Origin: Thermoanaerobaculia bacterium
GTDB taxonomy: Bacteria > Acidobacteriota > Thermoanaerobaculia > UBA5066
Length of the DNA: 64,000 nt
Assembly: GCA_963719225.1 (NCBI GenBank)
Contig: CAVRAY010000001.1
Coordinates: 352,001 to 416,000 of the forward strand
Reading direction: 5' to 3'
A program made the position numbers and the translations under genes. The notes beneath the pieces were generated by a model that did not search any database, was not told the origin of the DNA, and saw nothing but the letters and a program-made list of their open reading frames with translations. Positions 1 to 64,000 of the stretch are shown one piece after another. Positions within the stretch are counted from its first letter, which is position 1. Every line of letters begins with the position of its first letter.

Positions 1-715
1 TGTGGGCGCCGCCCGGGAACAGAAGCATGCGCTTCGGCTCCGCGGAGGCCGCGAGGAGCTTGTGCGCCGACGCGGACCGGCCGGGGTCGGCTTCGCAGGC
101 GAGAAGGAGCGCCGCGTGCGGCACGACATTCTTCCCGCCGGCGAGCGGCCGAACACGCGGCTCGTTCACGGAGATCGCCACGGCCGCGTCCACCAGCTTC
201 TCCGACGAGGCCAGAAGGGCGAGATAGCCGCCGACCGAGAGGCCGAGGGCCGCCGTTCGCGGCGACTTCGTCCTCAGCCACCTGGCCGCGGCCTCGACGT
301 CGCGCGGGAAAGCCGCCGGGTCCTTGAGGAGGGAGGGGGAGATCCGGAGCGTCGAGCCGCCTCTCTTCGTCGACTCGCCGTGGGCGCGCAGGTCGAAGGA
401 GAGAGTCGCGAAGCCCCGTGCGCGGAGCTCCTCGGCGAAAGGTTCCCACTCGCGCCGGTCTCGCGAAAAATCGTGGATGAGGAGGACGCCCGGCGCCTGC
501 GCGTCGCCGTTCACGGGACGCCAGGAAGCTGCGAGAGCGACCCCGTCGGCCGTCGGGATCGTCACGCGGAAGGGGTCGACGGGACGCGGCACCGGCGTGG
601 GCTCCGGGGTCTTCCTCTTCTTCCTTTTCGCGGCTTCGGCGGTCCCGCTCGCGAGAAGCGCGACAGCAGCGGTCGCGGCGATCGCGCGCCGGAGGGCGGG
701 CCCGAAAACGGTCAC
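1..715 (-). CDS. Secreted alpha/beta hydrolase (3' end runs off the window)
   Basis: Manual translation from GTG at 715, which overlaps the upstream stop (GTGA). It has a signal-like N-terminus, 'LLIHDFSRDRREW', 'FDLRAHGES' and a GLSVGG nucleophile elbow. No stop codon before the window edge. Confidence 0.8.
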   Translation of the reverse strand, partial: MTVFGPALRRAIAATAAVALLASGTAEAAKRKKRKTPEPTPVPRPVDPFRVTIPTADGVALAASWRPVNGDAQAPGVLLIHDFSRDRREWEPFAEELRARGFATLSFDLRAHGESTKRGGSTLRISPSLLKDPAAFPRDVEAAARWLRTKSPRTAALGLSVGGYLALLASSEKLVDAAVAISVNEPRVRPLAGGKNVVPHAALLLACEADPGRSASAHKLLAASAEPKRMLLFPGGAH

Positions 716-1737
716 TTCGGCTTGAAGCCGCTGCCGAAGGCGAAGAGGAAGTGGTCGTGCGCGTAGTGGGTGAGCAGGAACGAGAGCACGACCGCGTAGT
801 AGCTGGGTTCCGCCGGCAGGCGCAGCACGACGGTGAGGAGCAGGATCACGAGCGTGGCCCCGGTCGTCATCAGGAGATTCCAGCCGTAGTAGCGGAAGAA
901 CTTCCCGGGCCGCCCCATTTTCCTCACGAATTCGGCGCCGGCCGCGGCGTTGTCCTGCCGGAGGATGAGGTACGTGAGCCCGAGGTACTGGAAGGAGTGC
1001 CACGCGTTGAACCCCTGGAAGGAGATCGAGAGCTCGGGCAGGCGCGGGACGAGGAGGGCCACGCCGATCGTGAGTCCCATGAAGAAGGCGTACGGACCGG
1101 CGAGCTCGCGGCGGCGGATCTGGTTCGCGGTGAAGACGACCCATGCGGCGATGAGCGCCGCCGTGAAGAAGGCGAAGGAGTCGGCGAACCAGGCGTGCTT
1201 CAGGAAAGCGGGGAACCAGAGCGTCGTTTCACCGATGCGGAACGTGCCCGCGACGTGCCGGTACATCGCGTAGCTGTAGAGCGACGTGATGACGACCGAG
1301 AAGTCGAGGAGACGCTGCCACGGGCGCGCCGCGCCGCCCTTCTCGCGATAGAGGTACCCGATGTACGAAGCCTGGTCGCACACGTGGATCGATGCCCACG
1401 TGAAGAAGAACGTGAGGAGCCACGGGAAGGCGTAGACGGCGCCGAGGATGACGCCGATCGGGACGACCACGACGGGCGCCCACGTGAGCGCCGGGTGAAG
1501 CTGCCGGAAGCGGGGCTCGAAGACGGTCTTCAGGAACGTGGCGTACATGTGCGGGCCGCCGATGAGGAGCGTGATCAGAAGGTCCACGCCGCCGGCCGTG
1601 GTCTTGCCGAACGTATGCATCAGCGGCGGAACGGCGACGAGAGCCGCCGACAGGGTCAGAACCACGAGGTCCCAGCGCGGATTCGCGATCCACTGCGAGG
1701 ACCGGGAAGGGGCCAGGACCTGCGCTTCGGCGTTCAT
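712..1737 (-). CDS. Uncharacterized polytopic membrane protein with His motifs
   Basis: C-terminal part of ORF 712..2658, starting at MNAEAQ. Many hydrophobic helices and His motifs GPHMYATF, IHVCDQ, WHSFQYL, THYAHDH. Confidence 0.7.
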   Translation of the reverse strand: MNAEAQVLAPSRSSQWIANPRWDLVVLTLSAALVAVPPLMHTFGKTTAGGVDLLITLLIGGPHMYATFLKTVFEPRFRQLHPALTWAPVVVVPIGVILGAVYAFPWLLTFFFTWASIHVCDQASYIGYLYREKGGAARPWQRLLDFSVVITSLYSYAMYRHVAGTFRIGETTLWFPAFLKHAWFADSFAFFTAALIAAWVVFTANQIRRRELAGPYAFFMGLTIGVALLVPRLPELSISFQGFNAWHSFQYLGLTYLILRQDNAAAGAEFVRKMGRPGKFFRYYGWNLLMTTGATLVILLLTVVLRLPAEPSYYAVVLSFLLTHYAHDHFLFAFGSGFKPK

Positions 1738-1827
1738 GACGTGGTCGCGGGCCTTGGGGCTTCGGGCCCGGCGGCGCGAGTGTAGCAAAGGGAAGAAAGG
1801 CCTTCGGGCGGGCGTTAAGATCGTCGA

Positions 1828-2820
1828 ATGAGCGCGCTCCCGATCGCACGCCCCGCGCCGGTCGACCCGGCGCTCGACCTCGAGGCCGCGATCCGCGGCC
1901 TCAAGAAGGAGCGCAACGCGGTCGTTCTGGCGCACTACTACCAGGAGTCCGAGATCCAGGATCTCGCCGACTTCGTAGGCGACTCGCTCGAGCTCGCGAG
2001 GCGCGGGACTCAGGTGAAGGAGAAGGTCATCGCGTTCGCGGGCGTCCACTTCATGGCCGAGACCTCGAAAATCCTCACGCCGGAGAAGACGGTGGTCGTG
2101 CCGGACCTCGAGGCCGGATGCTCGCTCGCGGACGGCTGCCCGGCGCCGCTCTTCGGCGAGTGGCTGAAGAGATACCCCGGACACACGGTCGTCAGCTACA
2201 TCAACTGCTCGGCGGGCGTGAAGGCGCTTTCGGACGTCATCGTGACGTCGTCCTCGGCCGAAGTCATCCTGAGGCAGATTCCCGATCCGGTCGTGTTCGC
2301 GCCGGACCGGAACCTCGCCGCATGGCTCGAGAAGAAGCTGAACCGGAAGTTCGTCGTGTGGCCCGGGACGTGCATCGTGCACGAGACGTTTTCGGAGAAG
2401 AAGCTCGTCGACCTCATGACGCGAAATCCCGAAGCGGAGGTCATCGCGCATCCTGAGTGCGAAGAGCGGATCCTGCGCCACGCGACCTTCGTCGCCTCCA
2501 CGTCCGGCCTCCTGAAACACGTCACGACGTCGCCCAAGAGGGCGTTCATCGTGGCGACCGAGGAAGGGATCCTCCACCAGATGCGCCGGGCGGCACCGGA
2601 AAAGACGCTGATCCCCGCGCCGCCGGACGCGGATTGCGCGTGCAACATCTGCCCGCACATGAAGCGCAACACGCTCGAGAAGCTTTATCTTTGCCTGCGC
2701 GACCTCGAGCCTGCGATCGAGGTTCCCGAAGACGTGAGGATCAGGGCGAAGCGCTCCATCGACCGAATGCTCGAGATGACGGCCGGAATGACGCTGACCC
2801 CCGTCGGCTCGCGGTCTTGA
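1828..2820 (+). CDS. nadA: Quinolinate synthase
   Basis: Motifs AHYYQ, GVHFMAE, AGCSLAD, SYINCSA, GTCIVH, AHPEC and CACNICPHMK (4Fe-4S cysteines). Confidence 0.95.
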   Translation: MSALPIARPAPVDPALDLEAAIRGLKKERNAVVLAHYYQESEIQDLADFVGDSLELARRGTQVKEKVIAFAGVHFMAETSKILTPEKTVVVPDLEAGCSLADGCPAPLFGEWLKRYPGHTVVSYINCSAGVKALSDVIVTSSSAEVILRQIPDPVVFAPDRNLAAWLEKKLNRKFVVWPGTCIVHETFSEKKLVDLMTRNPEAEVIAHPECEERILRHATFVASTSGLLKHVTTSPKRAFIVATEEGILHQMRRAAPEKTLIPAPPDADCACNICPHMKRNTLEKLYLCLRDLEPAIEVPEDVRIRAKRSIDRMLEMTAGMTLTPVGSRS

Positions 2821-5141
2821 GCGCGCAACCCCGGCCGCGCCTCCCCCGGGCCGCGCTGGGCGTGGGCGCGCTCCTCCTCGCGACCGGACTCGTCGCGGCC
2901 TTGCGCGTCCTTCCGGAATGGCGGGCTGCGAATCCCCGCCCGGCGGGCCTGATCGAGAAGGCGCGGGGGATCGCCGCTTCCGCGGGCGCCACGCTGTCGC
3001 GCGCCTCCGTCGTCCTCGAAGGTCGGCCGGATGCGTCGCGGATGTTCGAACGCGCCTATCGGCGGCTCCGTCGCCGGGCCTCGACGTATCTCGAGGCGAC
3101 GGGCGGCGCGATGGCCTGGACGGTGTCGGGCAACATCGAGGTCCCGGCGACCGGCACAGGTCCGGCGGAATTCGCCTTTTTCCCCGATGGCTCCCTGCAG
3201 GCCTTGCATTGGCGTCCCGCCGGCTCGCTGTTCGGTGCCACCGACACGAAGCTCCAGCCCCTTCGCCGGGCGTTCTTCGATCGCATCGAGGTTCCGCTGG
3301 CGGCCGGCCAGAAAAGGTCGGGATCGGAATACGAGTTCTCGGGAGGGAACGGCCTGGTCCGGGTCCACCCGCTCGAGACCGCGGAAGGCAGGCCTGCGGA
3401 GTGCATCGTCCTCCAGGAACGCGGAAACGTGCTCTTCTCCGCCTCGCGTCAGCTCTCCGACCCCGACGCGCCCAAGCAGTTCGACGCCGAAGGGATCACC
3501 CGGCAGATCTACAGGTTCGTCCCGAGGCTTCTGCTTTTTCTTTCCGTCATCGCTCTTTTTGGAGTCCTCCTCTACAAGCGCCGCCTCGGTTTCAGGATCG
3601 GAATCTCCCTCGTCGTTTTCGCGGCGGTCTACGAGATCGCGGCGGGCCTCGGAGACGACGCGAACCTCGGCAGCCTCGCCGGTTTCGTGATCGCGGTCCG
3701 CATCTTCCTGCTCCTCTATTTCCTGGGTCTGTGGGCCGTGGCCGAATCGCTTCTCCGCGACACAGTCCCGGGCTTCACGACGAGCCTCGACGCGTTCGCG
3801 GCGAGACGGCTCGGTCCGCGCGGCGGGCGGGCCATCCTCGCCGGCCTCGGCGGAGGTGCCGCGCTCGTGGGGGTCTCCCTGCTCGCCTTCTCCGCGGCCG
3901 CCGTTGCTTCGCCTTCGGGCGTGTGGCCGTCGGCACCGTCGTTCCCGTATCCGCTCTTCCAGCCGCAAAACGGGCCCTTCTTCGAAGGAGGATTCGACAC
4001 GGCGCTCTTCGCGCTCTTCGTCGCGCTCTTCCGTTTCGTCGTGCCGCGCCGGCTCGCGAGCGTCGCGGCGGCCGTCTCCTTCGCGCTCTATACCTCGGTA
4101 TCAATGCCCCTTCATCCATGGGGAGCGGGCCTCGCCCTGGCGCTTGCGTCCGCGGCGGTGCTGCTGTGGGCGTTCGACCGGTACGGGCTCGCGGCACTCC
4201 TCGTCGCAGCGGTTTCCTCGGCGCTCCTGCGCGACGCTCTCGTTGCGAGCATGCATCTCGAAGGCAACCTCCTCCCCGCGCTCCTGACGGTGGGGCCCCT
4301 TCTCGCCGTCGCCGCGGCCGGCGCGGTCGGGCTCGCGCGGCCCGAACGCGACGAGGAAGGCCGCCTCGACGCGCCCGGCTACGTGAGGCGCCTCGAGTCG
4401 GAAAGGCGCGTGAAATACGAGATGGACCTCCTTTCGCGCATGCAGCTCTCCCTTCTCCCGGAGAGGCCGCCCTCCGTGGAGGGACTCGAGCTATCGGTGA
4501 AGACGATCCTCGCGACCGAGGCGGGCGGCGATCTTTACGACTTCGTGCGGGACGAGGCGGGCGCCCTTTGGATCGCGGCGGGCGACGTGTCGGGACACGG
4601 CTATTCCTGCGGCATCCAGCAGGCGATGGTCATGGCCGCGCTCTCGAGCCTGGTGAAGGCGGAAAGAAAGCCGTCGGAGATTCTCGTGGAAATCGACCGC
4701 GTCCTGCGCATGGGCCGCAGCGCGCGGCTCTTCACGTCGGTTGCGCTCCTGCGCCTCGACCCGGCGACCGGCTCCGGTCTGCTCGCGAATGCGGGACACC
4801 CCTTCCCGATCCTGCTGCACGAAGGCAAGACGGTCGAGGTCACGGGCTCCGGCCTGCCGCTCGGGCAGGGTCCGAAGCGAACGTACGCGGACGTCCCGGT
4901 CGAGATTCCGAAGGGCGGCGTGCTCGTCCTCGCGTCCGACGGACTCTTCGAGGGGTCCGACCGGTTCGACGTCCCTTACGGCTTCGAACGTCCCCGCACG
5001 GTCCTCGAGTCGACGAGCCTCTGGCGCCGGCCGCCCGAGTCCATCGTCGAAGCGCTCCTCGCGGACTGGCGGCTGCACGTGGGTGACGGGCCTCCCTCCG
5101 ACGACACGACGATCCTCGTCGTCAAGAGGCCGCTGTTTTGA
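2817..5141 (+). CDS. Membrane-bound PP2C/SpoIIE-family Ser/Thr phosphatase
   Basis: Likely TTG start overlapping the nadA stop. N-terminal TM, extracytoplasmic region, multi-TM block, then GGDLYD, GDVSGHG, NAGHP, SDGL and DDTT motifs. Confidence 0.85.
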   Translation: MSAQPRPRLPRAALGVGALLLATGLVAALRVLPEWRAANPRPAGLIEKARGIAASAGATLSRASVVLEGRPDASRMFERAYRRLRRRASTYLEATGGAMAWTVSGNIEVPATGTGPAEFAFFPDGSLQALHWRPAGSLFGATDTKLQPLRRAFFDRIEVPLAAGQKRSGSEYEFSGGNGLVRVHPLETAEGRPAECIVLQERGNVLFSASRQLSDPDAPKQFDAEGITRQIYRFVPRLLLFLSVIALFGVLLYKRRLGFRIGISLVVFAAVYEIAAGLGDDANLGSLAGFVIAVRIFLLLYFLGLWAVAESLLRDTVPGFTTSLDAFAARRLGPRGGRAILAGLGGGAALVGVSLLAFSAAAVASPSGVWPSAPSFPYPLFQPQNGPFFEGGFDTALFALFVALFRFVVPRRLASVAAAVSFALYTSVSMPLHPWGAGLALALASAAVLLWAFDRYGLAALLVAAVSSALLRDALVASMHLEGNLLPALLTVGPLLAVAAAGAVGLARPERDEEGRLDAPGYVRRLESERRVKYEMDLLSRMQLSLLPERPPSVEGLELSVKTILATEAGGDLYDFVRDEAGALWIAAGDVSGHGYSCGIQQAMVMAALSSLVKAERKPSEILVEIDRVLRMGRSARLFTSVALLRLDPATGSGLLANAGHPFPILLHEGKTVEVTGSGLPLGQGPKRTYADVPVEIPKGGVLVLASDGLFEGSDRFDVPYGFERPRTVLESTSLWRRPPESIVEALLADWRLHVGDGPPSDDTTILVVKRPLF

Positions 5142-5224
5142 AACCCCTGCTTCCCGCCTTGCCTCTTCCTCACGGATCAGGCGCTGTGAGTTCATTCTGA
5201 TATATTCTGCTTCGGAGTGAATCC

Positions 5225-5473
5225 GTGCCCAGAACCGTGACCATCCGGCTGCCCGACAAGTCGTACGAAATCGTGCGGGCCGCCGCTGAAGCGGACCGGC
5301 GCTCCATCGCGAACTTGATCGAAACCGCCACGCTTCGGTACCTCGAGGAAGAGTCCTTCATGGAGGCCGCCGAAGGTCGAGAGGTCCTGTCCGACCGCGG
5401 ACTCCTCCGGCGGCTCAAAACCGGGCACGCCGAGGCCATGACGCGGAAGGGGCGCTTCGTGCGTGGCCTATAG
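5225..5473 (+). CDS. Ribbon-helix-helix (CopG-like) antitoxin
   Basis: 'RTVTIRLPD...AAEADRRSIANLIE' RHH pattern; overlaps the downstream RelE-like gene. Confidence 0.75.
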   Translation: MPRTVTIRLPDKSYEIVRAAAEADRRSIANLIETATLRYLEEESFMEAAEGREVLSDRGLLRRLKTGHAEAMTRKGRFVRGL

Positions 5474-5741
5474 GGTTTTCGAGACGCGGCAGTTTCAACG
5501 GGATCTCGAGGCGCTCGGGCCCGCCGTGCGCGACAGGCTCGAGAAGAAGTTGCGAAGCCACGTGTATCCGTTCCTCGCCGAGAGCCCCCGCTTCGGGCCC
5601 AACGTGAAGCGCCTCCTGGGATTCGACCCGCCCACGTGGCGATACCGAATCGGAGACTGGCGTTTCTTCTTCTCGATCGACGATGAGAAACAGATCGTGT
5701 CGATGTTGACGGCGGATCACCGGAGCCGGGCGTACCGATGA
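5463..5741 (+). CDS. RelE/ParE-family toxin (RelE-like)
   Basis: 92 aa with 'YRVFETRQFQRDL' and 'WRYRIGDWRFFFSID...DHRSRAYR'. Confidence 0.85.
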   Translation: MAYRVFETRQFQRDLEALGPAVRDRLEKKLRSHVYPFLAESPRFGPNVKRLLGFDPPTWRYRIGDWRFFFSIDDEKQIVSMLTADHRSRAYR

Positions 5742-6910
5742 TTGAAGTACGCCGCCCGCCGCTCGAAGGAATCGTCGTGCTCGACCTCTCCCGCGTCCTG
5801 GCCGGGCCGGTCGCGACGATGGTGCTCGCGGATCTTGGCGCCCGCGTCGTGAAGGTCGAGGATCCGCGCGGCGGCGACTTCTCACGCGGCTGGAAGCCGC
5901 CGATTCTCGACGGCGAGTCGGCGTACTTCCTGTCCGTGAACCGGCGAAAGGAATCGGCGGCGGTGGATCTCGGGACGGCGGTGGGCGCCGAGTTCGTGCG
6001 GCGCTGGGCCGCGAAGGCGGACGTCCTCGTCGAGAACTTCCTTCCGGGCGCGCTCGAGAGGCGCGGTCTCGGGGTCGAGTCGCTTCGCGTGCTGAATCCA
6101 CGCCTCGTCGCCTGCTCGATCTCCGGCGCCGGAGACGTGGGGCCCGAAGCCGGCGAGCCGGGCTTCGACCTCCTCGCGCAGGGGGCCACGGGGCTCATGT
6201 GGATCACGGGCCCTACGGATGGAGGCCCTTACAAAGTGGGCGTCGCGGTCGTCGATGTTCTCGCCGGGTGGTCCGCGGTGACGGCGATCCTCGGCGCGCT
6301 GCAGGCCCGTGAACGAGACGGAATCGGGGCTCACGTGAGGACGAACCTCGTCTCGACGGGGCTCGCCGCGCTCGTTAACGTCGCGGGCTCGGCGCTCGCG
6401 ACGAACCGGGAGGCGACACGCCACGGCAACTCCCACGCGACGATCGAGCCTTATCGCGCCTTCGAGGCTTCGGACGGCGGGTTCCTTCTCGCGATCGGAA
6501 CGGACCGGCAATTCGGGATTCTCTGTGAAGGGGTCATCGGGCGGCCGGACCTGGCCACGAATCCGCGGTTCGCCACGAACGTGGGACGCGTCTCGAACCG
6601 CGCGGCGCTCGTTCCGATCCTCGAAGAAATCTTCGCAAGGGAGTCCCGAGCCACGTGGCTCGCACGCCTCCGCGAGGCCGCCCTTCCCGCCGGGCCCATC
6701 GCGGGCCCCCTCGAGGGGATTCGCTCGCCCCAGGCGACCGCGCTGGGATCGGTACTCGAGACGACCCGGGACGGGCGGACCGTCCCGACGATCCGGCCGC
6801 CTTTCTTCCTCGACGGCTTCGCCGAGCCCGCCCCCGTCGCCCCCCCGCGCCTCGGCGAGGACACCGAGCGCCTCTTCGCCGAAGTCGGACTCGACTGCGC
6901 CGAACCATAA
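5738..6910 (+). CDS. Family III CoA-transferase (CaiB/BaiF)
   Basis: 'PLEGIVVLDLSRVLAGP...LADLGARVVKVE', 'NRRKES', 'ADVLVENF', GFD catalytic Asp and 'PPRLGEDT'. Confidence 0.93.
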   Translation: MIEVRRPPLEGIVVLDLSRVLAGPVATMVLADLGARVVKVEDPRGGDFSRGWKPPILDGESAYFLSVNRRKESAAVDLGTAVGAEFVRRWAAKADVLVENFLPGALERRGLGVESLRVLNPRLVACSISGAGDVGPEAGEPGFDLLAQGATGLMWITGPTDGGPYKVGVAVVDVLAGWSAVTAILGALQARERDGIGAHVRTNLVSTGLAALVNVAGSALATNREATRHGNSHATIEPYRAFEASDGGFLLAIGTDRQFGILCEGVIGRPDLATNPRFATNVGRVSNRAALVPILEEIFARESRATWLARLREAALPAGPIAGPLEGIRSPQATALGSVLETTRDGRTVPTIRPPFFLDGFAEPAPVAPPRLGEDTERLFAEVGLDCAEP

Positions 6911-6921
6911 GGAGACCGATC

Positions 6922-7338
6922 ATGCCGGACCTGATTGAGCTGCTCACGTTCGAATCGCACAAGCTGGTGATGGCCGCCCCGCACCTCCTCAAGCACCGAC
7001 TCAAGGAAAAGATCAAGAAGCTCGTGCGGGAGCCGTTCTTCAACGAAGCCGCCATGATCAAGGCGATGAAAGAGGTACAGCGGGAGCTGGACCTCCATTT
7101 GAGGTCACATCCCGATCGGGAGAGAGCGATGGTCGGAGCGATGATCGTGTACTGCGTGCTGCTCCGGGAAGAAGTGCGTCAGATGGTACATCTCGACCAC
7201 CAGCACCCGGACATGCACTTGCTGCGGGGCCACGTTAACAACGTATTTCGCCTGCAGGCGATGATTCAGCCCTTGCTGAAGGAGGCTAACGCTCACCAGA
7301 TCGAAGAACTGGAAGAAGCACTCCGACGAATTCACTAG
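6922..7338 (+). CDS. Hypothetical helical, His-rich protein
   Basis: ATG at 6922 preceded by AAGGAG; 138 aa, 'MPDLIELLTFESHKL...'. Confidence 0.65.
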   Translation: MPDLIELLTFESHKLVMAAPHLLKHRLKEKIKKLVREPFFNEAAMIKAMKEVQRELDLHLRSHPDRERAMVGAMIVYCVLLREEVRQMVHLDHQHPDMHLLRGHVNNVFRLQAMIQPLLKEANAHQIEELEEALRRIH

Positions 7339-7399
7339 TCCAGGGTTGGCCGTCATTAGCGTACTTTTCGGTGCAGAATGGGTGCACAGGAGGCCTCCA

Positions 7400-9697
7400 A
7401 TGCCCGGTCGCGCCGCTCGTCCGCTCTGTGCGCTCGCCTTCGCATTCGCATCCCTGCCTGCGCTCGCGGCGTCCCGAGTCGTCGTCGTGCCGATCGTCCT
7501 TTCCTCGGCGGGCGCGCAAACCTCTTTCTTCACGACGGAGCTCGCGTTCACAAACCGCGGCACGACGGACGCGACCATGACGCTCGCCTACACGAACGCG
7601 TTCGGAGGCGCGAACGGGTCGAGGCAGCAGACGCTCGGCGCGGGAGCCCAGATGATCGTGCCGGACGCGATCGTCTATTTGCAGAACCTCGGGATCCCCG
7701 TCGGGTCCTCCGGGAATCGCGGCGGGACGCTGCGCGTGACTTTCGACGGGCTCTCCACGGATGACGCCGGCGCGGTGACGGCGCGGACGACGACCGCGGT
7801 GACGGGCGGGCGGGCCGGGCTCGCGTACGCCGGCCTCGACCCGTCCCGCCTCCTCTCGGCGCCCGTCGTCCTGAGCGGCCTGCGTCAGAACCTGAACGAC
7901 CGGTCGAACGTTGCCGTGATTCACGGGGGAGCTCCCTCCGACGGCGACATCACGTTGCGGCTGACCGTCGTCTCGGGCGACCCGGCGAATCCGCTCACGC
8001 GCGTGCTGCCCGACATCCCGCTTTCGCCAGGAGGTTTCGCGCAGATTTCCGGAATCCTGACCTCGAACGGCCTGAATCTGACGAACGCGTGGGTCAAGGT
8101 CGAGCGCGTCTCGGGCACGGCCCTCTTCTACGCGTACGGCGTCGTGAACGACCAGGCGAACTCCGACGGGTCCTTCGTTCCGCCCGCGCCATTCGCGCCG
8201 CCGGACGCGATCGCGCGGCTGACCCTGCCGGTCATCGTCGAGACGAGCGTCTTCAACAGCGAGCTCGTCCTCACGAACTTCGGGAGTACGGCGCGCCATC
8301 TCGTCCTCACCTACCGCACGTCGGCTGTTCCGGGAGGCGCCGTGACCCTCGGCCTCGACCTCGCGCCGAACGAGCAACAGATCCTCTCCAACTTCGTCCA
8401 GCTTCTCAGGGACCGCGGCGTGCTCACGGTGCCGCAGGGGCCGACGTTCACGGGCGCGCTCTTCGTGAGCGAAAACACGGGCGACCTGCGCGGTCTCGGC
8501 GTGGGCGCGCGCACCGCGACGCCGGGAGGGGGCGGGCGCTACGGCCTCTTCTACACGGCGGTCCCGGGTCCGACGGATGCGGTTTACACGGCATGGCATT
8601 ACGGCCTCAGGCAGGACGCCGAAAACAGGACGAACCTCGCGTTCGTGAACACGGGCGCCGTGGATGCCTCGGACTGCGTCCTCCGTCTCGACCTCTACGA
8701 CGGCGACACGGGACACCTCGCGGGAACGGCCGACAACGTGACGATCCCCTCGGGAGGATTCCTTCAGCTCAACCAGGTTCTCTCGACGTACGCGCCCGGC
8801 GTCTCGAACGGGTACGGTCTCGTGACGAAGAAGACGGGGCTGAATCCGTACATCTCGTACACCGTCGTCAACGACGGCGGCGCGCCGGGGCAGCGCAGCG
8901 GAGACGGCGCCTACGCGCAGAGCGAGGCCTGCTCGCCGAAGGTCACGGTCGACATCACGTCTTACTACTCACTCCGCCAGTCGTCGCCGAACTTCACCGG
9001 CACGTGCTTCACGCCGAACAGCAACGTCTCGATCTCCAATTTCACGAATTTCTTCGAGCCCTGCCGGGGCCTCATCGTCGTCCCGGGCACGACGCATCCC
9101 GTCGATGCGAACGGGAGCTTCCAGTTCCAGCTCCCCCCGACCGCGTTCGCCTTCTGCACCGTCACCGGAGACTGGACGAACACCTTCTATGACGTCGGCG
9201 GCAAGTCGATTCCCATCACGTTCCACGTCATCGACGGTGGGGCGGCGAACACGCTCGTAAAGGCGGGAGACACGCGCGTTCCGCTGACAGCGCGCATCGG
9301 CAGCGAAAACGGTTCCGGCACGGCCGTCATGACCCAGCTCAAGCCCGTCGTCGACGTTCCGGGCTCCCTCGGCACGTCGCGCGGCGACGTCTTGTACACG
9401 GTCACGGGCGCGCAGCCCAACCGGACCTATACGGTAATTCTGAAGGGATTCGGGCTCTGCTCGGGCTTCGGCGCGGCGACGAGCGACTCTTCCACGCGTT
9501 CCTTCGGGACGGTCACGTCCGACGCGACGGGCAAGGTGTCGGGGTACCTCCACACGTACCTCCGCGACACCGGGGCCACGGGCTACTTCGCCCCGATCCT
9601 CTCGCTCACGACCGACGGCGGCGTTCCGCTCTCGGCGAACGTCGCGTACCAGGCGACGTTCACGATCGTGAACGCCTGGCGGGCGCCTCTCTTCTGA
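7400..9697 (+). CDS. Secreted multi-domain beta-rich protein
   Basis: AGGAGG RBS before ATG 7400 and a signal peptide. Internally repeated modules ('FTTELAFTN/FNSELVLTN', 'RSNVAVIH/RTNLAFVN', 'YGVVND/YTVVND'). Confidence 0.7.
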   Translation: MPGRAARPLCALAFAFASLPALAASRVVVVPIVLSSAGAQTSFFTTELAFTNRGTTDATMTLAYTNAFGGANGSRQQTLGAGAQMIVPDAIVYLQNLGIPVGSSGNRGGTLRVTFDGLSTDDAGAVTARTTTAVTGGRAGLAYAGLDPSRLLSAPVVLSGLRQNLNDRSNVAVIHGGAPSDGDITLRLTVVSGDPANPLTRVLPDIPLSPGGFAQISGILTSNGLNLTNAWVKVERVSGTALFYAYGVVNDQANSDGSFVPPAPFAPPDAIARLTLPVIVETSVFNSELVLTNFGSTARHLVLTYRTSAVPGGAVTLGLDLAPNEQQILSNFVQLLRDRGVLTVPQGPTFTGALFVSENTGDLRGLGVGARTATPGGGGRYGLFYTAVPGPTDAVYTAWHYGLRQDAENRTNLAFVNTGAVDASDCVLRLDLYDGDTGHLAGTADNVTIPSGGFLQLNQVLSTYAPGVSNGYGLVTKKTGLNPYISYTVVNDGGAPGQRSGDGAYAQSEACSPKVTVDITSYYSLRQSSPNFTGTCFTPNSNVSISNFTNFFEPCRGLIVVPGTTHPVDANGSFQFQLPPTAFAFCTVTGDWTNTFYDVGGKSIPITFHVIDGGAANTLVKAGDTRVPLTARIGSENGSGTAVMTQLKPVVDVPGSLGTSRGDVLYTVTGAQPNRTYTVILKGFGLCSGFGAATSDSSTRSFGTVTSDATGKVSGYLHTYLRDTGATGYFAPILSLTTDGGVPLSANVAYQATFTIVNAWRAPLF

Positions 9698-9729
9698 TAC
9701 GTCCCGACTAGAATCCGTCGGGAAAGGCG

Positions 9730-10317
9730 GTGGAGGTGCGAGTCGCGCCCGTGGGGGACATCACCTTGCTCCTCGCCGCCATCCGCGCGGGCGACGAAGA
9801 CGCGTCGTCGCGGCTTTTCTCTCTCGTCTACGACGAGCTCAAGCGCATCGCGCGCCGGCAGCTCCGCGTTCGGCTCCGACCCACGCTCACGACGACCGCT
9901 CTCGTCCACGAGACGTACGTGAAGCTCTCGGCGCACGGGCGCTGGTCGGCTCGCGACCGTTCTCACTTCTTCGCGCTCGCCGCGCGCGCGATGCGTCAGG
10001 TCGTCGTGGATTACGCGCGTGAACGGACCCGCGCCAAGCGGGGCGGGCGTGCGGCGCGCATCACGCTCGACGCGGCGTACGTCGTCTCGGTCGACGGCCC
10101 GGCCGAAGAAATCCTCGCGGTGGATCAGGCGCTCGAGCGGCTGGGGGAAGCCGATCCGGACCTGGCGCGCATCGTGGAGTGGCGGTTCTTCGGCGGACTG
10201 TCCATCGAGGAGATCGCCGACTCGCTGGAAGTCTCCGACAGGACCGTGAAGCGCCACTGGCGGGCCGCCCGGGCCTTCCTCTATCGGGAGCTCGGGGCTG
10301 GAGGCGCCACGGGATGA
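9730..10317 (+). CDS. ECF sigma factor, TIGR02999-like (kinase-associated)
   Basis: 'LFSLVYDELKRIARRQL', 'TLTTTALVHETYVKL', 'ARAMRQVVVDYAR', 'RFFGGLSIEEIA...VSDRTVKRHW'. Confidence 0.92.
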   Translation: MEVRVAPVGDITLLLAAIRAGDEDASSRLFSLVYDELKRIARRQLRVRLRPTLTTTALVHETYVKLSAHGRWSARDRSHFFALAARAMRQVVVDYARERTRAKRGGRAARITLDAAYVVSVDGPAEEILAVDQALERLGEADPDLARIVEWRFFGGLSIEEIADSLEVSDRTVKRHWRAARAFLYRELGAGGATG

Positions 10318-13205
10318 AGGGCTCGGAACGCTTTCGCGAGGCGCGGGATCTCTTCGTCGAGCTCGTCGACCTGCCTCCCGCCGGGCAGGAGGCGCGCCTC
10401 GAAGCGCTCGCGCGCCTGGATCCCGAGCTCGCCGTCGAGGTGCGCCTTCTCTTCGAAGCCGACGCGAATGCAGAGGGATTCCTGGAAGAGCCGGCGCCGG
10501 AGCGGCTCGCCGCGCTGGCGGGCGAGGGCACCGGGAACGAGGGACTCGAAGACGAGCCTGAGACCCCCCTTGGCGAGCGCATCGGTCCCTACCGGACCTT
10601 GCGGCTCCTGGGGCGCGGTGGCATGGGCGAGGTCTTTCTGGCCGAGCGCGCGGACGGACAGTTCGAGCAGCGCGTGGCCTTGAAGCTCGTCAAGCGCGGC
10701 ATGGACTCGCAGGAAATTCTCTCCCGGTTCCGGCGTGAACGTCAGATCCTGGCGCGCCTCTCGCACCCGAACATCGCACGGCTTTTCGACGGAGGGCTCG
10801 CGGACGACGGCCGGCCGTACTTCGCTCTCGAATGCATCGACGGAGAGCCGATCACCGCGTATTGCGCCCAGCGGGACCTCCCGATCGAGGAGCGCGTGCG
10901 CCTCGCGGTCGTCTGCTGCGACGCGGTCGAGGTGGCGCACCGGAGCCTCGTCGTCCACCGCGACCTCAAGCCGTCGAACGTCCTCGTGACGACGGACGGC
11001 GATGTGAAGCTTCTCGACTTCGGGATCGCGAAGCTGCTCGAAGCGGACGACTCCGACGCCACCGTCACCCGGCGCGACTTCCGCGCTCTCACGCCGGCCT
11101 ACGCCGCGCCCGAGCTGATCCTGGGAGAGCCCGCCACGACGGCAGCGGACGTCTATTCGCTCGGCGTCGTTCTCTACGAGCTCCTGACGGGGACTCTGCC
11201 CTTCGAGCGAAAGGGCGCCTCGGCACATCGGCTTGCCGCTCACCTCGACGACGAGCTCCTCGAGCGCCCGAGCGTGCGCGCCCGGCGCGTGCTCGCCGAT
11301 CGACGCGCCGCCGCGCGGCAGGCACGCCGCCTCGCGGGTGATCTCGACAACATCCTCCTCACCGCGCTCCGCCGCGAGCCGGAAAGGCGGTATCGATCCG
11401 CCGCCGCCCTCGGCGAGGACTTGAGAAGGCATCTGGCAGGGCTGCCGGTCCGGGCGCGGGCGGACACGTTCCCATATCGCGCCGGCAAGTTTCTCAAGCG
11501 GCATCGCGCGGGGGTCGCGGCGGCCGCGTTCGTGCTTCTCGCTCTCGTGGCGGGACTCGCAGGAACGAGCTGGCAGGCGCGCCGTGCCGAGGCGAGCGCG
11601 CGCGAGGCCTCCGCTCAGGCGCTGCGCGCGGCACGAGTCAAGGAGTTTCTCATCACGCTCTTCGAGATCGCGGACCCGGAGCAGGCGGCGGGCGACCGGA
11701 TCACCGCCCGGCAGATCCTCGACCAGGGAACGCGCCGGCTGAGGACCGAGCTGGCCGCCGAGCCAGCCATTCAGGCCGACCTCCTGGAGGCCGTGGCGCG
11801 AATCGACCGTAGCCTCGGATTGCTCGAGCCGGCCGCCCTTCTGGCGGAGGAGTCCTTGCGGCTCCGGCGCGGGCGCCTCGCTGGAAGCGATCCCGCCGTG
11901 GGGAGCAGCCTGGCGACGCTGGGCGCCATTCGGATGGGCCAGGGAAAGCTCGACGAGGCCGAGCGCCATCTCAAGGAAGCGCTCACGATTCTGACGGCAC
12001 GCGAGTCGTCGTCGAGCCTCACGCTCGCCCGCGCGAGAGGCGACTACGGCGAGATCCTGTTCTGGAAGGGCAAGGTGGAGGAATCGGAGAAGATCGAGCG
12101 CCAGGTCTACGAGACGTATCGTCAGGTGCTCGGAGCCGAGCACGTCCAGACGGCGATCCACCTCCGGAACCTGTGCGTCCTCCTGGAGGCCGTCGGCCGC
12201 CTGGACGAGGCCGAACAGGCGTGCCGCGACTCGCAAGGCGTCCTGGAGAGGCATCTCGGTCCCGACCATGCGAACCTCGGCCAGAGCTATCTGAACCTGG
12301 CGGTGCTTCTCGACCACCGGGGAAAATCAGGCGAGGCGGAAACCCTCTATCGGCGCGCGCTCGGCGTCCGGAAGGCCACGCTCGGACCGAACCACCCGGC
12401 GACGGGGCAGAGCCTGCAGCTCCTCGCCCTCTTCCTCTTGAAAGAAGGGCGTATCGACGAGTCGGAGACGACGTACCGCGAGGCACTGACGCTCTTCACG
12501 AGGATCGATCCGAAACACTTCGAGATCGCCAAGTGCCGGAACGGACTCGCGCTGATCGAGTCGCGCCGCGGCCACTTCACCGCGGCGGAAAGCATCCTTC
12601 GCGAAGTCGTCGCGTCGTTCCGCGAGTCGCTCGGCGAGAAGCACCCGTTCGTCTGGCAAGGGACCGGAAACATGGCCGAACAGATCGCCCTTCAGGGACG
12701 CCTCGCGGAGGCGGAACGGCTACAGCGGCAGGTTGTCGCGCACCTCGAGGAGATCACTGGAAAAGAGAGCGGCGAAACCGCGCAGGCGCTGGGGCGCCTC
12801 GGCGACACGCTGCGGCGGCGGGGGACCGCGGCCGAGGCGGTTCTCCTTTGTCGGCGGTCGCTCGAGATCCAGAAAAAGATACTCGGTCCCGATCATCTGG
12901 ACGTGGCCCTGGCGAGCTCTCAGCTCGGCGCCGCACTTGCGGGTCTCCCCGAGGAAGCCGGATATCGCGAGGCCGACGAGCTTCTGGAACGCTCCGCCGC
13001 CGTCTATCGCAAGCTGAAGCCGGACCACCCTCGACTGCCGGACGTCCTTCTCACGCAAGGCCGGCTCGCGGCGGCCCGCGGCGACAATGAGCGTGCCCGC
13101 TCGCTGACCGCCGAGGCCGCCTCACTCCTCGAGAAGCTCTACGGAAAAGGCGACCGCCGGGTGCGGGAGGCGCGCGCCCTGCTAGCGTCCCATCCCGCCA
13201 CCTGA
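10314..13205 (+). CDS. Ser/Thr protein kinase with TM segment and TPR array
   Basis: GRGGMGEV, VALK, HRDLKPSN, DFG, YAAPE and DVYSLG motifs, a TM helix and TPR repeats. ATGA overlap with the ECF gene. Confidence 0.93.
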   Translation: MKGSERFREARDLFVELVDLPPAGQEARLEALARLDPELAVEVRLLFEADANAEGFLEEPAPERLAALAGEGTGNEGLEDEPETPLGERIGPYRTLRLLGRGGMGEVFLAERADGQFEQRVALKLVKRGMDSQEILSRFRRERQILARLSHPNIARLFDGGLADDGRPYFALECIDGEPITAYCAQRDLPIEERVRLAVVCCDAVEVAHRSLVVHRDLKPSNVLVTTDGDVKLLDFGIAKLLEADDSDATVTRRDFRALTPAYAAPELILGEPATTAADVYSLGVVLYELLTGTLPFERKGASAHRLAAHLDDELLERPSVRARRVLADRRAAARQARRLAGDLDNILLTALRREPERRYRSAAALGEDLRRHLAGLPVRARADTFPYRAGKFLKRHRAGVAAAAFVLLALVAGLAGTSWQARRAEASAREASAQALRAARVKEFLITLFEIADPEQAAGDRITARQILDQGTRRLRTELAAEPAIQADLLEAVARIDRSLGLLEPAALLAEESLRLRRGRLAGSDPAVGSSLATLGAIRMGQGKLDEAERHLKEALTILTARESSSSLTLARARGDYGEILFWKGKVEESEKIERQVYETYRQVLGAEHVQTAIHLRNLCVLLEAVGRLDEAEQACRDSQGVLERHLGPDHANLGQSYLNLAVLLDHRGKSGEAETLYRRALGVRKATLGPNHPATGQSLQLLALFLLKEGRIDESETTYREALTLFTRIDPKHFEIAKCRNGLALIESRRGHFTAAESILREVVASFRESLGEKHPFVWQGTGNMAEQIALQGRLAEAERLQRQVVAHLEEITGKESGETAQALGRLGDTLRRRGTAAEAVLLCRRSLEIQKKILGPDHLDVALASSQLGAALAGLPEEAGYREADELLERSAAVYRKLKPDHPRLPDVLLTQGRLAAARGDNERARSLTAEAASLLEKLYGKGDRRVREARALLASHPAT

Positions 13206-13223
13206 CCCCTCGTCTACGTTCGC

Positions 13224-15083
13224 TTAGTTCGCGTGCGCTCGCAACGCGACGCCGGCGGCGACCACCAGGAGCAGACCGAGGAGCCCCAGCGCCCATGGCT
13301 GCAACGTTGGAACGTCCGTCGGCGCCGCACCGACCGGAATCACCGTGACGCTCGCCGACGCGGTGTCGCCCGCCCCGCCTTCGACCGAAGTCACGGCGCC
13401 GGAGACGTTGTTCTGCGTTCCCAGCGTCGTACCGGTCGCGTTCACGCCGAAGTTGCACGAGGCGCTCGCCGCGAGCGTCGCGCCCGCCAGGCTGACGGCA
13501 CCCGACCCGGCAATCGCCGTGATCGTGCCTCCACCGCAGCTCCCTGTGAGTCCGTTCGGAGTCGAGACGACGAGACCCGCCGGTAGCGTGTCGGTGAAGC
13601 CGACGCCGGTCAATGCCGTGGAAGAGTTGGGATTGTTGATCGTGAAGCTGAGCGAGGTCGACCCGTTCAGCACGACGGTCCCTCCGCCGAAAGACTTTGC
13701 GATCGTCGGCGGCGCGACAGCAGCCGCGACCGTCACGCTCGCCGAGGCCGTCCCGCCCGCACCGCCTTCGACCGAAGTCACCGCACCGGTCCCGTTGTTC
13801 TTCGTTCCCGTCGTGGTGCCGATCACGTTCACGCTGAAGGTACACGAGGCACTCGGCGCGAGCGTCGCGCCCGCCAGGCTGACGGCACCCGACCCTGCGG
13901 TCGCCGTGATCGTCCCGCCGCCGCAGCTGCCCGTGAGCCCGTTCGGGGTCGAGACGACGAGGCCCGCCGGCAACGTGTCGGTGAAACCGACGCCGGTCAA
14001 CGCCGTTGAAGCATTGGGGTTGTTGAGCGTGAAGCTGAGCGAGGTCGACCCGTTGAGCGGAATGCTCCCAGCACCGAAGGTCTTCGCGATCGTCGGCGGC
14101 GCGGTGGCGGCGCCGGTCGTGATGCGCCCGATCCGGTCGAGATTCTCTTCCGTGAACCACAGGTTGCCGTCGGGGCCGGCCGTGATGCCCTCCGGCCCGG
14201 CGGGGGCGGTGAGGCCGGCGCTGAACTCGGTGACGACTCCGGCCGGGGTGATGCGCCCGATCCGGTTGCCGCCTTCTTCCGTGAACCACAGGTTGCCGTC
14301 GGGGCCGGCAGTGATGCCGCGAAGCCCGGCGCCGGCTGTGATGCCAGCGCTGAATTCGGTGACGACTCCGGCCGGGGTAATGCGCCCGATCCGGTCGCTG
14401 CTGTTTTCCGTGAACCACAGGTTGCCATCGGGGCCGGCCGTGATGCCGTAGAGCCCCGCGTCGGCGGTGATGCCGGCGCTGAACTCGGTGACGACTCCGG
14501 CCGGGGTGATCCGCCCGATCCGGCTGACGTCGGCGCTTTCCGTGAACCACAGGTTGCCGTCGGGCCCTGCCGTTATGCCGAAAGGGGTCGAGCCGGGGCT
14601 AATGCCGGCGCTGAACTCGGTGACGACTCCGGCCGGCGTGATCCGTCCGATTCCGTCGGGATTGATTGTGAACCACAGGTTTCCATCCGGTCCGGACGTG
14701 ATGGAGCAATTTGGGTTGCCGGAGAGGCCGGCCGTGACCTCGGTGATGACGCCGAGGGGGGTGATCCGCCCGATCCGGTTGCCGCTCTCCGTGAACCACA
14801 GGTTCCCGTCGGGGCCGGCCGTGATGCCGCAAGGCGCCACGAAGCCGGCAGGGGTGAACTCGGTGACGACGCCGAGCGGAGTGATCCGCCCGATCAGGTT
14901 GCCGCCTTCTTCCGCGAACCACAGGTTGCCGTCGGGGCCGGCGGTGATTCCGAAAGGCGACGCGAACGGGCTGATGCCGGCGCTGAACTCGGTGATGACC
15001 TGGGCGTGAGCCGTACCGCTGAAAAGCCCGAGCAGGGCGAGAAACGCCGCCGTCGGCGCAGAGAGTCTGAGAAGACGCTGCAC
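13224..15083 (-). CDS. Surface protein: Vgb-like beta-propeller, two Ig-like repeats and an IPTL-CTERM-like sorting tail
   Basis: GTG start after AAGGAGG, signal peptide, 7 'GIT(A/S)GPDGNLWF'-type repeats, two near-identical 'PPTIAK.F...' domains and C-terminal 'VPTLQPWALGLLGLLL...LR'. Confidence 0.85.
   Translation of the reverse strand: MQRLLRLSAPTAAFLALLGLFSGTAHAQVITEFSAGISPFASPFGITAGPDGNLWFAEEGGNLIGRITPLGVVTEFTPAGFVAPCGITAGPDGNLWFTESGNRIGRITPLGVITEVTAGLSGNPNCSITSGPDGNLWFTINPDGIGRITPAGVVTEFSAGISPGSTPFGITAGPDGNLWFTESADVSRIGRITPAGVVTEFSAGITADAGLYGITAGPDGNLWFTENSSDRIGRITPAGVVTEFSAGITAGAGLRGITAGPDGNLWFTEEGGNRIGRITPAGVVTEFSAGLTAPAGPEGITAGPDGNLWFTEENLDRIGRITTGAATAPPTIAKTFGAGSIPLNGSTSLSFTLNNPNASTALTGVGFTDTLPAGLVVSTPNGLTGSCGGGTITATAGSGAVSLAGATLAPSASCTFSVNVIGTTTGTKNNGTGAVTSVEGGAGGTASASVTVAAAVAPPTIAKSFGGGTVVLNGSTSLSFTINNPNSSTALTGVGFTDTLPAGLVVSTPNGLTGSCGGGTITAIAGSGAVSLAGATLAASASCNFGVNATGTTLGTQNNVSGAVTSVEGGAGDTASASVTVIPVGAAPTDVPTLQPWALGLLGLLLVVAAGVALRAHAN
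13345..14100 (-). repeat. Tandem duplication of a ~125-aa coding domain
   Basis: Two near-identical copies of 'LNGSTSLSFT.NNPN.STALTGVGFTDTLPAGLVVSTPNGLTGSCGGGTITA', also visible at DNA level. Boundaries approximate. Confidence 0.85.
14120..15000 (-). repeat. Seven ~126-bp coding repeats (propeller blades)
   Basis: Recurring 'gtgaaccacaggttgccgtcggggcc' units. Boundaries approximate. Confidence 0.85.
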
Positions 15084-15233
15084 GATTGTCCTCCTTACCT
15101 CGGGGCTCGGCACTCCGGGCCTGAATAGGTAATCGACGAATTCGAGGAAAAGGGGACAACCCTTATCCGGAAAGCCGAGGTCAGTCCGCGAGCCTCCATG
15201 ACGCGCCGCGCGGCGCTGATATCCTCCGCGCGG

Positions 15234-15836
15234 ATGAAGGTCGCGTTCATCGGCACCCACGGCGTCGGGAAAACCACCCTCTGCTACGACCTCGCGGCAG
15301 CCCTGAAGAAGAGGGACCTGACCGTGGAGCTCGTCCGGGAGGTCGCGCGGGAGTGCCCGCTGCCCATCAACCGGGAGACGACGCTCAAGGCGCAGGCGTG
15401 GATCCTCCACACGCAGATCGCCTGGGAGCTGCAGGCCGAGGCGAAGGCGGACGTCGTGTTCTGCGACCGCGCCGTCCTCGACAACTTCTGCTACATGCGG
15501 CGGGCTTTCACGGGCGCCCCCTCCGAGGGCGTCCTCGAGGAGCTCGTGCGAAGCTGGACGAAGACGTACGACGTGCTTTTCAAGGTCCCGATCGTCGGCG
15601 ATCCGCGCTTCGACGGTGTGCGGGACATGGACCTGAAGTTCCAGCGGGAGATCGACGGCTCGATCGGCCAGACTCTTGCCGTCTGGGGCGTTCCGCACAT
15701 TCCACTCGATCCGGCCCGGCGCGGCGAATGGGGAGCGCTCGTCCTCGGGGTACTACTTCCGCGCCTTCGACCACAGGAGCTGCTCTTCCCCGAGCCGGGA
15801 GAGCGCCTCGCCACCACGGGAGCTGCCGATGCCTGA
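15234..15836 (+). CDS. P-loop NTPase/kinase (AAA_28/NadR-C-like)
   Basis: 'MKVAFIGTHGVGKTT', 'EVAR', 'FCDRAVLDNFCY', 'YDVLF', 'DGVRD'. Confidence 0.8.
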   Translation: MKVAFIGTHGVGKTTLCYDLAAALKKRDLTVELVREVARECPLPINRETTLKAQAWILHTQIAWELQAEAKADVVFCDRAVLDNFCYMRRAFTGAPSEGVLEELVRSWTKTYDVLFKVPIVGDPRFDGVRDMDLKFQREIDGSIGQTLAVWGVPHIPLDPARRGEWGALVLGVLLPRLRPQELLFPEPGERLATTGAADA

Positions 15837-16763
15837 AACGACGTCCCTCGGCGTGAACGAACGCGCCCGCAATCTCGAAACGCTCGCGTCCACGCCCGCC
15901 GCCCTCAAGGCTGCCCTTCGCGGCGTCCCCGCAAGCTTCTTCTCTTCGCGCCGGCGCCGGGCAAGTGGTCGATCCTCGAGATCCTGTGCCACCTGCGCGA
16001 CATGGAGCGCGAGGGATATCTCGAGAGATACACGCGCATCCTCGCCGAGAACGAGCCGCGCCTTCCCGACCTGAACGGCGACGCGCTCGCGATCGAGCGG
16101 GACTACCGGGCGCAGAAGGCGGGAGACGTCCTGCGCGACTGGATGCGCCTGCGCCGCGAGAGTCTCCGGCTCCTGAAGAAGTCGAAGCCCGAGCAGTGGC
16201 GGCGCGCCGGCATTCACGAGACGGCGGGCCGGCTCACGATCGACGACCTCGTCGTCCGGCACGCGGTCGGGAACGACACGGCTCACCTGGCCCAGATCGA
16301 CGCGATCAAGCGCCGGGCGGCGATCCTCGGACGGCTCTCCGCCGCTCCCGCGGCGCTCGCGGAAGCCCTCAAGGGCGTGGCGGACGACGTCGTCCGGCGC
16401 CGCCCGCCGACGGGAAAGTGGTCGATGGTCGAGAACGCGGCGCACATCCGGGACATCGAGCGTGTCTACCAGGAGCGGTTCTCGAAGATGGCGTTCTCAG
16501 ACCGTCCGGCGTTCTGGATGCTGGACAACGACCGCGCCGCGGCGCAGCTGAAATACGGAGAGTCCGATCCGGGGACCGTCCTGAAGGAGTTTCGGCGGCT
16601 CAGGGAGGACACGCTCCTCCTCCTGCGCGCGCTGCCCGATACGGCGTGGCGGCGCACAGGACTGCACCCGAAGCGCGGCGAGCTGACGGTCGAGCAGCTC
16701 GCGGAGGTGCTCGCGAGCCACGACGACAGCCACATTGGAAGGATCCGCGAGCAAAAAGGATAA
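15829..16763 (+). CDS. Tandem DinB-family protein (one apparent frameshift near 15935-15950)
   Basis: N-terminus 'MPETTSLG...LASTPAALKAALRG' lies in a different frame from 'PAPGKWSILEILCHLRDME'. Second DinB repeat: 'GKWSMVENAAHIRD...HDDSHI'. Confidence 0.8.
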
Positions 16764-16771
16764 GGTCGCCC

Positions 16772-16801
16772 TTGACATATCAATATTAGTTGATATATAT
16801 T
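16772..16801 (+). promoter_or_regulatory. Sigma70 promoter overlapped by an ArsR-type operator
   Basis: TTGACA at 16772-16777 and TATATT at 16796-16801. Palindrome ATATCAA-N6-TTGATAT at 16777-16796. Confidence 0.8.
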
Positions 16802-16807
16802 GCCGCC

Positions 16808-17202
16808 ATGGCAGGACCAGCCATCCCGGCTAGGAGATTCCGAGAAAGACTTGATGTGGGACGCCTTGCGCGGCTGTTCCATGCGCTTTCGGACGAGACA
16901 CGGCTGAAGATCGTCGAGCGGCTGCTTAGCGGTGAGCAGTGCGTCTGCAACCTCATGGAACCACTAGGTTTAGGGCAATCTCATCTGTCGTTTCACATGA
17001 AGACCCTGAAAGACGCCGGGCTTGTGACCGATCGCCGAGCCGGTCGTTGGATCCACTATTCACTCAAGCCGGGAACCCTCGAGGAGATTCAGGAGTTCCT
17101 CGGGACGGTCGGGAAAAGGCCGCCCAGCTGGAGGCGGCACGGTGCTGCGAGAAGGATAAGAAAGAGTCGCCGGGACAGCTTTATGGTTTCTCTATCTTCT
17201 AA
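16808..17202 (+). CDS. arsR: ArsR/SmtB repressor (apparent frameshift near 17110)
   Basis: 'LFHALSDETRLKIV...EQCVCNL...QSHLSFHMKTLKDAGLV...GRWIHYSL'. An alternative frame supplies the C-terminal 'AARCC' vicinal Cys pair. Confidence 0.85.
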
Positions 17203-17203
17203 G

Positions 17204-17221
17204 AATCAAAAAATCTTGATT
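17204..17221 (+). promoter_or_regulatory. Second ArsR-type operator upstream of arsM
   Basis: AATCAA-N6-TTGATT, with the same ATCAA-N6-TTGAT core as the operator at 16777-16796. Confidence 0.7.
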
Positions 17222-17235
17222 GAATGGAGCCTGCC

Positions 17236-18059
17236 ATGTCAGAAACGAACCTGAAGGACATCGTGAAGGAGAAATACGGCGAGGCCGCCAAGCGCGCGTC
17301 GACGGGCGGCAGCGCTTGCTGTGGAGGGGCTTCCGCGATCGCCGGGGCGAAGGATCCCATCACGTCGAATCTCTACGGCGCCAACGAGACGCTCGGCCTT
17401 CCCTCCGCGGCGGTCTCGGCTTCTCTCGGCTGCGGCAATCCGACGGCGCTCGCCGAGCTCCATGAAGGCGAAACGGTCCTCGACCTCGGCTCGGGCGGCG
17501 GCATCGACGTCCTGCTGTCGTCGCGGCGCGTCGGACCCGCGGGGAAGGTCTACGGCCTCGACATGACGGACGAGATGCTCGCGCTCGCGCGGGAGAACCA
17601 GGGGGGCGCGCGCGTCACGAACGTGGAGTTCCTGAAGGGCGAGCTCGAGAACATTCCCCTTCCCGACGGGAGCGTCGACGTCATCATCTCGAACTGCGTC
17701 ATCAACCTCTCGGCCGACAAGGACCGCGCCCTGTCCGAGGCGTTCCGCGTCCTGAGGCCGGGCGGCCGGTTCGCGGTCTCCGACGTCGTCGTACGCGGCG
17801 CGGTCCCCGTGGAGGTGCGCCGCGAGCGTCGAGCTCTGGATCGGCTGCCTCGCCGGCGCACTCGAGGAGAAGGAGTTCGACGCCAAGCTGACGAAGGCCG
17901 GATTCGACCGGCGTCGAGATCGTCCCGACGCGCGTCTACGACGTCGACGACGCGCGCGACTTCCTCGCGGCGGCCGGAATCGATGCGGACGCGCTCGCTC
18001 CCCAGGTGGACGGGAAGTTCATGAGCGCGTTCGTGAGGGCCACGAAGCCGGCTGCCTGA
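17236..18059 (+). CDS. arsM: Arsenite S-adenosylmethionine methyltransferase (two apparent +1 frameshifts, ~17824 and ~17909)
   Basis: 'SACCG', 'SLGCGNP', 'LDLGSGGGID', 'ISNCVINL'. 'LWIGCLAGAL' and 'FMSAFVRATKP*' continue in shifted frames. Confidence 0.9.
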
Positions 18060-18068
18060 GGCCGAGCC

Positions 18069-19136
18069 ATGGGAACCTTCGAGCGCTTCCTCTCGCTCTG
18101 GGTCGCCCTCTGCATGGCGGCGGGCGTCGCGCTGGGCACGCTGTTTCCGGGCGCAGTTGCCGCGCTGCGCGGGCTGGAGCTCGGCGAGGGAAGCCACGTG
18201 AACGCGGCGATCATGGTCCTGATCTGGCTCATGGTCGCGCCGATGATGGCGAGGATCGACTTTCCGGCCATTCGCAACATCGGGCGGGAGCCGCGCGGGC
18301 TCGCCGTCACGCTCTTCGTGAACTGGCTCGTGAAGCCGTTTTCGATGGCCTTCCTCGCCTGGCTCTTCTTCCGGCACGCCTTTGCCGCGTGGATCGCCCC
18401 CGCGGTGGCGGATCAGTACATCGCCGGAACGATCATTCTCGCCGCAGCGCCCTGCACGGCGATGGTCTTCGTCTGGAGCGCGCTCACGCGCGGCGACCCG
18501 GCGTACACCCTCGTCCAGGTGGCCCTGAACGACCTCGTGATGCTCGTGCTGTTCGTCCCGATCGTGCGCTTCCTCGTGCGCGGGGCGTCTTCTCTCGAAG
18601 TCCCGATGCGCGTGCTCGTCACGTCCGTCGTCGCGTTTCTCGTCGTCCCGCTCGCCGTCGGAATCGTGTTACGTGCGTGGGCCATCGCGCGGCGCGGAAA
18701 GGTCTGGCTCGAAGGCACGCTGCTGCCCCGGCTCGCGCCGGTCACGGTCGCCGCGCTCCTCCTGACGCTCGTCGCCATCTTCGCGTTCCAGGCGGACAAC
18801 GTGCTGGGGAAGCCTCTTCACGTCGTCCTCATCGCGGTTCCCATCCTGCTGCAGGTCTACTTCAACTCGGCCCTCGCCTACGGTCTCATGAAGGCGGCCG
18901 GCGTCAGGCATGCGATCGCGGCCCCGGGCGCGCTCATCGGCGCAAGCAACTTCTTCGAGCTCGCCGTGGCCACCTCGATCGCGCTTTTCGGGCCCGAGTC
19001 GGGAGCCGCTCTCGCAACCACCGTCGGTGTTCTCGTCGAGGTGCCCGTCATGCTCTCCGTCTGCGCCGCGTGCAACCGCACGCGCGCCTGGTTTCCGGCT
19101 CCCGGCATGGCCCATGCGGCCGGAGGCCCCCTGTGA
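18069..19136 (+). CDS. acr3: Arsenite efflux transporter Acr3
   Basis: 'FERFLSLWVALC', 'NWLVKPFSM', 'APCTAMVFVWS', 'GASNFFELAVA', 'GVLVEVPVML'. Confidence 0.95.
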   Translation: MGTFERFLSLWVALCMAAGVALGTLFPGAVAALRGLELGEGSHVNAAIMVLIWLMVAPMMARIDFPAIRNIGREPRGLAVTLFVNWLVKPFSMAFLAWLFFRHAFAAWIAPAVADQYIAGTIILAAAPCTAMVFVWSALTRGDPAYTLVQVALNDLVMLVLFVPIVRFLVRGASSLEVPMRVLVTSVVAFLVVPLAVGIVLRAWAIARRGKVWLEGTLLPRLAPVTVAALLLTLVAIFAFQADNVLGKPLHVVLIAVPILLQVYFNSALAYGLMKAAGVRHAIAAPGALIGASNFFELAVATSIALFGPESGAALATTVGVLVEVPVMLSVCAACNRTRAWFPAPGMAHAAGGPL

Positions 19137-19543
19137 AAGCCCGAGGACTCCTCTTCCTGTGCGTCGCGAACTCGGCTCGAAGCCAGATCGCCGAGGGACT
19201 CGCCCGCGCGCGCTTCGGGGACGCGGTGCGCGTCCAGAGCGCCGGCTCGGACGCCGCGGGCGTGAACCCGCTCGCGGTGAAGGTCCTGGCGGAGCTCGGC
19301 ATCGACATCTCCTCACAGGCCTCCAAGACCGTCGATACGATCGATCCCGCGACCGTCGACACGGTCGTCACCCTCTGCGCCGAGGAGGTCTGCCCGGTCT
19401 TCCTCTCGAAGGCGCGGCACCTCCACTGGCCTCTTCCGGACCCGACGGCCGGAGGCGGAACGGAGGAGGAGCAGCTGGAGCGTTTCCGCCGGACGCGGGA
19501 CGAGTTGAAGCTCCGAATCGACTCGTTCGCGATTCTTACTTGA
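19133..19543 (+). CDS. arsC: Arsenate reductase, LMW-PTP/thioredoxin type
   Basis: GTG start overlapping the acr3 stop; 'LFLCVANSARSQIAE', 'TLCAEEVCP', 'HWPLPDP'. Confidence 0.92.
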   Translation: MKARGLLFLCVANSARSQIAEGLARARFGDAVRVQSAGSDAAGVNPLAVKVLAELGIDISSQASKTVDTIDPATVDTVVTLCAEEVCPVFLSKARHLHWPLPDPTAGGGTEEEQLERFRRTRDELKLRIDSFAILT

Positions 19544-20622
19544 CGATCTGATAGACGAGCGCGCGAGGAGCCCGCCACCGGCAGCGTGACGAGCCACGCG
19601 AGGAGCATCTCGCGGACGGTCCGCCACTGGATCCGGCTCTCCTTCGACTCGGCCCCGATCCCGATGATCGCCCCCGAGGACACGTGCGTCGTCGAGACGG
19701 GAAGCGCCCAGAAGGAAGCGGCGCTCACGAGCGCGCGAGGTCGTGAGGTTCGCGAGGAGGCCGTCGTCGTGGCCGATGCGTGTGACCTTTCGCGCGAGCG
19801 TCTCCGTCACGCGGAAGCCCCCGAGGAAGCTGCCGAGGCTCATCGCCACGGCGACGAGCGCGTAGAACCCGAACGCGCGAGATGCCGAAACCGGCCGTCG
19901 CCGCGATGCCGAGAGCGAGGATCTTCGGCGTGTCGTTGAGCCCGCGGAAGAAGCTCGTCGCACCCGCCGAAGTCCAGTGCAGCGAGTCGAGGAGCGCCCA
20001 CGCGCACAAGCGTCTCGGGCGGGCAGTCGGATGAGGCGACGAGGTCCAGCGTGGGGAGGGGAGACGCGAACGCCACGCCGGCCGCCGCGGGAACGGGCTC
20101 CCGCCGCTCGACGCAGACGCAGAACCGGTGCGCGCGGCGAAAGACGGGGAGAACGGCGGGCGCGAGGAGCAGCACGATCGCGGCGGAGATCACGGGCGAG
20201 AGCGCGAGCGGCAGCGCAACCTTCTTCGCGACCGCCGCCCAGGCGACGCCCGGGGCGCCCGACGCGGCGAGACCGGCGCCGCAGAGGGCGCCCGGCAAGC
20301 GCATGCGTCGTCGAGACGGGAAGCCCCGTGCGGGTCGCGAAGAGAAGCCACCCGATCGCGCCGCAGGCGACCGAAAGGAGAAGAGCGTTGCCGCTTCCGG
20401 CGGATTCACGAGGAGCCCCTTGCCGCTGAAGGTCGCGACGAGTCCCTGAGAGAAGAATGCGGCCACGAGTCCTCCCGCGAGCGTCCACGCCGTGCCCCAC
20501 GCGACCGCGGTCCGGTACCTGGTCGTTCCCGAGCCGACGAGCGTTGCGATGCCCTTCGACACGTCGTTCGCGCCGTTCGCGAACGCGAGGCCGAGCGTCA
20601 GGAGAACGAGGACGACGCCCAT
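19536..20622 (-). CDS. PiT-family inorganic phosphate transporter (about 6 frame switches)
   Basis: 'FANGANDVSKGIATLVGSG', 'GLPVSTTHAL', 'GLNDTPK' and 'LPVSTTHVSSGAIIG' are spread across several frames. The ATG overlaps the upstream stop; reconstructed TAA at 19536-19538. Confidence 0.8.
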
Positions 20623-23120
20623 CAACAGCAGCTCGTCCCGTCGGCGCCCGGCGCGCAGCACGCGTAACCGGCGCGCTCTTCACCCGGCTCGAGGATCGCG
20701 AAGAAGCCCTGGTACGGGGGATGCGAGAGCTTCGCGACGGTGTCGGTGCAGATTTCGTAAGGCTCGTTGCGCGGGAACTGGTGACCCTCCTCGTCGACGA
20801 AGGCCTTGCCAGGCCCGAGGTAGACGGCGCGATGGCCCTGGAAGACGCAGCCTGAGGTCTTCTCGAACTTGAAGCCCCGTACCGTGACGGAGAAGAAGGG
20901 ATATCCCTCGACGTCCTTCCAGTAGCTCTTTTTCAGGATCTCGAGGCCGTAGAACCCGGCGCGTTCGAGGCCGGCGAGGAAGCCCTCCTGCGTGAGCGCG
21001 CCTACGAGGCACTCGCCCCACAGCCGCGGGTTCGTCTTGAGGTGCGGCGGCACGTCCTCTTCCGAGACGATGTCCGAGATCACGATGCGCCCGTGATCCT
21101 TCAGGACACGCCAGATCTCCTCGAAGACGCGCGGCTTGTCGGGCGAGAGGTTCACGACGCAGTTCGAGGTGACGAGGTCGACGGTTTTCGATTCCACGGG
21201 GATCTTCTCGAGGAACCCTTCGCGGAACTCGACGACGTCGTATCCGAGCGCCGCGGCCACGATCGGCTTGTTCTCGTGCGCGACCGCCAGCATCCGGTCC
21301 GTCATGTCGACGCCGATGGCCTTCCCCGTTCCTCCGACGAACTTCGCCGCGATGAAGACGTCGATGCCCGCCCCCGAGCCGAGGTCGACGACGGTCTCGC
21401 CTTCCCGGATTCCGGCGGTCGTCATGGGCGAGCCGCACCCGTAGAAGCGGTCGATCACGTCCTTGGGGATGTGGGAAACCGCCGCGTCGTCGTATTTCGT
21501 CGGGCAGCACAGCTCGGGCTGCGGCGTCTCGGCCGCGGCGCCGTAGAACTCGCGCATCTTCGCGCGCGGCTTGTCGACGTCGAACGAGAGGACGCAGTTG
21601 GAATGAAGCGTCAGCACCGCCTTCTCGGCGAGCGTTCCGTCGGCGGTTCCGCAGGCGATCGCGCCTTCTCCCATCGCATGGAGGACGAGCGGCGCGTCGT
21701 ATCCGGAACGCACGTTCCGCCGTCCTCTCTTCTCGCGGCCGAGGTCGGTCATGACCCTCTTCGTGAGCGCGACGGAGATCGGGTAGTAGGGATCGTCGCC
21801 GAGGAAGTCTCCGCCGGAGAAGCACCACGCGTGCTCGAGATCCCCGCCGCCCGTGAAGAAGCGGAAGGGATCGCCGTTCATCGACGGCTTCCGGGCGAGC
21901 GTGGCGGCCCGAAGCGTCCTGACGATCGGCGACGTTTCGAGGACCTCGCGAAGATCCTGCCGCGAGACGTCGCCGCAGACGAGCGCCGGCTCGTTCGCGA
22001 GGGCCGCGGTCGGGTAGACCTTGCCGTCCGCGTACACGCAGATCGAGTCCCAGCCGGCGTTTCCGAGGTCGTACTTGACGCCCGGGACGCCGTTCACGCG
22101 GCGCTTGATCGCCTCGAGGTTGTCGAGCGTGGTTCCCTCGCGTGCCGCGGCATCCGCGACGGCGAGAACTGCCTTGAGGAGAAGGACGTTCTCCGGAAAG
22201 AAGCCGTTTCCGCTCTCGAGCGCACGGCCGCGCCGGTGGCTCCACATGAGGTGCTGGCTCTTCGCGCCGACGCGCTTGACGAGGGCGGGGATCTCGACGA
22301 GCTCGGAGAGGTTCTCCTCGGTCGTGACCGTCGTCAGGGAGACGTCGAAGCCCATGTCCGCGAGGAGCTTCGCGCCGTCGAGAGCCTTCACGAACGTGCC
22401 GCCTCCGCGGATCGGGTCGTTCGTCTCCGGGCGCGCGCCGTCGAGGGAGACCTGGAACTTCACGCGGGAACGATCGAGCGATTCGAGGCCATTCTTCACG
22501 GCGCCCACGAAGACGGTCGCGTTCGTGAGGACGATCATCTCGGCCCCGTGGGTCTCGGTGGCGCGCTTCGCGAGATCGAAGAGATCCTTCCTCAGGAACG
22601 GCTCCCCGCCCGTGACGTAGAGGCGTTCCATCCCGAGCTCGGCCGCGCGGTCGACGAGCTTCGCGAGGGCGGCGGGATCGATGCCCGGCGCGCCGCCGGG
22701 CCCCGACGAGACGAGGCAGTGCGTGCAGGTGAGGTTGCAGGCGTTGTTGATCTGCAGCCACAGCTCCCGAAGTCCCGACGGCTCGATGAGAGCGGCGCGG
22801 CCGGGGTATGGCGCCCGGGCGAACGGGGCGTCGTGCAGCATGCCCGCGCGGTCGAGGGCGCGGAGGAAGCCGTGGACGTGGACCCATGCCTTCCCCGCCT
22901 CGAGCTGGTGATCCGCGGCCCAGCGCGCGACGCAGGTTCCGAACGCGAGAGGCGCGCCGGCCTCCTCCGCGGTCCGAATCGCGCTGAGCAGCTCTCCGCC
23001 GCGCGCGTCGACGGCGATCCAGTTCGGCGCCTCGGGGTCGACGGCATAGAGGACGTCGTCCTCGGTGAACGTGTGGAACGCGGGCAAGTGGAGCGGAGTC
23101 CGCTCCGCGAGAACGGTCAT
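20622..23120 (-). CDS. Radical SAM / ArsM-like methyltransferase fusion protein (832 aa)
   Basis: GGAGG RBS. CNLTCTHC and TGGEP radical SAM motifs, then ArsM motifs 'LCCP', 'FYGCGSP', 'DLGSGAGID', 'SNCVVNL', 'WGECLVGA'; ends 'YACC...TSCC'. Confidence 0.9.
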   Translation of the reverse strand: MTVLAERTPLHLPAFHTFTEDDVLYAVDPEAPNWIAVDARGGELLSAIRTAEEAGAPLAFGTCVARWAADHQLEAGKAWVHVHGFLRALDRAGMLHDAPFARAPYPGRAALIEPSGLRELWLQINNACNLTCTHCLVSSGPGGAPGIDPAALAKLVDRAAELGMERLYVTGGEPFLRKDLFDLAKRATETHGAEMIVLTNATVFVGAVKNGLESLDRSRVKFQVSLDGARPETNDPIRGGGTFVKALDGAKLLADMGFDVSLTTVTTEENLSELVEIPALVKRVGAKSQHLMWSHRRGRALESGNGFFPENVLLLKAVLAVADAAAREGTTLDNLEAIKRRVNGVPGVKYDLGNAGWDSICVYADGKVYPTAALANEPALVCGDVSRQDLREVLETSPIVRTLRAATLARKPSMNGDPFRFFTGGGDLEHAWCFSGGDFLGDDPYYPISVALTKRVMTDLGREKRGRRNVRSGYDAPLVLHAMGEGAIACGTADGTLAEKAVLTLHSNCVLSFDVDKPRAKMREFYGAAAETPQPELCCPTKYDDAAVSHIPKDVIDRFYGCGSPMTTAGIREGETVVDLGSGAGIDVFIAAKFVGGTGKAIGVDMTDRMLAVAHENKPIVAAALGYDVVEFREGFLEKIPVESKTVDLVTSNCVVNLSPDKPRVFEEIWRVLKDHGRIVISDIVSEEDVPPHLKTNPRLWGECLVGALTQEGFLAGLERAGFYGLEILKKSYWKDVEGYPFFSVTVRGFKFEKTSGCVFQGHRAVYLGPGKAFVDEEGHQFPRNEPYEICTDTVAKLSHPPYQGFFAILEPGEERAGYACCAPGADGTSCC

Positions 23121-23169
23121 CGCCAACCTCCTGGAACTTCGCGGGGGTTTCTCGTGCGGGAGAGGGGCT

Positions 23170-23862
23170 TCAGGCGGCGGCCGGGGCGGGAGGGGCGCGC
23201 GCGGGCGCGACCGGGCGGAACCCGTGGGTGAACGCCGGACGGACGCGCGCGGGAGGGGCGGGGACGGGACGAAGCGAAACGAGGAGCGTCGCGAGCGCGG
23301 GATCCAGGTCCGGCCCCGACGCGAGCACCGCGAGGTCGGACGGGCGATCCACGTCGAGGAGCGGGTCCAGCAGGGCCGCGCCGGGCGCGTTGCGGAGGAG
23401 AGCCCAAAAGACGCCCGCCGTCCGCCACGGCACTTCTTGGAAGAGTCCCGAAAGGTCGGTTGCCGCGCGCGACCCGATCAGCCAGACGCCGCCGTCCGGG
23501 GACGGGCCGAGCACGATCTCCCGCGTTTCGAGCGCGAGGAAGGCGGCGGCCAGCTGCGCTTCGCAAAGGCCGGGGACGTCTCCCGGCACCGCGACGATCT
23601 CCGAGTAGCCGCGCGCGCGCGCGTCCTGGAAGGCGTTCTTCAGGCGTTCGCCGAATCCGCGGCCGCGCTGCGGCAGGACGCTCGCCCGTTCGTGCGAGAG
23701 GCCTTCACCCGCGACGACCAGGTCGACTCCGAGAGTCCGCGTCACGTCGGACACGCGCCGCATCGAGAACGCGAAGAGCCGGCCGCCGCCCGGCATTCTC
23801 TTCATCGCCCCTTCGCGGAGAGGGGACCTCGAAAACAGCAGGACGCACCGGGATGGGCTCAC
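23170..23862 (-). CDS. DUF2064/TIGR04282-like glycosyltransferase
   Basis: 'QRGRGFGERLKNAF', 'VPGDVP', 'VLGPSPDGGVWLIG', 'VPW', 'DVDRPSDL'. Confidence 0.85.
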   Translation of the reverse strand: MSPSRCVLLFSRSPLREGAMKRMPGGGRLFAFSMRRVSDVTRTLGVDLVVAGEGLSHERASVLPQRGRGFGERLKNAFQDARARGYSEIVAVPGDVPGLCEAQLAAAFLALETREIVLGPSPDGGVWLIGSRAATDLSGLFQEVPWRTAGVFWALLRNAPGAALLDPLLDVDRPSDLAVLASGPDLDPALATLLVSLRPVPAPPARVRPAFTHGFRPVAPARAPPAPAAA

Positions 23863-24062
23863 GTGTCTGACTTCTGAATGCTAATACGACCCTCCCGCAT
23901 TCCCCGGATCATGTGGACGGGATCTCCGTCGCGGGGGGGCGGGCCTCCCTCAGCCCTACGGCTCTCTGATTTTTCCGCGGATTCTGAAACCTTTTCGGAC
24001 CGATTGCGTCTTCTTTCTTGAAGCGAGGCCCCCGGGGGCGGAAAAAGGTGAACGAGGGAATC

Positions 24063-24341
24063 ATGGAAACGGCCGCAGAACTTCACGAGGCGAGAGTCCT
24101 CAGGGCGCGAATCGAGATGAAAGAGGCCGAAATGGCGGCCCTCGACGGAAGCGTTCCGCCGGACGAACGCGCGCGGCGCGCCGAGGAGATGGGGAACGAG
24201 ATCTCGCACATGAAAGAGGACTACCGGCGGGTCCTCGCGCGCCAGGCCGACGAGGACTATTCCCGCCGCCGCGCCGAGTGGCGTGCCCAGCAGGGCCGTC
24301 GCGCGTCCTGCCGCCGCTCCGGCACGAGCGCCTGCGCCTGA
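24063..24341 (+). CDS. Small coiled-coil hypothetical protein
   Basis: GAGGG RBS-like element and an E/R/A-rich helical sequence. Confidence 0.5.
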   Translation: METAAELHEARVLRARIEMKEAEMAALDGSVPPDERARRAEEMGNEISHMKEDYRRVLARQADEDYSRRRAEWRAQQGRRASCRRSGTSACA

Positions 24342-24347
24342 ACCAGG

Positions 24348-24806
24348 CTACTTCTTCGAGACCTCGAAGCTGATCTTGATCGTCCTGGCGATCTTGTAAT
24401 CGTTCGTGAACATCTTCACGAACATCGAGTTCGTGTCGTCGATCTTTCCCTTGTCGAGCGTCGCCGTCCGGTCGTTCTCGCCGAACGGCTTGCCGCCCTT
24501 GCCGCCCGGGATCGTGACGACGTACTTGCACTTGTAGTCCTTGTCACGGTCCCGGTTCGAGTAGCGGAACTCCACGACCATCGTGTGCTTGTCGTTCAGG
24601 TCCTTCTGGGCCTTCTGGAAGTCGTCGGAGTCGGGCCAATGCCGGATGCGGAAGGACTCGATCGTCACGTCTCCGACCTTGATCCCGATCTTGATGTCCT
24701 TGTCGCCTTCGAAGGGAAAGGTGCGGTCGAATTTTCCCGACTGGGCGAAAGCGGAAAAGCACGCGAGCAGCGCGGCCGCGAGAGCGGCAAAGCGAAGCCG
24801 TTTCAT
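24348..24806 (-). CDS. Secreted hypothetical protein
   Basis: GGAGG RBS, signal peptide ending 'SAFA', and typical codon usage. Confidence 0.7.
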   Translation of the reverse strand: MKRLRFAALAAALLACFSAFAQSGKFDRTFPFEGDKDIKIGIKVGDVTIESFRIRHWPDSDDFQKAQKDLNDKHTMVVEFRYSNRDRDKDYKCKYVVTIPGGKGGKPFGENDRTATLDKGKIDDTNSMFVKMFTNDYKIARTIKISFEVSKK

Positions 24807-24831
24807 ACAGGAACCTCCATTCCCGCGAATC

Positions 24832-25743
24832 TTAGCTCCCGCCGCCGAGGGACTCGTAGACCGTGAGGAGGGCCTGCGTGCCGTCCTCGGCGCGGCCGCC
24901 GGCCTCGAGCGCCGCGAGGAGCTGATGAACGAGCGCGGTGCCCGGAAGAGGAATGCCCCGCGCCCGGGCGCTCCTCAGGACGATCGCGAGGTCCTTCTGC
25001 TGGTGCTTGACCGCGAAGGCCGGCTTGAAGTCACGGTCGATCATCTTCTTTCCGAGCACCTCGAGCGCCCACGAGTTCGCCGCCCCCGAGGTGAGCGCTT
25101 CGTGAAGGGACGCCAGCGGAAGGCCGGCTTTCGCGGCGAACGCGAGCGCTTCCGAGACTCCCATGAGGTTGTTCGCCACGAGAATCTGGTTCGCCGCCTT
25201 GCCGAGCTGGCCCGCTCCCGAAGGCCCGAGGGGCGTGAGCCGGCGGCCCATCGCCTGGAAGACCGGCCGCGCTCTCTCGAGCGCCGCGGCGTCTCCGCCG
25301 ATGAAGAACGTGAGAGTTCCCTCGATCGCCCCCTTCTGCCCGCCCGACACGGGCGCGTCCAGGAACGCGAGGCCCTTCTCTTCGAGTCGCGCCGCGATCG
25401 CGCGCGCGGCCTCGGCGGCGATCGTCGAGCAGTCGACGACGATCGTGCCCTTCCGCGCGCCCTCGACCGTGCCGTCCGTGCCGAGATGGACGTCCTCGAC
25501 CTCGGGCGCGTCCGGGACGCACGAGACCACGACGTCGGCGCCTCGGGCGGCGGCGGCCGGCGTCGCCGCCGCACGCGCGTCGCATCCCTCCGTCGAGAGA
25601 GCGCGCGCGAACGCCTCCGCCTTGCCGGGAGTCCGCGTCGCGACGGCAAGGGGGAAGCCCGCCTTCGCGATGTTCCTGGCCATGCCCTGACCCATCGTGC
25701 CGAGTCCGATGAAGGCGACGCGCGTCGAGGAAGGTTCGCTCAT
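24832..25743 (-). CDS. NAD(P)-dependent beta-hydroxyacid dehydrogenase (tartronate semialdehyde reductase-like)
   Basis: 'FIGLGTMGQGMA', 'DCSTI', 'FLDAPVSGG', 'KAANQ', 'KDL'. Confidence 0.9.
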   Translation of the reverse strand: MSEPSSTRVAFIGLGTMGQGMARNIAKAGFPLAVATRTPGKAEAFARALSTEGCDARAAATPAAAARGADVVVSCVPDAPEVEDVHLGTDGTVEGARKGTIVVDCSTIAAEAARAIAARLEEKGLAFLDAPVSGGQKGAIEGTLTFFIGGDAAALERARPVFQAMGRRLTPLGPSGAGQLGKAANQILVANNLMGVSEALAFAAKAGLPLASLHEALTSGAANSWALEVLGKKMIDRDFKPAFAVKHQQKDLAIVLRSARARGIPLPGTALVHQLLAALEAGGRAEDGTQALLTVYESLGGGS

Positions 25744-25779
25744 GGTGGAAGCGAGTTTAGTTCCTGCTACCATTCCATC

Positions 25780-26364
25780 GTGAAACCGGGAGTCGACGCG
25801 ACTCTCGCGGCCGGGGCGGCCGCGGTCCTTGCCGCCGTGTCGCTCTCCCACCTTCCCGTCGCGCGATTCCTGCACTACCTCTCGTTCACGGGAGACGTGG
25901 ACCTCGGCCGGCTCGCGTGGTTCGCGCCCGCGGCGATCCTCGGCGCTTTCCTCTTCGAGCGCGTGGTGCGGGGCACTTTCTACGGCTGGCTCCGAACGAG
26001 GCTGCCGGCCGGGATGGCCGCGCCCGTCGTCGCCGCGATCGGCGCGGTTCCCGTCGCGGGGCTGCGCCTTTGGCTCGCTCCGCGTTTTGCGGCTCCCCCC
26101 TTCCTCGCGATCACGCACGCGTATCTCGTCGCGTTCACGCTCGGCCTGGGCCTGACCTTGCTCGCGCTCGGCACGGGCGCGACGTGGCCCGGCGGCGCCG
26201 CTCTCGCGTTAATCTGGCTCGTGAAGGGGACGCTGCCCGTCGCCTTTCACGGGCGCCCGGTCCCCGTTCTCGAGCTCGTGGCCGCGGCCCTCGGCGCCGT
26301 TGCCGTGGCTCTGGTCCTGATGAAACCGCTCGCCCCTCACCGCGACGCGCTGTGGGGTGCATGA
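25780..26364 (+). CDS. Hypothetical membrane protein
   Basis: Hydrophobic C-terminal part of ORF 24583..26364, starting at GTG 25780. Confidence 0.55.
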   Translation: MKPGVDATLAAGAAAVLAAVSLSHLPVARFLHYLSFTGDVDLGRLAWFAPAAILGAFLFERVVRGTFYGWLRTRLPAGMAAPVVAAIGAVPVAGLRLWLAPRFAAPPFLAITHAYLVAFTLGLGLTLLALGTGATWPGGAALALIWLVKGTLPVAFHGRPVPVLELVAAALGAVAVALVLMKPLAPHRDALWGA

Positions 26365-26392
26365 GAGAGGAGATAAGAGTGGAGGTGTCCAC

Positions 26393-26962
26393 ATGAGCGC
26401 GGTTGCGTCGCGTCTCAGGCAGCTCGACCTCTTCCTCGAGGAGCCGCCGTCCTCCGCCGAGCTTGGCGCCGAAGAGGTGGCGCTCCAGGCCCGTTACGAC
26501 GCCCTGGCCGATTCCTGGAGCCTTCCGCGGGCGCACGTGATTCTCTCGACGCGGCGCGCGACCGGCGGCGTTATCACCTACGGCCCGCCGCACGTGATCC
26601 GCATCTCGAGCCACATGTCCTCGGAGGACCGCCTCCAGACGCTGCTGCACGAGACGGCGCACGCGATCTGCTTCGCGCGCTGGGGCGTCGCGGAAGGCCA
26701 TTCGCCGCGCTTCTGGTCCCTCGCGAAAAAGCTCGGCGTCGTACGAAAGGTCGCGCCGGAGACCGAGCGCCTGCGCCGCGTGCGCGAGGCGAACGCGCGT
26801 TACGCGTACCGTTGCCCGGGGTGCACGGCCGAATGGACACGCCGCACTCCCTTCGGGCGTGCGCGCCTCTGCGCGTCCTGCGAGCGCGCGGGACGCCCGG
26901 CACGCCTCATTCTCGTCCGCCGCCCGAAGCCGGCGCGCCGGCGGGCGGCGCGCTCGCGCTGA
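26393..26962 (+). CDS. SprT-like zinc metalloprotease
   Basis: GGAGG RBS; 'TLLHETAH', 'GHSPRF' and a C-terminal CPGC...CASC zinc ribbon. Confidence 0.8.
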   Translation: MSAVASRLRQLDLFLEEPPSSAELGAEEVALQARYDALADSWSLPRAHVILSTRRATGGVITYGPPHVIRISSHMSSEDRLQTLLHETAHAICFARWGVAEGHSPRFWSLAKKLGVVRKVAPETERLRRVREANARYAYRCPGCTAEWTRRTPFGRARLCASCERAGRPARLILVRRPKPARRRAARSR

Positions 26963-28745
26963 GCGGGGCGTCCAGCCGGAAGACGGGCACGAGGCCGACG
27001 GTCTCGTCGAACCAGGGCGTCCGGCGGTAGAAGAAGCGGTGGCGCGCGCGCGCGTCGCCCGCGAACACCGGATCCCTGAGCTTCTCCTCCCACTCCGCCT
27101 TCAGCGCGGGGTCCTTCGCGAGCATTTCCCGGGCGAGCGCATCGAGGACGCGCGTGTCCATGTATTCCTTCTCCTCGAGGCACGAAGAGAGCTCGCCCCA
27201 GGCGAAGAGGGAGTCGGGACTCTCGGGCTCGAGAAGGGCGATCGCCACGTTCGCGAGCTCCGTGTCGAGCGGCACGTGGAGCGAGCCGGCCGGGATCACG
27301 CGCGTCTCTTTCGCGCGCGCGATCTTCGCCTCCACGCGCACGCGCCCCTGGTACGAGCTCTTCGCGAAGACGGCCGAGGAGGCGCGCGACGTCCCGACGG
27401 CAAGCGTGCGGGCCGCGGGGAGCACGTCGTACCGGATGCCGTGCGCCTTCAGTCGTTCTTCCACGTTCCCGAAGCCCGGCGGGATCAGGTACGCCGCGGG
27501 GCGCGGCACCGTCACGGTCGCCCGCGCGTGCTCGAGGCTCGGAACGTGGATCGTCTTCCTGCGTGTCGGGTCCCAGCGCACGACCGGCCGGCCCGTGACC
27601 TCCGAGACGGCCTGCCTCCACTCGTACGTCGGAAAGGCGACGGTCTCCGGCCGCGCGGGATCTCCTTCGGCCGCGACGACGATGGGTGCGCCGGGGGGAG
27701 CCGTGCGCGCGGCCGAGCGCGCCTTCTCGCGCGCTTCCAGAAGGCCTTTCGCGCTCCTGGCCGTGCGCTCGAGGAGGGCCCGGAGAAAGACGGCGTTCGA
27801 CCGGACGCGGTCGCCGAACGACTTGATCGCGTGCGTCTCGACGAGGATCGAGGGTACGTTCCGGACCGGAAAGTAGCCGGTGGAATACCGCGGGGAAAAG
27901 ACCGACGAGTCGAATCCCTTCATCGGATCGCCGGAGTCGCGGAAGTCGACGTACGCGTTGTTCGTGACGAAGCCTTCGCCCTCGACGTCGGACAGCGCCT
28001 TCGGGACGACGGACTTCAGCCAGCTCCGGAGCGGCTCCGGCGTGACGGGCTCGTTCGCGTACGAGACCGTGAGCGTCGCCTGGAAGTCTGCCCCGTCCGT
28101 CACGTGGTCGTCCACGAAGAGGTCCGGCTTCCAGGCGTCCGCGAGAGCGAGGAGCGCGCGCGTCTCTTTCGCGTCGGCCTTCACGAAGTCCCGGTTCAGG
28201 TCCAGGCCCCGCGCATTCGACCGGAAGCCCATCTCCTCGGGACCGTTCTGGTTCGGACGGTTGTACGGCGAGACCCGCACGTACCCGTCGACGTTGTAGA
28301 CGACGACCGCCACGAGCGTGACGCCGTCGAAGAGCTCGAGCCGGTTCGTGAGCGCGATGTCGCGCAGGAGCATCAGGGTCGCGTCGGTGCCGTCCACCTC
28401 GCCGGCATGAATGGAGTTCAGGACGAGGACCACGGGCTTCGCGCTCTTGAAACGCTCGGCGGGGTCGAAGAGCTTGTCTTTCGAGGCCACGACCACCGGG
28501 ATGCGCCGCCCCTGCTCGCTCGGGCCGATGAACGAAACACGGAGGTAAGGTGACAGCCGCTCGAGACGCGTCAGGAAAGCGAGCACCTCGTCGTACGTCT
28601 GGGTTTTCCGGAAGCCTGTCAGTTCCCCTTGCGTGAGGAGGTCGGGAGGCACGGGGATCTGGGGACGCTGTGCCGCGCACGTCGCGGCTGAGATGAGGAA
28701 GGCGAAGAGGACGGCCGCAGGAATGGCGAGGGGACGTGCGTGCAT
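26907..28745 (-). CDS. Secreted M14 zinc carboxypeptidase
   Basis: Signal peptide; 'SIHAGE', 'YNVDG', 'DLNRDF', 'DDHVTDG'. Confidence 0.88.
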   Translation of the reverse strand: MHARPLAIPAAVLFAFLISAATCAAQRPQIPVPPDLLTQGELTGFRKTQTYDEVLAFLTRLERLSPYLRVSFIGPSEQGRRIPVVVASKDKLFDPAERFKSAKPVVLVLNSIHAGEVDGTDATLMLLRDIALTNRLELFDGVTLVAVVVYNVDGYVRVSPYNRPNQNGPEEMGFRSNARGLDLNRDFVKADAKETRALLALADAWKPDLFVDDHVTDGADFQATLTVSYANEPVTPEPLRSWLKSVVPKALSDVEGEGFVTNNAYVDFRDSGDPMKGFDSSVFSPRYSTGYFPVRNVPSILVETHAIKSFGDRVRSNAVFLRALLERTARSAKGLLEAREKARSAARTAPPGAPIVVAAEGDPARPETVAFPTYEWRQAVSEVTGRPVVRWDPTRRKTIHVPSLEHARATVTVPRPAAYLIPPGFGNVEERLKAHGIRYDVLPAARTLAVGTSRASSAVFAKSSYQGRVRVEAKIARAKETRVIPAGSLHVPLDTELANVAIALLEPESPDSLFAWGELSSCLEEKEYMDTRVLDALAREMLAKDPALKAEWEEKLRDPVFAGDARARHRFFYRRTPWFDETVGLVPVFRLDAPLSASAPPAGAPASGGGRE

Positions 28746-28754
28746 GGGTGGAGG

Positions 28755-31088
28755 TTAACGCGGGATTTCCACGTGCGGAGCGCGCAACGTCTCGCGCTTC
28801 AGCTGAGCCGCTCGAAACGTCGCGGGCTCTCCCGCGGCGGACCGTGAAAGCCGGAGATCGACGAACGGCCCTTCCGAGGGACAAAGTGTGACCCTGAGCT
28901 CCGGGCCATCGAGCGCGATCTCCATTGGTGCGGCCGGCGTTCCACAAGATCCCCTCACCTCGTCGCCGGTGCGAAGCGCACGATCGGCTGTGAGGACCAG
29001 GACGGCGGGGCTGCCCGTGGCTTTCACGAGGGCGCTCGGGATGCGGAGATGCAGGAGCGGAGAGTCCCAGGCGAGGCCCTCGGGGAGGGCGAAGTTTGCG
29101 ATCAGTCCGCTTCCTTCCCGATCGAAATGGAGCCGGTACTGGTCCGGGTGCAAGCGGAAGAACGAATCCGCCTGCCCCGGATGCAGGAAGCTGCGGGGAA
29201 GGGGTTGCCCCGGCCTCGTCACCCCCTGCCCGGCCGGGTTCCGGAATTGCCCGGTCAGCGCACCTTCGAGCCGTCCAGTCGCGATGCCGGCTGCGATCTC
29301 TTCCTCCGCCACGGGAAGAAATCGAATCATAGGCAACGAGCGGAAGAGGTGAAAGACCGTGTCGTTGTATTCCGGGGCGATCCCGAGCGTGGCGCCGCCG
29401 GGATACATCTCGGGCAGGTGCCTCGTCCACCAGGACATCACGTCCTCGCGCAAACCGTCCCCGAAGTCCCTCCTGCGGTACTCGCCACGACGGATCCCGT
29501 CCGGCCCCGAAGCCGTCACCGCCACGGCGACGACGAGAGCCGCAGCGCAGAGCGCGGTCACGACGGCGAAACGTCCTCGTCCCCGGCTCAGCCGCGGGAC
29601 CGTGGCGGCCGAGACGAGCGGAAGGGCGACGAGAAAGTACCGCACTTGCGCTCCCCAGGGCTGCGACATGAGTAAGAAAGCAATGGACCATCCGGCAGCC
29701 ATGAAGACGAAGCAGGCCTCCGAGAGGTGGGCCGGATCCCGCTTTCTTCGGAAGTCGCGCAGTGCAAGGACGAGGACGATCGGCGAAACGAGGACCGAAA
29801 GAAAGCCGACCGGGCCGAAGCCGGAGAGGTCCTCGTTGGGAATCCATCGGCCGTGCAGGAAAGCGGGGCGCATCTCGTGGAACGAGGCGTCCCGCCCGAG
29901 GATCCCGGCGAGGGCCGAGAACACCGCGTCCTGGGTGCGAACAACTAGGCTCTGGTCCGTCCGGACGAGCCCCGGCCAATCGAGCATCTGCTCGAGGTAG
30001 CGCAGCGCGTTGGACAGCTGGTCGAGCTGCCAGGAGGCGCTCCCGGCGTAGGCGAGCTCCCATGCGCGGTGTGAACCGGCGAGCTTGCCGAATTCGGCGA
30101 GGTTGAGGGCGTAGTTGTACGCGCCGAACACGACGAAGCCGATCGCGGCCGCGGCGCCGAGGCGCGGCAGAGACTCGAGCTTCTTCCGCGAGGCGGCCAG
30201 GACGGCAAGAGCGATTGCCAGAGCCGGAACCAGGAACAGGAACGTGAGCTTCGTTCCGGCGGCCAGTCCGAACGCGAGGCCGAAGTACACGAGATCCCCG
30301 AGGTTCTCCTGTTGTGAGGAGAGTACGAGACGCATACCGAAGAAGACCGCGCAGGCGCCCGCTGCCGCGACGAGAAGGTCGGTCTGCGAGGAGCCCATCT
30401 GGAGAATCGCCAGCGGCCACGTCAGCGCGAGGACGCCCGTGAAGAGCGCGATCGCGCGGCCCGCGCCGGCGAGGCGCGCGAATGCCGCCGTCGCCGCGGC
30501 GACCGCGAGACCCGCCGTCCACTGCGGGACGTGGAGCCCGGAGAAACCGCTGGACAGGGCGAGGATCCAGGCGAAGACGAACGACGCGTTCGGCGGCATC
30601 TCGTTCATGCGGAAGTCGACCGTCGGGAAGTGCCGCGCGGAACCGAGCTGAATCCAGTAATAGGCCCGCGGGAGATGATGGGCGTTGGCGTCGCCGTTGA
30701 GCGGGGGGTAGAAGAACGAGAGAGCCAGGTTGGCCAGAACGAGAAGACCGACCGCCGTCGCGAAGAGCGCGAGGCCGGGGGACTCCCGGACGAACGCCCG
30801 TACCGCCTCGGCGGTGCCGCGCGGCCACGGAACGAGCCGTCCGTTTCCCAGGCGCACGAAAGCGATCAGCGCCGCACCGAACAGGATCACGTGCGCGGTC
30901 AGCATTCCTGCGCGCCCCAGGGCGTGGAGCTCCGATAGGATCTCGGAGATCAGGACGATCTGACCGAAGGAGAGGAGCCAGATCGACAGGAATGACGCGA
31001 AGATCCCCCTGGTCGGAAGAAAAGAGCGGAGGAGAAGGCTGGTCGCGAGAGCGAGAGCTCCCGCGACTCCCATGGCGATCGCGCCCAC
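28755..31088 (-). CDS. Polytopic membrane glycosyltransferase-like protein (GT-C/PMT-like)
   Basis: Many TM helices; 'PPLNGDANAHHLPR', 'QTDLL', 'GLAAGTK', 'RYFL'. Confidence 0.65.
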   Translation of the reverse strand: MGAIAMGVAGALALATSLLLRSFLPTRGIFASFLSIWLLSFGQIVLISEILSELHALGRAGMLTAHVILFGAALIAFVRLGNGRLVPWPRGTAEAVRAFVRESPGLALFATAVGLLVLANLALSFFYPPLNGDANAHHLPRAYYWIQLGSARHFPTVDFRMNEMPPNASFVFAWILALSSGFSGLHVPQWTAGLAVAAATAAFARLAGAGRAIALFTGVLALTWPLAILQMGSSQTDLLVAAAGACAVFFGMRLVLSSQQENLGDLVYFGLAFGLAAGTKLTFLFLVPALAIALAVLAASRKKLESLPRLGAAAAIGFVVFGAYNYALNLAEFGKLAGSHRAWELAYAGSASWQLDQLSNALRYLEQMLDWPGLVRTDQSLVVRTQDAVFSALAGILGRDASFHEMRPAFLHGRWIPNEDLSGFGPVGFLSVLVSPIVLVLALRDFRRKRDPAHLSEACFVFMAAGWSIAFLLMSQPWGAQVRYFLVALPLVSAATVPRLSRGRGRFAVVTALCAAALVVAVAVTASGPDGIRRGEYRRRDFGDGLREDVMSWWTRHLPEMYPGGATLGIAPEYNDTVFHLFRSLPMIRFLPVAEEEIAAGIATGRLEGALTGQFRNPAGQGVTRPGQPLPRSFLHPGQADSFFRLHPDQYRLHFDREGSGLIANFALPEGLAWDSPLLHLRIPSALVKATGSPAVLVLTADRALRTGDEVRGSCGTPAAPMEIALDGPELRVTLCPSEGPFVDLRLSRSAAGEPATFRAAQLKRETLRAPHVEIPR

Positions 31089-31169
31089 GGAGGGCAGCTT
31101 AGAGCAGCACCCCGCTTGACGGGACCGCGTGGAAAAGTCGTGTGAACTATTGTGAAGGGAGGAAATCGT

Positions 31170-31553
31170 ATGAAGCGCCTGCTCGCCATCGTTCTCGTCG
31201 CCCTTACGGCAGCCTCAGCCCTCGCGGCGGGGCGGGCCTCCCTGAACGTCTACTTCCAGAGCAACCTCAAGAACACGGCCTATCAGAACAGGACTTTCGA
31301 GAAAGCCGTGAAGGCGTGGAGGGCGCCCGAGGCCTCGCAGGTCCCGGACGTCGGCAGGAAGGCCGTCGTGCAGGCCGTCATCGCGAAGGACGGGAAGCTC
31401 ATCTCCGCGGTCGTCTCCATGAGCTCGGGCAAGAAAGGCTGGGATTCAGCGGCGCTCGCCACGGTCCGGTCAGCCGCGCCTTTCGATCCTCTTCCCGAGG
31501 GCTACTCGGCGTCGACGATCGAAGTTCACTTCCACGTGAGCGTCGTCCCGTAG
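31170..31553 (+). CDS. TonB C-terminal-like domain protein
   Basis: Signal peptide; 'IAKDGKL...SSGKKGWDSAALATVRSAAPFDPLP'. Confidence 0.75.
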   Translation: MKRLLAIVLVALTAASALAAGRASLNVYFQSNLKNTAYQNRTFEKAVKAWRAPEASQVPDVGRKAVVQAVIAKDGKLISAVVSMSSGKKGWDSAALATVRSAAPFDPLPEGYSASTIEVHFHVSVVP

Positions 31554-31562
31554 CTCCAGCGA

Positions 31563-31865
31563 TCAGAGCAGGATCGACCACGCGCGTCTGCCGTGAAGCA
31601 CCCGATAGACCCAGACGACGCGTCCAGAGACCTTGAAGAAGTTCAGGTAGGGCTGCCGGACGAGGAACCGGAATCCCCGCCGGCGGAGATGCTCGTCCCG
31701 AGGGCGGGAACCGCGCTCCGGCCACCGGGCGAGGCCCTCGATGGCGTCGAGCAGATCGCCGACGATTCGGCCGGCCGATTCCGGAGCTTCGTGGCCGAGG
31801 TAAGAGCGAAGCTCGACGAGGTCACTCTCCGCCCGCTTGAGAACGCGGACGCGATGGGTCTTCAA
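31563..31865 (-). CDS. ParE-family toxin
   Basis: 'AESDLVELRSYL...LARWPERG...RVLHGRR'. Confidence 0.8.
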   Translation of the reverse strand: MKTHRVRVLKRAESDLVELRSYLGHEAPESAGRIVGDLLDAIEGLARWPERGSRPRDEHLRRRGFRFLVRQPYLNFFKVSGRVVWVYRVLHGRRAWSILL

Positions 31866-32116
31866 CCGCGAAGTCGTCGACGGAGGACCTTTGGAGAGGT
31901 ACCGGTGTCCCCGGCCCGCCTGTCCTGCTCGGCCTCATCCAGGCGGGCGTAGAGCTCCGTGCGAGCCTTTTCGCGTTCCCACGCGGCGGCACTGAGAATC
32001 ACGAGATCCTCGACGCCGTGTCTCGTGATGAAGACCGGCTCTCCGGTTCGGTGACAAAGCCGCGAGATCTCGTGTGACTTGTTGCGCAGGTCGGAGATCG
32101 ACCGGATGGACGGCAT
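31862..32116 (-). CDS. Phd/YefM-family antitoxin
   Basis: 'IRSISDLRNK...EPVFITRHG..DLVILS'. Confidence 0.88.
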   Translation of the reverse strand: MPSIRSISDLRNKSHEISRLCHRTGEPVFITRHGVEDLVILSAAAWEREKARTELYARLDEAEQDRRAGDTGTSPKVLRRRLRG

Positions 32117-32156
32117 GGAAGGATCCTATCAAAATCGTGATAGTTCCTCACACGCG

Positions 32157-33650
32157 TCACACTCCCGCGGGAAGCACCGACTCCGACCGCAAAGGCGCGG
32201 CGCCGCCGTCCGCGGGACGCGACAGGAGGCGGCGCCGGAACTTCAGGTGCCTTTTCCGGGTGGCCTCCACGAGCGGTCCCCAGACCGTGTGGACGAGGCC
32301 GTGCTTGATCAGGACGTGCCAGAGCGCGTTCGATCGCTTGTAGAGCCACGACATGGCGAGGTACGGGAGCACGGCCCGCGCCTCTTCGGGCCGGCGCCGC
32401 CAGATGGAAGCCGCGGAGAAGAGCCGCTCGTAGAGCCACGCGTATCCGCGCTCGAGCTCCTCGGGCGACATGTGCCGCGGCCGGAAGACGGCGTGTGCGG
32501 TGTCGTAGAGGTCCCAGTTCCGGTGCAGCAGCCGTCCGCCCGCCTCCATCGTCCGAAAGAGCGGAGTCCCGGGATACGGCGTCAGGATGTGAAACGTCGC
32601 GCACTCGAGCCGGTTCTCCTCGATCCACTCCGCGGTCCGCGCGAAGACGTCGCGCCGGTCCCCGTCGAAGCCGAGCACGAAGCTGCCGTTCACCTGGATG
32701 CCGTTCGCGTGGAGAAGGCCCACGCGCCGCGCGTAGTCGTCCGCCCGGGGAGTCTTCTTGCGCGCCTCGGCGAGGTTCGCGTCCGTGAGCGACTCGAGGC
32801 CGATGAAGACGCCGGTGCATCCGGCGAGGGCCATCTCGCGGACGAGCGAAGGGTCGTCGGTGACGTCGAGCGTCACCGCCGCGCTCCAGATGCGCCCGAG
32901 CGGACGGAGCCCCCGGCAGAGCGAGCGAAGGTAGTCCGGGCGCGAGCCCAGGTTGTTGTCGACGAAGACGGCGTACGGCTGTCCGCCCTCCTCGAACTCG
33001 CGCGCGACCTGCTCGACGTCGCGCACGTGGTACGGCATGCGCAGGCCCCGCGTCGAGAGATAGCAGAAGCCGCAGCGGTTGTGGCACCCACGCGTGGCGA
33101 TGAGGCTCGTGGACGTGAGGAAGCTCCGGCGCGGCACGAGGTCGCGCCGCGGGGCCGGGTCCTCCCGGTAGGGACGCTCGTAGTCCGCGTCGTAGCGGGG
33201 CGCGAGGCGGCCCTTCTCGATGTCGTCCAGGATCCGCGGCCAGAGAGCCACGCCGTCGCCGACCGCGAGGGCGTCGGCGTGCGGCGCGGCCTCGTCGGGA
33301 CAGGAAAGGACGTGAAGCCCGCCGAGGATCACGGTGGATCCGCGCGCCCGGTACCAGTCCGCGAGGGCGTAGGCGCGACACGCGAAGGTGAGATGCACGG
33401 TGATGCCGACGACCTCCGGAAGAGGATCCCAGGGCGGGCGGCCTCTCAGGAGGTTCTCGTCCCAGAGGGCGACCTCCCAGCCGGGAGGAGTCGCCGCCGC
33501 GACGCTCGTGAGGGCGAGCGTGGGCGTCAGGACGTGCTTGCCGAAGCTCGCGTGCGGGTCCTTCGGGTAGAAGGGGTTCACGAGGAGGGCGTGGCGGCGC
33601 TCGAGGCGGGACGCTGGAAGAGCCGGATCGAGGGGAGGCGCGATCGCCAT
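32157..33650 (-). CDS. Cobalamin-binding radical SAM protein
   Basis: B12-binding-like region ('VGITV', 'ILGGLH'), CHNRCGFC, 'FVDNN', 'FIGLES', 'ILTPYPGT'. Confidence 0.88.
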   Translation of the reverse strand: MAIAPPLDPALPASRLERRHALLVNPFYPKDPHASFGKHVLTPTLALTSVAAATPPGWEVALWDENLLRGRPPWDPLPEVVGITVHLTFACRAYALADWYRARGSTVILGGLHVLSCPDEAAPHADALAVGDGVALWPRILDDIEKGRLAPRYDADYERPYREDPAPRRDLVPRRSFLTSTSLIATRGCHNRCGFCYLSTRGLRMPYHVRDVEQVAREFEEGGQPYAVFVDNNLGSRPDYLRSLCRGLRPLGRIWSAAVTLDVTDDPSLVREMALAGCTGVFIGLESLTDANLAEARKKTPRADDYARRVGLLHANGIQVNGSFVLGFDGDRRDVFARTAEWIEENRLECATFHILTPYPGTPLFRTMEAGGRLLHRNWDLYDTAHAVFRPRHMSPEELERGYAWLYERLFSAASIWRRRPEEARAVLPYLAMSWLYKRSNALWHVLIKHGLVHTVWGPLVEATRKRHLKFRRRLLSRPADGGAAPLRSESVLPAGV

Positions 33651-33702
33651 TTCGCGAGGCACGCGGAGCCGGCGAGGCCGCGAGGCGAAGGGAGCGTCGG
33701 GG

Positions 33703-34455
33703 TCAGAGAGAGCCGGCACTCGGAGCCTCGTTCCCGGAGGCAACGGGAGGCCCAGCGGAGGAAAGCCCTCCGAACCGGCGCTCGCGTTTTCGATAGCGCC
33801 GCACGGCGTCGGCCAGATCGGGGCCGCCGAAGTCCGGCCACATGCGGACGGTGAAGAAGAGCTCCGCGTAGGCGACCTCCCAGAGGAGGAAGTCGCTGAG
33901 GCGGCGCTCGCCCGCCGTCCGGATGAGGAGATCCACGTCCGGAGCCTGGTTCGCCGGGCCGTAGGCGGCCCCGAGCCGGGCCGTGAAGCTCTCGCGCGTG
34001 AAGGGCTGGAAGGGCGGGTTCTCGCACGCGCGAAGGATGGCGTCCTGCGCGGAGTAATCGACCGCGAGGCGGAGGAGCAGGGAAGTCCCCCCGGCGGTGG
34101 CGCCTTCGGCCGCCCGGATGGCGTCGGCGAGCGCGTCCGAAATCCGGTCACGGCGGCCGATGACGGAAAGCCTCACCCCCTTTTCGACGAGAAGAGCGGC
34201 CTCCTTTTCGAGGTAACGCTGGAAGAGACCCATGAGAGTTCCGACTTCTTCCGGCGGGCGCTTCCAGTTGTCGGAGGAGAAAGCGTAGAGCGTGAGAGTG
34301 CCGATTCCGAGGGCGGGCGCGGCCTCGACCGTCCGGCGTACCGCCTCGGCCCCGGCTCGATGGCCGGCGACACGCGGCGCGCCGCGCGCAGCCGCCCAGC
34401 GTCCGTTGCCGTCCATGATGATCGCGACGTGAAGACGGACGCTCTCGTTCGCCAT
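33703..34455 (-). CDS. uppS: cis-prenyltransferase (undecaprenyl diphosphate synthase)
   Basis: '[13 protein letters not shown]', '[11 protein letters not shown]', '[17 protein letters not shown]', 'RRFGG'. Confidence 0.93.
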
Positions 34456-34475
34456 GCGGCGACTTTCGCCTTTTC

Positions 34476-34500
34476 ACTTTACACTGTCAAGTACTTTATA
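34476..34500 (-). promoter_or_regulatory. Near-palindromic operator overlapping a TTGACA -35 element upstream of uppS
   Basis: ACTTTACA-C-TGTCAAGT (34476-34492, one mismatch), an extra ACTTTA half-site, and TTGACA on the minus strand at 34490-34485. Confidence 0.6.
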
Positions 34501-34529
34501 GGCAGGGCCGGAGCGACCGCTCTTGCCCC

Positions 34530-35714
34530 TCAGACGACGTCGAATTCCCTGCCGACCGTGATGAATGCCTCCACCGCCTCCTCGAGGTCCGCATCCGTGT
34601 GGACCGCGGAAATCTGGCAGCGCAGCCGCGCGTGGCCTTTCGGGACGACGGGGAAGCCGAAGCCCGAAACGTAAACGCCGCGTTGAAAAAGCGCGTCCGA
34701 CATCGCGAGCGCCTTCGCCGTGTCGCCGACGATCACCGGGACGATCGGGTGGATTCCGTCCGGAATCCGGAAGCCCGCGGAACGCATGCGCGATCGGAAC
34801 GTGAGCGCGTTCTTCTGGACCCGATGGGCGGGCGACGGGTCCTCCATCAGCATGCGGAACGCCTCGAGGCTGGACGCCGCGACCGCGGGCGGGAGCGCGT
34901 TCGAGAAGAGCGACGTGCGCGAGCGCTGTCTCAGGAGGTCCACGACGGGCGCGGGCCCGGTCGTGAAGCCGCCCGCCGCCGAGCCCATCGCCTTGCCGAG
35001 CGTCGACGTGAAGAGCGAGACGCGATCCAGGACACCCAGCTCCTCGGCCGAGCCGCGGCCGGTCTTCCCGAGGACGCCTGTCGCGTGGGAATCGTCCACC
35101 ACGAAGGTCGTGTCGTACTTCTCGCAGAGGTCCGCGAGCTCGTGGAGCGGACCGATCTCGCCTTCCATGGAAAAAACGCCGTCCGTGATGAAGAGCCGGC
35201 GGCGCGACGCCTGCGCCTCCTGGAGGGCCTTCTCGAGCGCCGGAAGGTCTCCGTGCGGCGTCAGGAAACGCTTCGCCTTGCAGAGGCGGACGCCGTCGAT
35301 GATCGAAGCGTGGTTGAGGGCGTCGGAGAGGAGCGCGTCCTCCTCGCCGAGAAGCGGCGCGAAGAGGCCTTCGTTCGCGTTCCAGCAGGACATGTAGAGG
35401 ATCGTGTCCTCGGTCCCGAAGAACCGCGAGATCGTCCCTTCGAGCTCCTTGTGGAGGGCCTGCGTGCCGCAGATGAAACGCACCGAGCCGACCCCGTTGC
35501 CCCACTTTTCGAGCGCCTCCTTCGCGGCCTTCACGATGCGCGGGTGGTTCGCGAACCCGAGGTAGTTGTTCGAGGTGAGCATGAGGACGTCGCGTCCGTC
35601 CACGCGCACGCGAGCGCCCGTGGGACCTTCGAGTACCCGCTCCTTCTTCCAGGTCTTCGCGTCCTTGAGCGCGGAGACCTCGGCGCGGCAGAAATCGACG
35701 AGGCTGGTGTTCAT
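34530..35714 (-). CDS. kbl: 2-amino-3-ketobutyrate CoA ligase (glycine C-acetyltransferase)
   Basis: 'SNNYLG', 'SVRFICGTQ', 'LNHASIIDG', 'VDDSHATG', 'STLGKA', 'QISAVH'. Confidence 0.93.
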   Translation of the reverse strand: MNTSLVDFCRAEVSALKDAKTWKKERVLEGPTGARVRVDGRDVLMLTSNNYLGFANHPRIVKAAKEALEKWGNGVGSVRFICGTQALHKELEGTISRFFGTEDTILYMSCWNANEGLFAPLLGEEDALLSDALNHASIIDGVRLCKAKRFLTPHGDLPALEKALQEAQASRRRLFITDGVFSMEGEIGPLHELADLCEKYDTTFVVDDSHATGVLGKTGRGSAEELGVLDRVSLFTSTLGKAMGSAAGGFTTGPAPVVDLLRQRSRTSLFSNALPPAVAASSLEAFRMLMEDPSPAHRVQKNALTFRSRMRSAGFRIPDGIHPIVPVIVGDTAKALAMSDALFQRGVYVSGFGFPVVPKGHARLRCQISAVHTDADLEEAVEAFITVGREFDVV

Positions 35715-35743
35715 ACCAGCGAGGTTATCCGAAAAACGAGGCG

Positions 35744-36853
35744 TTACTTCTTTCGGATCTCGGCCGCGACGAACTGCGTCGCCAGGAGGCTCCCGGCCGT
35801 GTTCGCGGAAACCACGAAGGTGCCTTTCACGTGAACGGCCGAGCCGGCGACGATGCCGGTGTCGAGCTTCGTGAGCCCGTTCACGAGGACGTCCCGCGAG
35901 GAGATCTTCCAGTGGCCCAGCGGAGATCCGTTCGCGGTCGGAACGGCGGGAATCGACTCGACGACGCCGTCGAACTCGGTCGCGCGCTCGCCTCCGGCCG
36001 GAGGCCTGACGGTGGGCGCCTTGACGATCGACACCGCGACGAGATACGAGGGGCCGTAAGTGCCCGGCGGCGGGTTGTGGACTTTCGCGACGACGTCGAC
36101 GATGTCGCCGACCTTCGGGTCTCCCACGATCTTCGTGTCGGAATCCAGCTGCACCGTGCGGCCCGCGATCGTCCAGGCCGTGGGCGTGATCGTCTCGACG
36201 GCCCCATGCCAGGCAAAGAGCGGGGGCGGCGTGAACGCCCCGTAGGCTTCGACGCTCGTCGCGACGAACCCGCCGGAATTCACGACGGCGACGATCGCGA
36301 ACATGCCGGCGGTGAGATCTTCGATGCCCTTGACGGCGCCGTTCGGGCCGCCGCCGGACCACTTCGTGCCCGCGCTCGTCGCGACCGTGTGGAAGAGCAT
36401 CGTGAACTTCCTGCCCGCGACGTCCACCGACTGGATCGTGCCCGTCAGCTCGCCCGCGCGCGTCTGAAACACCACGACCTTCGTCGCCGGGAGGGGCAGC
36501 GGCGGGAAGACGGCCGGGATCACGTCCGGCACCGTCACCTGCGCGACCACGCGTGCCCCGACGAGAATTCCGGACCACGGGAGGGGATTCGCGAGGCGAT
36601 CGTCACCGCCCGTGATCGTGGCGTTCGTCACGTCGATCTGGATTCCGCCTTCGATGAGGTCGAGGATCGGACCCGCGACTTTCGAAACCGTTCCTTCGAC
36701 AGAGGATGCCCTCACGGGCATGGGGAACGAGGAGCCATCTCCCGCGGCCGCAACCGGAGCCAGGCTGAAAAGAAGGAGAGCCACGACGAGAGCGGAGGAA
36801 GTTCCGAAGAGAGGAAGTCGAGAGGTGCGCGCAAGAAGGGAACGAGTCGTCAT
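35744..36853 (-). CDS. Secreted DUF5666-like repeat protein
   Basis: Signal peptide; repeated 'G.VE.I...W.I.G..V.....T' OB-like units. Confidence 0.7.
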   Translation of the reverse strand: MTTRSLLARTSRLPLFGTSSALVVALLLFSLAPVAAAGDGSSFPMPVRASSVEGTVSKVAGPILDLIEGGIQIDVTNATITGGDDRLANPLPWSGILVGARVVAQVTVPDVIPAVFPPLPLPATKVVVFQTRAGELTGTIQSVDVAGRKFTMLFHTVATSAGTKWSGGGPNGAVKGIEDLTAGMFAIVAVVNSGGFVATSVEAYGAFTPPPLFAWHGAVETITPTAWTIAGRTVQLDSDTKIVGDPKVGDIVDVVAKVHNPPPGTYGPSYLVAVSIVKAPTVRPPAGGERATEFDGVVESIPAVPTANGSPLGHWKISSRDVLVNGLTKLDTGIVAGSAVHVKGTFVVSANTAGSLLATQFVAAEIRKK

Positions 36854-36916
36854 CGTGGCTCTCCTTCCGGACGCATGGAAGTGTCCGGGTCGGAACCGTT
36901 CCCACGACCCCGGGGT

Positions 36917-37570
36917 CTAACGACGACGTCGAACCGCCTTTTTCTTCGCGGCCTTCTTGGCGGGTCTCTTGACGAGCTTCTTTGCGGGCTTTTTCTTCGA
37001 AACGGTCCTTTTTGCCGGGCGTCGCGCCGCCTTTTTCGACACCTTCCTCTTCGCGGGCCGTGTTTTCTTCTTCGCCGCCTTCTTCGGCGCGGGGCGCCGC
37101 GCCTTCTTCTTCGCGCCGCCGAGCGAACGCGCCTGCTCGCGTCTCCTGCGCGCGTGGAGCTTCTGCTTGACGAGATCCTCGACCTGCGACGTCGGCACCC
37201 AGTCTTCGTCGGGGTGCAGGTCCGAGGCCTGGAAGACGATGATCCGGTAGCCGTCCGGATCCAGGATCTCCGCGGAGCGACCCGTGAATTCGTCGGTCGG
37301 AGGCCGGGTGACCGTGACTCCGCGCTCCTTCAGCTTCGCGATGCTCTCGTCGAGCGACCACGTGGAAAAGACCGCGGCGACCTGGTTGCGCGAAGGCACC
37401 TCACCGGGACGCAGGGGCGTGAGCTTGAGAAGCAGAGGACCCAGCGCGAATTCGACCCAGTCATTCTCGAAACCGCCGCCTTCGGGGAGCCCGAGGGTTT
37501 CCCCGTAAAACCGGCGTGAACGCTGGAAATCGCTTGCGGAAACGTGTATCCGCCTGAGAGCGAGAAACAT
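36917..37570 (-). CDS. VOC/glyoxalase protein with a Lys/Ala/Arg-rich tail
   Basis: GGAGG RBS; 'VSASDFQRSRRFYGETLGL', 'ILDPDGY' and a ~65-aa basic tail. Confidence 0.8.
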   Translation of the reverse strand: MFLALRRIHVSASDFQRSRRFYGETLGLPEGGGFENDWVEFALGPLLLKLTPLRPGEVPSRNQVAAVFSTWSLDESIAKLKERGVTVTRPPTDEFTGRSAEILDPDGYRIIVFQASDLHPDEDWVPTSQVEDLVKQKLHARRRREQARSLGGAKKKARRPAPKKAAKKKTRPAKRKVSKKAARRPAKRTVSKKKPAKKLVKRPAKKAAKKKAVRRRR

Positions 37571-37720
37571 CTTCAAACCTCCGAATCCGTCTCCCGGAAG
37601 GACGCCGGCCCCGAAAAACCATGGAACCGTGGGCGAGACAGTCCGCGTTCCTCCCGTTCCGGGGGAGCCGGCCAGAACTGATTTCCGGACGATGGATTCT
37701 AGAAGGAAGTGGTTGAATTT

Positions 37721-38158
37721 TCAATCACTTTCGTGCTCATGACCGACTTCCCCGCAAGGCTCGATCCAGACCGCGCCGGAAGGGCCGAACTCGTGCTTCC
37801 AGATCGGAACCCGGGCCTTGATCGCCTCGATTCCTGCCCGGCAGGCGGCAAACGCCTCCGCCCGATGAGGGGCGGACGCCGCGACCACGACCGCGACATC
37901 CCCTACCACGAGGGCTCCAACCCTATGACGGAAAAGCACTTGAGCAGCAGGATGGGCCTTCTCGAGCTCCTGGGAGATGCGGGCCATCTCCTTCTCGGCC
38001 ATGGGGCCGTAGGCCTCGTAGACGAGCCGATCCACGGAATGTCCCTCGTTTTCACTCCGCACGACCCCCACGAACAGGGCGAGACCGCCGTCTTTTCCGC
38101 GGCGAAGCCCGTTCAGAAGCGCTGAGGGATCGAGCGGGTCCGCGGAGAGGAAGCTCAT
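37721..38158 (-). CDS. moaE: Molybdopterin synthase large subunit
   Basis: 'FVGVVR', 'LVYEAY', 'HRVGAL', 'APHRAEAF', 'KARVPIWKHE'. Confidence 0.93.
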   Translation of the reverse strand: MSFLSADPLDPSALLNGLRRGKDGGLALFVGVVRSENEGHSVDRLVYEAYGPMAEKEMARISQELEKAHPAAQVLFRHRVGALVVGDVAVVVAASAPHRAEAFAACRAGIEAIKARVPIWKHEFGPSGAVWIEPCGEVGHEHESD

Positions 38159-38192
38159 GGAAACATGATAAGACCCGTGCCGGAATCGAACG

Positions 38193-38960
38193 ATGACGAC
38201 GCGCCGCCGCCGCGTGCTGGCCGTCTCCGCGCTCAAGGGCGGGGTGGGAAAAACGACGACCGCCGTGAATCTCGCCGCCGCCGTGGCGCGCGCCGGGCGC
38301 CGGACCTTGCTCGTGGACGCCGATCCCCAGGGCGGCGTCGGGCTGTCCCTCGGACTCGCACCGGACGCGCGGGGGCTCGCGGCCTGGGTGACGAAGAACG
38401 CCTCCTTCGACGACTCGGTGGTACGAGCAGCTCGCGAGAATCTCGACGTCCTTCCGGCAGGCGACCGGCTCCTCGACGTGGAGGACGTGTTCCGCGAAAA
38501 GGGGAAGGAGAAGCGCAGGACCCGCCTCGAGAGGCGGTTCGAAGGGCTCGAGAAAGAGGAGTACGACGTCGTCATCTTCGACTGTCCGCCCGCGGCCTCG
38601 CTTCTCCTCGAGAACGTGTATCACGTGGCGGACGAGCTCATCCTGCCCGCGAAGCTCGATTTCCTCTCGCTCCCCGCGCTCGAGAAGACCCGCCTCTTCG
38701 TGAAGGAGGGGAACGCGTCGCGCGAAAAGCCGCTCCGGATCACGGGCGTCCTGCCGACGTTCTACGACCTGAGGACCAGCGTCTCGACGGAGCTCCTCGA
38801 CACCCTCCGCGAGCGTTTCACGAAGATCCTCTCGCCGATCCGCATCAACGTCGCGCTCGCCGAAGCGCCGTCCGTCGGAAAGACGATCTTCGAGTTCGAC
38901 GGCTCGTCGCGCGGCGCGGTCGACTACGCGCTCCTCGCGGAAGACCTCAAGCTGGCCTAG
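38193..38960 (+). CDS. ParA/Soj-family ATPase (no adjacent parB)
   Basis: 'KGGVGKTT', 'DADPQ', 'FDCPP', 'LAEAPS'. Confidence 0.9.
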   Translation: MTTRRRRVLAVSALKGGVGKTTTAVNLAAAVARAGRRTLLVDADPQGGVGLSLGLAPDARGLAAWVTKNASFDDSVVRAARENLDVLPAGDRLLDVEDVFREKGKEKRRTRLERRFEGLEKEEYDVVIFDCPPAASLLLENVYHVADELILPAKLDFLSLPALEKTRLFVKEGNASREKPLRITGVLPTFYDLRTSVSTELLDTLRERFTKILSPIRINVALAEAPSVGKTIFEFDGSSRGAVDYALLAEDLKLA

Positions 38961-41365
38961 GGAACGTCCACGGGCGGGATCTTCAGCCGGCGGACGATGG
39001 CCTGGAAGCGGGGCTCGGAGCGCAGCGGCACCCACGGCGAGAAAACTCGGAGAAACACGAGGCGGCCTTCTCTCTCGTCGGCGGCTTTCTCCAGCCAGTC
39101 CAGCGCTTTTTGCCTGTGGCCGAGGCCGACCTCCAGGAGCACGAAAGCGAGCGGAGAGACGAACCGCTCCTTCGACATTGCCTCGAGCTTGTGAAGAGCG
39201 TCCTCGGCCTCGGCACGCCTTTCGACGCGCGCGCAGGCGTATCCCCAGGCGGCGAGCGGATCCGGCTGGCCCTCCGCGAGCTTCATGGCGCGCGTGAACT
39301 CCGAAATGGCTTCGTCGGAGTGTCCCGCCCGGAGCTGGGAAAAGCCTAGGAAGATCCGCGTCAACGGGGACGCCGGGTCCAGGTCGACCGCTTCCTTGAG
39401 CCTCGTCACCGCTTCTGCGTCATCCCCGGCGAAGTACGACGCCATTCCCACGTCCATGTTGATGACGACGTTCAGCGGGTCGAGCCGGCGCGCGAGGCGG
39501 ATCTCCCGGAGGGATTCCTCGAAGCGGCTCGACGCGCTGAGGAGGTTCGAGTACCGCTGGTGCGCTTCCGCGTCGTTCGGATTGAGGGCGATCGCGGTGA
39601 GGAATCCCTCTTCCGCGCCCTTCCAGTCCCAGTCGAACTCGTACTTCGCGTCCGCGAGCGCGGCGTGCGCACCGCTCAACGTCGGATCGAGCTCCACGGC
39701 GCGGAGAGCCGCCTCGCGCTGCTTCGGTAGGATCTCGCGGGGCGGCTGCACGCCGTAGAACGCGAGGACGTTGTACAAGTCCGCGAGGCCCGCCCACGCG
39801 AGCGCTTCTTTCGGGTCGCGCTCGAGGACTTTCTGGAAGAGGGCGAGACTCTTCTGGTAGCCCTCTTCAGTCCGCTTGTTCCACTGGTACCGAGCGCGCA
39901 GGTAGAGGTCCCAGGCCTCGGCGTCGTGCGCCGCGCGGCCGGCGAGGCGTTTCTTGTCCGCCCCGCTCAGCGGGAGGTTCAGCGATCGCGAGATCTTCTG
40001 CGCGATCTCGGCGGGCAGGGAGGACGTGCCGGCGTTCGGGCTCGTGAGCCGATCCCCCCAGATCTGCGCGCCAAGCTGCACGTCGAGGAGCTCGGCCTGT
40101 ACCGAGATGGCGTTCTCACGGCGCTGCACGCGTCCGGACAGGACGGCCTGGACTCCAAGCCTATGTCCGGCCTTACGGGGATCCTTCTCGTCGAGGCTGT
40201 ACACGGTCGTCCGCGCCATCACGCGCAGCCCGGGCACCCGGGACAGGGTGTTGATGAGGTCCTCCGTGATGCCCTCGGACAGATACTCGTCCTCGGTTCT
40301 TCCCGTGTCGTTGACGAACGGAAGGACGGCGAGGGATTCGACTCGTTCGGAAGGCCGAAGGAGGCGCGGCACGACGAGCGCCACGAGAGCGGCTGCCGCG
40401 ACGAGGCACGCGGCGATGAGCGCGGTGCGGCGCCCGCCCTTCGCTGCCGGCGAAGGCGTCACGAGCGTCGGCGCGATGGGCTCGCTCCGCGCCACGGGGC
40501 CCGAAGCCGTGCCCGCGAGCTTCAGCGCAAACGCGAGATCCTGCGCCGTCTGAAACCTCCTCCCCGGGTCCTTTTCGAGGCAGCGCAGGACGAGCAGCCG
40601 CAGATCCTCGGGGAGGCCGGGCGCGAGATCGGCGGGATCCCGGGGATCCTTGCGCAACGTGGCGACCAGAACTTCCGGGGCGGTTTCTCCCGCGAAAGAC
40701 CGCTTGCCCGTCACCATCTCGTAGAGAACACAGCCGAACGAGAAAATGTCGCTGCGCGCATCCGCGGAGTGGCGCCGGATCTGTTCCGGCGAGATGTAGC
40801 CCGCCGTACCCACGAGGGTCCCGGTCTCGGTGATCGGCGTGTCGTCTTCCGCCCGGCCCGGATCCGTGTCGCGCGCTTCGAGCGTGGCGATTCCGAAGTC
40901 GAGGATCTTCACGCGCCCGTCCGAGGTCAGAAAGATGTTGCTGGGCTTCAGATCGCGGTGGACGACGCCGTGCGCGTGCGCGGCCGCGAGACCGTCGGCG
41001 ACGGCGAGGCCGATCTCGACCGCCTTCCGCCAGGGGAGGGAGCTGCGAAGCGCGCCCTGCCCCAGCCTCTCGCCCAGGGTCTGGCCCTCGAGCAGCTCCG
41101 TGACCGCGAAGGAGAGTCCGGCCTCGGAGCCCACGTCGTGGATGTCGAGGATGTTCGGATGCGAGAGGGCCGCCACGGCGCGCGCCTCGCGCTCGAACCG
41201 CGCGCGCGCTGCCGTATCGAGGGCGAGAGTCTCGGAAAGGACTTTTACGGCGACTTCGCGGCCGAGTCGCGTGTCGCGTGCGCGGTAGACCTCGCCCATC
41301 CCGCCGGCACCGATGGGTGCCAGGATTTCATAGGCTCCGAGGCGAGTTCCCTCGCGCAGGGTCAA
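38957..41365 (-). CDS. Ser/Thr kinase with TM, TolB-N-like and TPR domains
   Basis: GAGGMGEV, HRDLKPSN, DFG, YISPE, a TM helix, 'SLAVLPFVN' and TPR repeats. Confidence 0.92.
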   Translation of the reverse strand: MTLREGTRLGAYEILAPIGAGGMGEVYRARDTRLGREVAVKVLSETLALDTAARARFEREARAVAALSHPNILDIHDVGSEAGLSFAVTELLEGQTLGERLGQGALRSSLPWRKAVEIGLAVADGLAAAHAHGVVHRDLKPSNIFLTSDGRVKILDFGIATLEARDTDPGRAEDDTPITETGTLVGTAGYISPEQIRRHSADARSDIFSFGCVLYEMVTGKRSFAGETAPEVLVATLRKDPRDPADLAPGLPEDLRLLVLRCLEKDPGRRFQTAQDLAFALKLAGTASGPVARSEPIAPTLVTPSPAAKGGRRTALIAACLVAAAALVALVVPRLLRPSERVESLAVLPFVNDTGRTEDEYLSEGITEDLINTLSRVPGLRVMARTTVYSLDEKDPRKAGHRLGVQAVLSGRVQRRENAISVQAELLDVQLGAQIWGDRLTSPNAGTSSLPAEIAQKISRSLNLPLSGADKKRLAGRAAHDAEAWDLYLRARYQWNKRTEEGYQKSLALFQKVLERDPKEALAWAGLADLYNVLAFYGVQPPREILPKQREAALRAVELDPTLSGAHAALADAKYEFDWDWKGAEEGFLTAIALNPNDAEAHQRYSNLLSASSRFEESLREIRLARRLDPLNVVINMDVGMASYFAGDDAEAVTRLKEAVDLDPASPLTRIFLGFSQLRAGHSDEAISEFTRAMKLAEGQPDPLAAWGYACARVERRAEAEDALHKLEAMSKERFVSPLAFVLLEVGLGHRQKALDWLEKAADEREGRLVFLRVFSPWVPLRSEPRFQAIVRRLKIPPVDVP

Positions 41366-41398
41366 GCTGACTCCAGGGAATTCTATTCTCGACGCTGT

Positions 41399-42682
41399 TC
41401 AGAACTCCTTCGTGAACGAGAAATACACGGCGTTGCGGCCCGCGGACCCCGCGTCGTTCTGCCGACTCTCGAGGCCGAAGTTGCGCGAGAAGAAGAGCTC
41501 GATCGTGGAGCTCCAGAGGAACCCGCTCGTGAGTCCGACCGTAATGCCGTTGAGAGTGTCCGTTCGGCTCACGAACCCTCCCTGCGCGTCGAGACGGAGG
41601 CGGTCCGCGAGCGCCAGCGTTCCGCGCGCCGAGAGGAAGAGGAAGAACGTCGCTTCGAAGCGGTACTCGAGGTTCAGGATGCCGTAGCCCCGCGTCGCGA
41701 TCTCGTCGAAGGCGGCCGCGGGAAGAATGGGCTGCGAGAGGCTCTCGAAATCGCCGGCGTTGGATCCTCCCGACAGACGCAGCGCGGAAAAGCGATCCAG
41801 GTTCGAGCCCGCGCCGCCGTATGCCGAGACGAGAAGCCGGTGACGCTCGCTGTTCACGAACGGGACGGGAAGCGCCGCCAGCGCGTAGACGCTGACCGCC
41901 GACCAGCTCCGCGTCCCATCGGCCGGGTGCTGCCCTGTCGGACCTCCGCCCCAGTCCTGCCAGCCGGCACGATGCGCCCAGACGGCGTCGAGCCCCCCGC
42001 CGAAGCCCCGGTGGGGAAGCTCGAGAAGATTCCGCTCGAACGCGTCCACCCTGAGGCGGCCGTGAACGCGGCCCTCGTACGCATCCGAGGGAGGGCGGAA
42101 GGAATCGCTCGTGTCTGAGCCGCGCCGGAAGAAGAGGAAGCCGGGCTCGTACGTCAGCGCGGCCTCGACCGCGTTGTCCTGGAGAGACGGAGCGATCGTG
42201 AAGCGCGTCCCGAGGCCGACGCCCGCACGCACCAAGGACCACTCCAGCTCCTCGGACGCGATCCGGCGCCCCTCGACGTATTCCGAGCGCGCCCACGGGA
42301 GAGTCGTGTTCTCGAAGGTGAGGACGCTCTCGAGATTCCTGGAAAGCTTCCGGTTCCAGCGGACGTCGTCATAGACGCCCAGGAGAATCCCGCGGAAGCG
42401 CTCCTGGCCGCAATTCCGGTTCCTCCACAGAACCAGCGCTCCCTGCGGAACGAGCGTCCGGTTCTCGGGGCCATCCGGAATCCACTGGAGCGCGGCCCAG
42501 AGCTCGGTGACGTGCGATCGGTCCCGCGGCGAGACCTCGACGGTCCTGCCGAACACCGAGCCCGTGAAGGCCTCGCCGGCCCGCGGGGTGCGGTCTTCAG
42601 CCGGCGATACGGCGGGCCACAGGAGGGTGCCGCAGCCGAAGAGGCAGAGCAGAAACGCCCGGCCGGCTCTCATGTCGATCAC
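41399..42682 (-). CDS. Putative outer-membrane beta-barrel protein
   Basis: Signal peptide, amphipathic beta-strand pattern and C-terminal Phe ('YFSFTKEF'). Confidence 0.6.
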   Translation of the reverse strand: MIDMRAGRAFLLCLFGCGTLLWPAVSPAEDRTPRAGEAFTGSVFGRTVEVSPRDRSHVTELWAALQWIPDGPENRTLVPQGALVLWRNRNCGQERFRGILLGVYDDVRWNRKLSRNLESVLTFENTTLPWARSEYVEGRRIASEELEWSLVRAGVGLGTRFTIAPSLQDNAVEAALTYEPGFLFFRRGSDTSDSFRPPSDAYEGRVHGRLRVDAFERNLLELPHRGFGGGLDAVWAHRAGWQDWGGGPTGQHPADGTRSWSAVSVYALAALPVPFVNSERHRLLVSAYGGAGSNLDRFSALRLSGGSNAGDFESLSQPILPAAAFDEIATRGYGILNLEYRFEATFFLFLSARGTLALADRLRLDAQGGFVSRTDTLNGITVGLTSGFLWSSTIELFFSRNFGLESRQNDAGSAGRNAVYFSFTKEF

Positions 42683-42751
42683 TTTCCCTATCTCCTACAG
42701 GCTGTTCAGAAGGTGGGCGGCGGGCACGAAGCTGTAAATGATGAGGATGAG

Positions 42752-43312
42752 CTAAAGATCCCCGGCGGAGCTCACCGCGTCGCCCCTTTCGCTCGACGGC
42801 GACGAGCTGGTGAGCGAGACCGGCTCGAGGCGGAGGACGACGAGCGGCGGATCGAGCTTGTATGCGGCTCCGTTGCCGTTGTCGATGAGAAATCCGGCGC
42901 CGGAGAGCGCCACGCCCCCGATGACGGCGCCGGTTGCAGCCCCTTCGAAGGCCAGAAAGCCCGAGTCGCTCCTGTGGCCGATGGTGCCCCCCGCGACGAT
43001 CCCGACGGGAATGCCGATCGCGTTGAGCCAATCCCAGCCCGAATCCTTCCGCGTTAACGCGACGCGCTTCGTCACGTAGCCGTCTTTCTCGACGACGATC
43101 TCGAGGGCTTTCTCCTTTCTCTTCAGCTTCAGGACGCCGGGAGTCGTGATCTTCTGATCTCCCACGGAGGCGGTCGCCCCCGGCGGCTCGGTCTCGACGC
43201 GCACTTCCTGGTGCACGCCATGGATCATGGTGGCGCAACCTGAAAGGAACGGAGCAAGGACCAGCACGAGGGACACTCCGGAAGGTCGGAGACCTTTGCA
43301 ACGAGCGTTCAT
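42752..43312 (-). CDS. PEGA-domain lipoprotein
   Basis: Lipobox 'LSGC'; 'VETEPPGATA', 'TTP', 'KDGY'. Confidence 0.75.
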   Translation of the reverse strand: MNARCKGLRPSGVSLVLVLAPFLSGCATMIHGVHQEVRVETEPPGATASVGDQKITTPGVLKLKRKEKALEIVVEKDGYVTKRVALTRKDSGWDWLNAIGIPVGIVAGGTIGHRSDSGFLAFEGAATGAVIGGVALSGAGFLIDNGNGAAYKLDPPLVVLRLEPVSLTSSSPSSERGDAVSSAGDL

Positions 43313-43365
43313 GGCGTTTCTCCTTTTCTCTTTGGAAAAGGTGGAGCTGCTCGCCGCCGACTGTC

Positions 43366-43402
43366 TTCAGGGAATTTCCGGGTTCTTCTGGTATTTTTCG
43401 AG
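43366..43402. promoter_or_regulatory. Phased direct repeats in the divergent intergenic region
   Basis: TTCAGG (43366), TTCCGG (43376), TTCTGG (43386) and TTCGAG (43397), spaced 10-11 bp apart. Confidence 0.5.
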
Positions 43403-43408
43403 AAACCC

Positions 43409-44086
43409 ATGCGCCTCGGGTTTGGGGATTGCGTCTTCGACTCGGACACGCGCGAGCTCGCGCGTGGAGGCAAACCTGTTCACGTTTCCCCGAAGGCCTT
43501 CCGCCTGCTCGAGCTGCTCCTGAAGAGCCGCCCCCGCGCGCTCTCGAAGACCGAGCTCAAGGACGCGATCTGGCCGAAGACGTTCGTCCTCGAGACGAAT
43601 CTCGCGAACCTCGCGGCAGAGCTGCGCGCCGCCACCGGCGAGAAAGGCCGGCAGTCCCGCTTCATCCGGACGGTCCACGGCTTCGGCTACGCGTTCTCGG
43701 GCGAGGTCCGGGAAGAGGGGGACCCGGCGCGGGAAGTCGAGGCGTCCTTCCGCCTGCTTGCGGGAGAAGAAGAGTTCCGCCTTCGGGAAGGCAGGACGAT
43801 CGTCGGGCGCGACAGGTCCGCCGGCGTGTTCCTCGACGACTCCACGGTCTCGCGGAGGCATGCGCGTCTCGTCGTCGACGGACCGAGGGTCACGATCGAG
43901 GATCTGGGCAGCAAGAACGGAACGTTCGTCTCCGGCCGCAAAGTGGAAGGCGTGTCGGCCTTGGAGGACGGAGACGAGATCCAGGTCGGATCGGTCTTTG
44001 TGACCTTCCAGACGGCGCCCGAAGGCCGTTCGACGGCCACCGCGCGACGGAAGTCGACGGCCTCGCGGCGGCTGAGAGCCTTGTAG
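43409..44086 (+). CDS. OmpR-type winged-helix + FHA-domain regulator
   Basis: 'IRTVHGFGYAF' wHTH motif; FHA motifs 'VGR', 'VSRRHA', 'SKNGTFV'. Confidence 0.9.
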   Translation: MRLGFGDCVFDSDTRELARGGKPVHVSPKAFRLLELLLKSRPRALSKTELKDAIWPKTFVLETNLANLAAELRAATGEKGRQSRFIRTVHGFGYAFSGEVREEGDPAREVEASFRLLAGEEEFRLREGRTIVGRDRSAGVFLDDSTVSRRHARLVVDGPRVTIEDLGSKNGTFVSGRKVEGVSALEDGDEIQVGSVFVTFQTAPEGRSTATARRKSTASRRLRAL

Positions 44087-44120
44087 AGCGCTCGCCAGCC
44101 CTCCTCGCCCGCGCCTCCCG

Positions 44121-44176
44121 TTGACAGGGTCCGCAGAGAGTGTATGCTTCCCGTGATTAGACCGATCGGTCTAATC
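44121..44176 (+). promoter_or_regulatory. Sigma70 promoter with a perfect 22-bp TetR/NemR-type operator
   Basis: TTGACA (44121) and TATGCT (44143). GATTAGACCGATCGGTCTAATC at 44155-44176 matches TAGACC-N4-GGTCTA. Confidence 0.85.
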
Positions 44177-44205
44177 CGAAGGCGCAATCGAAAGGAGGTA
44201 CGGTC

Positions 44206-44592
44206 ATGCGGGTGGCGAAGGACAACGTGGATGTCAGGATCGAGATTCCGGGGGCCGTGGTCCGGCAGCGGATGAACTTCGGCGATGCGAACGGATTGGA
44301 CAAGCTGAGCGGCGAGTATTTCACGCTCGCGGCGGGCGTGGACACCACCCCGCTCTTCAGGGGATTGGAGGGCGACCTCTGTCAGTGTCCGCACTGGGGC
44401 TTCGTCCTGCGCGGGCAGCTCACGACGACGGACGCCAGCGGTGCACAGGAGACGGTGAAGACGAACGATCTCTTTTACTGGCCGCCCGGTCACAACGTCA
44501 GGGTCGACACGGACGCGGAGATCGTCATGTTCAGCCCACAGCGCGAGCACAGCCGGGTGATCGCGCATATGATCGAGAAAGTCAAACAGTAG
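44206..44592 (+). CDS. Cupin-fold protein
   Basis: AGGAGG RBS; 'CQCPHWGFVLRG', 'FYWPPGH'. Confidence 0.8.
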   Translation: MRVAKDNVDVRIEIPGAVVRQRMNFGDANGLDKLSGEYFTLAAGVDTTPLFRGLEGDLCQCPHWGFVLRGQLTTTDASGAQETVKTNDLFYWPPGHNVRVDTDAEIVMFSPQREHSRVIAHMIEKVKQ

Positions 44593-44620
44593 TTCGTTTG
44601 CGGGACGACGCCTGGCGCTC

Positions 44621-45199
44621 ATGACGCATCCGACCAAGCAGCGCCTGCTCGACGTCGGATTGACCATGCTTCTCGAGCATGGCTACAACGATCTGGGCAT
44701 CCAGGAACTGCTCGCGGCGACGGGCACTCCGAAGGGATCCTTTTACCATCACTTCCGTGACAAAGAGGACTTCGCGCTCCAGGTCATCGACCAGTACATG
44801 GGGAATGTACACGGGGCCCTCGACGCCTGTCTCGGCGACGAGGGCCGTCCCCCGTTGGGACGCGTGCGCCGGTTTTTCGAGCTGACGCAAGAGCACTACA
44901 GGAAGGAAGGCTACATGGGATGCCTGCTTGGGGGGCTCGGGCAGGAACTGTCGGGCGTGAGCGACACGTTCCGACGCAAGATCGAGGGGTGCTTCTCCGA
45001 GATCGCCAGGCGAATCGCGGGATGCCTGGAAGAAGCCCGGAAACGGGGCGACATCCATGCCGACTCGGATACGCGGCGCATGGCGAGCGTACTGGTCAAT
45101 TGCTGGGAGGGCGCGGCGCTCCGAAGCCGGCTGCGGGGGAACGCGGCTCCGCTGACTGCGATGCTCGACTTCTACTTCCAGTCGGTTGTCCGCCGGTGA
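44621..45199 (+). CDS. TetR-family regulator (NemR-like)
   Basis: 'PKGSFYHHFRDKEDF', 'GCLLG', 'WEGA'. Confidence 0.9.
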   Translation: MTHPTKQRLLDVGLTMLLEHGYNDLGIQELLAATGTPKGSFYHHFRDKEDFALQVIDQYMGNVHGALDACLGDEGRPPLGRVRRFFELTQEHYRKEGYMGCLLGGLGQELSGVSDTFRRKIEGCFSEIARRIAGCLEEARKRGDIHADSDTRRMASVLVNCWEGAALRSRLRGNAAPLTAMLDFYFQSVVRR

Positions 45200-45231
45200 G
45201 AAAGGGTGAATAACCTCCTGAGCACCAGCAG

Positions 45232-45474
45232 CTAGCCGCCCGCGACGGGCGGCAGGAGCGCGACGGTGTCGCCCGGCGCGACGGGGTCGGTTTCCCGGGC
45301 CCAGGACTCGTTGACCGCGACCTTCGCACGCGTCCCGAAGCGCGCGATGGCGGGATGCGCGGCCTCGAGAGCGCGCCTCAGCGTCGTGACCGTGGCCGGC
45401 TCGGGGATCTCGACGGAGATGCAGGGACCCACGTCATCCTTCAGCGAAGCGAAGAGGAGGACGTCGACGCGCAC
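45232..45474 (-). CDS. moaD: Molybdopterin synthase sulfur carrier
   Basis: 80 aa; 'LFASLKD', 'AVNE' and C-terminal 'LLPPVAGG'. Confidence 0.9.
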   Translation of the reverse strand: MRVDVLLFASLKDDVGPCISVEIPEPATVTTLRRALEAAHPAIARFGTRAKVAVNESWARETDPVAPGDTVALLPPVAGG

Positions 45475-45505
45475 AGGGGAATTCTAGTGTTCCCCGTCGG
45501 GGCGA

Positions 45506-47482
45506 TCAGCGATAGAAGCCATTCACGTCCAGGACGACATGGACGGAGCCGGGAGAGGCGTTCCACACGGTCACGGTTCCGTCCGGCGTTCCTCCAAGAG
45601 CGACATGGGCGTTGTTCGCCCGCGTCTGGCCTGCGGCGAAGCTGAGGATCGCGGTCTGCGGGGCCGCGAGACCCGCCGGGTAGACGTCCACGAAGCCGGC
45701 GGCCTGTGGCTGGGTCACGGTGACGTTGAGGGAGATGGCCACCGCGTCCGCGGGAATCGCGCAGATGCCCGCTACGGCGAAGTCACGCGCGGACGTTGCG
45801 GCGAGCGCCGACCCCAGGATGCGCGTGTCGACGAGCCGGCATGGCGCAAGGGGCGTGAGCTTGAGAGAGGAACCGAACGTCACGGGCGCATAGAGGAACG
45901 CGTCCACGCTGCCGTTGAGGTCCGAAGCGGCGAGGTCCGTCGCGAGGCTGTCGAATGCCACGAGGTTCCCGTCCGCGCTCAGGAGCGGGCCCGTCGAGTC
46001 CCCGTTGCCGGCCACGCCGGGCGCAACCGGCCTCCGGCTCGCGAGCTGCGTCTTCCCGCCGGTTCGGTCGAAGACGAAGACGTTGACGAAGCCGTTCGTC
46101 GGGTTGGGCACGAGGTCCTGGGCCCGGCTCTCAAAGGCGATCCGGCTCCCGTTCGCGTTGATCGCGGGGTTGAAAGACTCCTGGCTTCCGGTCTGCGATG
46201 CCGCGACGATGCCCATGCTCACCAGCGTGTTGCTTCCCGAGGTGCGGTCGAAGACAAAGACGTCGTACATCGAGCCATTCGGGTCCGCCTGGCCCGCTAC
46301 GAGGCTGACCGAGGTGCTCGCATAGGCCACGGCGCTGCCGTCCGCACTGATCTTCGGGAACACGGAGTGGCCGTCGGCGGTCGTCTTCGCGTCGCCGGGC
46401 GCGCGGCTCACGAGAATCGTCGTGTCGCTCGTCCTGTCCCAGAGAAGGACGTCGCCGAGGAACATGTTCGCGTCGACCATCTGTGGAACGATGTCGCTCG
46501 CGGAACTCATGTAGGCGACGAAGCGTCCGTCTGCGGTGATGCTGGGGGCCTGCGAGAAGGAATTTCCGGACGACGCCGGCGCTCCCGCGACGTGGCTCAC
46601 GAGGGTCGTGCTCCCCGTGACGCGATCGAAGAGGAAGACATCGGGGAACTGGAATCCAGGCGGGTCCACCTGTCCCGGGACGAGGTCCGACGCGGTGCTC
46701 GGGAAGGCGATATACCGCGCGTCGGCGCTCAAGACAAATTCGCTGACTGCGGCGTTCCCCGTCCGCGAGACGAATCCGGCCGCGTGGCTCACGAGAGTCA
46801 CCTGGCCCGTGAGCCGGTCGAACAGGAAGACGTCCGGCTCGGACGGATCGTGCGCGAGGAGCTCGGCCGTCACGAGGTTCGTCGCCTGGCTCAGGAAGGC
46901 GACAAAGTGGCCGTCGGCGCTGACGAACGGGGAATGAGACAGCGCGTTGCCGCCTGTGAGCACGCTTCCCGGGACGTGGCTCACGAGCTGGTTGGCCCCG
47001 CTGAGGCGGTCGTAGAGGAAGACGTTGCCATCCGGGTTTCCGGCCGTCATGCCCGCGACGACGTTCGTCGACTGGCCTGAATACGCGACCCAACGCCCGT
47101 CCGCGCTGATCGTCGACGAGGACGAGAAAGCGTTCGCGGTCGTGGTCGGAGAGGCTGGAGCGTGGCTCACGATCGACGTGGCCCCCGTCGTTCTGTCCGT
47201 CAGATAGACGGCGGCATAACCGTCGTTGACTTGACCGGGGACGAGGTCGACACCCCAGCTCGCAAAAGTGACCCAGCGAGCGTCGGCGCTGAAGCACGAG
47301 ACGGACCTCGCGCCCGCGGCCGAAACGAAGCTGAGTCCGTCCGGGGTCGAGCCGGGCACGCCGTCACGGTGAGCGAGAGGTCGAACATCGTAGGCAGACG
47401 CCGGCGCGCAACTCGCGACCAGCGCCAGGGCGGCCAGGAAGGGCCGATGTCGCACGACGACGCGATCATATTCTCGATGCAT
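45506..47482 (-). CDS. Secreted TolB/PD40-like beta-propeller protein
   Basis: Repeats 'ISADGR.VA(F/Y).S...DVFLFDR..G...LVS' and a C-terminal 'PCRLVDTR...LDVNGFY' domain. Start codon uncertain. Confidence 0.8.
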   Translation of the reverse strand: MHREYDRVVVRHRPFLAALALVASCAPASAYDVRPLAHRDGVPGSTPDGLSFVSAAGARSVSCFSADARWVTFASWGVDLVPGQVNDGYAAVYLTDRTTGATSIVSHAPASPTTTANAFSSSSTISADGRWVAYSGQSTNVVAGMTAGNPDGNVFLYDRLSGANQLVSHVPGSVLTGGNALSHSPFVSADGHFVAFLSQATNLVTAELLAHDPSEPDVFLFDRLTGQVTLVSHAAGFVSRTGNAAVSEFVLSADARYIAFPSTASDLVPGQVDPPGFQFPDVFLFDRVTGSTTLVSHVAGAPASSGNSFSQAPSITADGRFVAYMSSASDIVPQMVDANMFLGDVLLWDRTSDTTILVSRAPGDAKTTADGHSVFPKISADGSAVAYASTSVSLVAGQADPNGSMYDVFVFDRTSGSNTLVSMGIVAASQTGSQESFNPAINANGSRIAFESRAQDLVPNPTNGFVNVFVFDRTGGKTQLASRRPVAPGVAGNGDSTGPLLSADGNLVAFDSLATDLAASDLNGSVDAFLYAPVTFGSSLKLTPLAPCRLVDTRILGSALAATSARDFAVAGICAIPADAVAISLNVTVTQPQAAGFVDVYPAGLAAPQTAILSFAAGQTRANNAHVALGGTPDGTVTVWNASPGSVHVVLDVNGFYR

Positions 47483-47559
47483 CTCCGCCCTCGACTCTAG
47501 AGTGGGGCGGGACGCAAAAGCATTTCACCGCCTAGAATCGCCGGCTCGGAGGTCGCGTC

Positions 47560-48345
47560 ATGGCGGAGGGACGTCTCACCGGAAAGAACGCGCTCGTGAC
47601 GGGAGCGGGCAGGGGAATCGGCCGGGCCATCGCGCTGCGGCTCGCCGAGGAAGGCGCGCACGTGGCGGTCGGGGCGCGCAAGGAAAGCGACGGCGCGGCC
47701 GTCGTGGCCGAGATCCAGCGTGCCGGAGGCTCGGCAATTGCCGTCCTCCTCGACGTCGTGGACGCCGCCTCCGTCGCGACGGGGGTCGAGCGAGCCGCAC
47801 GCCCGAACCGGCGCCTCGACATTCTCGTGAACAACGCGGGCGTCGGCGGTCCGACTCCCTTCGACGGCGACGAACGCTCCGACGAGGCCTGGCAGCGGAT
47901 TCTCGACGTCAACCTCACGGGCACCTGGCGCGTCTGCCGCGCGGCGCGGCCGTTCCTTCCCGACGGCGGGCGTGTCGTGAACCTGTCCTCGGTGACGGGA
48001 CGCTTCGGGGTCCCCGGCATGGCGGCGTACAGCGCGTCCAAGCACGCCATCATCGGGCTCACACGCACGCTCGCGCTGGAGCTCGCTCCGCGGAAGATCA
48101 CCGTGAACGCCCTCTGTCCGGGGTGGGTCGACACGGACATGGGGCGCTCCGGCATCCTCCTCATGGGCAAGTCCATGGGGAAGAACGTGGAAGAGGCCTT
48201 CGCGCTCGCCGCTAAGATGGCGCCTCTCGGCGAGGTCCTCTCGTCGCCCGAGGTCGCGGGACTCGTCGCGTATCTCGTGTCCCCCGAAGCGAAGAACGTG
48301 ACGGGCCAGGCCATCGTGATCGACGGCGGCCAGGTGATGCCCTGA
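47560..48345 (+). CDS. Short-chain dehydrogenase/reductase
   Basis: TGAGRGIG, NNAG, YSASK, 'IVIDGG'. Confidence 0.92.
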   Translation: MAEGRLTGKNALVTGAGRGIGRAIALRLAEEGAHVAVGARKESDGAAVVAEIQRAGGSAIAVLLDVVDAASVATGVERAARPNRRLDILVNNAGVGGPTPFDGDERSDEAWQRILDVNLTGTWRVCRAARPFLPDGGRVVNLSSVTGRFGVPGMAAYSASKHAIIGLTRTLALELAPRKITVNALCPGWVDTDMGRSGILLMGKSMGKNVEEAFALAAKMAPLGEVLSSPEVAGLVAYLVSPEAKNVTGQAIVIDGGQVMP

Positions 48346-49049
48346 CGAGAAACATCCGGGCCGTCTTTTTCGACGCGGGGCAGACCCTTCTCGAGGCGGA
48401 TCCGCCCGTGGAGGAGGTCTACCGCAAAGCGTTCGCGACGCATGGAGTCGAGGCGGAGCTCGACGCGGTGCACCACGCCGTCCGCGCGACGTGGCAGGAG
48501 GTCGACGCCCGGCGCGCACGCGGTGAGGAACGCTGGGGAGGGCCGGAGGGCGAGGTGGGGTTCTGGCGGCGCTTCGTCGAGGAGGTCTTCGGCCGCTCGG
48601 GCGGGAGCGGGCTGCCGGAGCCGCTGCTCAAAGGTCTCGTCGAGCACTTCCGCGAGGACAAGCACTGGAGGGTCTATCCCGAGGCGCGCGAGGTCCTCTC
48701 GGCGCTTCGCGGCGCGGGAATGACGCTCTTCGTCGTCAGCAACTGGGACTCCACGCTCGTGACCCTCCTCGAGAGGCTGGAGCTTTCGCCCTTCTTCGAC
48801 GGCGTCATCGTCTCGGCGGTCTTCGGAGCCTCGAAGCCCTCGCGAGCCATCTTCGACGAGGCCATCCGCCTCGCGGGCGTTCCCCACGCGGAAGCTCTTC
48901 ACGTGGGCGATTCGCTCGTCGACGACTATCACGGCGCGCGCGCGGCGGGCCTTCACGCGCTGCTCCTCGACCGCGCGGGGCGCGCGCCCGAAGGCTTCGA
49001 GACCATCCGCTCCCTGTCCGAGCTGCCGCTCCGGCTTCTGGCCCGCTAG
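48342..49049 (+). CDS. HAD-superfamily hydrolase
   Basis: Motif I 'FFDAGQTL' lies upstream of the tracked GTG at 48408; also 'VSNWD', 'KP', 'HVGD'. Probable CTG start at 48342. Confidence 0.85.
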   Translation: MTRNIRAVFFDAGQTLLEADPPVEEVYRKAFATHGVEAELDAVHHAVRATWQEVDARRARGEERWGGPEGEVGFWRRFVEEVFGRSGGSGLPEPLLKGLVEHFREDKHWRVYPEAREVLSALRGAGMTLFVVSNWDSTLVTLLERLELSPFFDGVIVSAVFGASKPSRAIFDEAIRLAGVPHAEALHVGDSLVDDYHGARAAGLHALLLDRAGRAPEGFETIRSLSELPLRLLAR

Positions 49050-49092
49050 ACTCGCGCGACTGGGTCGCAGGCGCATCGCAGGAGGAACCCGT

Positions 49093-50697
49093 TTGAGAGA
49101 CCGGCTGTTTCGGACGAAGACGATCGAGCAGCTCCAGGCGAGCATGGAAGAGCCTGTTCCCGGCCAGGGACATCTCAAGCGGACGCTCACGGCGTGGGAC
49201 CTCACGTTCATGGGTGTCGGCGCGATCATCGGGGCCGGAATCCTCTCGAGTCTCGGCACCGGGCTCGCCGGCGGCTTCGACTCCTCCTACGGCGTCACGC
49301 GTCCTCCCGCGGGGCCCGCCCTGATGATCAGCTTCCTCCTCACGGCCGTTGCCTGCGGGTTCACGGCGTTCTGCTACGCGGAGATGGCCTCCATGATTCC
49401 CGTCTCCGGCTCGGCCTACACGTACGCCTACGCGACGCTCGGCGAGCTGATGGCGTGGATCATCGGCTGGGACCTCCTCCTCGAATACGCGATCTCGAAC
49501 GTGGCGGTCGCGATCTCGTGGGGAAGTTACGCGAACAACCTCCTGCAGGGCGTGGGGATCCATCTGCCCGGCTGGCTCACGCTCGACAGCCGCACGATGC
49601 TGCAGGTGAGCGAGGAGTTTCTGAAGGCGCACCCGGACGCGTCGAGCCTCTCGGCGAGGCTCGGCTATCTCGCGCAGGCCAAGTCGGGCGCCCTCGCCGG
49701 CGCGACGGCGTTCCCGAGCTGGGACGCCCTGTCAGCCGCTCCTCAGGTCGGCGGATTTCCCGTCGGGATGAACCTCCTCGCGATGCTCATCACGATCGTC
49801 ATCACGGCTCTCTGCGCGTGGGGCATCAAGGAATCCGCGCGCTTCAACAACGTGATCGTCTTCGTGAAGGTCGTGCTCCTCCTCGGCGTCATCGCCATCG
49901 GCGCGTTCTACGTCAAGCCCGCGAACTACATCCCGTTCTCGCCGAACGGCCTCAAGGGCATCCAGGCGGGCGCCGCAATCATCTTTTTCGCGTTCATCGG
50001 CTTCGACGCGGTGTCGACGACGGCCGAGGAGACACGCAATCCCGGCCGGGACCTCCCGCGCGGGATCCTGGGGAGCCTCGCGATCTGCACGGTGATCTAC
50101 GTCGGGGTCTGCGCGGTCGTCGCGGGCATCCTCCCGTACGCGGCCTACCGCGGCGTCGCCGATCCCATCGCGCACGCGTTCTCGTCCATCGGAATGAACC
50201 GCGTCGCCGGCATCGTGTCGATCGGCGCCGTCGCGGCGCTCTCGGGGGCGCTCCTCGTCTACCAGCTCGCGCAGCCGCGGATCTTCATGGCGATGGCGCG
50301 CGACGGCCTCCTGCCGCGCTGGTTCGCGCACGTCGGCCCGCGCGGAACGCCGCTGAACGCCACTTGGGTCACGGGCGTCCTCGTCGTGGTTCCGGCGGGA
50401 CTCCTGAACATCGACGAGGTCGTGGAGCTCACGAACATCGGGACGCTCTTCGCGTTCGTCCTCGTCTGCCTCGGGGTCCTCATCCTGCGCGTGAGGCGTC
50501 CGGAGGCGCTTCGCAAGTTCAAGACCCCCGCCGTGTGGCTGAGCGCGCCGCTCGGAATCCTCTTCTGCCTCTGGCTCGCGCTGGGCCTGCCGAAGCACAC
50601 CTGGGAGCGCTTCGTGATCTGGCTCGCGATCGGTCTCGCGCTCTACTTCCTCTACGGCATCCGCCGGAGCCGCCTCGAAGCGCGCACGCTCAGTTGA
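49093..50697 (+). CDS. APC-family amino acid permease
   Basis: 'GVGAIIGAGI', 'CYAEMAS..PVSGSAYTY', 'FIGFDAVST.AEE'. Confidence 0.93.
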   Translation: MRDRLFRTKTIEQLQASMEEPVPGQGHLKRTLTAWDLTFMGVGAIIGAGILSSLGTGLAGGFDSSYGVTRPPAGPALMISFLLTAVACGFTAFCYAEMASMIPVSGSAYTYAYATLGELMAWIIGWDLLLEYAISNVAVAISWGSYANNLLQGVGIHLPGWLTLDSRTMLQVSEEFLKAHPDASSLSARLGYLAQAKSGALAGATAFPSWDALSAAPQVGGFPVGMNLLAMLITIVITALCAWGIKESARFNNVIVFVKVVLLLGVIAIGAFYVKPANYIPFSPNGLKGIQAGAAIIFFAFIGFDAVSTTAEETRNPGRDLPRGILGSLAICTVIYVGVCAVVAGILPYAAYRGVADPIAHAFSSIGMNRVAGIVSIGAVAALSGALLVYQLAQPRIFMAMARDGLLPRWFAHVGPRGTPLNATWVTGVLVVVPAGLLNIDEVVELTNIGTLFAFVLVCLGVLILRVRRPEALRKFKTPAVWLSAPLGILFCLWLALGLPKHTWERFVIWLAIGLALYFLYGIRRSRLEARTLS

Positions 50698-51175
50698 CCG
50701 TGTAGCGGAGCCGTTCCAGGAAGGCGCTCGCGAGCGGATCGCCCGGGTGGAGGCGGAGCACCTCTTCGAACTCGCGCGTCGCTTCCGCGATCTGTCCGCG
50801 GGAGAAGTAGAGCCGCCCCAGGTTCAGGTAGGGAAAGTGCCGGGGCTCGTAGCGCTCGGCGCGCTTGGCCTTCTCGAACCACTCGACGGCCTCCTCGGGA
50901 CGGTCGAGCTGGATCAGATACGACCCGATGTCGTTGTACGGATTGCCGAAGCTCGGATCCGTCGCGATCGCCTTGCGGCATTCGGCGATCGCGTCCTCGA
51001 ATCGGCCGAGGAACGAGTACGCCCAGCCGCGAAACGTGTAGCCCTCCGCGGTCGGCGCCACCATCAGCGACTTCGTGAAGAGCTCTATGGCTCCGGACAC
51101 GTCGCCGGTCAGGAGCGCCTCGGTGCCCTCTTCCCACAGGCTCAAAGCGCGGGAGCGAATGTCCTCGCCCGACAT
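50690..51175 (-). CDS. TPR protein
   Basis: TPR pattern 'AIAECRKAIATDPSFGNPYNDIG'. Confidence 0.85.
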   Translation of the reverse strand: MSGEDIRSRALSLWEEGTEALLTGDVSGAIELFTKSLMVAPTAEGYTFRGWAYSFLGRFEDAIAECRKAIATDPSFGNPYNDIGSYLIQLDRPEEAVEWFEKAKRAERYEPRHFPYLNLGRLYFSRGQIAEATREFEEVLRLHPGDPLASAFLERLRYTVN

Positions 51176-51195
51176 GAGGAGAGTCTACCTTCGCC

Positions 51196-52269
51196 TCAGC
51201 GGAGCGCGCCCAACCCGCCCGTTCCCGCGTAACCCGTCATCTCGACGTACCCGCGGCCGAGCGGCGCGTGGTCGGACGCGGCGCGCACGTCGCAGGCGCC
51301 CTCCCAGTACGTCACGCGCGTGGACTTCTCCGTCACGAGCTCCTGGCCGGCGAGGACCGGAACGACGTCGAGGTGAAGCGACGCACGAGGCACGTGGAGC
51401 GTCCAGCGCGACGGATACGTCCCGCCGCTCTCCGGGCTCTTCCAGCGGGCGGTCTCCTCTATGGAAAAGTCCTCCGGGGAAAGAGGCTGAGCTCTCCCGT
51501 CCTTCGCGACGAGCGTCCCGGAAGAGAACGAGGCGGCTCCGGCCTTCCCGCGCATCCGGTAGAGCATGAGGTCGCGCCCGTCGAGAAGGTGCAGGCCGAA
51601 CCAGTCCCAGCCCGCCGTGTCCCTTCCGATCGAGCCCGTGCCCCATTCGTGATCGAACCAGGAAAGCCCCGTTACGGGTTCGCTCTTCCCGCCGCCCGTC
51701 CACCACCCCTCGGTGCGAAGGCGCGTCAGGCTCACGTATCGGCTGACCGCCTCGCGCTCGGAGCCCTTGCGCGAAAGGCCCCCCTCGCCGTGGAGGACCG
51801 GGGCCTTTTCGGGAGTCAGGACGAGCGAGATCTCCTCGCCGCGGTCCGCCGCGAAAAGCACGAGCCGGCCCCCGACTTCCTCGAGGCGCCAGTCCTCGTT
51901 CGCGACGAAGAGCCGGTCCTCGCGAGCGAACGCCGCTCCGACGCCCGACCGGTGGGCGCGCTCCGCGAACCGAAACGTCCCGGCGGCCGCGTCCGTCCGC
52001 GCGAAGTGCGCGAGGAAGAGGTCGCGGGCGGCGAACGCCGACGTGCGCGCGGAGCGGGGCTCGTCGGCGATACCCGTGCGAAAGAACGTGAGCTGGTAGC
52101 CCAGCCGCTTCCCGGAAGACGTCTCGAGCTGACCCGTGACGTACCACCACTCCACGCGCGCGTCGTCGTGCGAGGCGTGATCGCGGGGGAACGAGAGATT
52201 TTGCTTCGGATCGATGGGATTGAAGCGTCCGGCGAACAGGAGGAGCGCGAGTGCGAGATGCTTCATCAT
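51196..52269 (-). CDS. AttH-like lipocalin-domain secreted protein
   Basis: 'FPRDH', 'EWWYVTG', 'WFDHEW', 'GWDWF', 'YWEG', 'GYVEMTGY'. Confidence 0.85.
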   Translation of the reverse strand: MMKHLALALLLFAGRFNPIDPKQNLSFPRDHASHDDARVEWWYVTGQLETSSGKRLGYQLTFFRTGIADEPRSARTSAFAARDLFLAHFARTDAAAGTFRFAERAHRSGVGAAFAREDRLFVANEDWRLEEVGGRLVLFAADRGEEISLVLTPEKAPVLHGEGGLSRKGSEREAVSRYVSLTRLRTEGWWTGGGKSEPVTGLSWFDHEWGTGSIGRDTAGWDWFGLHLLDGRDLMLYRMRGKAGAASFSSGTLVAKDGRAQPLSPEDFSIEETARWKSPESGGTYPSRWTLHVPRASLHLDVVPVLAGQELVTEKSTRVTYWEGACDVRAASDHAPLGRGYVEMTGYAGTGGLGALR

Positions 52270-54968
52270 TCTTCTTTCAGTGCGGCCGCGACGTCCGTCG
52301 CGGCCGCGAGGCCGGCCGGCCGTGACGCGGCCGCGAGCGTCGCGAGGAGGACGAGGCCGAGCGCCGCCGCGAGAAAGGTCCACGGCACGTGCATCGCGAT
52401 GGTCCAGCCGAACGACTGGCGATTGATCACGTTCACGAGCACGAACGACATCGCGCCGCCCGCGAGCGCCCCGAGGCCGACTCCGAGGCCGCCGATCGCG
52501 GCGGCTTCGTACCTGACCGCGCGCCTCACGCGCGCCGCCGAAGCGCCGAGGACGCGGAGGAGGCCGATCTCGCGCCGCCTCTCCAGGACGAGCGCGGTCA
52601 GCGTGTTGAAGACGCCGAGGACCGCGACAGCGAGCGCAACCGCCTCGAGCGCGTACGTGACGGCGAACGTCCGGTCGAAGATCTTGAGGACGACTCGCCG
52701 GAGCGTGGCGTTCGTCCGGACGCGGAGCGCGAACCGCGCGCGCAGAGCCGCCGCCACGCGGCGCGCGCCCTCCTCGGGCGTGATTCCGTTCCGGAGCGTC
52801 ACGGCGAGAGTCACGGCGCCCGTCAGCGACCACAGCCTCTGGAAGTGCGCGCGGTCGAGCGTGACGGTGCCACGGTCGTTGGAATAATCCGTGTAGATCC
52901 CGGCGACGCGCACCTGGACGGGCCCGCGGTCCGTGGGGAGCTCCACGAAATCGCCTATCTTCATGCGGAACTTCTCGGCGAACGGCTCCGAGATCATCGC
53001 CTCGTCCTTCGCGAGGGCTTCCGCAAGGACCGTCCGCGTATCGCGCCCGTCCACGAGAGGCAGGTTCCCGTGCTTCGCGATGAACGAGAAGAGGCCGGAG
53101 CCGATGGTGAAGGGCACACCGTCCCTCGTGGCCGAGAAAGCCAGGAAAGGATCGACCTCGTCCACGCCCGGCACGCTCCTCACGAGCTCGATCGCCTCGT
53201 CCGGGATCCTGCCGAAGGACGGTCCCGATCGTCCGCTCGCCGGCGACAGGAAGAGATCCGAGGCGAGCGTCTCTTCCACCCACGTCGAGACCGTCGTGCG
53301 GAAGGAGCCGACCATGACCGCGACCGAGACCATCATCGAAAGGGCCATCGTGAGCGCGGCGACGGCGACCGACGTGCGCGAGAGGCTGCCCGTCAGGTTC
53401 GCGCGCGCGATCCGGGCCTCGACGCCGAAGAGGCGCAGCGCGAGAGCGTCCAAACGTGCCGCCGCGAACGTCACGGCCGCGGGTGCGAGGAGAGAGACGC
53501 CTGAGACGATCAGGAACACCGAGACGAATCCGAAGAGCGGCAGGCCCTCGACGGGCCCGGGCCGCGTCGCGAGGAACGCGAGGACGAGCAGGGCGGAGCC
53601 CGCGATCGCGAGCGGACGCGTGCGTCGCCGTCGCGCGGCCTCGACGGAGCCGTGGCGCATCGTCGCCGCGGGCTCGACGGCCGCGGCCTCGAGGGCGGGA
53701 GCGAGAGCCGACAGGACGGACGTGACGACGCCGGCGGCGAACGCGAAGAGCAGCACGAGAGGCTCGAAGTGGAGCGCGGGATGCGCCGACGGCAGGTAGA
53801 GCTCGGTCGCGGTGCCGCCCACGAGAAGGAGCGCGCCCTTCGCGAGCGCCAGGCCGAGCGCCACGCCGGCCGCGCTGCCGAGGATGCCGAGGGCGAGGCC
53901 CTCGGCGAGGAACACGCCGAACACGGAGCGCTTCGAGGCCCCGAGCGCCCGGACCGTGCCGATGTCCGTGCGCCGCCTCAGGACCGAGATGGACAGCGTG
54001 TTGTAGACGAAGTACATCCCGACGAGGAGCGCGATCAGTCCGAGCGCGGACAGGTTTACCCGAAACGCGCGCACGAGGCGATCGACGGTTTCCGTGCGCC
54101 GTTCCGGGCGTCCGGCCGTCGTGCCGGGCGGCAGAGAAGCGCGGATCTCCTCCTCGAAACGCGCGCGATCGTCTTCGGAGAGACCCGGCGGCAGGACGAC
54201 GTCGATGCGGTCGAGACGGCCGACCTTCCCGAACGCCTCCTGCGCGACCGCGAGGTCCATGAACACGATAGACCCGGCAGCCGCGCGCGCAGCTCCGGTG
54301 GGGCGAAGCACGGCGGCGACGCGGAACCTTCGTTCTTTGCCATTGGTCACGAGCGGCAGGTAGTCGCCAGTATGAAGATGATTCTTTTCTGCAAATACAG
54401 ATGTGACGAGAATCGAATCCTTCTCGAAGATGGACAGGGCGTCGCTCGCTTCGCTCGCGTGCTTAGAAGGGTAATTTTGCTCCGGCGCCGCGGCGCGCTC
54501 TTTGCCCTTTTCACCTTCTAAGAAAGACTGCGATGGGTGAGCTCCACTGTAGCTCGCGTGCTCCGCCGAACCGTCCTGCGAGGGAGCAAAAGAATATTCC
54601 CGCGCTGCCCCGTCTGCGAGCGGATCGATGCCGAGCACCTCGACAACCTCGCCGTCCGCAGCTCCCGCCGCGGCCGTCTCGGTGATCGCCGGCGCGAGCG
54701 TCGCGCCCGCGCGTCGGAGCCAGGCGAGGCGCTCGAGCGTGGCCTCGGGGATGCCCGGGCCGTCGGCGAGTACGGTGATCCCGGCCTTCCCGGCGACGAA
54801 GTCCACGGTGTCGGAGAAGGACGAAAGCACCGACGCGTTCGCGAGGCGGATCGCGGCGATCGTCGCGACGCCGACGGCGATGCCCGAGACAGTGAGCAGG
54901 AACCGGAGGCGGTCTTTCGCGGCCGGCCGGAGGACGAGAGGGCCGACGAGCGCGAAGAAGCCGGTCAC
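52266..54968 (-). CDS. ABC transporter permease, FtsX/MacB-like
   Basis: Two MacB-periplasmic + FtsX halves; 'RRRTDIGTVRALGAS', 'ERRREIGLLRVLGAS'. Confidence 0.9.
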   Translation of the reverse strand: MTGFFALVGPLVLRPAAKDRLRFLLTVSGIAVGVATIAAIRLANASVLSSFSDTVDFVAGKAGITVLADGPGIPEATLERLAWLRRAGATLAPAITETAAAGAADGEVVEVLGIDPLADGAAREYSFAPSQDGSAEHASYSGAHPSQSFLEGEKGKERAAAPEQNYPSKHASEASDALSIFEKDSILVTSVFAEKNHLHTGDYLPLVTNGKERRFRVAAVLRPTGAARAAAGSIVFMDLAVAQEAFGKVGRLDRIDVVLPPGLSEDDRARFEEEIRASLPPGTTAGRPERRTETVDRLVRAFRVNLSALGLIALLVGMYFVYNTLSISVLRRRTDIGTVRALGASKRSVFGVFLAEGLALGILGSAAGVALGLALAKGALLLVGGTATELYLPSAHPALHFEPLVLLFAFAAGVVTSVLSALAPALEAAAVEPAATMRHGSVEAARRRRTRPLAIAGSALLVLAFLATRPGPVEGLPLFGFVSVFLIVSGVSLLAPAAVTFAAARLDALALRLFGVEARIARANLTGSLSRTSVAVAALTMALSMMVSVAVMVGSFRTTVSTWVEETLASDLFLSPASGRSGPSFGRIPDEAIELVRSVPGVDEVDPFLAFSATRDGVPFTIGSGLFSFIAKHGNLPLVDGRDTRTVLAEALAKDEAMISEPFAEKFRMKIGDFVELPTDRGPVQVRVAGIYTDYSNDRGTVTLDRAHFQRLWSLTGAVTLAVTLRNGITPEEGARRVAAALRARFALRVRTNATLRRVVLKIFDRTFAVTYALEAVALAVAVLGVFNTLTALVLERRREIGLLRVLGASAARVRRAVRYEAAAIGGLGVGLGALAGGAMSFVLVNVINRQSFGWTIAMHVPWTFLAAALGLVLLATLAAASRPAGLAAATDVAAALKEE
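54462..54522. repeat. In-frame inverted-repeat element, copy 1
   Basis: CTTAGAAGG (54462-70)...CCTTCTAAG (54514-22) with a central palindrome GCGCCGCGGCGC, inside an AT-rich patch of the permease gene. Confidence 0.6.
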
Positions 54969-55654
54969 GGCTCGAGCCTTCCGTCGCGCAGGCGAAGGAC
55001 GCGCGAGGCGTGTGCCGCGGCTTCGGCGGAATGCGTCGCCATCACGACGGTGATGCCGCGCTCCGCCACGAGGCCGGAGACGAGATCGAGGACCTGCCCG
55101 CCCGTCTTCGAGTCGAGATTTCCCGTGGGCTCGTCGGCGAGGAGAAGAGCGGGCTCGTTCGCGAGCGCCCGCGCCACGGCGACGCGCTGCATCTGTCCGC
55201 CCGAGAGCTCGTACGGGTAGGCGCGCTCCTTGTCCGCGAGGCCGACGTCGAGAAGGCCGCGCGCCGCGCGCACGTCCGCGTCAGGCGGAGACACTCCCTC
55301 GAGGAGAAGCGGCAGCGCGACGTTCTCGAGCGCGGTCATCGTGGGGAGGAGATTGAAGAACTGGAACACAGTGGCCGCCGTTTTCCGCCGATACGCGTCG
55401 CGGTCGTCCTCGGACAGCGTCGCGAGGTCCTTCCCGTCCACGAGGACCCGGCCGGACGTCGGGCGGTCGAGGCCGCCGAGGAGATTCAGGAGCGTCGACT
55501 TGCCGCAACCCGATGGGCCGAGCAGCGCCGTGAAGGTGCCGGGCTCGAGCGCGAAGGAGACGCCGAGGAGCGCGTCCACGCCCGCCGCCCCGCTTCCGCC
55601 GCCGTAGGACTTCGTCACGGACTCGGCCATCACGCGGGCGCCCACGACCCTCAT
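54965..55654 (-). CDS. ABC transporter ATP-binding protein (LolD/MacB-like)
   Basis: GPSGCGKS, LSGGQ, 'LLADEPTGNLD'. Confidence 0.92.
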   Translation of the reverse strand: MRVVGARVMAESVTKSYGGGSGAAGVDALLGVSFALEPGTFTALLGPSGCGKSTLLNLLGGLDRPTSGRVLVDGKDLATLSEDDRDAYRRKTAATVFQFFNLLPTMTALENVALPLLLEGVSPPDADVRAARGLLDVGLADKERAYPYELSGGQMQRVAVARALANEPALLLADEPTGNLDSKTGGQVLDLVSGLVAERGITVVMATHSAEAAAHASRVLRLRDGRLEP

Positions 55655-55689
55655 CCTACGTATGATGCCCGCGTCGCGATGGACGCCGC

Positions 55690-56499
55690 GTGCTGAAGAA
55701 CCTCGCCGGCCTGTGGCGCCACCGCGCGCTCGCCTACGTCCTCGTCGCCCGCGAGCTGAAGGCACGTTATCGCGGCAGCGTGCTCGGGTTCTTCTGGTCG
55801 CTCCTGAATCCGCTCCTCATGCTCGCGGTCTACGCGATCGTCTTCGCCGTCATCTTCACGGGCCGCGGCCCGGAGACGTCGCCCTACGCGCTCTTTCTCT
55901 TCTCCGGCCTCCTGCCGTGGAACTGGCTCTCGTCGTCCCTGACGGACGCGGCCGCGTCGCTCACGACGCACGGCGCGCTCCTGAAGAAGATCCTCTTTCC
56001 GGCCGAGGTGCTGCCGCTCGTGGCGGTCCTCGCGCAGGGCCTCCACTTCGTCTTCGCTCTGCCGGTCCTCCTCGCCGGGCTCGTCCTCGGTGCGTTCGGG
56101 GTCTTCGGTCCGGCGATTCCCCTCGGATGGCCTCTCGTCCAGGCCGTGCCGCTCTTCGTCCTCGAGGGGGTGTTCGTCGCCGGCGTCGGCCTTTTCCTCG
56201 CCGCGCTCACGGTCCATTTCCGCGACGTGAAGGATCTCCTCGCGACGGCGCTGTCGCTCTGGTTTTTCGCGACGCCCGTCCTCTACACGCTCTCGGACAT
56301 CAAGCAGGATCGCATGCGTGCGCTCCTGAAGCTCAATCCCGCGGCGCCTCTCTTCGACGCGTGGCGCGACGCGCTCTTCTATGCCCGGTGGATCGAGCCG
56401 TCCCGGTGGGGGCTCCTCCTCGCGATCGCGCTGGTCGCGTTCTTCCTCGGATACGCGCTCTTCGACCGGCTGCGCGACTCGTACCCGGAGGCCGTGTGA
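55690..56499 (+). CDS. wzm: Polysaccharide ABC exporter permease
   Basis: 'RELKARYRGSVLGFFWSLLNPLL', 'FRDV', 'TPVLY', 'LNP'. Confidence 0.9.
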   Translation: MLKNLAGLWRHRALAYVLVARELKARYRGSVLGFFWSLLNPLLMLAVYAIVFAVIFTGRGPETSPYALFLFSGLLPWNWLSSSLTDAAASLTTHGALLKKILFPAEVLPLVAVLAQGLHFVFALPVLLAGLVLGAFGVFGPAIPLGWPLVQAVPLFVLEGVFVAGVGLFLAALTVHFRDVKDLLATALSLWFFATPVLYTLSDIKQDRMRALLKLNPAAPLFDAWRDALFYARWIEPSRWGLLLAIALVAFFLGYALFDRLRDSYPEAV

Positions 56500-57947
56500 A
56501 GACCGAAACGCAAGCCGCGTCCGCCGTCACGGCCGAGGGCCTGTCGAAGAGCTACCGCAAGTGGGGGAGGACGCGCGCGTTCGGGACGCTGAAGTCGGCG
56601 CTCCTCGGGCGGTCGCTGGCGGCGGCGCTCGCGCCGTCCGAGGTGGTCGCGGCGCTCTCGGACGTGTCCTTCACGGTCGCGCGCGGCGAGACCTTCGGCG
56701 TCGTCGGGCCGAACGGCTGCGGCAAGTCCACGCTGCTGAAGCTCGTCGCCGGCCTCTTCAAGCCCACTTCGGGGCGGATTTCCGTAGACGGAAAGGTCTC
56801 CGCCCTCATCGAGCTCGGCGCGGGCTTCCACCCGGAGATCTCGGGGCGCGAGAACGTCGTCATCAACGGCGTCATGCTCGGGCTCACGCGCAAGGAGATC
56901 GAGCGCAAGCTGCCCGAGATCATCGCGTTCTCGGGCCTCGAGGACTTCATCGACGAGCCCGTGAAGACGTACTCGTCGGGCATGTACGTGCGCCTCGGCT
57001 TTGCGGTGGCCGTGCACGTGGACCCGGACATCCTCGTCGTGGACGAGGTGCTCGCGGTGGGCGACGAGTCCTTCGCGCACCGCTGCCTCGACACGATCGC
57101 GGACTTCTCGCGGCGCGGCAAGACGATCTTCTTCGTGTCGCACTCGCTCGTCCTCGTGGAGGAGCTGTGCGACCGCGTGCTCTACCTTGAGAATGGCCGC
57201 GTCAAGGCGCTCGGCGACCCCAGGGAGACGCTCGCGAAATACCGCATGGACGTCGCGGCGGGGGAAGGTATGCGGCTTTCGACCGAGCACAAGAGGGATC
57301 AGGAAATTTTGCTTCGGACAAGAGAAGAGAAGATTTTCTTAGAAGGGGTAAAAGGGTCTGGGGCACCCGACGCCGGCGCGGTTGTCGAGCGAGCTGAAGC
57401 CGATTCCCCCTTCAAAGAAAATCCACCGTTTCCCGATGCTCCTCGAAAGCAGGATCTGGAACCGCCGTCGGAAAAACCTCTGGAACAGAAGATTCCTCTT
57501 CGCCGATGGGGTAACCGGGACGTGTCGATCACGGGATGCCGGCTGCTCGACTCTTCCGGCGCGGAGCGCTACGCGTTTCGCTCGGGGGAATCGCTGACAG
57601 TCGAGATTTCCGTCGAGCCGCGCGCGCCAACGTCCGACTTCGTCTTCGGCATCGGGATCTTCACTCCCGACGAGGTGTGCGTGCACGGGTGCAACACGGA
57701 GATCGACGGGTTCCTGCCGGAGCGTCTCGACGGCCCCGCGATCGTGCGCGTGACGCTGCCGCGCGCCGACCTCGGCACCGGGACGTACCTTCTGGACGTG
57801 GCGGTGCACTCCCGCCGCGAGACGCCGTACGACTACTGGCGCGGCGCGTGCCGCTTCCAGGTGGACTCGCCGGACCGCGAAGCCGGTCTCTACCGCCCCG
57901 AGCGCCGCTGGGCGTTTGCCGGCGCCGTCTGGGTGAGCTCGCGGTGA
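56496..57947 (+). CDS. wzt: Polysaccharide ABC exporter ATPase with Wzt-C domain
   Basis: GPNGCGKS, YSSGM, 'VDEVLAVGD', VSH and a C-terminal carbohydrate-binding-type domain. Confidence 0.9.
   Translation: MKTETQAASAVTAEGLSKSYRKWGRTRAFGTLKSALLGRSLAAALAPSEVVAALSDVSFTVARGETFGVVGPNGCGKSTLLKLVAGLFKPTSGRISVDGKVSALIELGAGFHPEISGRENVVINGVMLGLTRKEIERKLPEIIAFSGLEDFIDEPVKTYSSGMYVRLGFAVAVHVDPDILVVDEVLAVGDESFAHRCLDTIADFSRRGKTIFFVSHSLVLVEELCDRVLYLENGRVKALGDPRETLAKYRMDVAAGEGMRLSTEHKRDQEILLRTREEKIFLEGVKGSGAPDAGAVVERAEADSPFKENPPFPDAPRKQDLEPPSEKPLEQKIPLRRWGNRDVSITGCRLLDSSGAERYAFRSGESLTVEISVEPRAPTSDFVFGIGIFTPDEVCVHGCNTEIDGFLPERLDGPAIVRVTLPRADLGTGTYLLDVAVHSRRETPYDYWRGACRFQVDSPDREAGLYRPERRWAFAGAVWVSSR
57332..57423. 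repeat. In-frame inverted-repeat element, copy 2
   Basis: GATTTTCTTAGAAGGGG (57332-48)...CCCCTTCAAAGAAAATC (57407-23): 17-bp arms with one mismatch. Confidence 0.65.
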
Positions 57948-59653
57948 TCCGGCCGGAACGCGTCGACCGGACGCTCCTCCTGCTCCTCCTTCTCGCGATC
58001 CTTCTGCTCGTGCTCGAGCCCGGCGCCGTTCCGCTCTTCGAGCCGGACGAAGGCCGCTACGCCGAGATTCCGCGCGAGATGCTCGCCACCCGCGACTTCC
58101 TGACGCCGCGCCTGAACGGCGTCCTCTACTTCGAGAAGCCGCCGCTGTACTACTGGACGGTCGCCGCGTTGATCGCGCTCCTCGGCCCGACCGAGCTCGC
58201 CGTACGCCTGCCGGGGAAGCTCGCTGCGGTGTCGATGGTCCTCCTCGCCGTGGCCTTCGCGCGGCGACGCTGGGGCACGCGAACGGGCCTGCTCGCCGGC
58301 CTGATCCTCGCGACGTCCATCCTCCTCGTCGCTCTCGCGCGCATCGCGTTGATCGACCCGATGCTCTCGGCGTCTCTGGCGGCCGCGACGTTCGCCTTCA
58401 CGGCGTTCGCGGAGGCGGACGCCGCCGGAGAGAGCCGGCGCGCCCGGCGGGCGCTCTACGTCTTTCACGCCGCCTGCGCGGCGGCGGTCCTTCTCAAGGG
58501 TCTCGTCGGGGTCGTCCTGCCGGGAGGGGCGATCGTCCTCTGGACGCTCGTCACCGGGCAGTGGCGAACGCTGCGCCGCGTCTTTTCGCCGGGGCCCCTC
58601 GTCCTCTTCGCGATCCTCGCGGTGCCGTGGCACGTCGCGATGGCCTTCCGCCATTCGGACTTCCTGCAGTTCTATTTCGTGCACGAGCACTTCCAGCGCT
58701 TCGCGACGACGGAGCACCGGCGGGCGGGTCCCCCCGCCTATTTCATTCCGGTCCTCCTCGCGGGCTTCCTTCCGTGGACGGGATTCTTCGGGCGCTTCCG
58801 GGAGGCGTGGCCGGGGTTTTCCATCAGCGGGTGGCGCACGCGCGCGACCGAGGGCTTCCTCTGGATCTGGTCGATCCTCGTCTTCGCGTTCTTCTCGGCC
58901 TCTGGGTCGAAGCTCATCCCGTACGTCCTTCCGATCTGGCCCGCCCTTTCGGTCCTTCTCGCGCTCGGCATCGAGCGCGCGCGTCAGCGGGGCGCCGAGT
59001 TCCGTGCCGACCGGCGGATCACGGCGGCGTTCTTCGGACTCCTCTTCGCGGGCGCGGCGGCGTTCGGATGGGGAGCGGGTTTTCTCGACCGCTTCGGGAA
59101 GGGTCGCACCGGACTCCTCGCGCTCGTGGCTCTTCTCGGCGGTTTCGTCCTCAACGTCTCTCCTCGATTTTTCGGCGCGAGAAAAGGGGGAGATCCCGTC
59201 CTCGCCGTGGCGGCGCCGTGGCTCGCCTTCGTGGCGGGGCTTCTCGTCGTGCTCCCTGGTGCGGCTCGCGTGATCACGCCGTGGCCCATCGTCTCGCGCG
59301 CCCGGGAGATCCTGCGGGCGGACGATCTGCTCCTGCAGAAGGGCCACTACCTCGAGGTCCTTCCGTTCTATCTCGGGCGGCTGACGCCGATCGCCACGCT
59401 GGGCTGGAGCGAGCTCGATTTCGGGCGCTCGCACCCCGGAACCAAGGCGCTTTTTCCGACCGACGAAGACTTTGCCGCGGACTGGAACGGGAGCCGCCGG
59501 GTTCTCGTCGTCGCGCACCGGGATCAGCTCGCCGGATTCGGTCGGCCGCCGCTTTCCGGGACTCCTCCCGAGGTCCTCGCGCGGGAGGCGAACGGGAAGC
59601 ACTGGCTGCTCTCGAATCGGAGGATAGGATCAGGATCCAATAGTTTGGATTAA
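57944..59653 (+). CDS. ArnT-like (GT-C fold) glycosyltransferase
   Basis: 'PDEGRYAEIPREM', 'YFEKPPLYYW', 'LLKG', 'SKLIPYVLP'. Confidence 0.88.
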   Translation: MIRPERVDRTLLLLLLLAILLLVLEPGAVPLFEPDEGRYAEIPREMLATRDFLTPRLNGVLYFEKPPLYYWTVAALIALLGPTELAVRLPGKLAAVSMVLLAVAFARRRWGTRTGLLAGLILATSILLVALARIALIDPMLSASLAAATFAFTAFAEADAAGESRRARRALYVFHAACAAAVLLKGLVGVVLPGGAIVLWTLVTGQWRTLRRVFSPGPLVLFAILAVPWHVAMAFRHSDFLQFYFVHEHFQRFATTEHRRAGPPAYFIPVLLAGFLPWTGFFGRFREAWPGFSISGWRTRATEGFLWIWSILVFAFFSASGSKLIPYVLPIWPALSVLLALGIERARQRGAEFRADRRITAAFFGLLFAGAAAFGWGAGFLDRFGKGRTGLLALVALLGGFVLNVSPRFFGARKGGDPVLAVAAPWLAFVAGLLVVLPGAARVITPWPIVSRAREILRADDLLLQKGHYLEVLPFYLGRLTPIATLGWSELDFGRSHPGTKALFPTDEDFAADWNGSRRVLVVAHRDQLAGFGRPPLSGTPPEVLAREANGKHWLLSNRRIGSGSNSLD

Positions 59654-59732
59654 AAATCCTCCTTCGCGCCGCCTGGTCAGATTTCTCCCTTTGCCTGCAG
59701 TGCCTTACCGTCTGATAGGCTTTCACCCTCGG

Positions 59733-59748
59733 AGGCAGCGGAATTGCA
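59733..59748 (+). promoter_or_regulatory. Possible sigma54 (-24/-12) promoter
   Basis: AGGCAGCGGAATTGCA has GG-N10-GC spacing, upstream of the TonB-dependent receptor gene. Confidence 0.45.
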
Positions 59749-59983
59749 CCCGGTTTTGTGGTTTTCGTCACACCCTCGGACAAGGAGGGTGTGACGTAAG
59801 CTCCAAAAAGACCTCGGAGAGCTTTGCGGAGCGGTCAAACAGGAAACCAGAAATAGAGCCTCGGGTGAGCAAAACCAAACGCGAAAGGAGAGTACGAAGG
59901 ACTTCCACAGTACTGTCGAATCTCTACATCGAGTCCTTACGACAGGATCCCATTTTCGTTTCAATTCAGGAGGTAGATTGAAT

Positions 59984-62932
59984 ATGAAATCAAGTTGGCT
60001 GAGCACGTTCATGGTGCTCGCGCTCGCCGTCCTCGGTCTGACGGCGAACGTGGCCTACTCGCAGGTCACCGGCAACATGGTCGGGGCCGTCAGAGACAGC
60101 AACGGCGGCGGACTCCCGGGCGCCTCGGTCGAAATCAAGAGCCCGGCTCTCCAAGGGATGAGAACGGCCGTCACCGCGAGTGACGGCAGCTTCCGATTCT
60201 CGCAGCTCCCTCCCGGCGAATACCTAGTGACGTTCTCCCTCTCGGGTTTCTCCAAGGTCGAGAAGAAGGCTGCCGTGCAGCTCGACAAGACGGTCCACGT
60301 CGACGCGGCTCTTCAGATCAGCGTCAGGACGGAAGAGATCATCGTGACGGGCGAGGCGCCGGTCGTGGATGCCACATCCTCGTCATCCGGCGCGAACTTC
60401 ACGTCGGACTTCGTGAAGACGCTCCCCGTTGGGCGCAACTTCGCGGCTTTGGCCACGAAGACCCCGGGCGTCGTTCAGGGCTTTGGGGCGGACGCGGCGA
60501 ACTTCAACGTCTACGGCTCGACCGGCGCCGAGAACAGCTTCGTCATCGACGGCGTCGACACGACGGAGGCCCGCTACGGGCGCCAGGGCAAGGCGGTGAC
60601 ACAGGAGTTCATCCAGGAGATCGAGGTCAAGGCCGGCGCCTTCCAGGCCGAGTATGGCCACGCCCAGGGGGGCGTCCTGAACGCCATCACCAAATCGGGC
60701 GGAAACACATTCCACGGGGACGCATTCGGCTACTTCTCCGGCAAGCCGAACACCGCCGATGGCAGCGACATCTGGCAAGCGGAGGACAAGCACCTCCAGC
60801 AGAAGGCTGACTCCTTCGGCACGACCCGTTCCCAGACGGATCCGATCCGGAACACGGCGAACAACGACTTCGGCGCGGATCTCGGCGGCTTCTTCGTCAA
60901 GGACCGCATCTGGTTCTTCGGGGCGTACGACCGCGTCTACCAGGGGCGGACCGACTACCTGAACAAAGCGGCCGGCTCGTGCACGACGAGCCCCTGCCCG
61001 CCCGGCACGGGACCGGGCACCGGAACCCTGAGCGGGGCGTCGTTGCCCACCACGTTCGACCAGGACCTCTACGCCGGGAAGCTGACGTTCACGGCGGCCT
61101 CCTGGCTCACCTTGGTCGGCTCGATCTTCGGAGACCCGCAGACCCGCGCTCCCAATCTGGGCACGCCTCTGGCGGGCGCCTCCGTGGGTACGTACGCAGG
61201 GACGCAGAAGCTCGGCGGCGTTGACTACAGCGGCCGGGTTTCGGGCGTCGTCGGCTCGTCCTTCCTCTTCGAGGGGCAGGCGGCGAAGCACCAGGAGGAG
61301 AACACCCCAACCCCGGCGAACACGGCGGACCCCCGTATCCTCCCGACCATTCCGTCGGGGCTTCCGCGGCAGGGCGGGTTCGGCTTCTACGAGGCGGCCA
61401 AGTACAACCGGAATTACTTCAAGGCGAATGCGAGCCTCTTCGCGAACTTCCTCGGGTCGCACGAATTCAAGGGGGGCGGCGACTACGCCGACGTCCGGTC
61501 CGAGATCACCCGCCAGTACACGGGGCCGGCGGGAGCGAAGCAGGACATCTACACCCGAGTTTTCGTCGAGGGGACGGTCTACCAGCACGAGTACAACTCT
61601 ACGGGCCTGCGGAACGCCGCTGGGGACCCGATCGAGACGGACTCGAACCTGGCCCCGATCTCGCGCACGAACAACTACGGCCTCTTCATCCAGGACAAGT
61701 GGCAGGTGCTCCCGAACCTGACCTTGAACATCGGATTCCGCTACGAGGATCAGAAGGTCAAGGATGTGTTCGGCGCGACTCAGATCCACGTCGCGAACGA
61801 GCTGATGCCGCGCGTGGGCTTCGCCTGGGACTTCCTGGGCGGCGGAAAGTCGCGCCTCTACGGGAACTACGCGCGCTTCTACGAGACGATGCCGACGGAC
61901 ATCAACATCCGGGCTTACGGCTACGAGATCACGACGGCCGTCTACAACCAGGACATCAACAGCTTCCACGGCGACGCGAACGTCTGTGGCGCGGGGAAAT
62001 GGCACGACGCCGCGGGCAACGCCTACACGGTGTGCAGCGCCGGGCGCCAGAGCACGATCAAGACGGGCGGCAGCTTCGGCGAGCCGACTGAGCCCGGCAT
62101 CAAGGGCCAGTTCTCGGACGAATACACCCTCGGCGTCGAGTTCCAGCCCATCACCGACCTCTCGGTCGGCGCAAAGTACATCTACCGCAGCCTCGGCCGG
62201 GTGATCGAGGACGGCGGAACCGTGAACGCCGCCGGGGACCTCGAGTACTTCATCTTCAACCCTGGGGACACGTTCATCAGCCCCGCCTCCGGCGAACTCG
62301 TCGGGGGGGACTACGCGGACGTGCCCCCGCGGCGCTTCTACAGGGCCGTGCAGCTCACCGCCCAGAAGCGCTTCAGCAACAAGCTCCAGTTCATCTTCTC
62401 GTACACCTGGTCCAAGCTGGAGGGCAACTACGACGGCGTCTTCCAGACCTCTACGACGCAGCTCGACCCGAACATCAATTCGGCGTACGACTATCGCCGG
62501 TTCCTCGACCACGCGTACGGCTACCTCTCGAACGATCGGCGCCACACGTTCAAGCTCGACGGCTCGTACGTGACGCCGTTCGGCCTCACCGCCGGTCTCT
62601 CGGCCTACTACTACACCGGAACGCCGATCACCCAGTACGGCTACGACAATGACTACCGCAACTACGAGCTCTACCTCTCGGATCGTGGAACCGTGGGCCG
62701 CACGCCGGACGTCTACGACGCCGACCTCCACCTCAGCTACCAGTTCCCGGTCGGTCCGATCAAGATCCTCGTGGGCGCGGACGTCTTCAGCGTGTTCAAC
62801 ACGCAGAGGACCCTGGCCGTGGATCAACGCTACGACCTCGGGCCCGGAGGACCCCAGCAGGCCAACTACCTGCAACCCGTCCAGTTCACTCCGCGTCGTT
62901 CCCTCCGCCTGACCACGAGGGTGAGCTTCTAA
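59984..62932 (+). CDS. Oar-type TonB-dependent receptor
   Basis: AGGAGG RBS, signal peptide, carboxypeptidase-regulatory-like N-domain, plug ('IDGVD', 'AEYG...GGVLNAITKSG') and C-terminal Phe. Confidence 0.92.
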   Translation: MKSSWLSTFMVLALAVLGLTANVAYSQVTGNMVGAVRDSNGGGLPGASVEIKSPALQGMRTAVTASDGSFRFSQLPPGEYLVTFSLSGFSKVEKKAAVQLDKTVHVDAALQISVRTEEIIVTGEAPVVDATSSSSGANFTSDFVKTLPVGRNFAALATKTPGVVQGFGADAANFNVYGSTGAENSFVIDGVDTTEARYGRQGKAVTQEFIQEIEVKAGAFQAEYGHAQGGVLNAITKSGGNTFHGDAFGYFSGKPNTADGSDIWQAEDKHLQQKADSFGTTRSQTDPIRNTANNDFGADLGGFFVKDRIWFFGAYDRVYQGRTDYLNKAAGSCTTSPCPPGTGPGTGTLSGASLPTTFDQDLYAGKLTFTAASWLTLVGSIFGDPQTRAPNLGTPLAGASVGTYAGTQKLGGVDYSGRVSGVVGSSFLFEGQAAKHQEENTPTPANTADPRILPTIPSGLPRQGGFGFYEAAKYNRNYFKANASLFANFLGSHEFKGGGDYADVRSEITRQYTGPAGAKQDIYTRVFVEGTVYQHEYNSTGLRNAAGDPIETDSNLAPISRTNNYGLFIQDKWQVLPNLTLNIGFRYEDQKVKDVFGATQIHVANELMPRVGFAWDFLGGGKSRLYGNYARFYETMPTDINIRAYGYEITTAVYNQDINSFHGDANVCGAGKWHDAAGNAYTVCSAGRQSTIKTGGSFGEPTEPGIKGQFSDEYTLGVEFQPITDLSVGAKYIYRSLGRVIEDGGTVNAAGDLEYFIFNPGDTFISPASGELVGGDYADVPPRRFYRAVQLTAQKRFSNKLQFIFSYTWSKLEGNYDGVFQTSTTQLDPNINSAYDYRRFLDHAYGYLSNDRRHTFKLDGSYVTPFGLTAGLSAYYYTGTPITQYGYDNDYRNYELYLSDRGTVGRTPDVYDADLHLSYQFPVGPIKILVGADVFSVFNTQRTLAVDQRYDLGPGGPQQANYLQPVQFTPRRSLRLTTRVSF

Positions 62933-62961
62933 TCTTTTCTTCTTCCAAACCTCCCGGTCTC

Positions 62962-62989
62962 AGGGCCCCTTCGGGGGCCCTTTTCATTT
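62962..62989 (+). terminator. Intrinsic terminator
   Basis: AGGGCCCC-TTCG-GGGGCCCT stem-loop followed by TTTCATTT. Confidence 0.85.
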
Positions 62990-63008
62990 GGCTATCATCC
63001 GATCGGAG

Positions 63009-64000
63009 ATGGGTCAGCTCTTCGCGCAACCCCGGATGCGCCGGTTCCTCCTCGCTCTCTTCACGCTCTCCGGGGCCTTCTCGCCGCTCGCATGCAAGAA
63101 GTCGCCGAAGGCCGTCGCGCCGCAAGAGGTTGTCGCGCGCCGCATCCCCGTCGAGCTGGATGACCCGCCGCGGGAGTCCCGCTCTCGGGATAGCCGCCCC
63201 CGAGTCGTCCTGATCGGTCTCGACGGAGCCGACTGGACGATCCTGGACCGCCTCGCAGCGAATGGCGCGATGCCAAACGTGAACCGGCTCGTGCGCGAAG
63301 GTCGCTCGATGCGCCTGAGAAGCTTCGTCCCCCTCCTGTCTCCGGTCGTCTGGGCCACGATCGCGACCGGCGCGAGCCCGGCCGTCCACGGCGTCCTCGA
63401 TTTCCAGGAGGTGGAGCCGGGGACCGGAGCCATCACGCCGATCTCCGGCCGCTCGCGCCGCGTGCCCGCAGTCTGGAACGTCGCCTCGGCGCAGGGGCTG
63501 AAGGTCGGCGTGGTCGGGTGGTGGGCGACTCATCCGGCGGAAGAGGTGAACGGCTTCTTCGTCTCGGACCACGCCAGCTCGATCCTGTTCGAAGGTTCCA
63601 GGGACGCCATAACGTTTCCCCCGTCGCTTTCCGACGGCGTTCTGCATGTCGTGGAGGACGAGCGGCGGATCTCCGACGCGGACCTCGCCCCATACTTCAG
63701 GATGAGCGAGGAGGAACTGGCGGGCGCGAGGAGGCAGGGAGGCGGGTTGGAGAACCCGGTCGTGGCGATGGAGAAGATCCTCGCCGCGACGCGCACGGTG
63801 CAGCGGATCGCGCGGAGCCTCTACGACCGCGAGCGGCCCGAGCTGACCGCCGTCTATTTCGAGGGGACCGACTCGATCGGTCACGTCTTCGCGTCCTACG
63901 TCCCGCCCCGCCTTCCGTGCGTCTCGGACGAAGACTTCCGCCGTTACTCCCGAACGGTCGACGCCTACTACACGACCGTGGACCGCCTTCTCGGTCAGTG
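63009..64000 (+). CDS. Alkaline phosphatase-superfamily (NPP-like) lipoprotein, truncated at window end
   Basis: Manual translation gives lipobox 'PLAC', 'VVLIGLDGADW', 'LSPVVWATIATG', 'VYFEGTDSIGH'. Start could be ATG 63036. Confidence 0.82.
   Translation, partial: MGQLFAQPRMRRFLLALFTLSGAFSPLACKKSPKAVAPQEVVARRIPVELDDPPRESRSRDSRPRVVLIGLDGADWTILDRLAANGAMPNVNRLVREGRSMRLRSFVPLLSPVVWATIATGASPAVHGVLDFQEVEPGTGAITPISGRSRRVPAVWNVASAQGLKVGVVGWWATHPAEEVNGFFVSDHASSILFEGSRDAITFPPSLSDGVLHVVEDERRISDADLAPYFRMSEEELAGARRQGGGLENPVVAMEKILAATRTVQRIARSLYDRERPELTAVYFEGTDSIGHVFASYVPPRLPCVSDEDFRRYSRTVDAYYTTVDRLLGQ

Follow-up and report, generated by a model that had tools for sequence, protein, structure and literature searches.

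Organization of the locus

A gene that joins a radical-SAM enzyme to an arsenic methyltransferase and faces an arsenic resistance operon raises the question of whether both units form one organoarsenical pathway, and what chemistry the fused enzyme performs. In the window analyzed here, a 64,000-nucleotide stretch from an uncultured Thermoanaerobaculia bacterium (Acidobacteriota), arsR, arsM, acr3 and arsC on the plus strand converge on the genes of a DUF2064 protein, a radical-SAM–ArsM fusion and a PiT transporter on the minus strand (Table 1). We confirmed all seven genes in the order and orientation given by a preliminary description, together with the TGATG overlap between the fusion stop and the PiT start (20624-20620, minus strand).

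Table 1. Features of the arsenic locus in the window
Feature	Positions	Strand	Remarks
Sigma-70-type promoter, TTGACA-18-TATATT	16772..16801	+	1 found against 0.2 expected
arsR, ArsR/SmtB repressor	16808..17202	+	CVC motif, C-terminal CC; one frameshift near 17110
arsM, short resistance-type arsenite methyltransferase	17236..18059	+	Frameshifts near 17822 and 17906
acr3, arsenite efflux transporter	18069..19136	+	Intact; TIGR00832
arsC, LMW-PTP-type arsenate reductase	19133..19543	+	Intact; PF01451
PiT/PHO4-family transporter	19540..20622	-	Five small insertions break the frame; 3' end approximate; PF01384
832-aa radical-SAM–ArsM fusion	20622..23120	-	Intact frame
DUF2064 protein, divergent TIGR04282-like subfamily without KTRL	23170..23862	-	PF09837, 79 bits
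ECF-sigma-type promoter motif TGATCC-N17-CGTAT, upstream of the DUF2064 gene	23884..23911	-	

In the plus-strand unit, Acr3 (TIGR00832, 357.9 bits, cut-off 282.8) and the operon ArsM (NF008823, 282.2 bits, cut-off 263) exceeded their model cut-offs, while ArsC contains the LMWPc domain (PF01451) but fell below TIGR02691 (132 bits, cut-off 174). A 7-6-7 palindrome at 16777-16796 overlaps the promoter ahead of arsR, is the sole genome match at no more than two mismatches, and resembles boxes preceding arsR/arsM in loci L016, L017, L018 and L046; judged by its sequence, it is likely the ArsR operator. An operator of this type was found at the ars promoter only and not before the minus-strand cassette, and ArsR control of the cassette was rejected on this search. 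The ars operon is an ordinary resistance operon, separately controlled, that shares the variable "arsenic slot" of the genus.

The ECF-type motif ahead of the DUF2064 gene is kept in L016, L017, L018, L046, L152, L153 and L264, and the genome holds 9 such sites against 1 for the reversed pattern. As a general feature of the cassette it was discarded: it is not enriched over 88 loci (12 against 7.6 expected) and is conserved in near kin only. A promoter motif of this type is common to the cassette and a bufferin cluster. ChrR had no match in the genome.

Compared with relatives, the frames of arsR, arsM and PiT are broken (Table 1; in PiT at 19735, 19877, 19995, near 20294 and at 20395). The extra letters at 17906, 19735, 19877, 19995, 20291 and 20395 are missing from the contigs of close relatives, so that the breaks represent assembly errors or private lesions. 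Decay of the cassette in the window strain, or the lack of any arsenic role there, is hardly credible. The flanking genes of L016 and L017 outside the slot do align unbroken, except at the start of dinB, as decay of the broken frames would have it, but the breaks are grouped in one stretch, and the frame of the fusion is unbroken, with identities of up to 91% to homologs of full length.

The first piece of the PiT transporter matches PF01384 with 56 bits, where an intact ortholog reaches 207 bits; compared with the unbroken 360-aa L017 ortholog, the pieces show 73-96% identity. The gene upstream of the fusion had been called a glycosyltransferase. Its product scores 90 bits against TIGR04282 (cut-off 134) and lacks the N-terminal KTRL motif, which is present in 7/7 canonical TIGR04282 rows and 0/11 divergent rows, and we reassign it as a divergent DUF2064 protein. 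The one relative with a solved structure, 3CGX, is a putative transferase, and a literature search found no papers using the term DUF2064. No TIGR04283 gene lies in the locus; the host genome's own TIGR04282 and TIGR04283 copies are located amid housekeeping genes.

The radical-SAM half of the fusion

The fusion consists of an RRE-like N-terminus, a radical-SAM core with cluster residues C128/C132/C135 (CX3CX2C), a SPASM region, a Cys tail, a three-domain ArsM and a C-terminal CC. Its structure model reached a pTM of 0.91, with ArsM/AS3MT as the top fold matches. The fusion announced in the preliminary description is present and intact, but its radical half is neither ArsS nor ArsL. It scores 61.8 bits against the ArsS model TIGR04167 (cut-off 300), shares just 27% identity with ArsS over 175 aa, and lacks the tail motif HCxxCTAGxGSxC present in 18/18 ArsS tails examined; a profile search found no ArsS over the cut-off in the host genome. 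In radical-SAM trees under two models, ArsS fell on the fusion's side; its branch is very long, and the trees did not establish kinship between the two (AU p=0.149). ArsL was rejected as well, since NF040542 gave no match to the fusion at E up to 0.001, the three weak matches in the genome exclude it, and the C-terminal CCXXC (RCCLKC) motif is missing.

By sequence and by fold, the N-terminal half is closest to CteB (5WGG), SkfB (6EFN) and PqqE (6C8V). Its RRE-like N-terminus aligns by profile with the N-termini of SkfB and CteB; Pfam PqqD matches basal relatives, not the first 104 residues of the window protein. The auxiliary-cluster ligands are lost: at positions 371, 414, 417, 423, 427 and 446, no more than 3-10 of 123 rows have a cysteine. 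YPC has become YPT/S, GGGC has become GGGD, DPYC has become DPYY and the CxxC is gone, and H290, D351, D427 and H430 are new invariant residues in place of the SPASM ligands. The loss of these cysteines fits an ArsS-type reaction, because that reaction is redox-neutral and an auxiliary cluster is not needed. No recurring precursor peptide gene was found near 86 loci; one bufferin-type precursor occurs, in L018 only.

Related radical-SAM enzymes are repeatedly fused with ArsM, at either end, and also with DUF2064. In basal relatives the fusion partner is TusA or a methyltransferase other than ArsM, so the radical-SAM clan is not arsenic-only. Relatives also show a neighbouring TauE gene and a tail with Cys/Sec.

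The ArsM half and the cysteine tail

The ArsM half is a class I methyltransferase with the whole three-domain ArsM fold. Its cysteines C538/C539, C562, C654 and C704 are kept in 90-117 of 123 rows, and the four ArsM positions are all present, as in the four-conserved-Cys rule stated in the accessible part of PMC8552651. Because of this full CmArsM/AS3MT fold and the four cysteine positions, the half is predicted, with high confidence, to make MAs(III)/DMAs(III). It falls below NF008823 (232.6 bits, cut-off 263) and reaches 201 bits with the ArsM model of the arsinothricin pathway, more than the 157 bits with the arsenosugar ArsM model NF038099 (below the cut-off of 400).

The locus does carry two different ArsM domains, as had been noticed: those of the fusion and the operon share 46% identity over 145 aa and fall into separate clades. 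In the ArsM tree, which left out L084 and the NF038099-type ArsMs of L133 and L136, the operon orthologs cluster with short ArsMs, and the fusion domain joins long ArsS-adjacent ArsMs (SH 99), away from the resistance type. In metagenome loci, 12 of the 15 stand-alone long ArsMs have arsS in the same locus; the scan with long-form members gave mostly plain ArsM loci and 4 family members, and 10/80 of the loci were without gene calls.

In the tail between the two halves, C490 is kept in 117/123 and C509 in 118/123 aligned sequences. The C509 position is TGA in one stand-alone relative; the hairpin 3' of the TGA in L014 has an ordinary folding energy (z -0.77), which gives no independent support for Sec.

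The chromosomal slot and the recurrence of the cassette

The slot, bounded by dinB on one side and by conserved flanking genes on the other, was compared in 11 congeneric genomes. It holds the fusion cassette in G000, G611 and G667; arsS with TIGR04169 in G154, G572 and G659 (both over the cut-off for G154); and a short radical-SAM enzyme with DUF2064 and an ABC transporter in G635, G095 and G246 (one flank seen for G095 and G246). A phosphoesterase accompanies the short enzyme in G635 and G095. In G639, arsM-arsC occupy the slot and arsS lies elsewhere, while in G619 the contig with the fusion could not be assigned to a position. The fusion and ArsS occur together in 0/11 of these genomes. 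Because ArsS sits at the same chromosomal spot in close relatives, the fusion likely makes carbon-arsenic compounds by an unstudied route.

In a wider set, ArsS was found in 1/50 fusion genomes (50 of 80 loci examined). Among 151 genomes of the class, 25 carry the fusion family, 42 carry ArsS and 3 carry both (p=0.04, with kin not independent); the ~830-aa form, a split chosen after seeing the data, has ArsS in 0/18 (p=0.002, again with kin not independent). ArsS is present in 2/8 fusion genomes of a phylum sample, so the exclusion is not strict, and among 201 Gemmatimonadota genomes the overlap of 0 between ArsS (18/201) and the fusion (14/201) is no better than chance.

The fusion family comprises at least 893 proteins at E up to 1e-20, and the DUF2064–fusion–PiT/Pst arrangement recurs in six phyla, among accessory genes of the ArsS cassette. 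Our survey of homolog neighbourhoods upheld the accessory genes but not the linkage to resistance. The association of the three genes exceeds what chance would give: DUF2064 lies immediately upstream of the fusion in 32/84 loci with enough flank, and PiT or PstS within 1.3 kb downstream in 37/72, whereas ars resistance genes appear in the fetched flanks of only 7/88 loci. In the 47 loci with both flanks of at least 5 kb, acr3 occurs in 3, all close kin, and 8 are without any accessory gene. The 7/88 count and the G667 cassette, which fills the slot without an ars gene, rule out a general linkage to ars resistance genes.

Gene sets around ArsS and the fusion correspond closely. L142 has the order TIGR04282-like | ArsM, ArsS, PiT, VTT, MerA-like, TIGR04283-like; in L043 the fusion replaces ArsM and ArsS and is followed by PiT, MerA-like, VTT and both transferases, and the gene set of L043 surrounds the fusion in L095. 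TIGR04283 is present in 44/50 fusion genomes against 98/293 others, but both transferase families are unspecific, as ArsS and the fusion are both absent from 58/105 Acidobacteriota with TIGR04283. The survey supports an organoarsenical role of the fusion, as well as the coupling of the fusion gene to DUF2064 and to a transporter of the phosphate type.

Proposed pathway and alternatives

We lean slightly toward a reading in which the fusion substitutes for ArsM plus ArsS, methylating As(III) and then adenosylating it; all functional steps are predicted from sequence. The transporter, PiT or in some genomes PstSCAB, probably either lets arsenate in or serves phosphate, its linkage being observed and its substrate and direction assumed; that arsenate is imported is somewhat less likely than not. 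As(V) would then be reduced by ArsC or another reductase (other cassettes have a thioredoxin or a flavoprotein of the MerA-like type), and ArsC is not a fixed part of the cassette. Methylation by the ArsM half would follow, and the semi-flexible tail may hold the trivalent methylarsenic with C490/C509 at the radical-SAM barrel, by analogy with the C-terminal Cys of ArsL. SAM cleaved at CX3CX2C would give a 5'-dAdo radical and, from it, a methylarsinoyl-adenosine, DDMAA or a monomethyl analogue. That the fusion forms some radical C-As bond is rather probable; that the product is an adenosyl compound falls just short of probable. DUF2064 may tailor the product, although glycosyl transfer by this protein is unlikely and unsupported.

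The slot swap with arsS, the L043 and L095 gene sets, the near-exclusion of ArsS, the frequency of TIGR04283, the grouping of the ArsM domain, the repeated radical-SAM/ArsM fusions and the kept C490/C509 all argue for the ArsM-plus-ArsS substitute. Against it stand the low identity to ArsS, the missing tail motif, the trees that did not establish kinship with ArsS and the peptide-maturase folds closest to the radical half, as well as the unspecific transferases, the incomplete exclusion, the basal relatives with other partners, the loci without accessory genes, the cassette promoter without an ArsR operator and the broken PiT. The maturase folds, together with the RRE-like N-terminus, the TusA fusions, the TauE neighbour, the Cys/Sec tail of relatives and the ECF-type promoter common with the bufferin cluster, would suit a radical half acting in cis as maturase or redox partner of its own Cys tail, the ArsM domain or an S/Se carrier, with arsenic chemistry limited to detoxifying methylation. 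We consider this quite unlikely, given that the auxiliary-cluster cysteines are gone, a conserved precursor peptide was not found near the 86 loci, and the swap with arsS would be left unexplained.

A carbon-arsenic bond might also be formed in a product unlike that of ArsS, for example by ArsL-type aminocarboxypropyl transfer or by joining arsenic to a DUF2064-supplied nucleotide or sugar. The scaffold unrelated in detail to ArsS, the four residues replacing the SPASM ligands and the preference of the ArsM half for the arsinothricin model favour such a product, but this reading is improbable: ArsL and its tail motif have no counterpart in the fusion, no ArsQ-like exporter is among the annotated recurring neighbours, and the context swaps involve ArsS. 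Very unlikely, in our view, is the single pathway of the preliminary description, in which the seven genes would form one arsenic-induced import, reduction, methylation, radical and glycosylation route with dedicated self-resistance. The two units do adjoin here and in L017 and L046, arsM-arsC continue into TIGR04169-arsS in G659, and arsC follows PiT on the same strand in L084, so that ars genes have been repeatedly recruited to the slot. However, the rarity of ars genes and acr3 near the fusion, the ars-free G667 cassette, the convergent units with different promoter types and the divergent DUF2064 protein all speak against it.

Two radical-SAM enzymes, ArsS and ArsL, are known to form C-As bonds according to the accessible part of PMC12159101. 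We think it rather unlikely, though bolder, that a peptide-maturase scaffold without auxiliary clusters is the third, with the Cys/Sec tail as a cis arm moving methylarsenite from ArsM to the radical site to give a new organoarsenical. If so, the fusion and the short Rv1681-like enzyme of the slot would give soil bacteria of several phyla two further, so far unrecognised ways of making C-As natural products. If the fusion substitutes for ArsS, arsenosugar-type chemistry extends far past ArsS-positive genomes, and part of the soil "arsM" genes would be biosynthetic, not detoxifying. With three enzymes alternating in one slot, the genus lends itself to a natural comparison, and the proposal is testable with one intact gene, SAM and arsenite.

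Comparison with known systems

No published account of the fusion came up in a literature search whose reach did not extend to most subscription papers, the primary ArsS papers among them. The plus-strand unit is an ordinary member of the arsR-arsM-acr3-arsC resistance operons, differing in that two genes are frameshifted in the assembly. CmArsM, CrArsM and AS3MT share with the fusion the three-domain fold (about 33% identity, E 4e-22) and the four Cys positions; in the fusion, however, ArsM sits behind a radical-SAM enzyme, and the first Cys site is CC where CrArsM has one Cys. The RRE/SPASM maturases CteB, SkfB and PqqE have auxiliary-cluster cysteines, whereas the fusion lacks these and a precursor peptide and is joined to ArsM. 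The arsinothricin pathway (arsQML; NF040542, NF040538) likewise partners a radical-SAM enzyme, ArsL, with ArsM and has a Cys tail, an arsenic ligand in ArsL; in Burkholderia gladioli, pitA lies near the arsinothricin locus, as the accessible text of PMC8552651 has it.

In the arsenosugar system, whose accessory families are TIGR04282, TIGR04283 and TIGR04169, ArsS converts DMAs(III) to DDMAA, according to the accessible parts of two reports (PMC13598754; 10.64898/2026.04.29.721666). ArsM plus ArsS are two polypeptides where the window has one fusion, and the scaffold of the fusion is of the RRE/SPASM type. Both combine an arsenic methyltransferase fold with a CX3CX2C radical-SAM enzyme bearing a Cys/Sec-containing tail, both are accompanied by PiT, VTT, MerA-like, DUF547, DUF3047 and TIGR04282/04283 genes, and both occupy the same slot in congeners.

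Gene Layout and Frame Breaks

The seven genes lie where the preliminary description had placed them, with the ars operon facing the minus-strand cassette (DUF2064 gene, fusion and PiT gene), and the coupling of the last two cassette genes by a TGATG overlap was likewise borne out. Six extra-letter sites of the window are absent from the contigs of relatives, and flanking genes from two relatives align to the window unbroken, except at the dinB start. The frame breaks in arsR, arsM and PiT are probably assembly errors. Judging by how its close homologs are named, the host is Thermoanaerobaculia-like.

Features of the window and of related loci (plain coordinates, window; G000, the genome carrying the window; L-numbers, gene loci of relatives)
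Feature	Position	Strand	Remark
arsR	16808-17202	+	frameshifted versus relatives
arsM	17236-18059	+	frameshifted versus relatives
acr3	18069-19136	+	
arsC	19133-19543	+	
DUF2064 gene	23862-23170	-	
Radical-SAM-ArsM fusion, 832 aa	23120-20622	-	intact
PiT gene	start 20622	-	start overlaps fusion stop (TGATG); frameshifted versus relatives
Variable slot in genus	16745-23985		
Tandem DinB-domain gene and AAA_28 gene	15829-16763	+	constant left flank of slot in genus; apparent DinB-domain frameshift near 15930
Further radical-SAM gene, probably B12-binding type	32160-33800	-	unrelated to cassette; adjoins undecaprenyl-diphosphate-synthase-like gene
Stand-alone fusion relative	L014:8781-8807	-	ends LPST-TGA-V at C509 site; TauE gene precedes
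Long form of fusion	L171:8855-11878		then TIGR04283-like gene, DUF547, VTT, MerA-like gene
Short Rv1681-like radical-SAM enzyme, ~295-330 aa	L153:5115-6793, L152:14000-14644, L264:9266-10947, L056:2230-3938, L245:877-3733		usually with metallophosphoesterase
Four-repeat BufA2-like precursor gene	L018:6608-6997		directly upstream of DUF2064-fusion-PstSCAB cassette, one Holophagales genome
ECF sigma gene and bufferin cluster (L252, L253)	G000:C1:2793735-2794937 and C1:2955019-2957254		same motif as cassette; likely anti-sigma partner of ECF gene; BufA2 and BufB over cut-off
TIGR04283-like gene	G000:C1:2751069-2751797		148 bits, partial match; beside moa genes, far from cassette
Canonical TIGR04282 gene	G000:C1:2512750-2513457		147 bits; housekeeping region, far from cassette
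Row of three radical-SAM and two DegT-like aminotransferase genes	G000:C1:1659000-1666400 (L103:4355-11414)		adjoins integrase-like gene; families named by sequence appearance only

The Fusion Family

Scoring of 7,989 candidates put at least 893 proteins in the fusion family at E ≤1e-20, and the top 120 share 72-91% identity with the fusion. Of 598 stretches recovered from 39 of the 64 genome-collection parts, 578 were relatives. In the confidently predicted model of residues 4-832 (pLDDT 92.7, pTM 0.91; softer at about 484-523), the C-terminal half matches the entire fold of CmArsM, CrArsM and AS3MT, with all four ArsM cysteine positions retained. CX3CX2C is invariant in the family, and H290, D351, D427 and H430 are invariant or almost so (123 rows). 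Within the linker, C490 is kept in 117 and C509 in 118 of these rows, and a third Cys at position 507 appears in basal relatives (7/123). Several basal relatives terminate exactly at the C509 position. The stand-alone relative in L014 has a TGA aligned to C509, followed by a conserved Val, with selA present in its genome; judged by sequence, it is likely an unrecognised selenoprotein.

When 30 of the 150 representatives were scanned for alternative fusion partners, we found ArsM at either end, DUF5714, DUF2064, GT2, TusA and another methyltransferase. In long forms of about 1000-1080 aa (P0135, P0156, P0163, P0168 and that of L171), ArsM is followed by an additional Cys-rich linker and DUF5714.

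No General Link between the Cassette and ars Resistance

Genes were called and clustered in 88 loci (the window plus 7 and 80 relatives) from Acidobacteriota, Gemmatimonadota, Chloroflexota, Planctomycetota, Nitrospirota and Omnitrophota, and cluster representatives were annotated. Neighbors were counted by tblastn with markers drawn from the same loci, a sample with many short contigs and over-represented kin: TIGR04282-like 42, PiT 35, VTT 23, MerA-like flavoprotein 16, DUF547 13, TIGR04283 11, PstS 6, DUF3047 6 and DUF3179 5 (one representative, L030, from an unpublished genome), with arsR 5, arsM 5, arsC 4, acr3 3 and arsA/arsD 2. PiT or PstS stands behind the fusion in 37 of the 72 loci with a downstream flank; PstS replaces PiT in six loci, together with PstCAB where the contig allows, and twice stands behind a porin-like gene. 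Among the 47 loci with both flanks of at least 5 kb, 39 hold an accessory gene and 3 hold acr3; a general link of the cassette to ars resistance was rejected.

Eleven congeners were compared at the slot; for 8 of them both flanks were covered, for 2 a single flank. The fusion cassette occurs in G000, G611 and G667, and TIGR04169-arsS occupies the slot of G154, G572 and G659, in the last directly behind arsM-arsC. The slot of G635, G095 and G246 holds arsM or arsC, a DUF2064 ortholog, a PhnS-like ABC transporter and a short radical-SAM enzyme, to which G635 and G095 add a phosphoesterase. G639 has arsM-arsC in the slot and arsS elsewhere; in G619 the fusion lies at a contig end, not placeable relative to the slot. 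None of the 11 congeners has fusion and ArsS together. Radical-SAM modules swap for one another in the slot, and resistance genes enter and leave it independently of them, which is the strongest new evidence both for an ArsS-like role of the fusion and against an obligatory self-resistance unit. G667, whose cassette occurs without any ars gene, also counts against the earlier idea of dedicated self-resistance. The short Rv1681-like enzyme, found in the same slot or cassette as fusion and ArsS and accompanied in the genus by the PhnS-like transporter, is a candidate third module.

Relation to ArsS across Genomes

In L142 the order is ArsM-ArsS-PiT-VTT-MerA-like-TIGR04283-like, and in L043 the fusion replaces ArsM-ArsS ahead of the same genes. 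Across 20 ArsS loci, ArsM adjoins ArsS in 5 and TIGR04169 is found in 11. The two ArsM domains of the window do differ, as described at the outset: in a FastTree tree sampled by likeness to long-form fusions, that of the fusion clusters with long stand-alone ArsMs (SH 99), apart from the ars-operon type. In metagenome loci, arsS shares the locus with 12 of 15 such long ArsMs, and in L245 one shares a cassette with the short Rv1681-like enzyme.

Among 50 fusion genomes, 1 had ArsS and 44 had TIGR04283, against a background of 58 and 105 in 301 Acidobacteriota. A class sample of 151 genomes held the fusion family in 25, ArsS in 42 and both in 3, these three having longer or stand-alone forms. 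However, the phylum sample includes 8 fusion genomes, and the presence of ArsS in 2 of these counts against exclusion, and in 201 Gemmatimonadota (ArsS 18, fusion family 14) the lack of shared genomes is within chance. Neither ArsS nor fusion occurs in 58 of the 105 TIGR04283-positive Acidobacteriota, which counts against a specific link. Unpublished genomes (G313, G340, G049, G024, G447, G530 and G658) enter the co-occurrence and neighborhood tallies; no conclusion rests on them alone.

The supposed glycosyltransferase gene is present in the cassette, but its product belongs to a divergent DUF2064 subfamily (29 of 52 rows, SH 99) without KTRL. Members of this subfamily are encoded ahead of the fusion, but also next to ArsS (L133) and together with the short radical-SAM module.

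Regulation

In front of arsR, a strong sigma-70-type promoter carries a 7-6-7 palindrome, for which the genome offers no second match. Counterparts occur upstream of relatives' ars genes; none was found before the cassette. Upstream of the DUF2064 gene lies TGATCC-N17-CGTAT, kept in seven related loci. The genome has 9 sites of this pattern, whereas the reversed control has 1. One of the other sites lies ahead of an ECF sigma factor gene and another ahead of a bufferin bufA2-bufB cluster; several of the rest fall within genes. The consensus is similar to the RpoE/ChrR one of Pseudomonas syringae (PMC5507510, available part), but ChrR had no match in the genome. From these motifs, the cassette likely belongs to a predicted ECF stress regulon.

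Proposed Mechanism and Comparison with Known Systems

Our scheme builds on the observed anatomy, fold, conserved residues, context and arsS swap of the fusion. The ArsM half would very probably methylate arsenic, and the Cys/Sec tail may bind it by analogy with the ArsL cysteines (10.64898/2026.04.29.721666, available part); its two thiols would suit MAs(III). The radical-SAM half would, on balance, form a C-As bond, most simply by adenosylation as by ArsS. ArsS adenosylation is redox-neutral (PMC13598754, available part), and an auxiliary cluster would be unnecessary. The weakest steps of the scheme are the glycosyl transfer proposed for DUF2064 and the arsenate import proposed for PiT.

We found no description of the radical-SAM-ArsM fusion in the literature searched, and a genome-mining supplement of the primary ArsS papers could mention the family; the fusion is absent from the available parts of PMC12159101, PMC13077682, PMC13598754, PMC13188914, 10.64898/2026.04.29.721666, PMC8552651 and PMC5507510.

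A search with the ArsL model excluded the fusion as an ArsL. Nor is it an ArsS, scoring 62 bits against a cut-off of 300, with 27% identity over 175 aa and without the ArsS tail motif. The nearest matches to its N-terminal half are SkfB, PqqE and CteB, but the SPASM cysteines are mostly gone from the family, with Cys at the six compared positions in only 3-10 of 123 rows. The adjoining plus-strand unit is an ordinary ars operon. The fusion cassette is real and conserved, and represents an apparently undescribed variation on the arsenosugar-type cassette, from which it differs in having one non-orthologous fused enzyme.

Follow-up and report, generated by a model that had tools for sequence, protein, structure and literature searches.

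An 832-residue protein encoded in the window, i.e., the whole 64,000-nucleotide stretch of Thermoanaerobaculia DNA that was analysed, joins a radical SAM module to an ArsM methyltransferase. We propose with moderate confidence, and by analogy with known enzymes, that this fusion acts as a one-chain stand-in for ArsS plus ArsM, dimethylating arsenite and then adenosylating the dimethylarsenite to DDMAA. Because it fills the gene slot held by ArsS in related genomes, it is likely to be a second, previously unstudied route to carbon-arsenic sugars. The radical SAM enzymes named as forming C-As bonds in the literature consulted are ArsS and ArsL; nothing on the fusion, and no characterised member of it, was found in print in the partial library searched. 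The relevant features are as follows.

20622..23120 (-), fusion gene, 832 aa: RRE-like / radical SAM / Cys-depleted SPASM-like / Cys-His tail / three-domain ArsM
23127..23132 (-), Shine-Dalgarno site of the fusion
22821..23120 (-), RRE/PqqD-like domain, aa 1-100 (structure model, Foldseek, Pfam of homologues)
22221..22772 (-), radical SAM core, aa 117-300, with CxxxCxxC at 22716-22739
21777..22082 (-), SPASM-like region, aa 347-448: eight cluster-ligand columns replaced; SPASM E 0.0027, below cut-off
21831-21851 (-), conserved GGGD-x-E-H in the SPASM-like region
21585..21665 (-), Cys/His tail of the radical module (C490, H506, C509), candidate arsenic-binding site
20685..21563 (-), ArsM methyltransferase with third domain (C538/C539, C562, C654, C704)
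20625..20666 (-), C-terminal CC..CC tail, common to stand-alone long ArsM
19536..20622 (-), PiT/PHO4-family transporter, its ATG overlapping the fusion stop; several frameshifts in the assembly
16790..19543 (+), convergent arsR-arsM(short)-acr3-arsC operon; arsR and arsM frameshifted in the assembly
23170..23862 (-), divergent DUF2064 gene with RAPP end, candidate arrest-peptide leader (TIGR04282-like, 90 bits, cut-off 134)
23188..23199 (-), RAPP codons, containing a CCTCC complementary to the fusion Shine-Dalgarno, 67 nt before the ATG

Domain architecture and descent

The fusion ORF is intact, with an ATG start and a Shine-Dalgarno AGGAGG at 23127-23132. It is present in other genomes, with 897 clusters at E ≤ 0.001 among 7989 candidates scored, the best 120 of which show 72-91% identity over 89-100% of the length; it occurs in 197 of 215 GTDB stretches and, as a whole, on none of 72,556 plasmids. 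A look for expression listed no RNA data set with the gene, and the best DNA share was 0.20, which speaks neither for nor against its being expressed. A misassembly or chimera was rejected on the grounds of these many full-length relatives and the absence of any indel within the ORF among the listed rows of related contigs.

In domain order and fold, residues 1-450 resemble the RRE-radical SAM-SPASM maturases (CteB, 5WGG/5WHY; TigE, 8VPO; PqqE; anSME). The RRE-like N-terminus of the preliminary description is upheld by the structure model of residues 1-100 (three strands and three helices, pLDDT 95.8) and by Foldseek, which placed the RREs TbiB1 and PqqD on top (best E 0.0025, TM 0.61-0.62 by query, with no match passing E 0.001); Pfam PqqD was matched at E ≤ 0.1 by 22 of 57 homologous N-termini, the fusion query itself being without a match. 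The radical SAM core described earlier is found in the translation as C128xxxC132xxC135, with Radical_SAM at 124-277, as are the segments NAGWDSICVYADGKVYPT, DPFRFFTGGGD, IACG and HSNC and the CC..CC tail. In two stretches, the cluster loop and the linker 508-531, the predicted model is unreliable (pLDDT < 50).

Unlike these maturases, the fusion has eight auxiliary-cluster columns replaced and no precursor among ORFs within 5 kb. Aligned to intact-SPASM relatives (reference relative P0155, 35% identity over 787 columns), the cysteine columns of the fusion read G353, G356, T371, M414, D417, T423, D427, and Y446; they are non-Cys in 120/120 close relatives as well, and distant relatives retain four or all eight of the cysteines. 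On this alignment, the earlier suggestion that auxiliary clusters were lost appears sound as regards their ligands (0/8 columns Cys), and since C361, C382, and C433 remain within the region, "Cys-depleted" is correct and "Cys-free" wrong. Across two phyla, at 72-91% overall identity, there is no variation in CxxxCxxC, GGEP, or the replacement residues, and D427/E429/H430 form a new conserved patch where one cluster sat.

As in ArsS, the radical domain is followed by a C-terminal Cys motif, formed here by C490 and C509 (each kept in 120/120 close and 75/75 GTDB proteins) and H506 (119/120 and 75/75); the tail and the ArsM cysteines are lost jointly in three distant proteins. This tail is a better candidate for the arsenic site than the CC..CC tail, which is not special to the fusion because three stand-alone long ArsM proteins carry it too.

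The ArsM half was claimed to be a full domain with its Cys motifs, and the alignment to CrArsM and CmArsM agrees: the four catalytic positions (C538/C539, C562, C654, C704) and the predicted ArsM fold are present. Four conserved catalytic cysteines are described as an ArsM feature in PMC8552651, and all ArsM cysteines of the fusion are conserved in 120/120 close and 75/75 GTDB proteins. The ten best Foldseek matches are all ArsM structures. CmArsM, CrArsM, and human AS3MT (PDB 4FR0, 6CX6, 5EVJ, 8XT7) are the best sequence and fold matches, with the third domain kept, but in the fusion ArsM sits behind a 515-residue radical module. The ArsM model NF008823 gives 232.6 bits over residues 537-733 (cut-off 263), compared with 204 bits for long ArsMs beside arsS. 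The arsinothricin ArsM model NF040538 gives the fusion domain 201 bits; an arsinothricin reading of that score was rejected, as a long ArsM next to arsS reaches 330 bits.

On model scores, the fusion falls outside characterized families, and membership of ArsS, ArsL, or a named SPASM family was rejected: of 79 NCBIfam models, none of the best 25 gives it a score that reaches the curated cut-off. The ArsS model TIGR04167 yields 61.8 bits over residues 115-260 only (cut-off 300), with 27% identity to ArsS over only 175 aa of shared core, and the HC[FY]GCTAG..SSC C-terminal motif of the fetched ArsS proteins is absent from the translation. The ArsL model NF040542 is not among the best 25 of the 79 models, and the best ArsL-model match in the host genome (42 bits) lies at another place. 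Like ArsL with BgArsM (arsinothricin), the fusion pairs a radical SAM enzyme with an ArsM, both predicted here to act on arsenic; unlike them, it lacks the RCCLKC tail and has arsenosugar-type neighbours. Relatives with TusA or with methyltransferases other than ArsM as fusion partners also occur.

At the level of sequence, the fusion descended separately from ArsS, forming a separate clade in a quick tree (SH-aLRT, no bootstrap; five rows without a core motif match left out) that holds no ArsL sequence because the plasmid long-ArsM region had no arsL neighbour. It shares with ArsS plus ArsM the pairing of a CxxxCxxC radical SAM enzyme with ArsM, the accessory genes, and the slot in congeners, yet it is one chain rather than two and has an RRE and a SPASM-derived body, the conserved RRE being without counterpart in ArsS.

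Gene neighbourhood and alternation with ArsS

Across 81 loci (80 GTDB loci and the window, many cut short), the neighbours comprise PiT (38), DUF2064 (36), VTT (21), FAD oxidoreductase (16), GT2 (11), Pst (10), and DUF547 (7); at least one of DUF2064, VTT, FAD oxidoreductase, GT2, and DUF547 is found in 56/81 and a phosphate-type transporter in 47/81. The frameshifts of the PiT/PHO4 gene in the assembly are likely to be sequence errors. An annotated arsS cluster holds the matching set (arsS, TVP38/FAD oxidoreductase, DUF547, TIGR04283, TIGR04282, long ArsM, PiT), as do two further arsS-type clusters. The fusion neighbourhood is arsenosugar-type with ArsM, as for ArsS, the "arsenosugar" names of the accessory genes being NCBIfam labels. 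This setting, together with the exclusion with ArsS and the RAPP-tailed gene upstream, is what points to the function, and it was absent from the preliminary description.

In the 251 genomes of the class, ArsS is found in 65, the ~830-aa fusion in 29, and both in none, against 7.5 expected overall, or 7.1 when the expectation is drawn within families (P 5e-5, treating related genomes as independent); the P values are overstated because the genomes are related and mostly draft MAGs, and the within-genus test of ArsS against the fusion alone is weak (P 0.046). In the host genome, which is 97% complete, neither ArsS nor ArsL is found above the cut-offs. Among 181 Gemmatimonads genomes, the fusion occurs in 7, ArsS in 11, and both in 0, with only about 0.4 expected. 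ArsS over cut-off accompanies the fusion in 2/79 fusion genomes.

A third family, a radical SAM enzyme of ~290 aa, is present in 68/251 class genomes. Exactly one of the three enzymes occurs in 14/14 congeners (shuffled mean 6.3) and in 55/61 genomes of another family (mean 28.1; 0/20000 shuffles). Among congeners the three mostly share one locus, the slot beside a HIBADH gene being occupied by the fusion in three genomes, by TIGR04169 plus ArsS in five, and by the third enzyme in four; in one further congener ArsS is located away from this slot. In another congener the contig ends ahead of the slot. The third enzyme and the fusion occur together in 3/29 genomes (7.9 expected), once with the third-enzyme cassette directly upstream of the fusion. 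For a longer, DUF5714-bearing form there is no sign of exclusion with ArsS (2/11, 2.8 expected), and in two genomes it is found alongside the fusion. The HIBADH slot adjoins the ars operon, and any arsenic gene may be attracted there. Exclusion and locus swap indicate that the roles are interchangeable but not that the products are identical.

One of the three enzymes is present in 156/251 class genomes and arsS in 65/251, so that in this class surveys relying on arsS could miss more than half of the organoarsenic makers.

Proposed reaction and alternative readings

Briefly, arsenate would enter via the coupled PiT or Pst transporter and be reduced by the neighbouring ArsC, and the ArsM domain would use SAM twice to give dimethylarsenite. 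In ArsL, arsenic is bound by a C-terminal Cys motif; by analogy, the dimethylarsenite would pass to the terminal C490/H506/C509 tail of the radical module. As has been reported for ArsS, a deoxyadenosyl radical would then add to the arsenic and the main cluster would regain the electron; ArsS is described in PMC13598754 as adenosylating DMAs(III) without external reductant. We propose that such an electron return would make the auxiliary clusters dispensable and so explain their stepwise loss. GT2 and other cassette proteins may finish the sugar or lipid. The co-occurrences with ArsS and with the third enzyme, and the RRE conserved without an ArsS counterpart, weigh against this reading. Such a one-chain methyltransferase-radical enzyme offers a ready test system for arsenic channelling, a role for which the preliminary description suggested the vicinal cysteines. 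The purpose of SPASM clusters could in turn be probed directly by comparing natural variants that have kept both auxiliary ligand sets, one, or none.

A rather unlikely alternative is that the fusion fills the same ecological role by other C-As chemistry, either aminocarboxypropyl transfer as in ArsL or As-methyl attack, with the shared accessory genes processing the product. ArsL sets a precedent, being a CxxxCxxC enzyme that cleaves the other SAM bond, and interchangeable roles, the SPASM-lineage scaffold with its D427/E429/H430 patch, and the relatives joined to other partners are all compatible with such chemistry; however, the accessory genes match those of arsS clusters, neither an ArsL-type tail nor an ArsL model match (best 25 of 79 models) is found, and the NF040538 score gives no sign of it. 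It is improbable that the radical half acts at some other point, in parallel or further along (e.g., in arsenosugar or arsenolipid tailoring), and that the exclusion reflects alternative whole pathways or gene turnover at an arsenic island. The slot does adjoin arsR-arsM-acr3-arsC, and the fusion does co-occur with ArsS (2/79) and with the third enzyme (3/29, once in one operon), but the exactly-one patterns (14/14, 55/61) would be hard to reach by random turnover, and ArsS is absent from the host and from 29/29 class fusion genomes, so that the usual source of arsenosugar precursor is missing there.

The RRE fold with its conserved residues, and the matches of the whole model to CteB and TigE among the RiPP maturases (TM 0.69-0.72 by target), would also suit an enzyme that modifies a peptide or protein, its RRE docking onto a leader or partner to which the radical half then adds methylated arsenic or a cross-link. 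We consider this very improbable, as the SPASM ligands have been lost, the surrounding genes serve transport, redox, and glycosyl transfer, and no small ORF (15-90 aa, preceded by an SD-like site and no more than 5 kb away) is conserved across lineages among 362 candidates at 69 loci. The search for a nearby RiPP precursor was therefore negative, in line with the preliminary view that a RiPP role is unlikely. Decay of the radical half, leaving a protein that is merely an arsenite methyltransferase, is hardly credible: eight cluster ligands have been lost, but the core motif, GGEP, and the replacement residues stay fixed at identities at which much else varies.

The upstream DUF2064 gene as a candidate leader

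Similar to the RAPP/RGPP arrest peptides ApdA, ApdP, and CruR, the DUF2064 protein encoded upstream ends in R[AG]PP just before the next gene; a secretion signal or membrane segment is common among the described RAPP arrest peptides. This C-terminus is found in 30/30 adjacent upstream DUF2064 proteins, compared with 0/6 non-adjacent ones and a background of 3/882, and it sits 51-86 nt ahead of the next start codon. The KTRL motif is present in 0/30 RAPP-tailed versus 6/6 untailed DUF2064 proteins. From these sequence patterns, the gene is likely a ribosome-stalling leader controlling the fusion, where stalling at RAPP would uncover the ribosome-binding site of the fusion, and it provides a testable case of translational control in arsenic metabolism.

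In folding estimates, the unpaired probability of the fusion Shine-Dalgarno is 0.22 when free and 0.35 with the stall site masked, and masking opens the site in 14/29 leaders and closes it in 1/29, these estimates being without a shuffled control. The masking idea rests on the relatives and on codon bias, because the leader region in the window itself folds no more stably than its shuffles do (z +1.86), and the site there is about half open.

A broader scenario, which we hold only tentatively, is that radical C-As bond formation arose on three or more occasions to serve a single pathway, in ArsS, in a former peptide maturase that shed two auxiliary clusters in turn and was fused to ArsM, and in the ~290-aa radical SAM enzyme, all swapping at one locus, with a catalytically retired DUF2064-RAPP protein as cytosolic translational sensor. 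In that case most Thermoanaerobaculia would make arsenosugar-type compounds, far above the arsS marker counts.

DUF2064-RAPP proteins appear in the source data of PMC12992588, the main text of which does not name DUF2064. In these data, 7/7 rows with a downstream arsenosugar peroxidase-like gene have a DUF2064-RAPP leader, and TonB/SusC receptors lie downstream in 17 of the first 19 DUF2064 rows.

Architecture, relatives and cysteine loss of the fusion

The open reading frame at window 20622-23120 (minus strand) translates into 832 residues with zero internal stops, carries a Shine-Dalgarno site 7 bases 5′ of its ATG, and belongs to a 97% complete genome of two contigs. Pfam matched three regions of this radical SAM-ArsM fusion:

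Residues 124-277, Radical_SAM
Residues 355-404, SPASM, weak match (E 0.0027, under cut-off)
Residues 572-710, methyltransferase

Among the best 25 of 79 NCBIfam models, ArsM models were the top matches, and every model stayed under its cut-off; the model for ArsS, the arsenosugar radical SAM enzyme, gave 62 bits versus a cut-off of 300. An AlphaFold model (pLDDT 78, 44 sequences) matched ArsM structures first and the RRE-SPASM enzymes CteB and TigE next, while the N-terminal domain modelled alone matched TbiB1 and PqqD, bearing out the RRE-like N-terminus of the preliminary description. The fusion is real and conserved, with 897 clusters in its family among 7989 candidates scored, and recurs in other genomes (197 of 215 GTDB stretches; 80 stretches, from Acidobacteriota and Gemmatimonadota, were kept).

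With residues 1-515 as query against 1.84 billion representatives, 131 proteins were retrieved at E<=1e-30. A domain scan of the 55 long proteins among the 150 matches listed revealed ~830-aa fusions, ~1000-aa DUF5714-bearing forms, intact-SPASM ArsM fusions, a permuted ArsM-first form (P0177, P0178, P0191), TusA fusions and one DUF2064-radical SAM/SPASM fusion (P0270). Since the radical module is paired repeatedly, and in varied orders, with ArsM and DUF2064, it is tied to arsenic. In a quick tree of 91 rows, with SH-aLRT as its sole support measure and five rows left out, the 42 Cys-depleted proteins formed one group (SH-aLRT 85) beside intact-SPASM proteins, and ArsS formed a distinct long-branched group (SH-aLRT 100); by sequence, the fusion is separate from ArsS.

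Some relatives differ in their partners. The ~1000-1080-aa form with a C-terminal DUF5714 (L113-L122 in class genomes, P0136, P0157, P0160 and others) mostly lacks neighbours from the cassette, the accessory genes typical of arsS clusters, and its function may differ from that of the fusion. Intact RRE-radical SAM-SPASM relatives with TusA in place of ArsM (P0153, P0156, L144) hint at sulfur transfer. Downstream of intact-SPASM ArsM fusions, a B12-binding-type radical SAM gene takes the place of cassette genes (L133:5289-6770, L134:9450-10478).

The replacement of SPASM cysteines noted in the preliminary description extends to close relatives: at eight columns where intact relatives carry Cys, the fusion, 120/120 close proteins and 75/75 full-length GTDB proteins have another residue, shorter GTDB proteins being left out of the count. 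From the anSME ligand order, we take columns 353/356/371/427 to be the first auxiliary cluster and 414/417/423/446 the second. Under this assignment the loss was stepwise: P0130, P0134, P0137 and P0166 retain all four cysteines of the second cluster and at most one of the first, and at least three second-cluster cysteines remain in 9 of the 27 depleted metagenome proteins (80 loci gave 29 full-length proteins, of which two are intact). Across the whole depleted group, D427 stands in for a ligand, and E429 and H430 are invariant among close and GTDB proteins. The radical module of the fusion ends in C490..H506-x-x-C509, where intact relatives have H-C-x-C; P0210, P0229 and P0244 lack the tail cysteines together with some ArsM cysteines.

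Gene neighbourhood and the tailed DUF2064

Genes were called by a codon-score script and clustered by BLAST, with one member per cluster named by HMM. The gene directly upstream is DUF2064 in 30/81 loci and that directly downstream the transporter gene PiT in 34/81, while 56/81 carry one or more of DUF2064, VTT, FAD oxidoreductase, GT2 and DUF547; these counts take in L025, L031, L038, L041, L066 and L079, loci of unpublished genomes. The reference cassette, on an annotated Acinetobacter plasmid, comprises arsS, TVP38/FAD oxidoreductase, DUF547, TIGR04283, TIGR04282, long ArsM and PiT. Locus L080 combines the fusion with PiT, FAD oxidoreductase, VTT, GT2 and DUF2064, the whole set is present at metagenome locus L159, and at L135 a stand-alone intact-SPASM relative precedes VTT, GT2 and DUF2064. 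The window fusion is flanked by DUF2064 and PiT only, and an arsR-arsM-acr3-arsC operon converges on it; other parts of the source genome hold DUF547, one GT2 match, and VTT paired with FAD oxidoreductase. Frameshifts in the window PiT, arsM and arsR (span 16790-20622) are likely assembly indel errors, because most of the extra bases (19735, 19877/8, 19995, 20291, 20395, 17906) are missing from related contigs.

A CobW-like GTPase replaces PiT after the two most divergent ~830-aa class-sample fusions (L123:11213-12328, L124:4866-5987), and fusion and arsS cassettes alike repeatedly have a TrsS-like radical SAM gene in their vicinity (L047, L050, L032, L125; G000:C1:328659-329861).

An RAPP or RGPP terminus marks 30/30 DUF2064 genes that immediately precede the fusion, compared with 0/6 placed elsewhere and a background of 3/882; the KTRL motif is found in 0/30 tailed versus 6/6 untailed genes. 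The first tail proline codon is CCT, spelling CCTCC, the complement of GGAGG, in 19/30 versus 16% in other Pro-Pro pairs, the loci being related and not independent. According to PMC12992588, RAPP/RGPP are arrest motifs over-represented at the C-termini of proteins encoded ahead of a variety of genes. The paper's source table, as far as available, holds at least 44 DUF2064 matches; TonB/SusC receptors lie downstream in 17 of the first 19, and each of the 7 listed rows with an arsenosugar peroxidase-like gene downstream has a DUF2064-RAPP leader. This peroxidase-like gene, TIGR04169, lies directly 5′ of arsS in most class loci fetched, and the same tail occurs on DUF2064 of L222, L224, L225 and L227, loci of a third radical SAM enzyme. 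One leader type therefore precedes all three operon kinds, and we infer ribosome stalling at its tail. The window copy (23170-23862, minus strand) is a RAPP-tailed paralogue in which KTRL is missing; another DUF2064, more canonical in appearance, is located at G000:C1:2512845-2513411.

Distribution relative to ArsS and a third enzyme

Among 251 Thermoanaerobaculia genomes, each at least 85% complete, ArsS was detected in 65: in 61 it exceeded the cut-off, and four have split or partial copies with E<1e-40. The ~830-aa fusion (44% identity or more) was detected in 29, with no genome holding both. In congeners without either, the slot next to HIBADH that houses the fusion or ArsS in others is taken by the third enzyme, with metallophosphoesterase, ABC transporter and DUF2064:

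L224:9063-9947, minus strand, member of an unnamed ~290-aa radical SAM family that has a C-terminal HxACxTC..GxSC tail

At further loci (L222, L223, L225, L227, L203, L206, L211, L049) metallophosphoesterase is usually next, often with long ArsM, ABC transporter and RAPP-tailed DUF2064. Present in 68/251 genomes, this candidate second stand-in for ArsS is almost mutually exclusive with it: 3 genomes have both, against 17.6 expected. A further comparison gives 3 genomes that combine it with the fusion, against 7.9 expected. Exactly one of the three enzymes is present in 14/14 congeners, 18/23 genomes of family f1, 55/61 of f5 and 21/35 of f2, with no excess in family f8 (20/39 versus a shuffled mean of 18.2); f5 is the cleaner test, because the third group was defined after four congeners had been seen. 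Against exclusion, ArsS occurs in 2/79 fusion genomes reached via loci (several also in the class sample), the third enzyme's cassette lies directly upstream of the fusion at L049, and the DUF5714 form is not exclusive with ArsS. All these counts come from mostly draft genomes whose kin are not independent, and include the unpublished G174, G134, G178, G004, G103; G275, G281, G288, G291, G316, G328; G347 and G358; removal of the first five leaves an ArsS overlap of 0/27 fusion genomes.

Proposed reaction and further window genes

According to PMC13598754 and bioRxiv 10.64898/2026.04.29.721666, ArsS performs a redox-neutral adenosylation of dimethylarsenite to the arsenosugar precursor DDMAA, the arsenic radical giving its electron back to the cluster. 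In ArsL, C-terminal cysteines without a cluster bind arsenic (bioRxiv 10.1101/2024.02.01.577332), and PMC8552651 reports that ArsM requires four cysteines and that SsArsS functions together with SsArsM. From these precedents we infer that the ArsM half would methylate first, that methylated arsenic would be handed over to the C490/H506/C509 tail, and that radical adenosylation would come last, auxiliary clusters not being needed. By this analogy the fusion somewhat probably acts like ArsM plus ArsS, and DDMAA is the mildly favoured product. That it makes another C-As product is rather unlikely; the remaining probability is split among a parallel step, a peptide-modifying role and decay. Literature searches on the fusion and on the marker families of its parts, which covered few subscription journals, turned up no paper describing the fusion, a mention in a phylogenomic supplement being possible, and the accessible parts of PMC12159101, PMC12608789 and PMC13188914 do not describe it; as far as can be seen, the fusion is uncharacterised.

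Elsewhere in the window, a long ORF (13224-15159, minus strand) encodes many ITEF..G..GITAGPDGNLWF repeats ahead of two repeated beta-rich domains, has a sorting-like tail at its C-terminus and likely yields a secreted beta-propeller protein. At 9730-13205 (plus strand), judged from translation alone, an ECF-type sigma factor gene precedes one for a Ser/Thr kinase that has TPR-like repeats.
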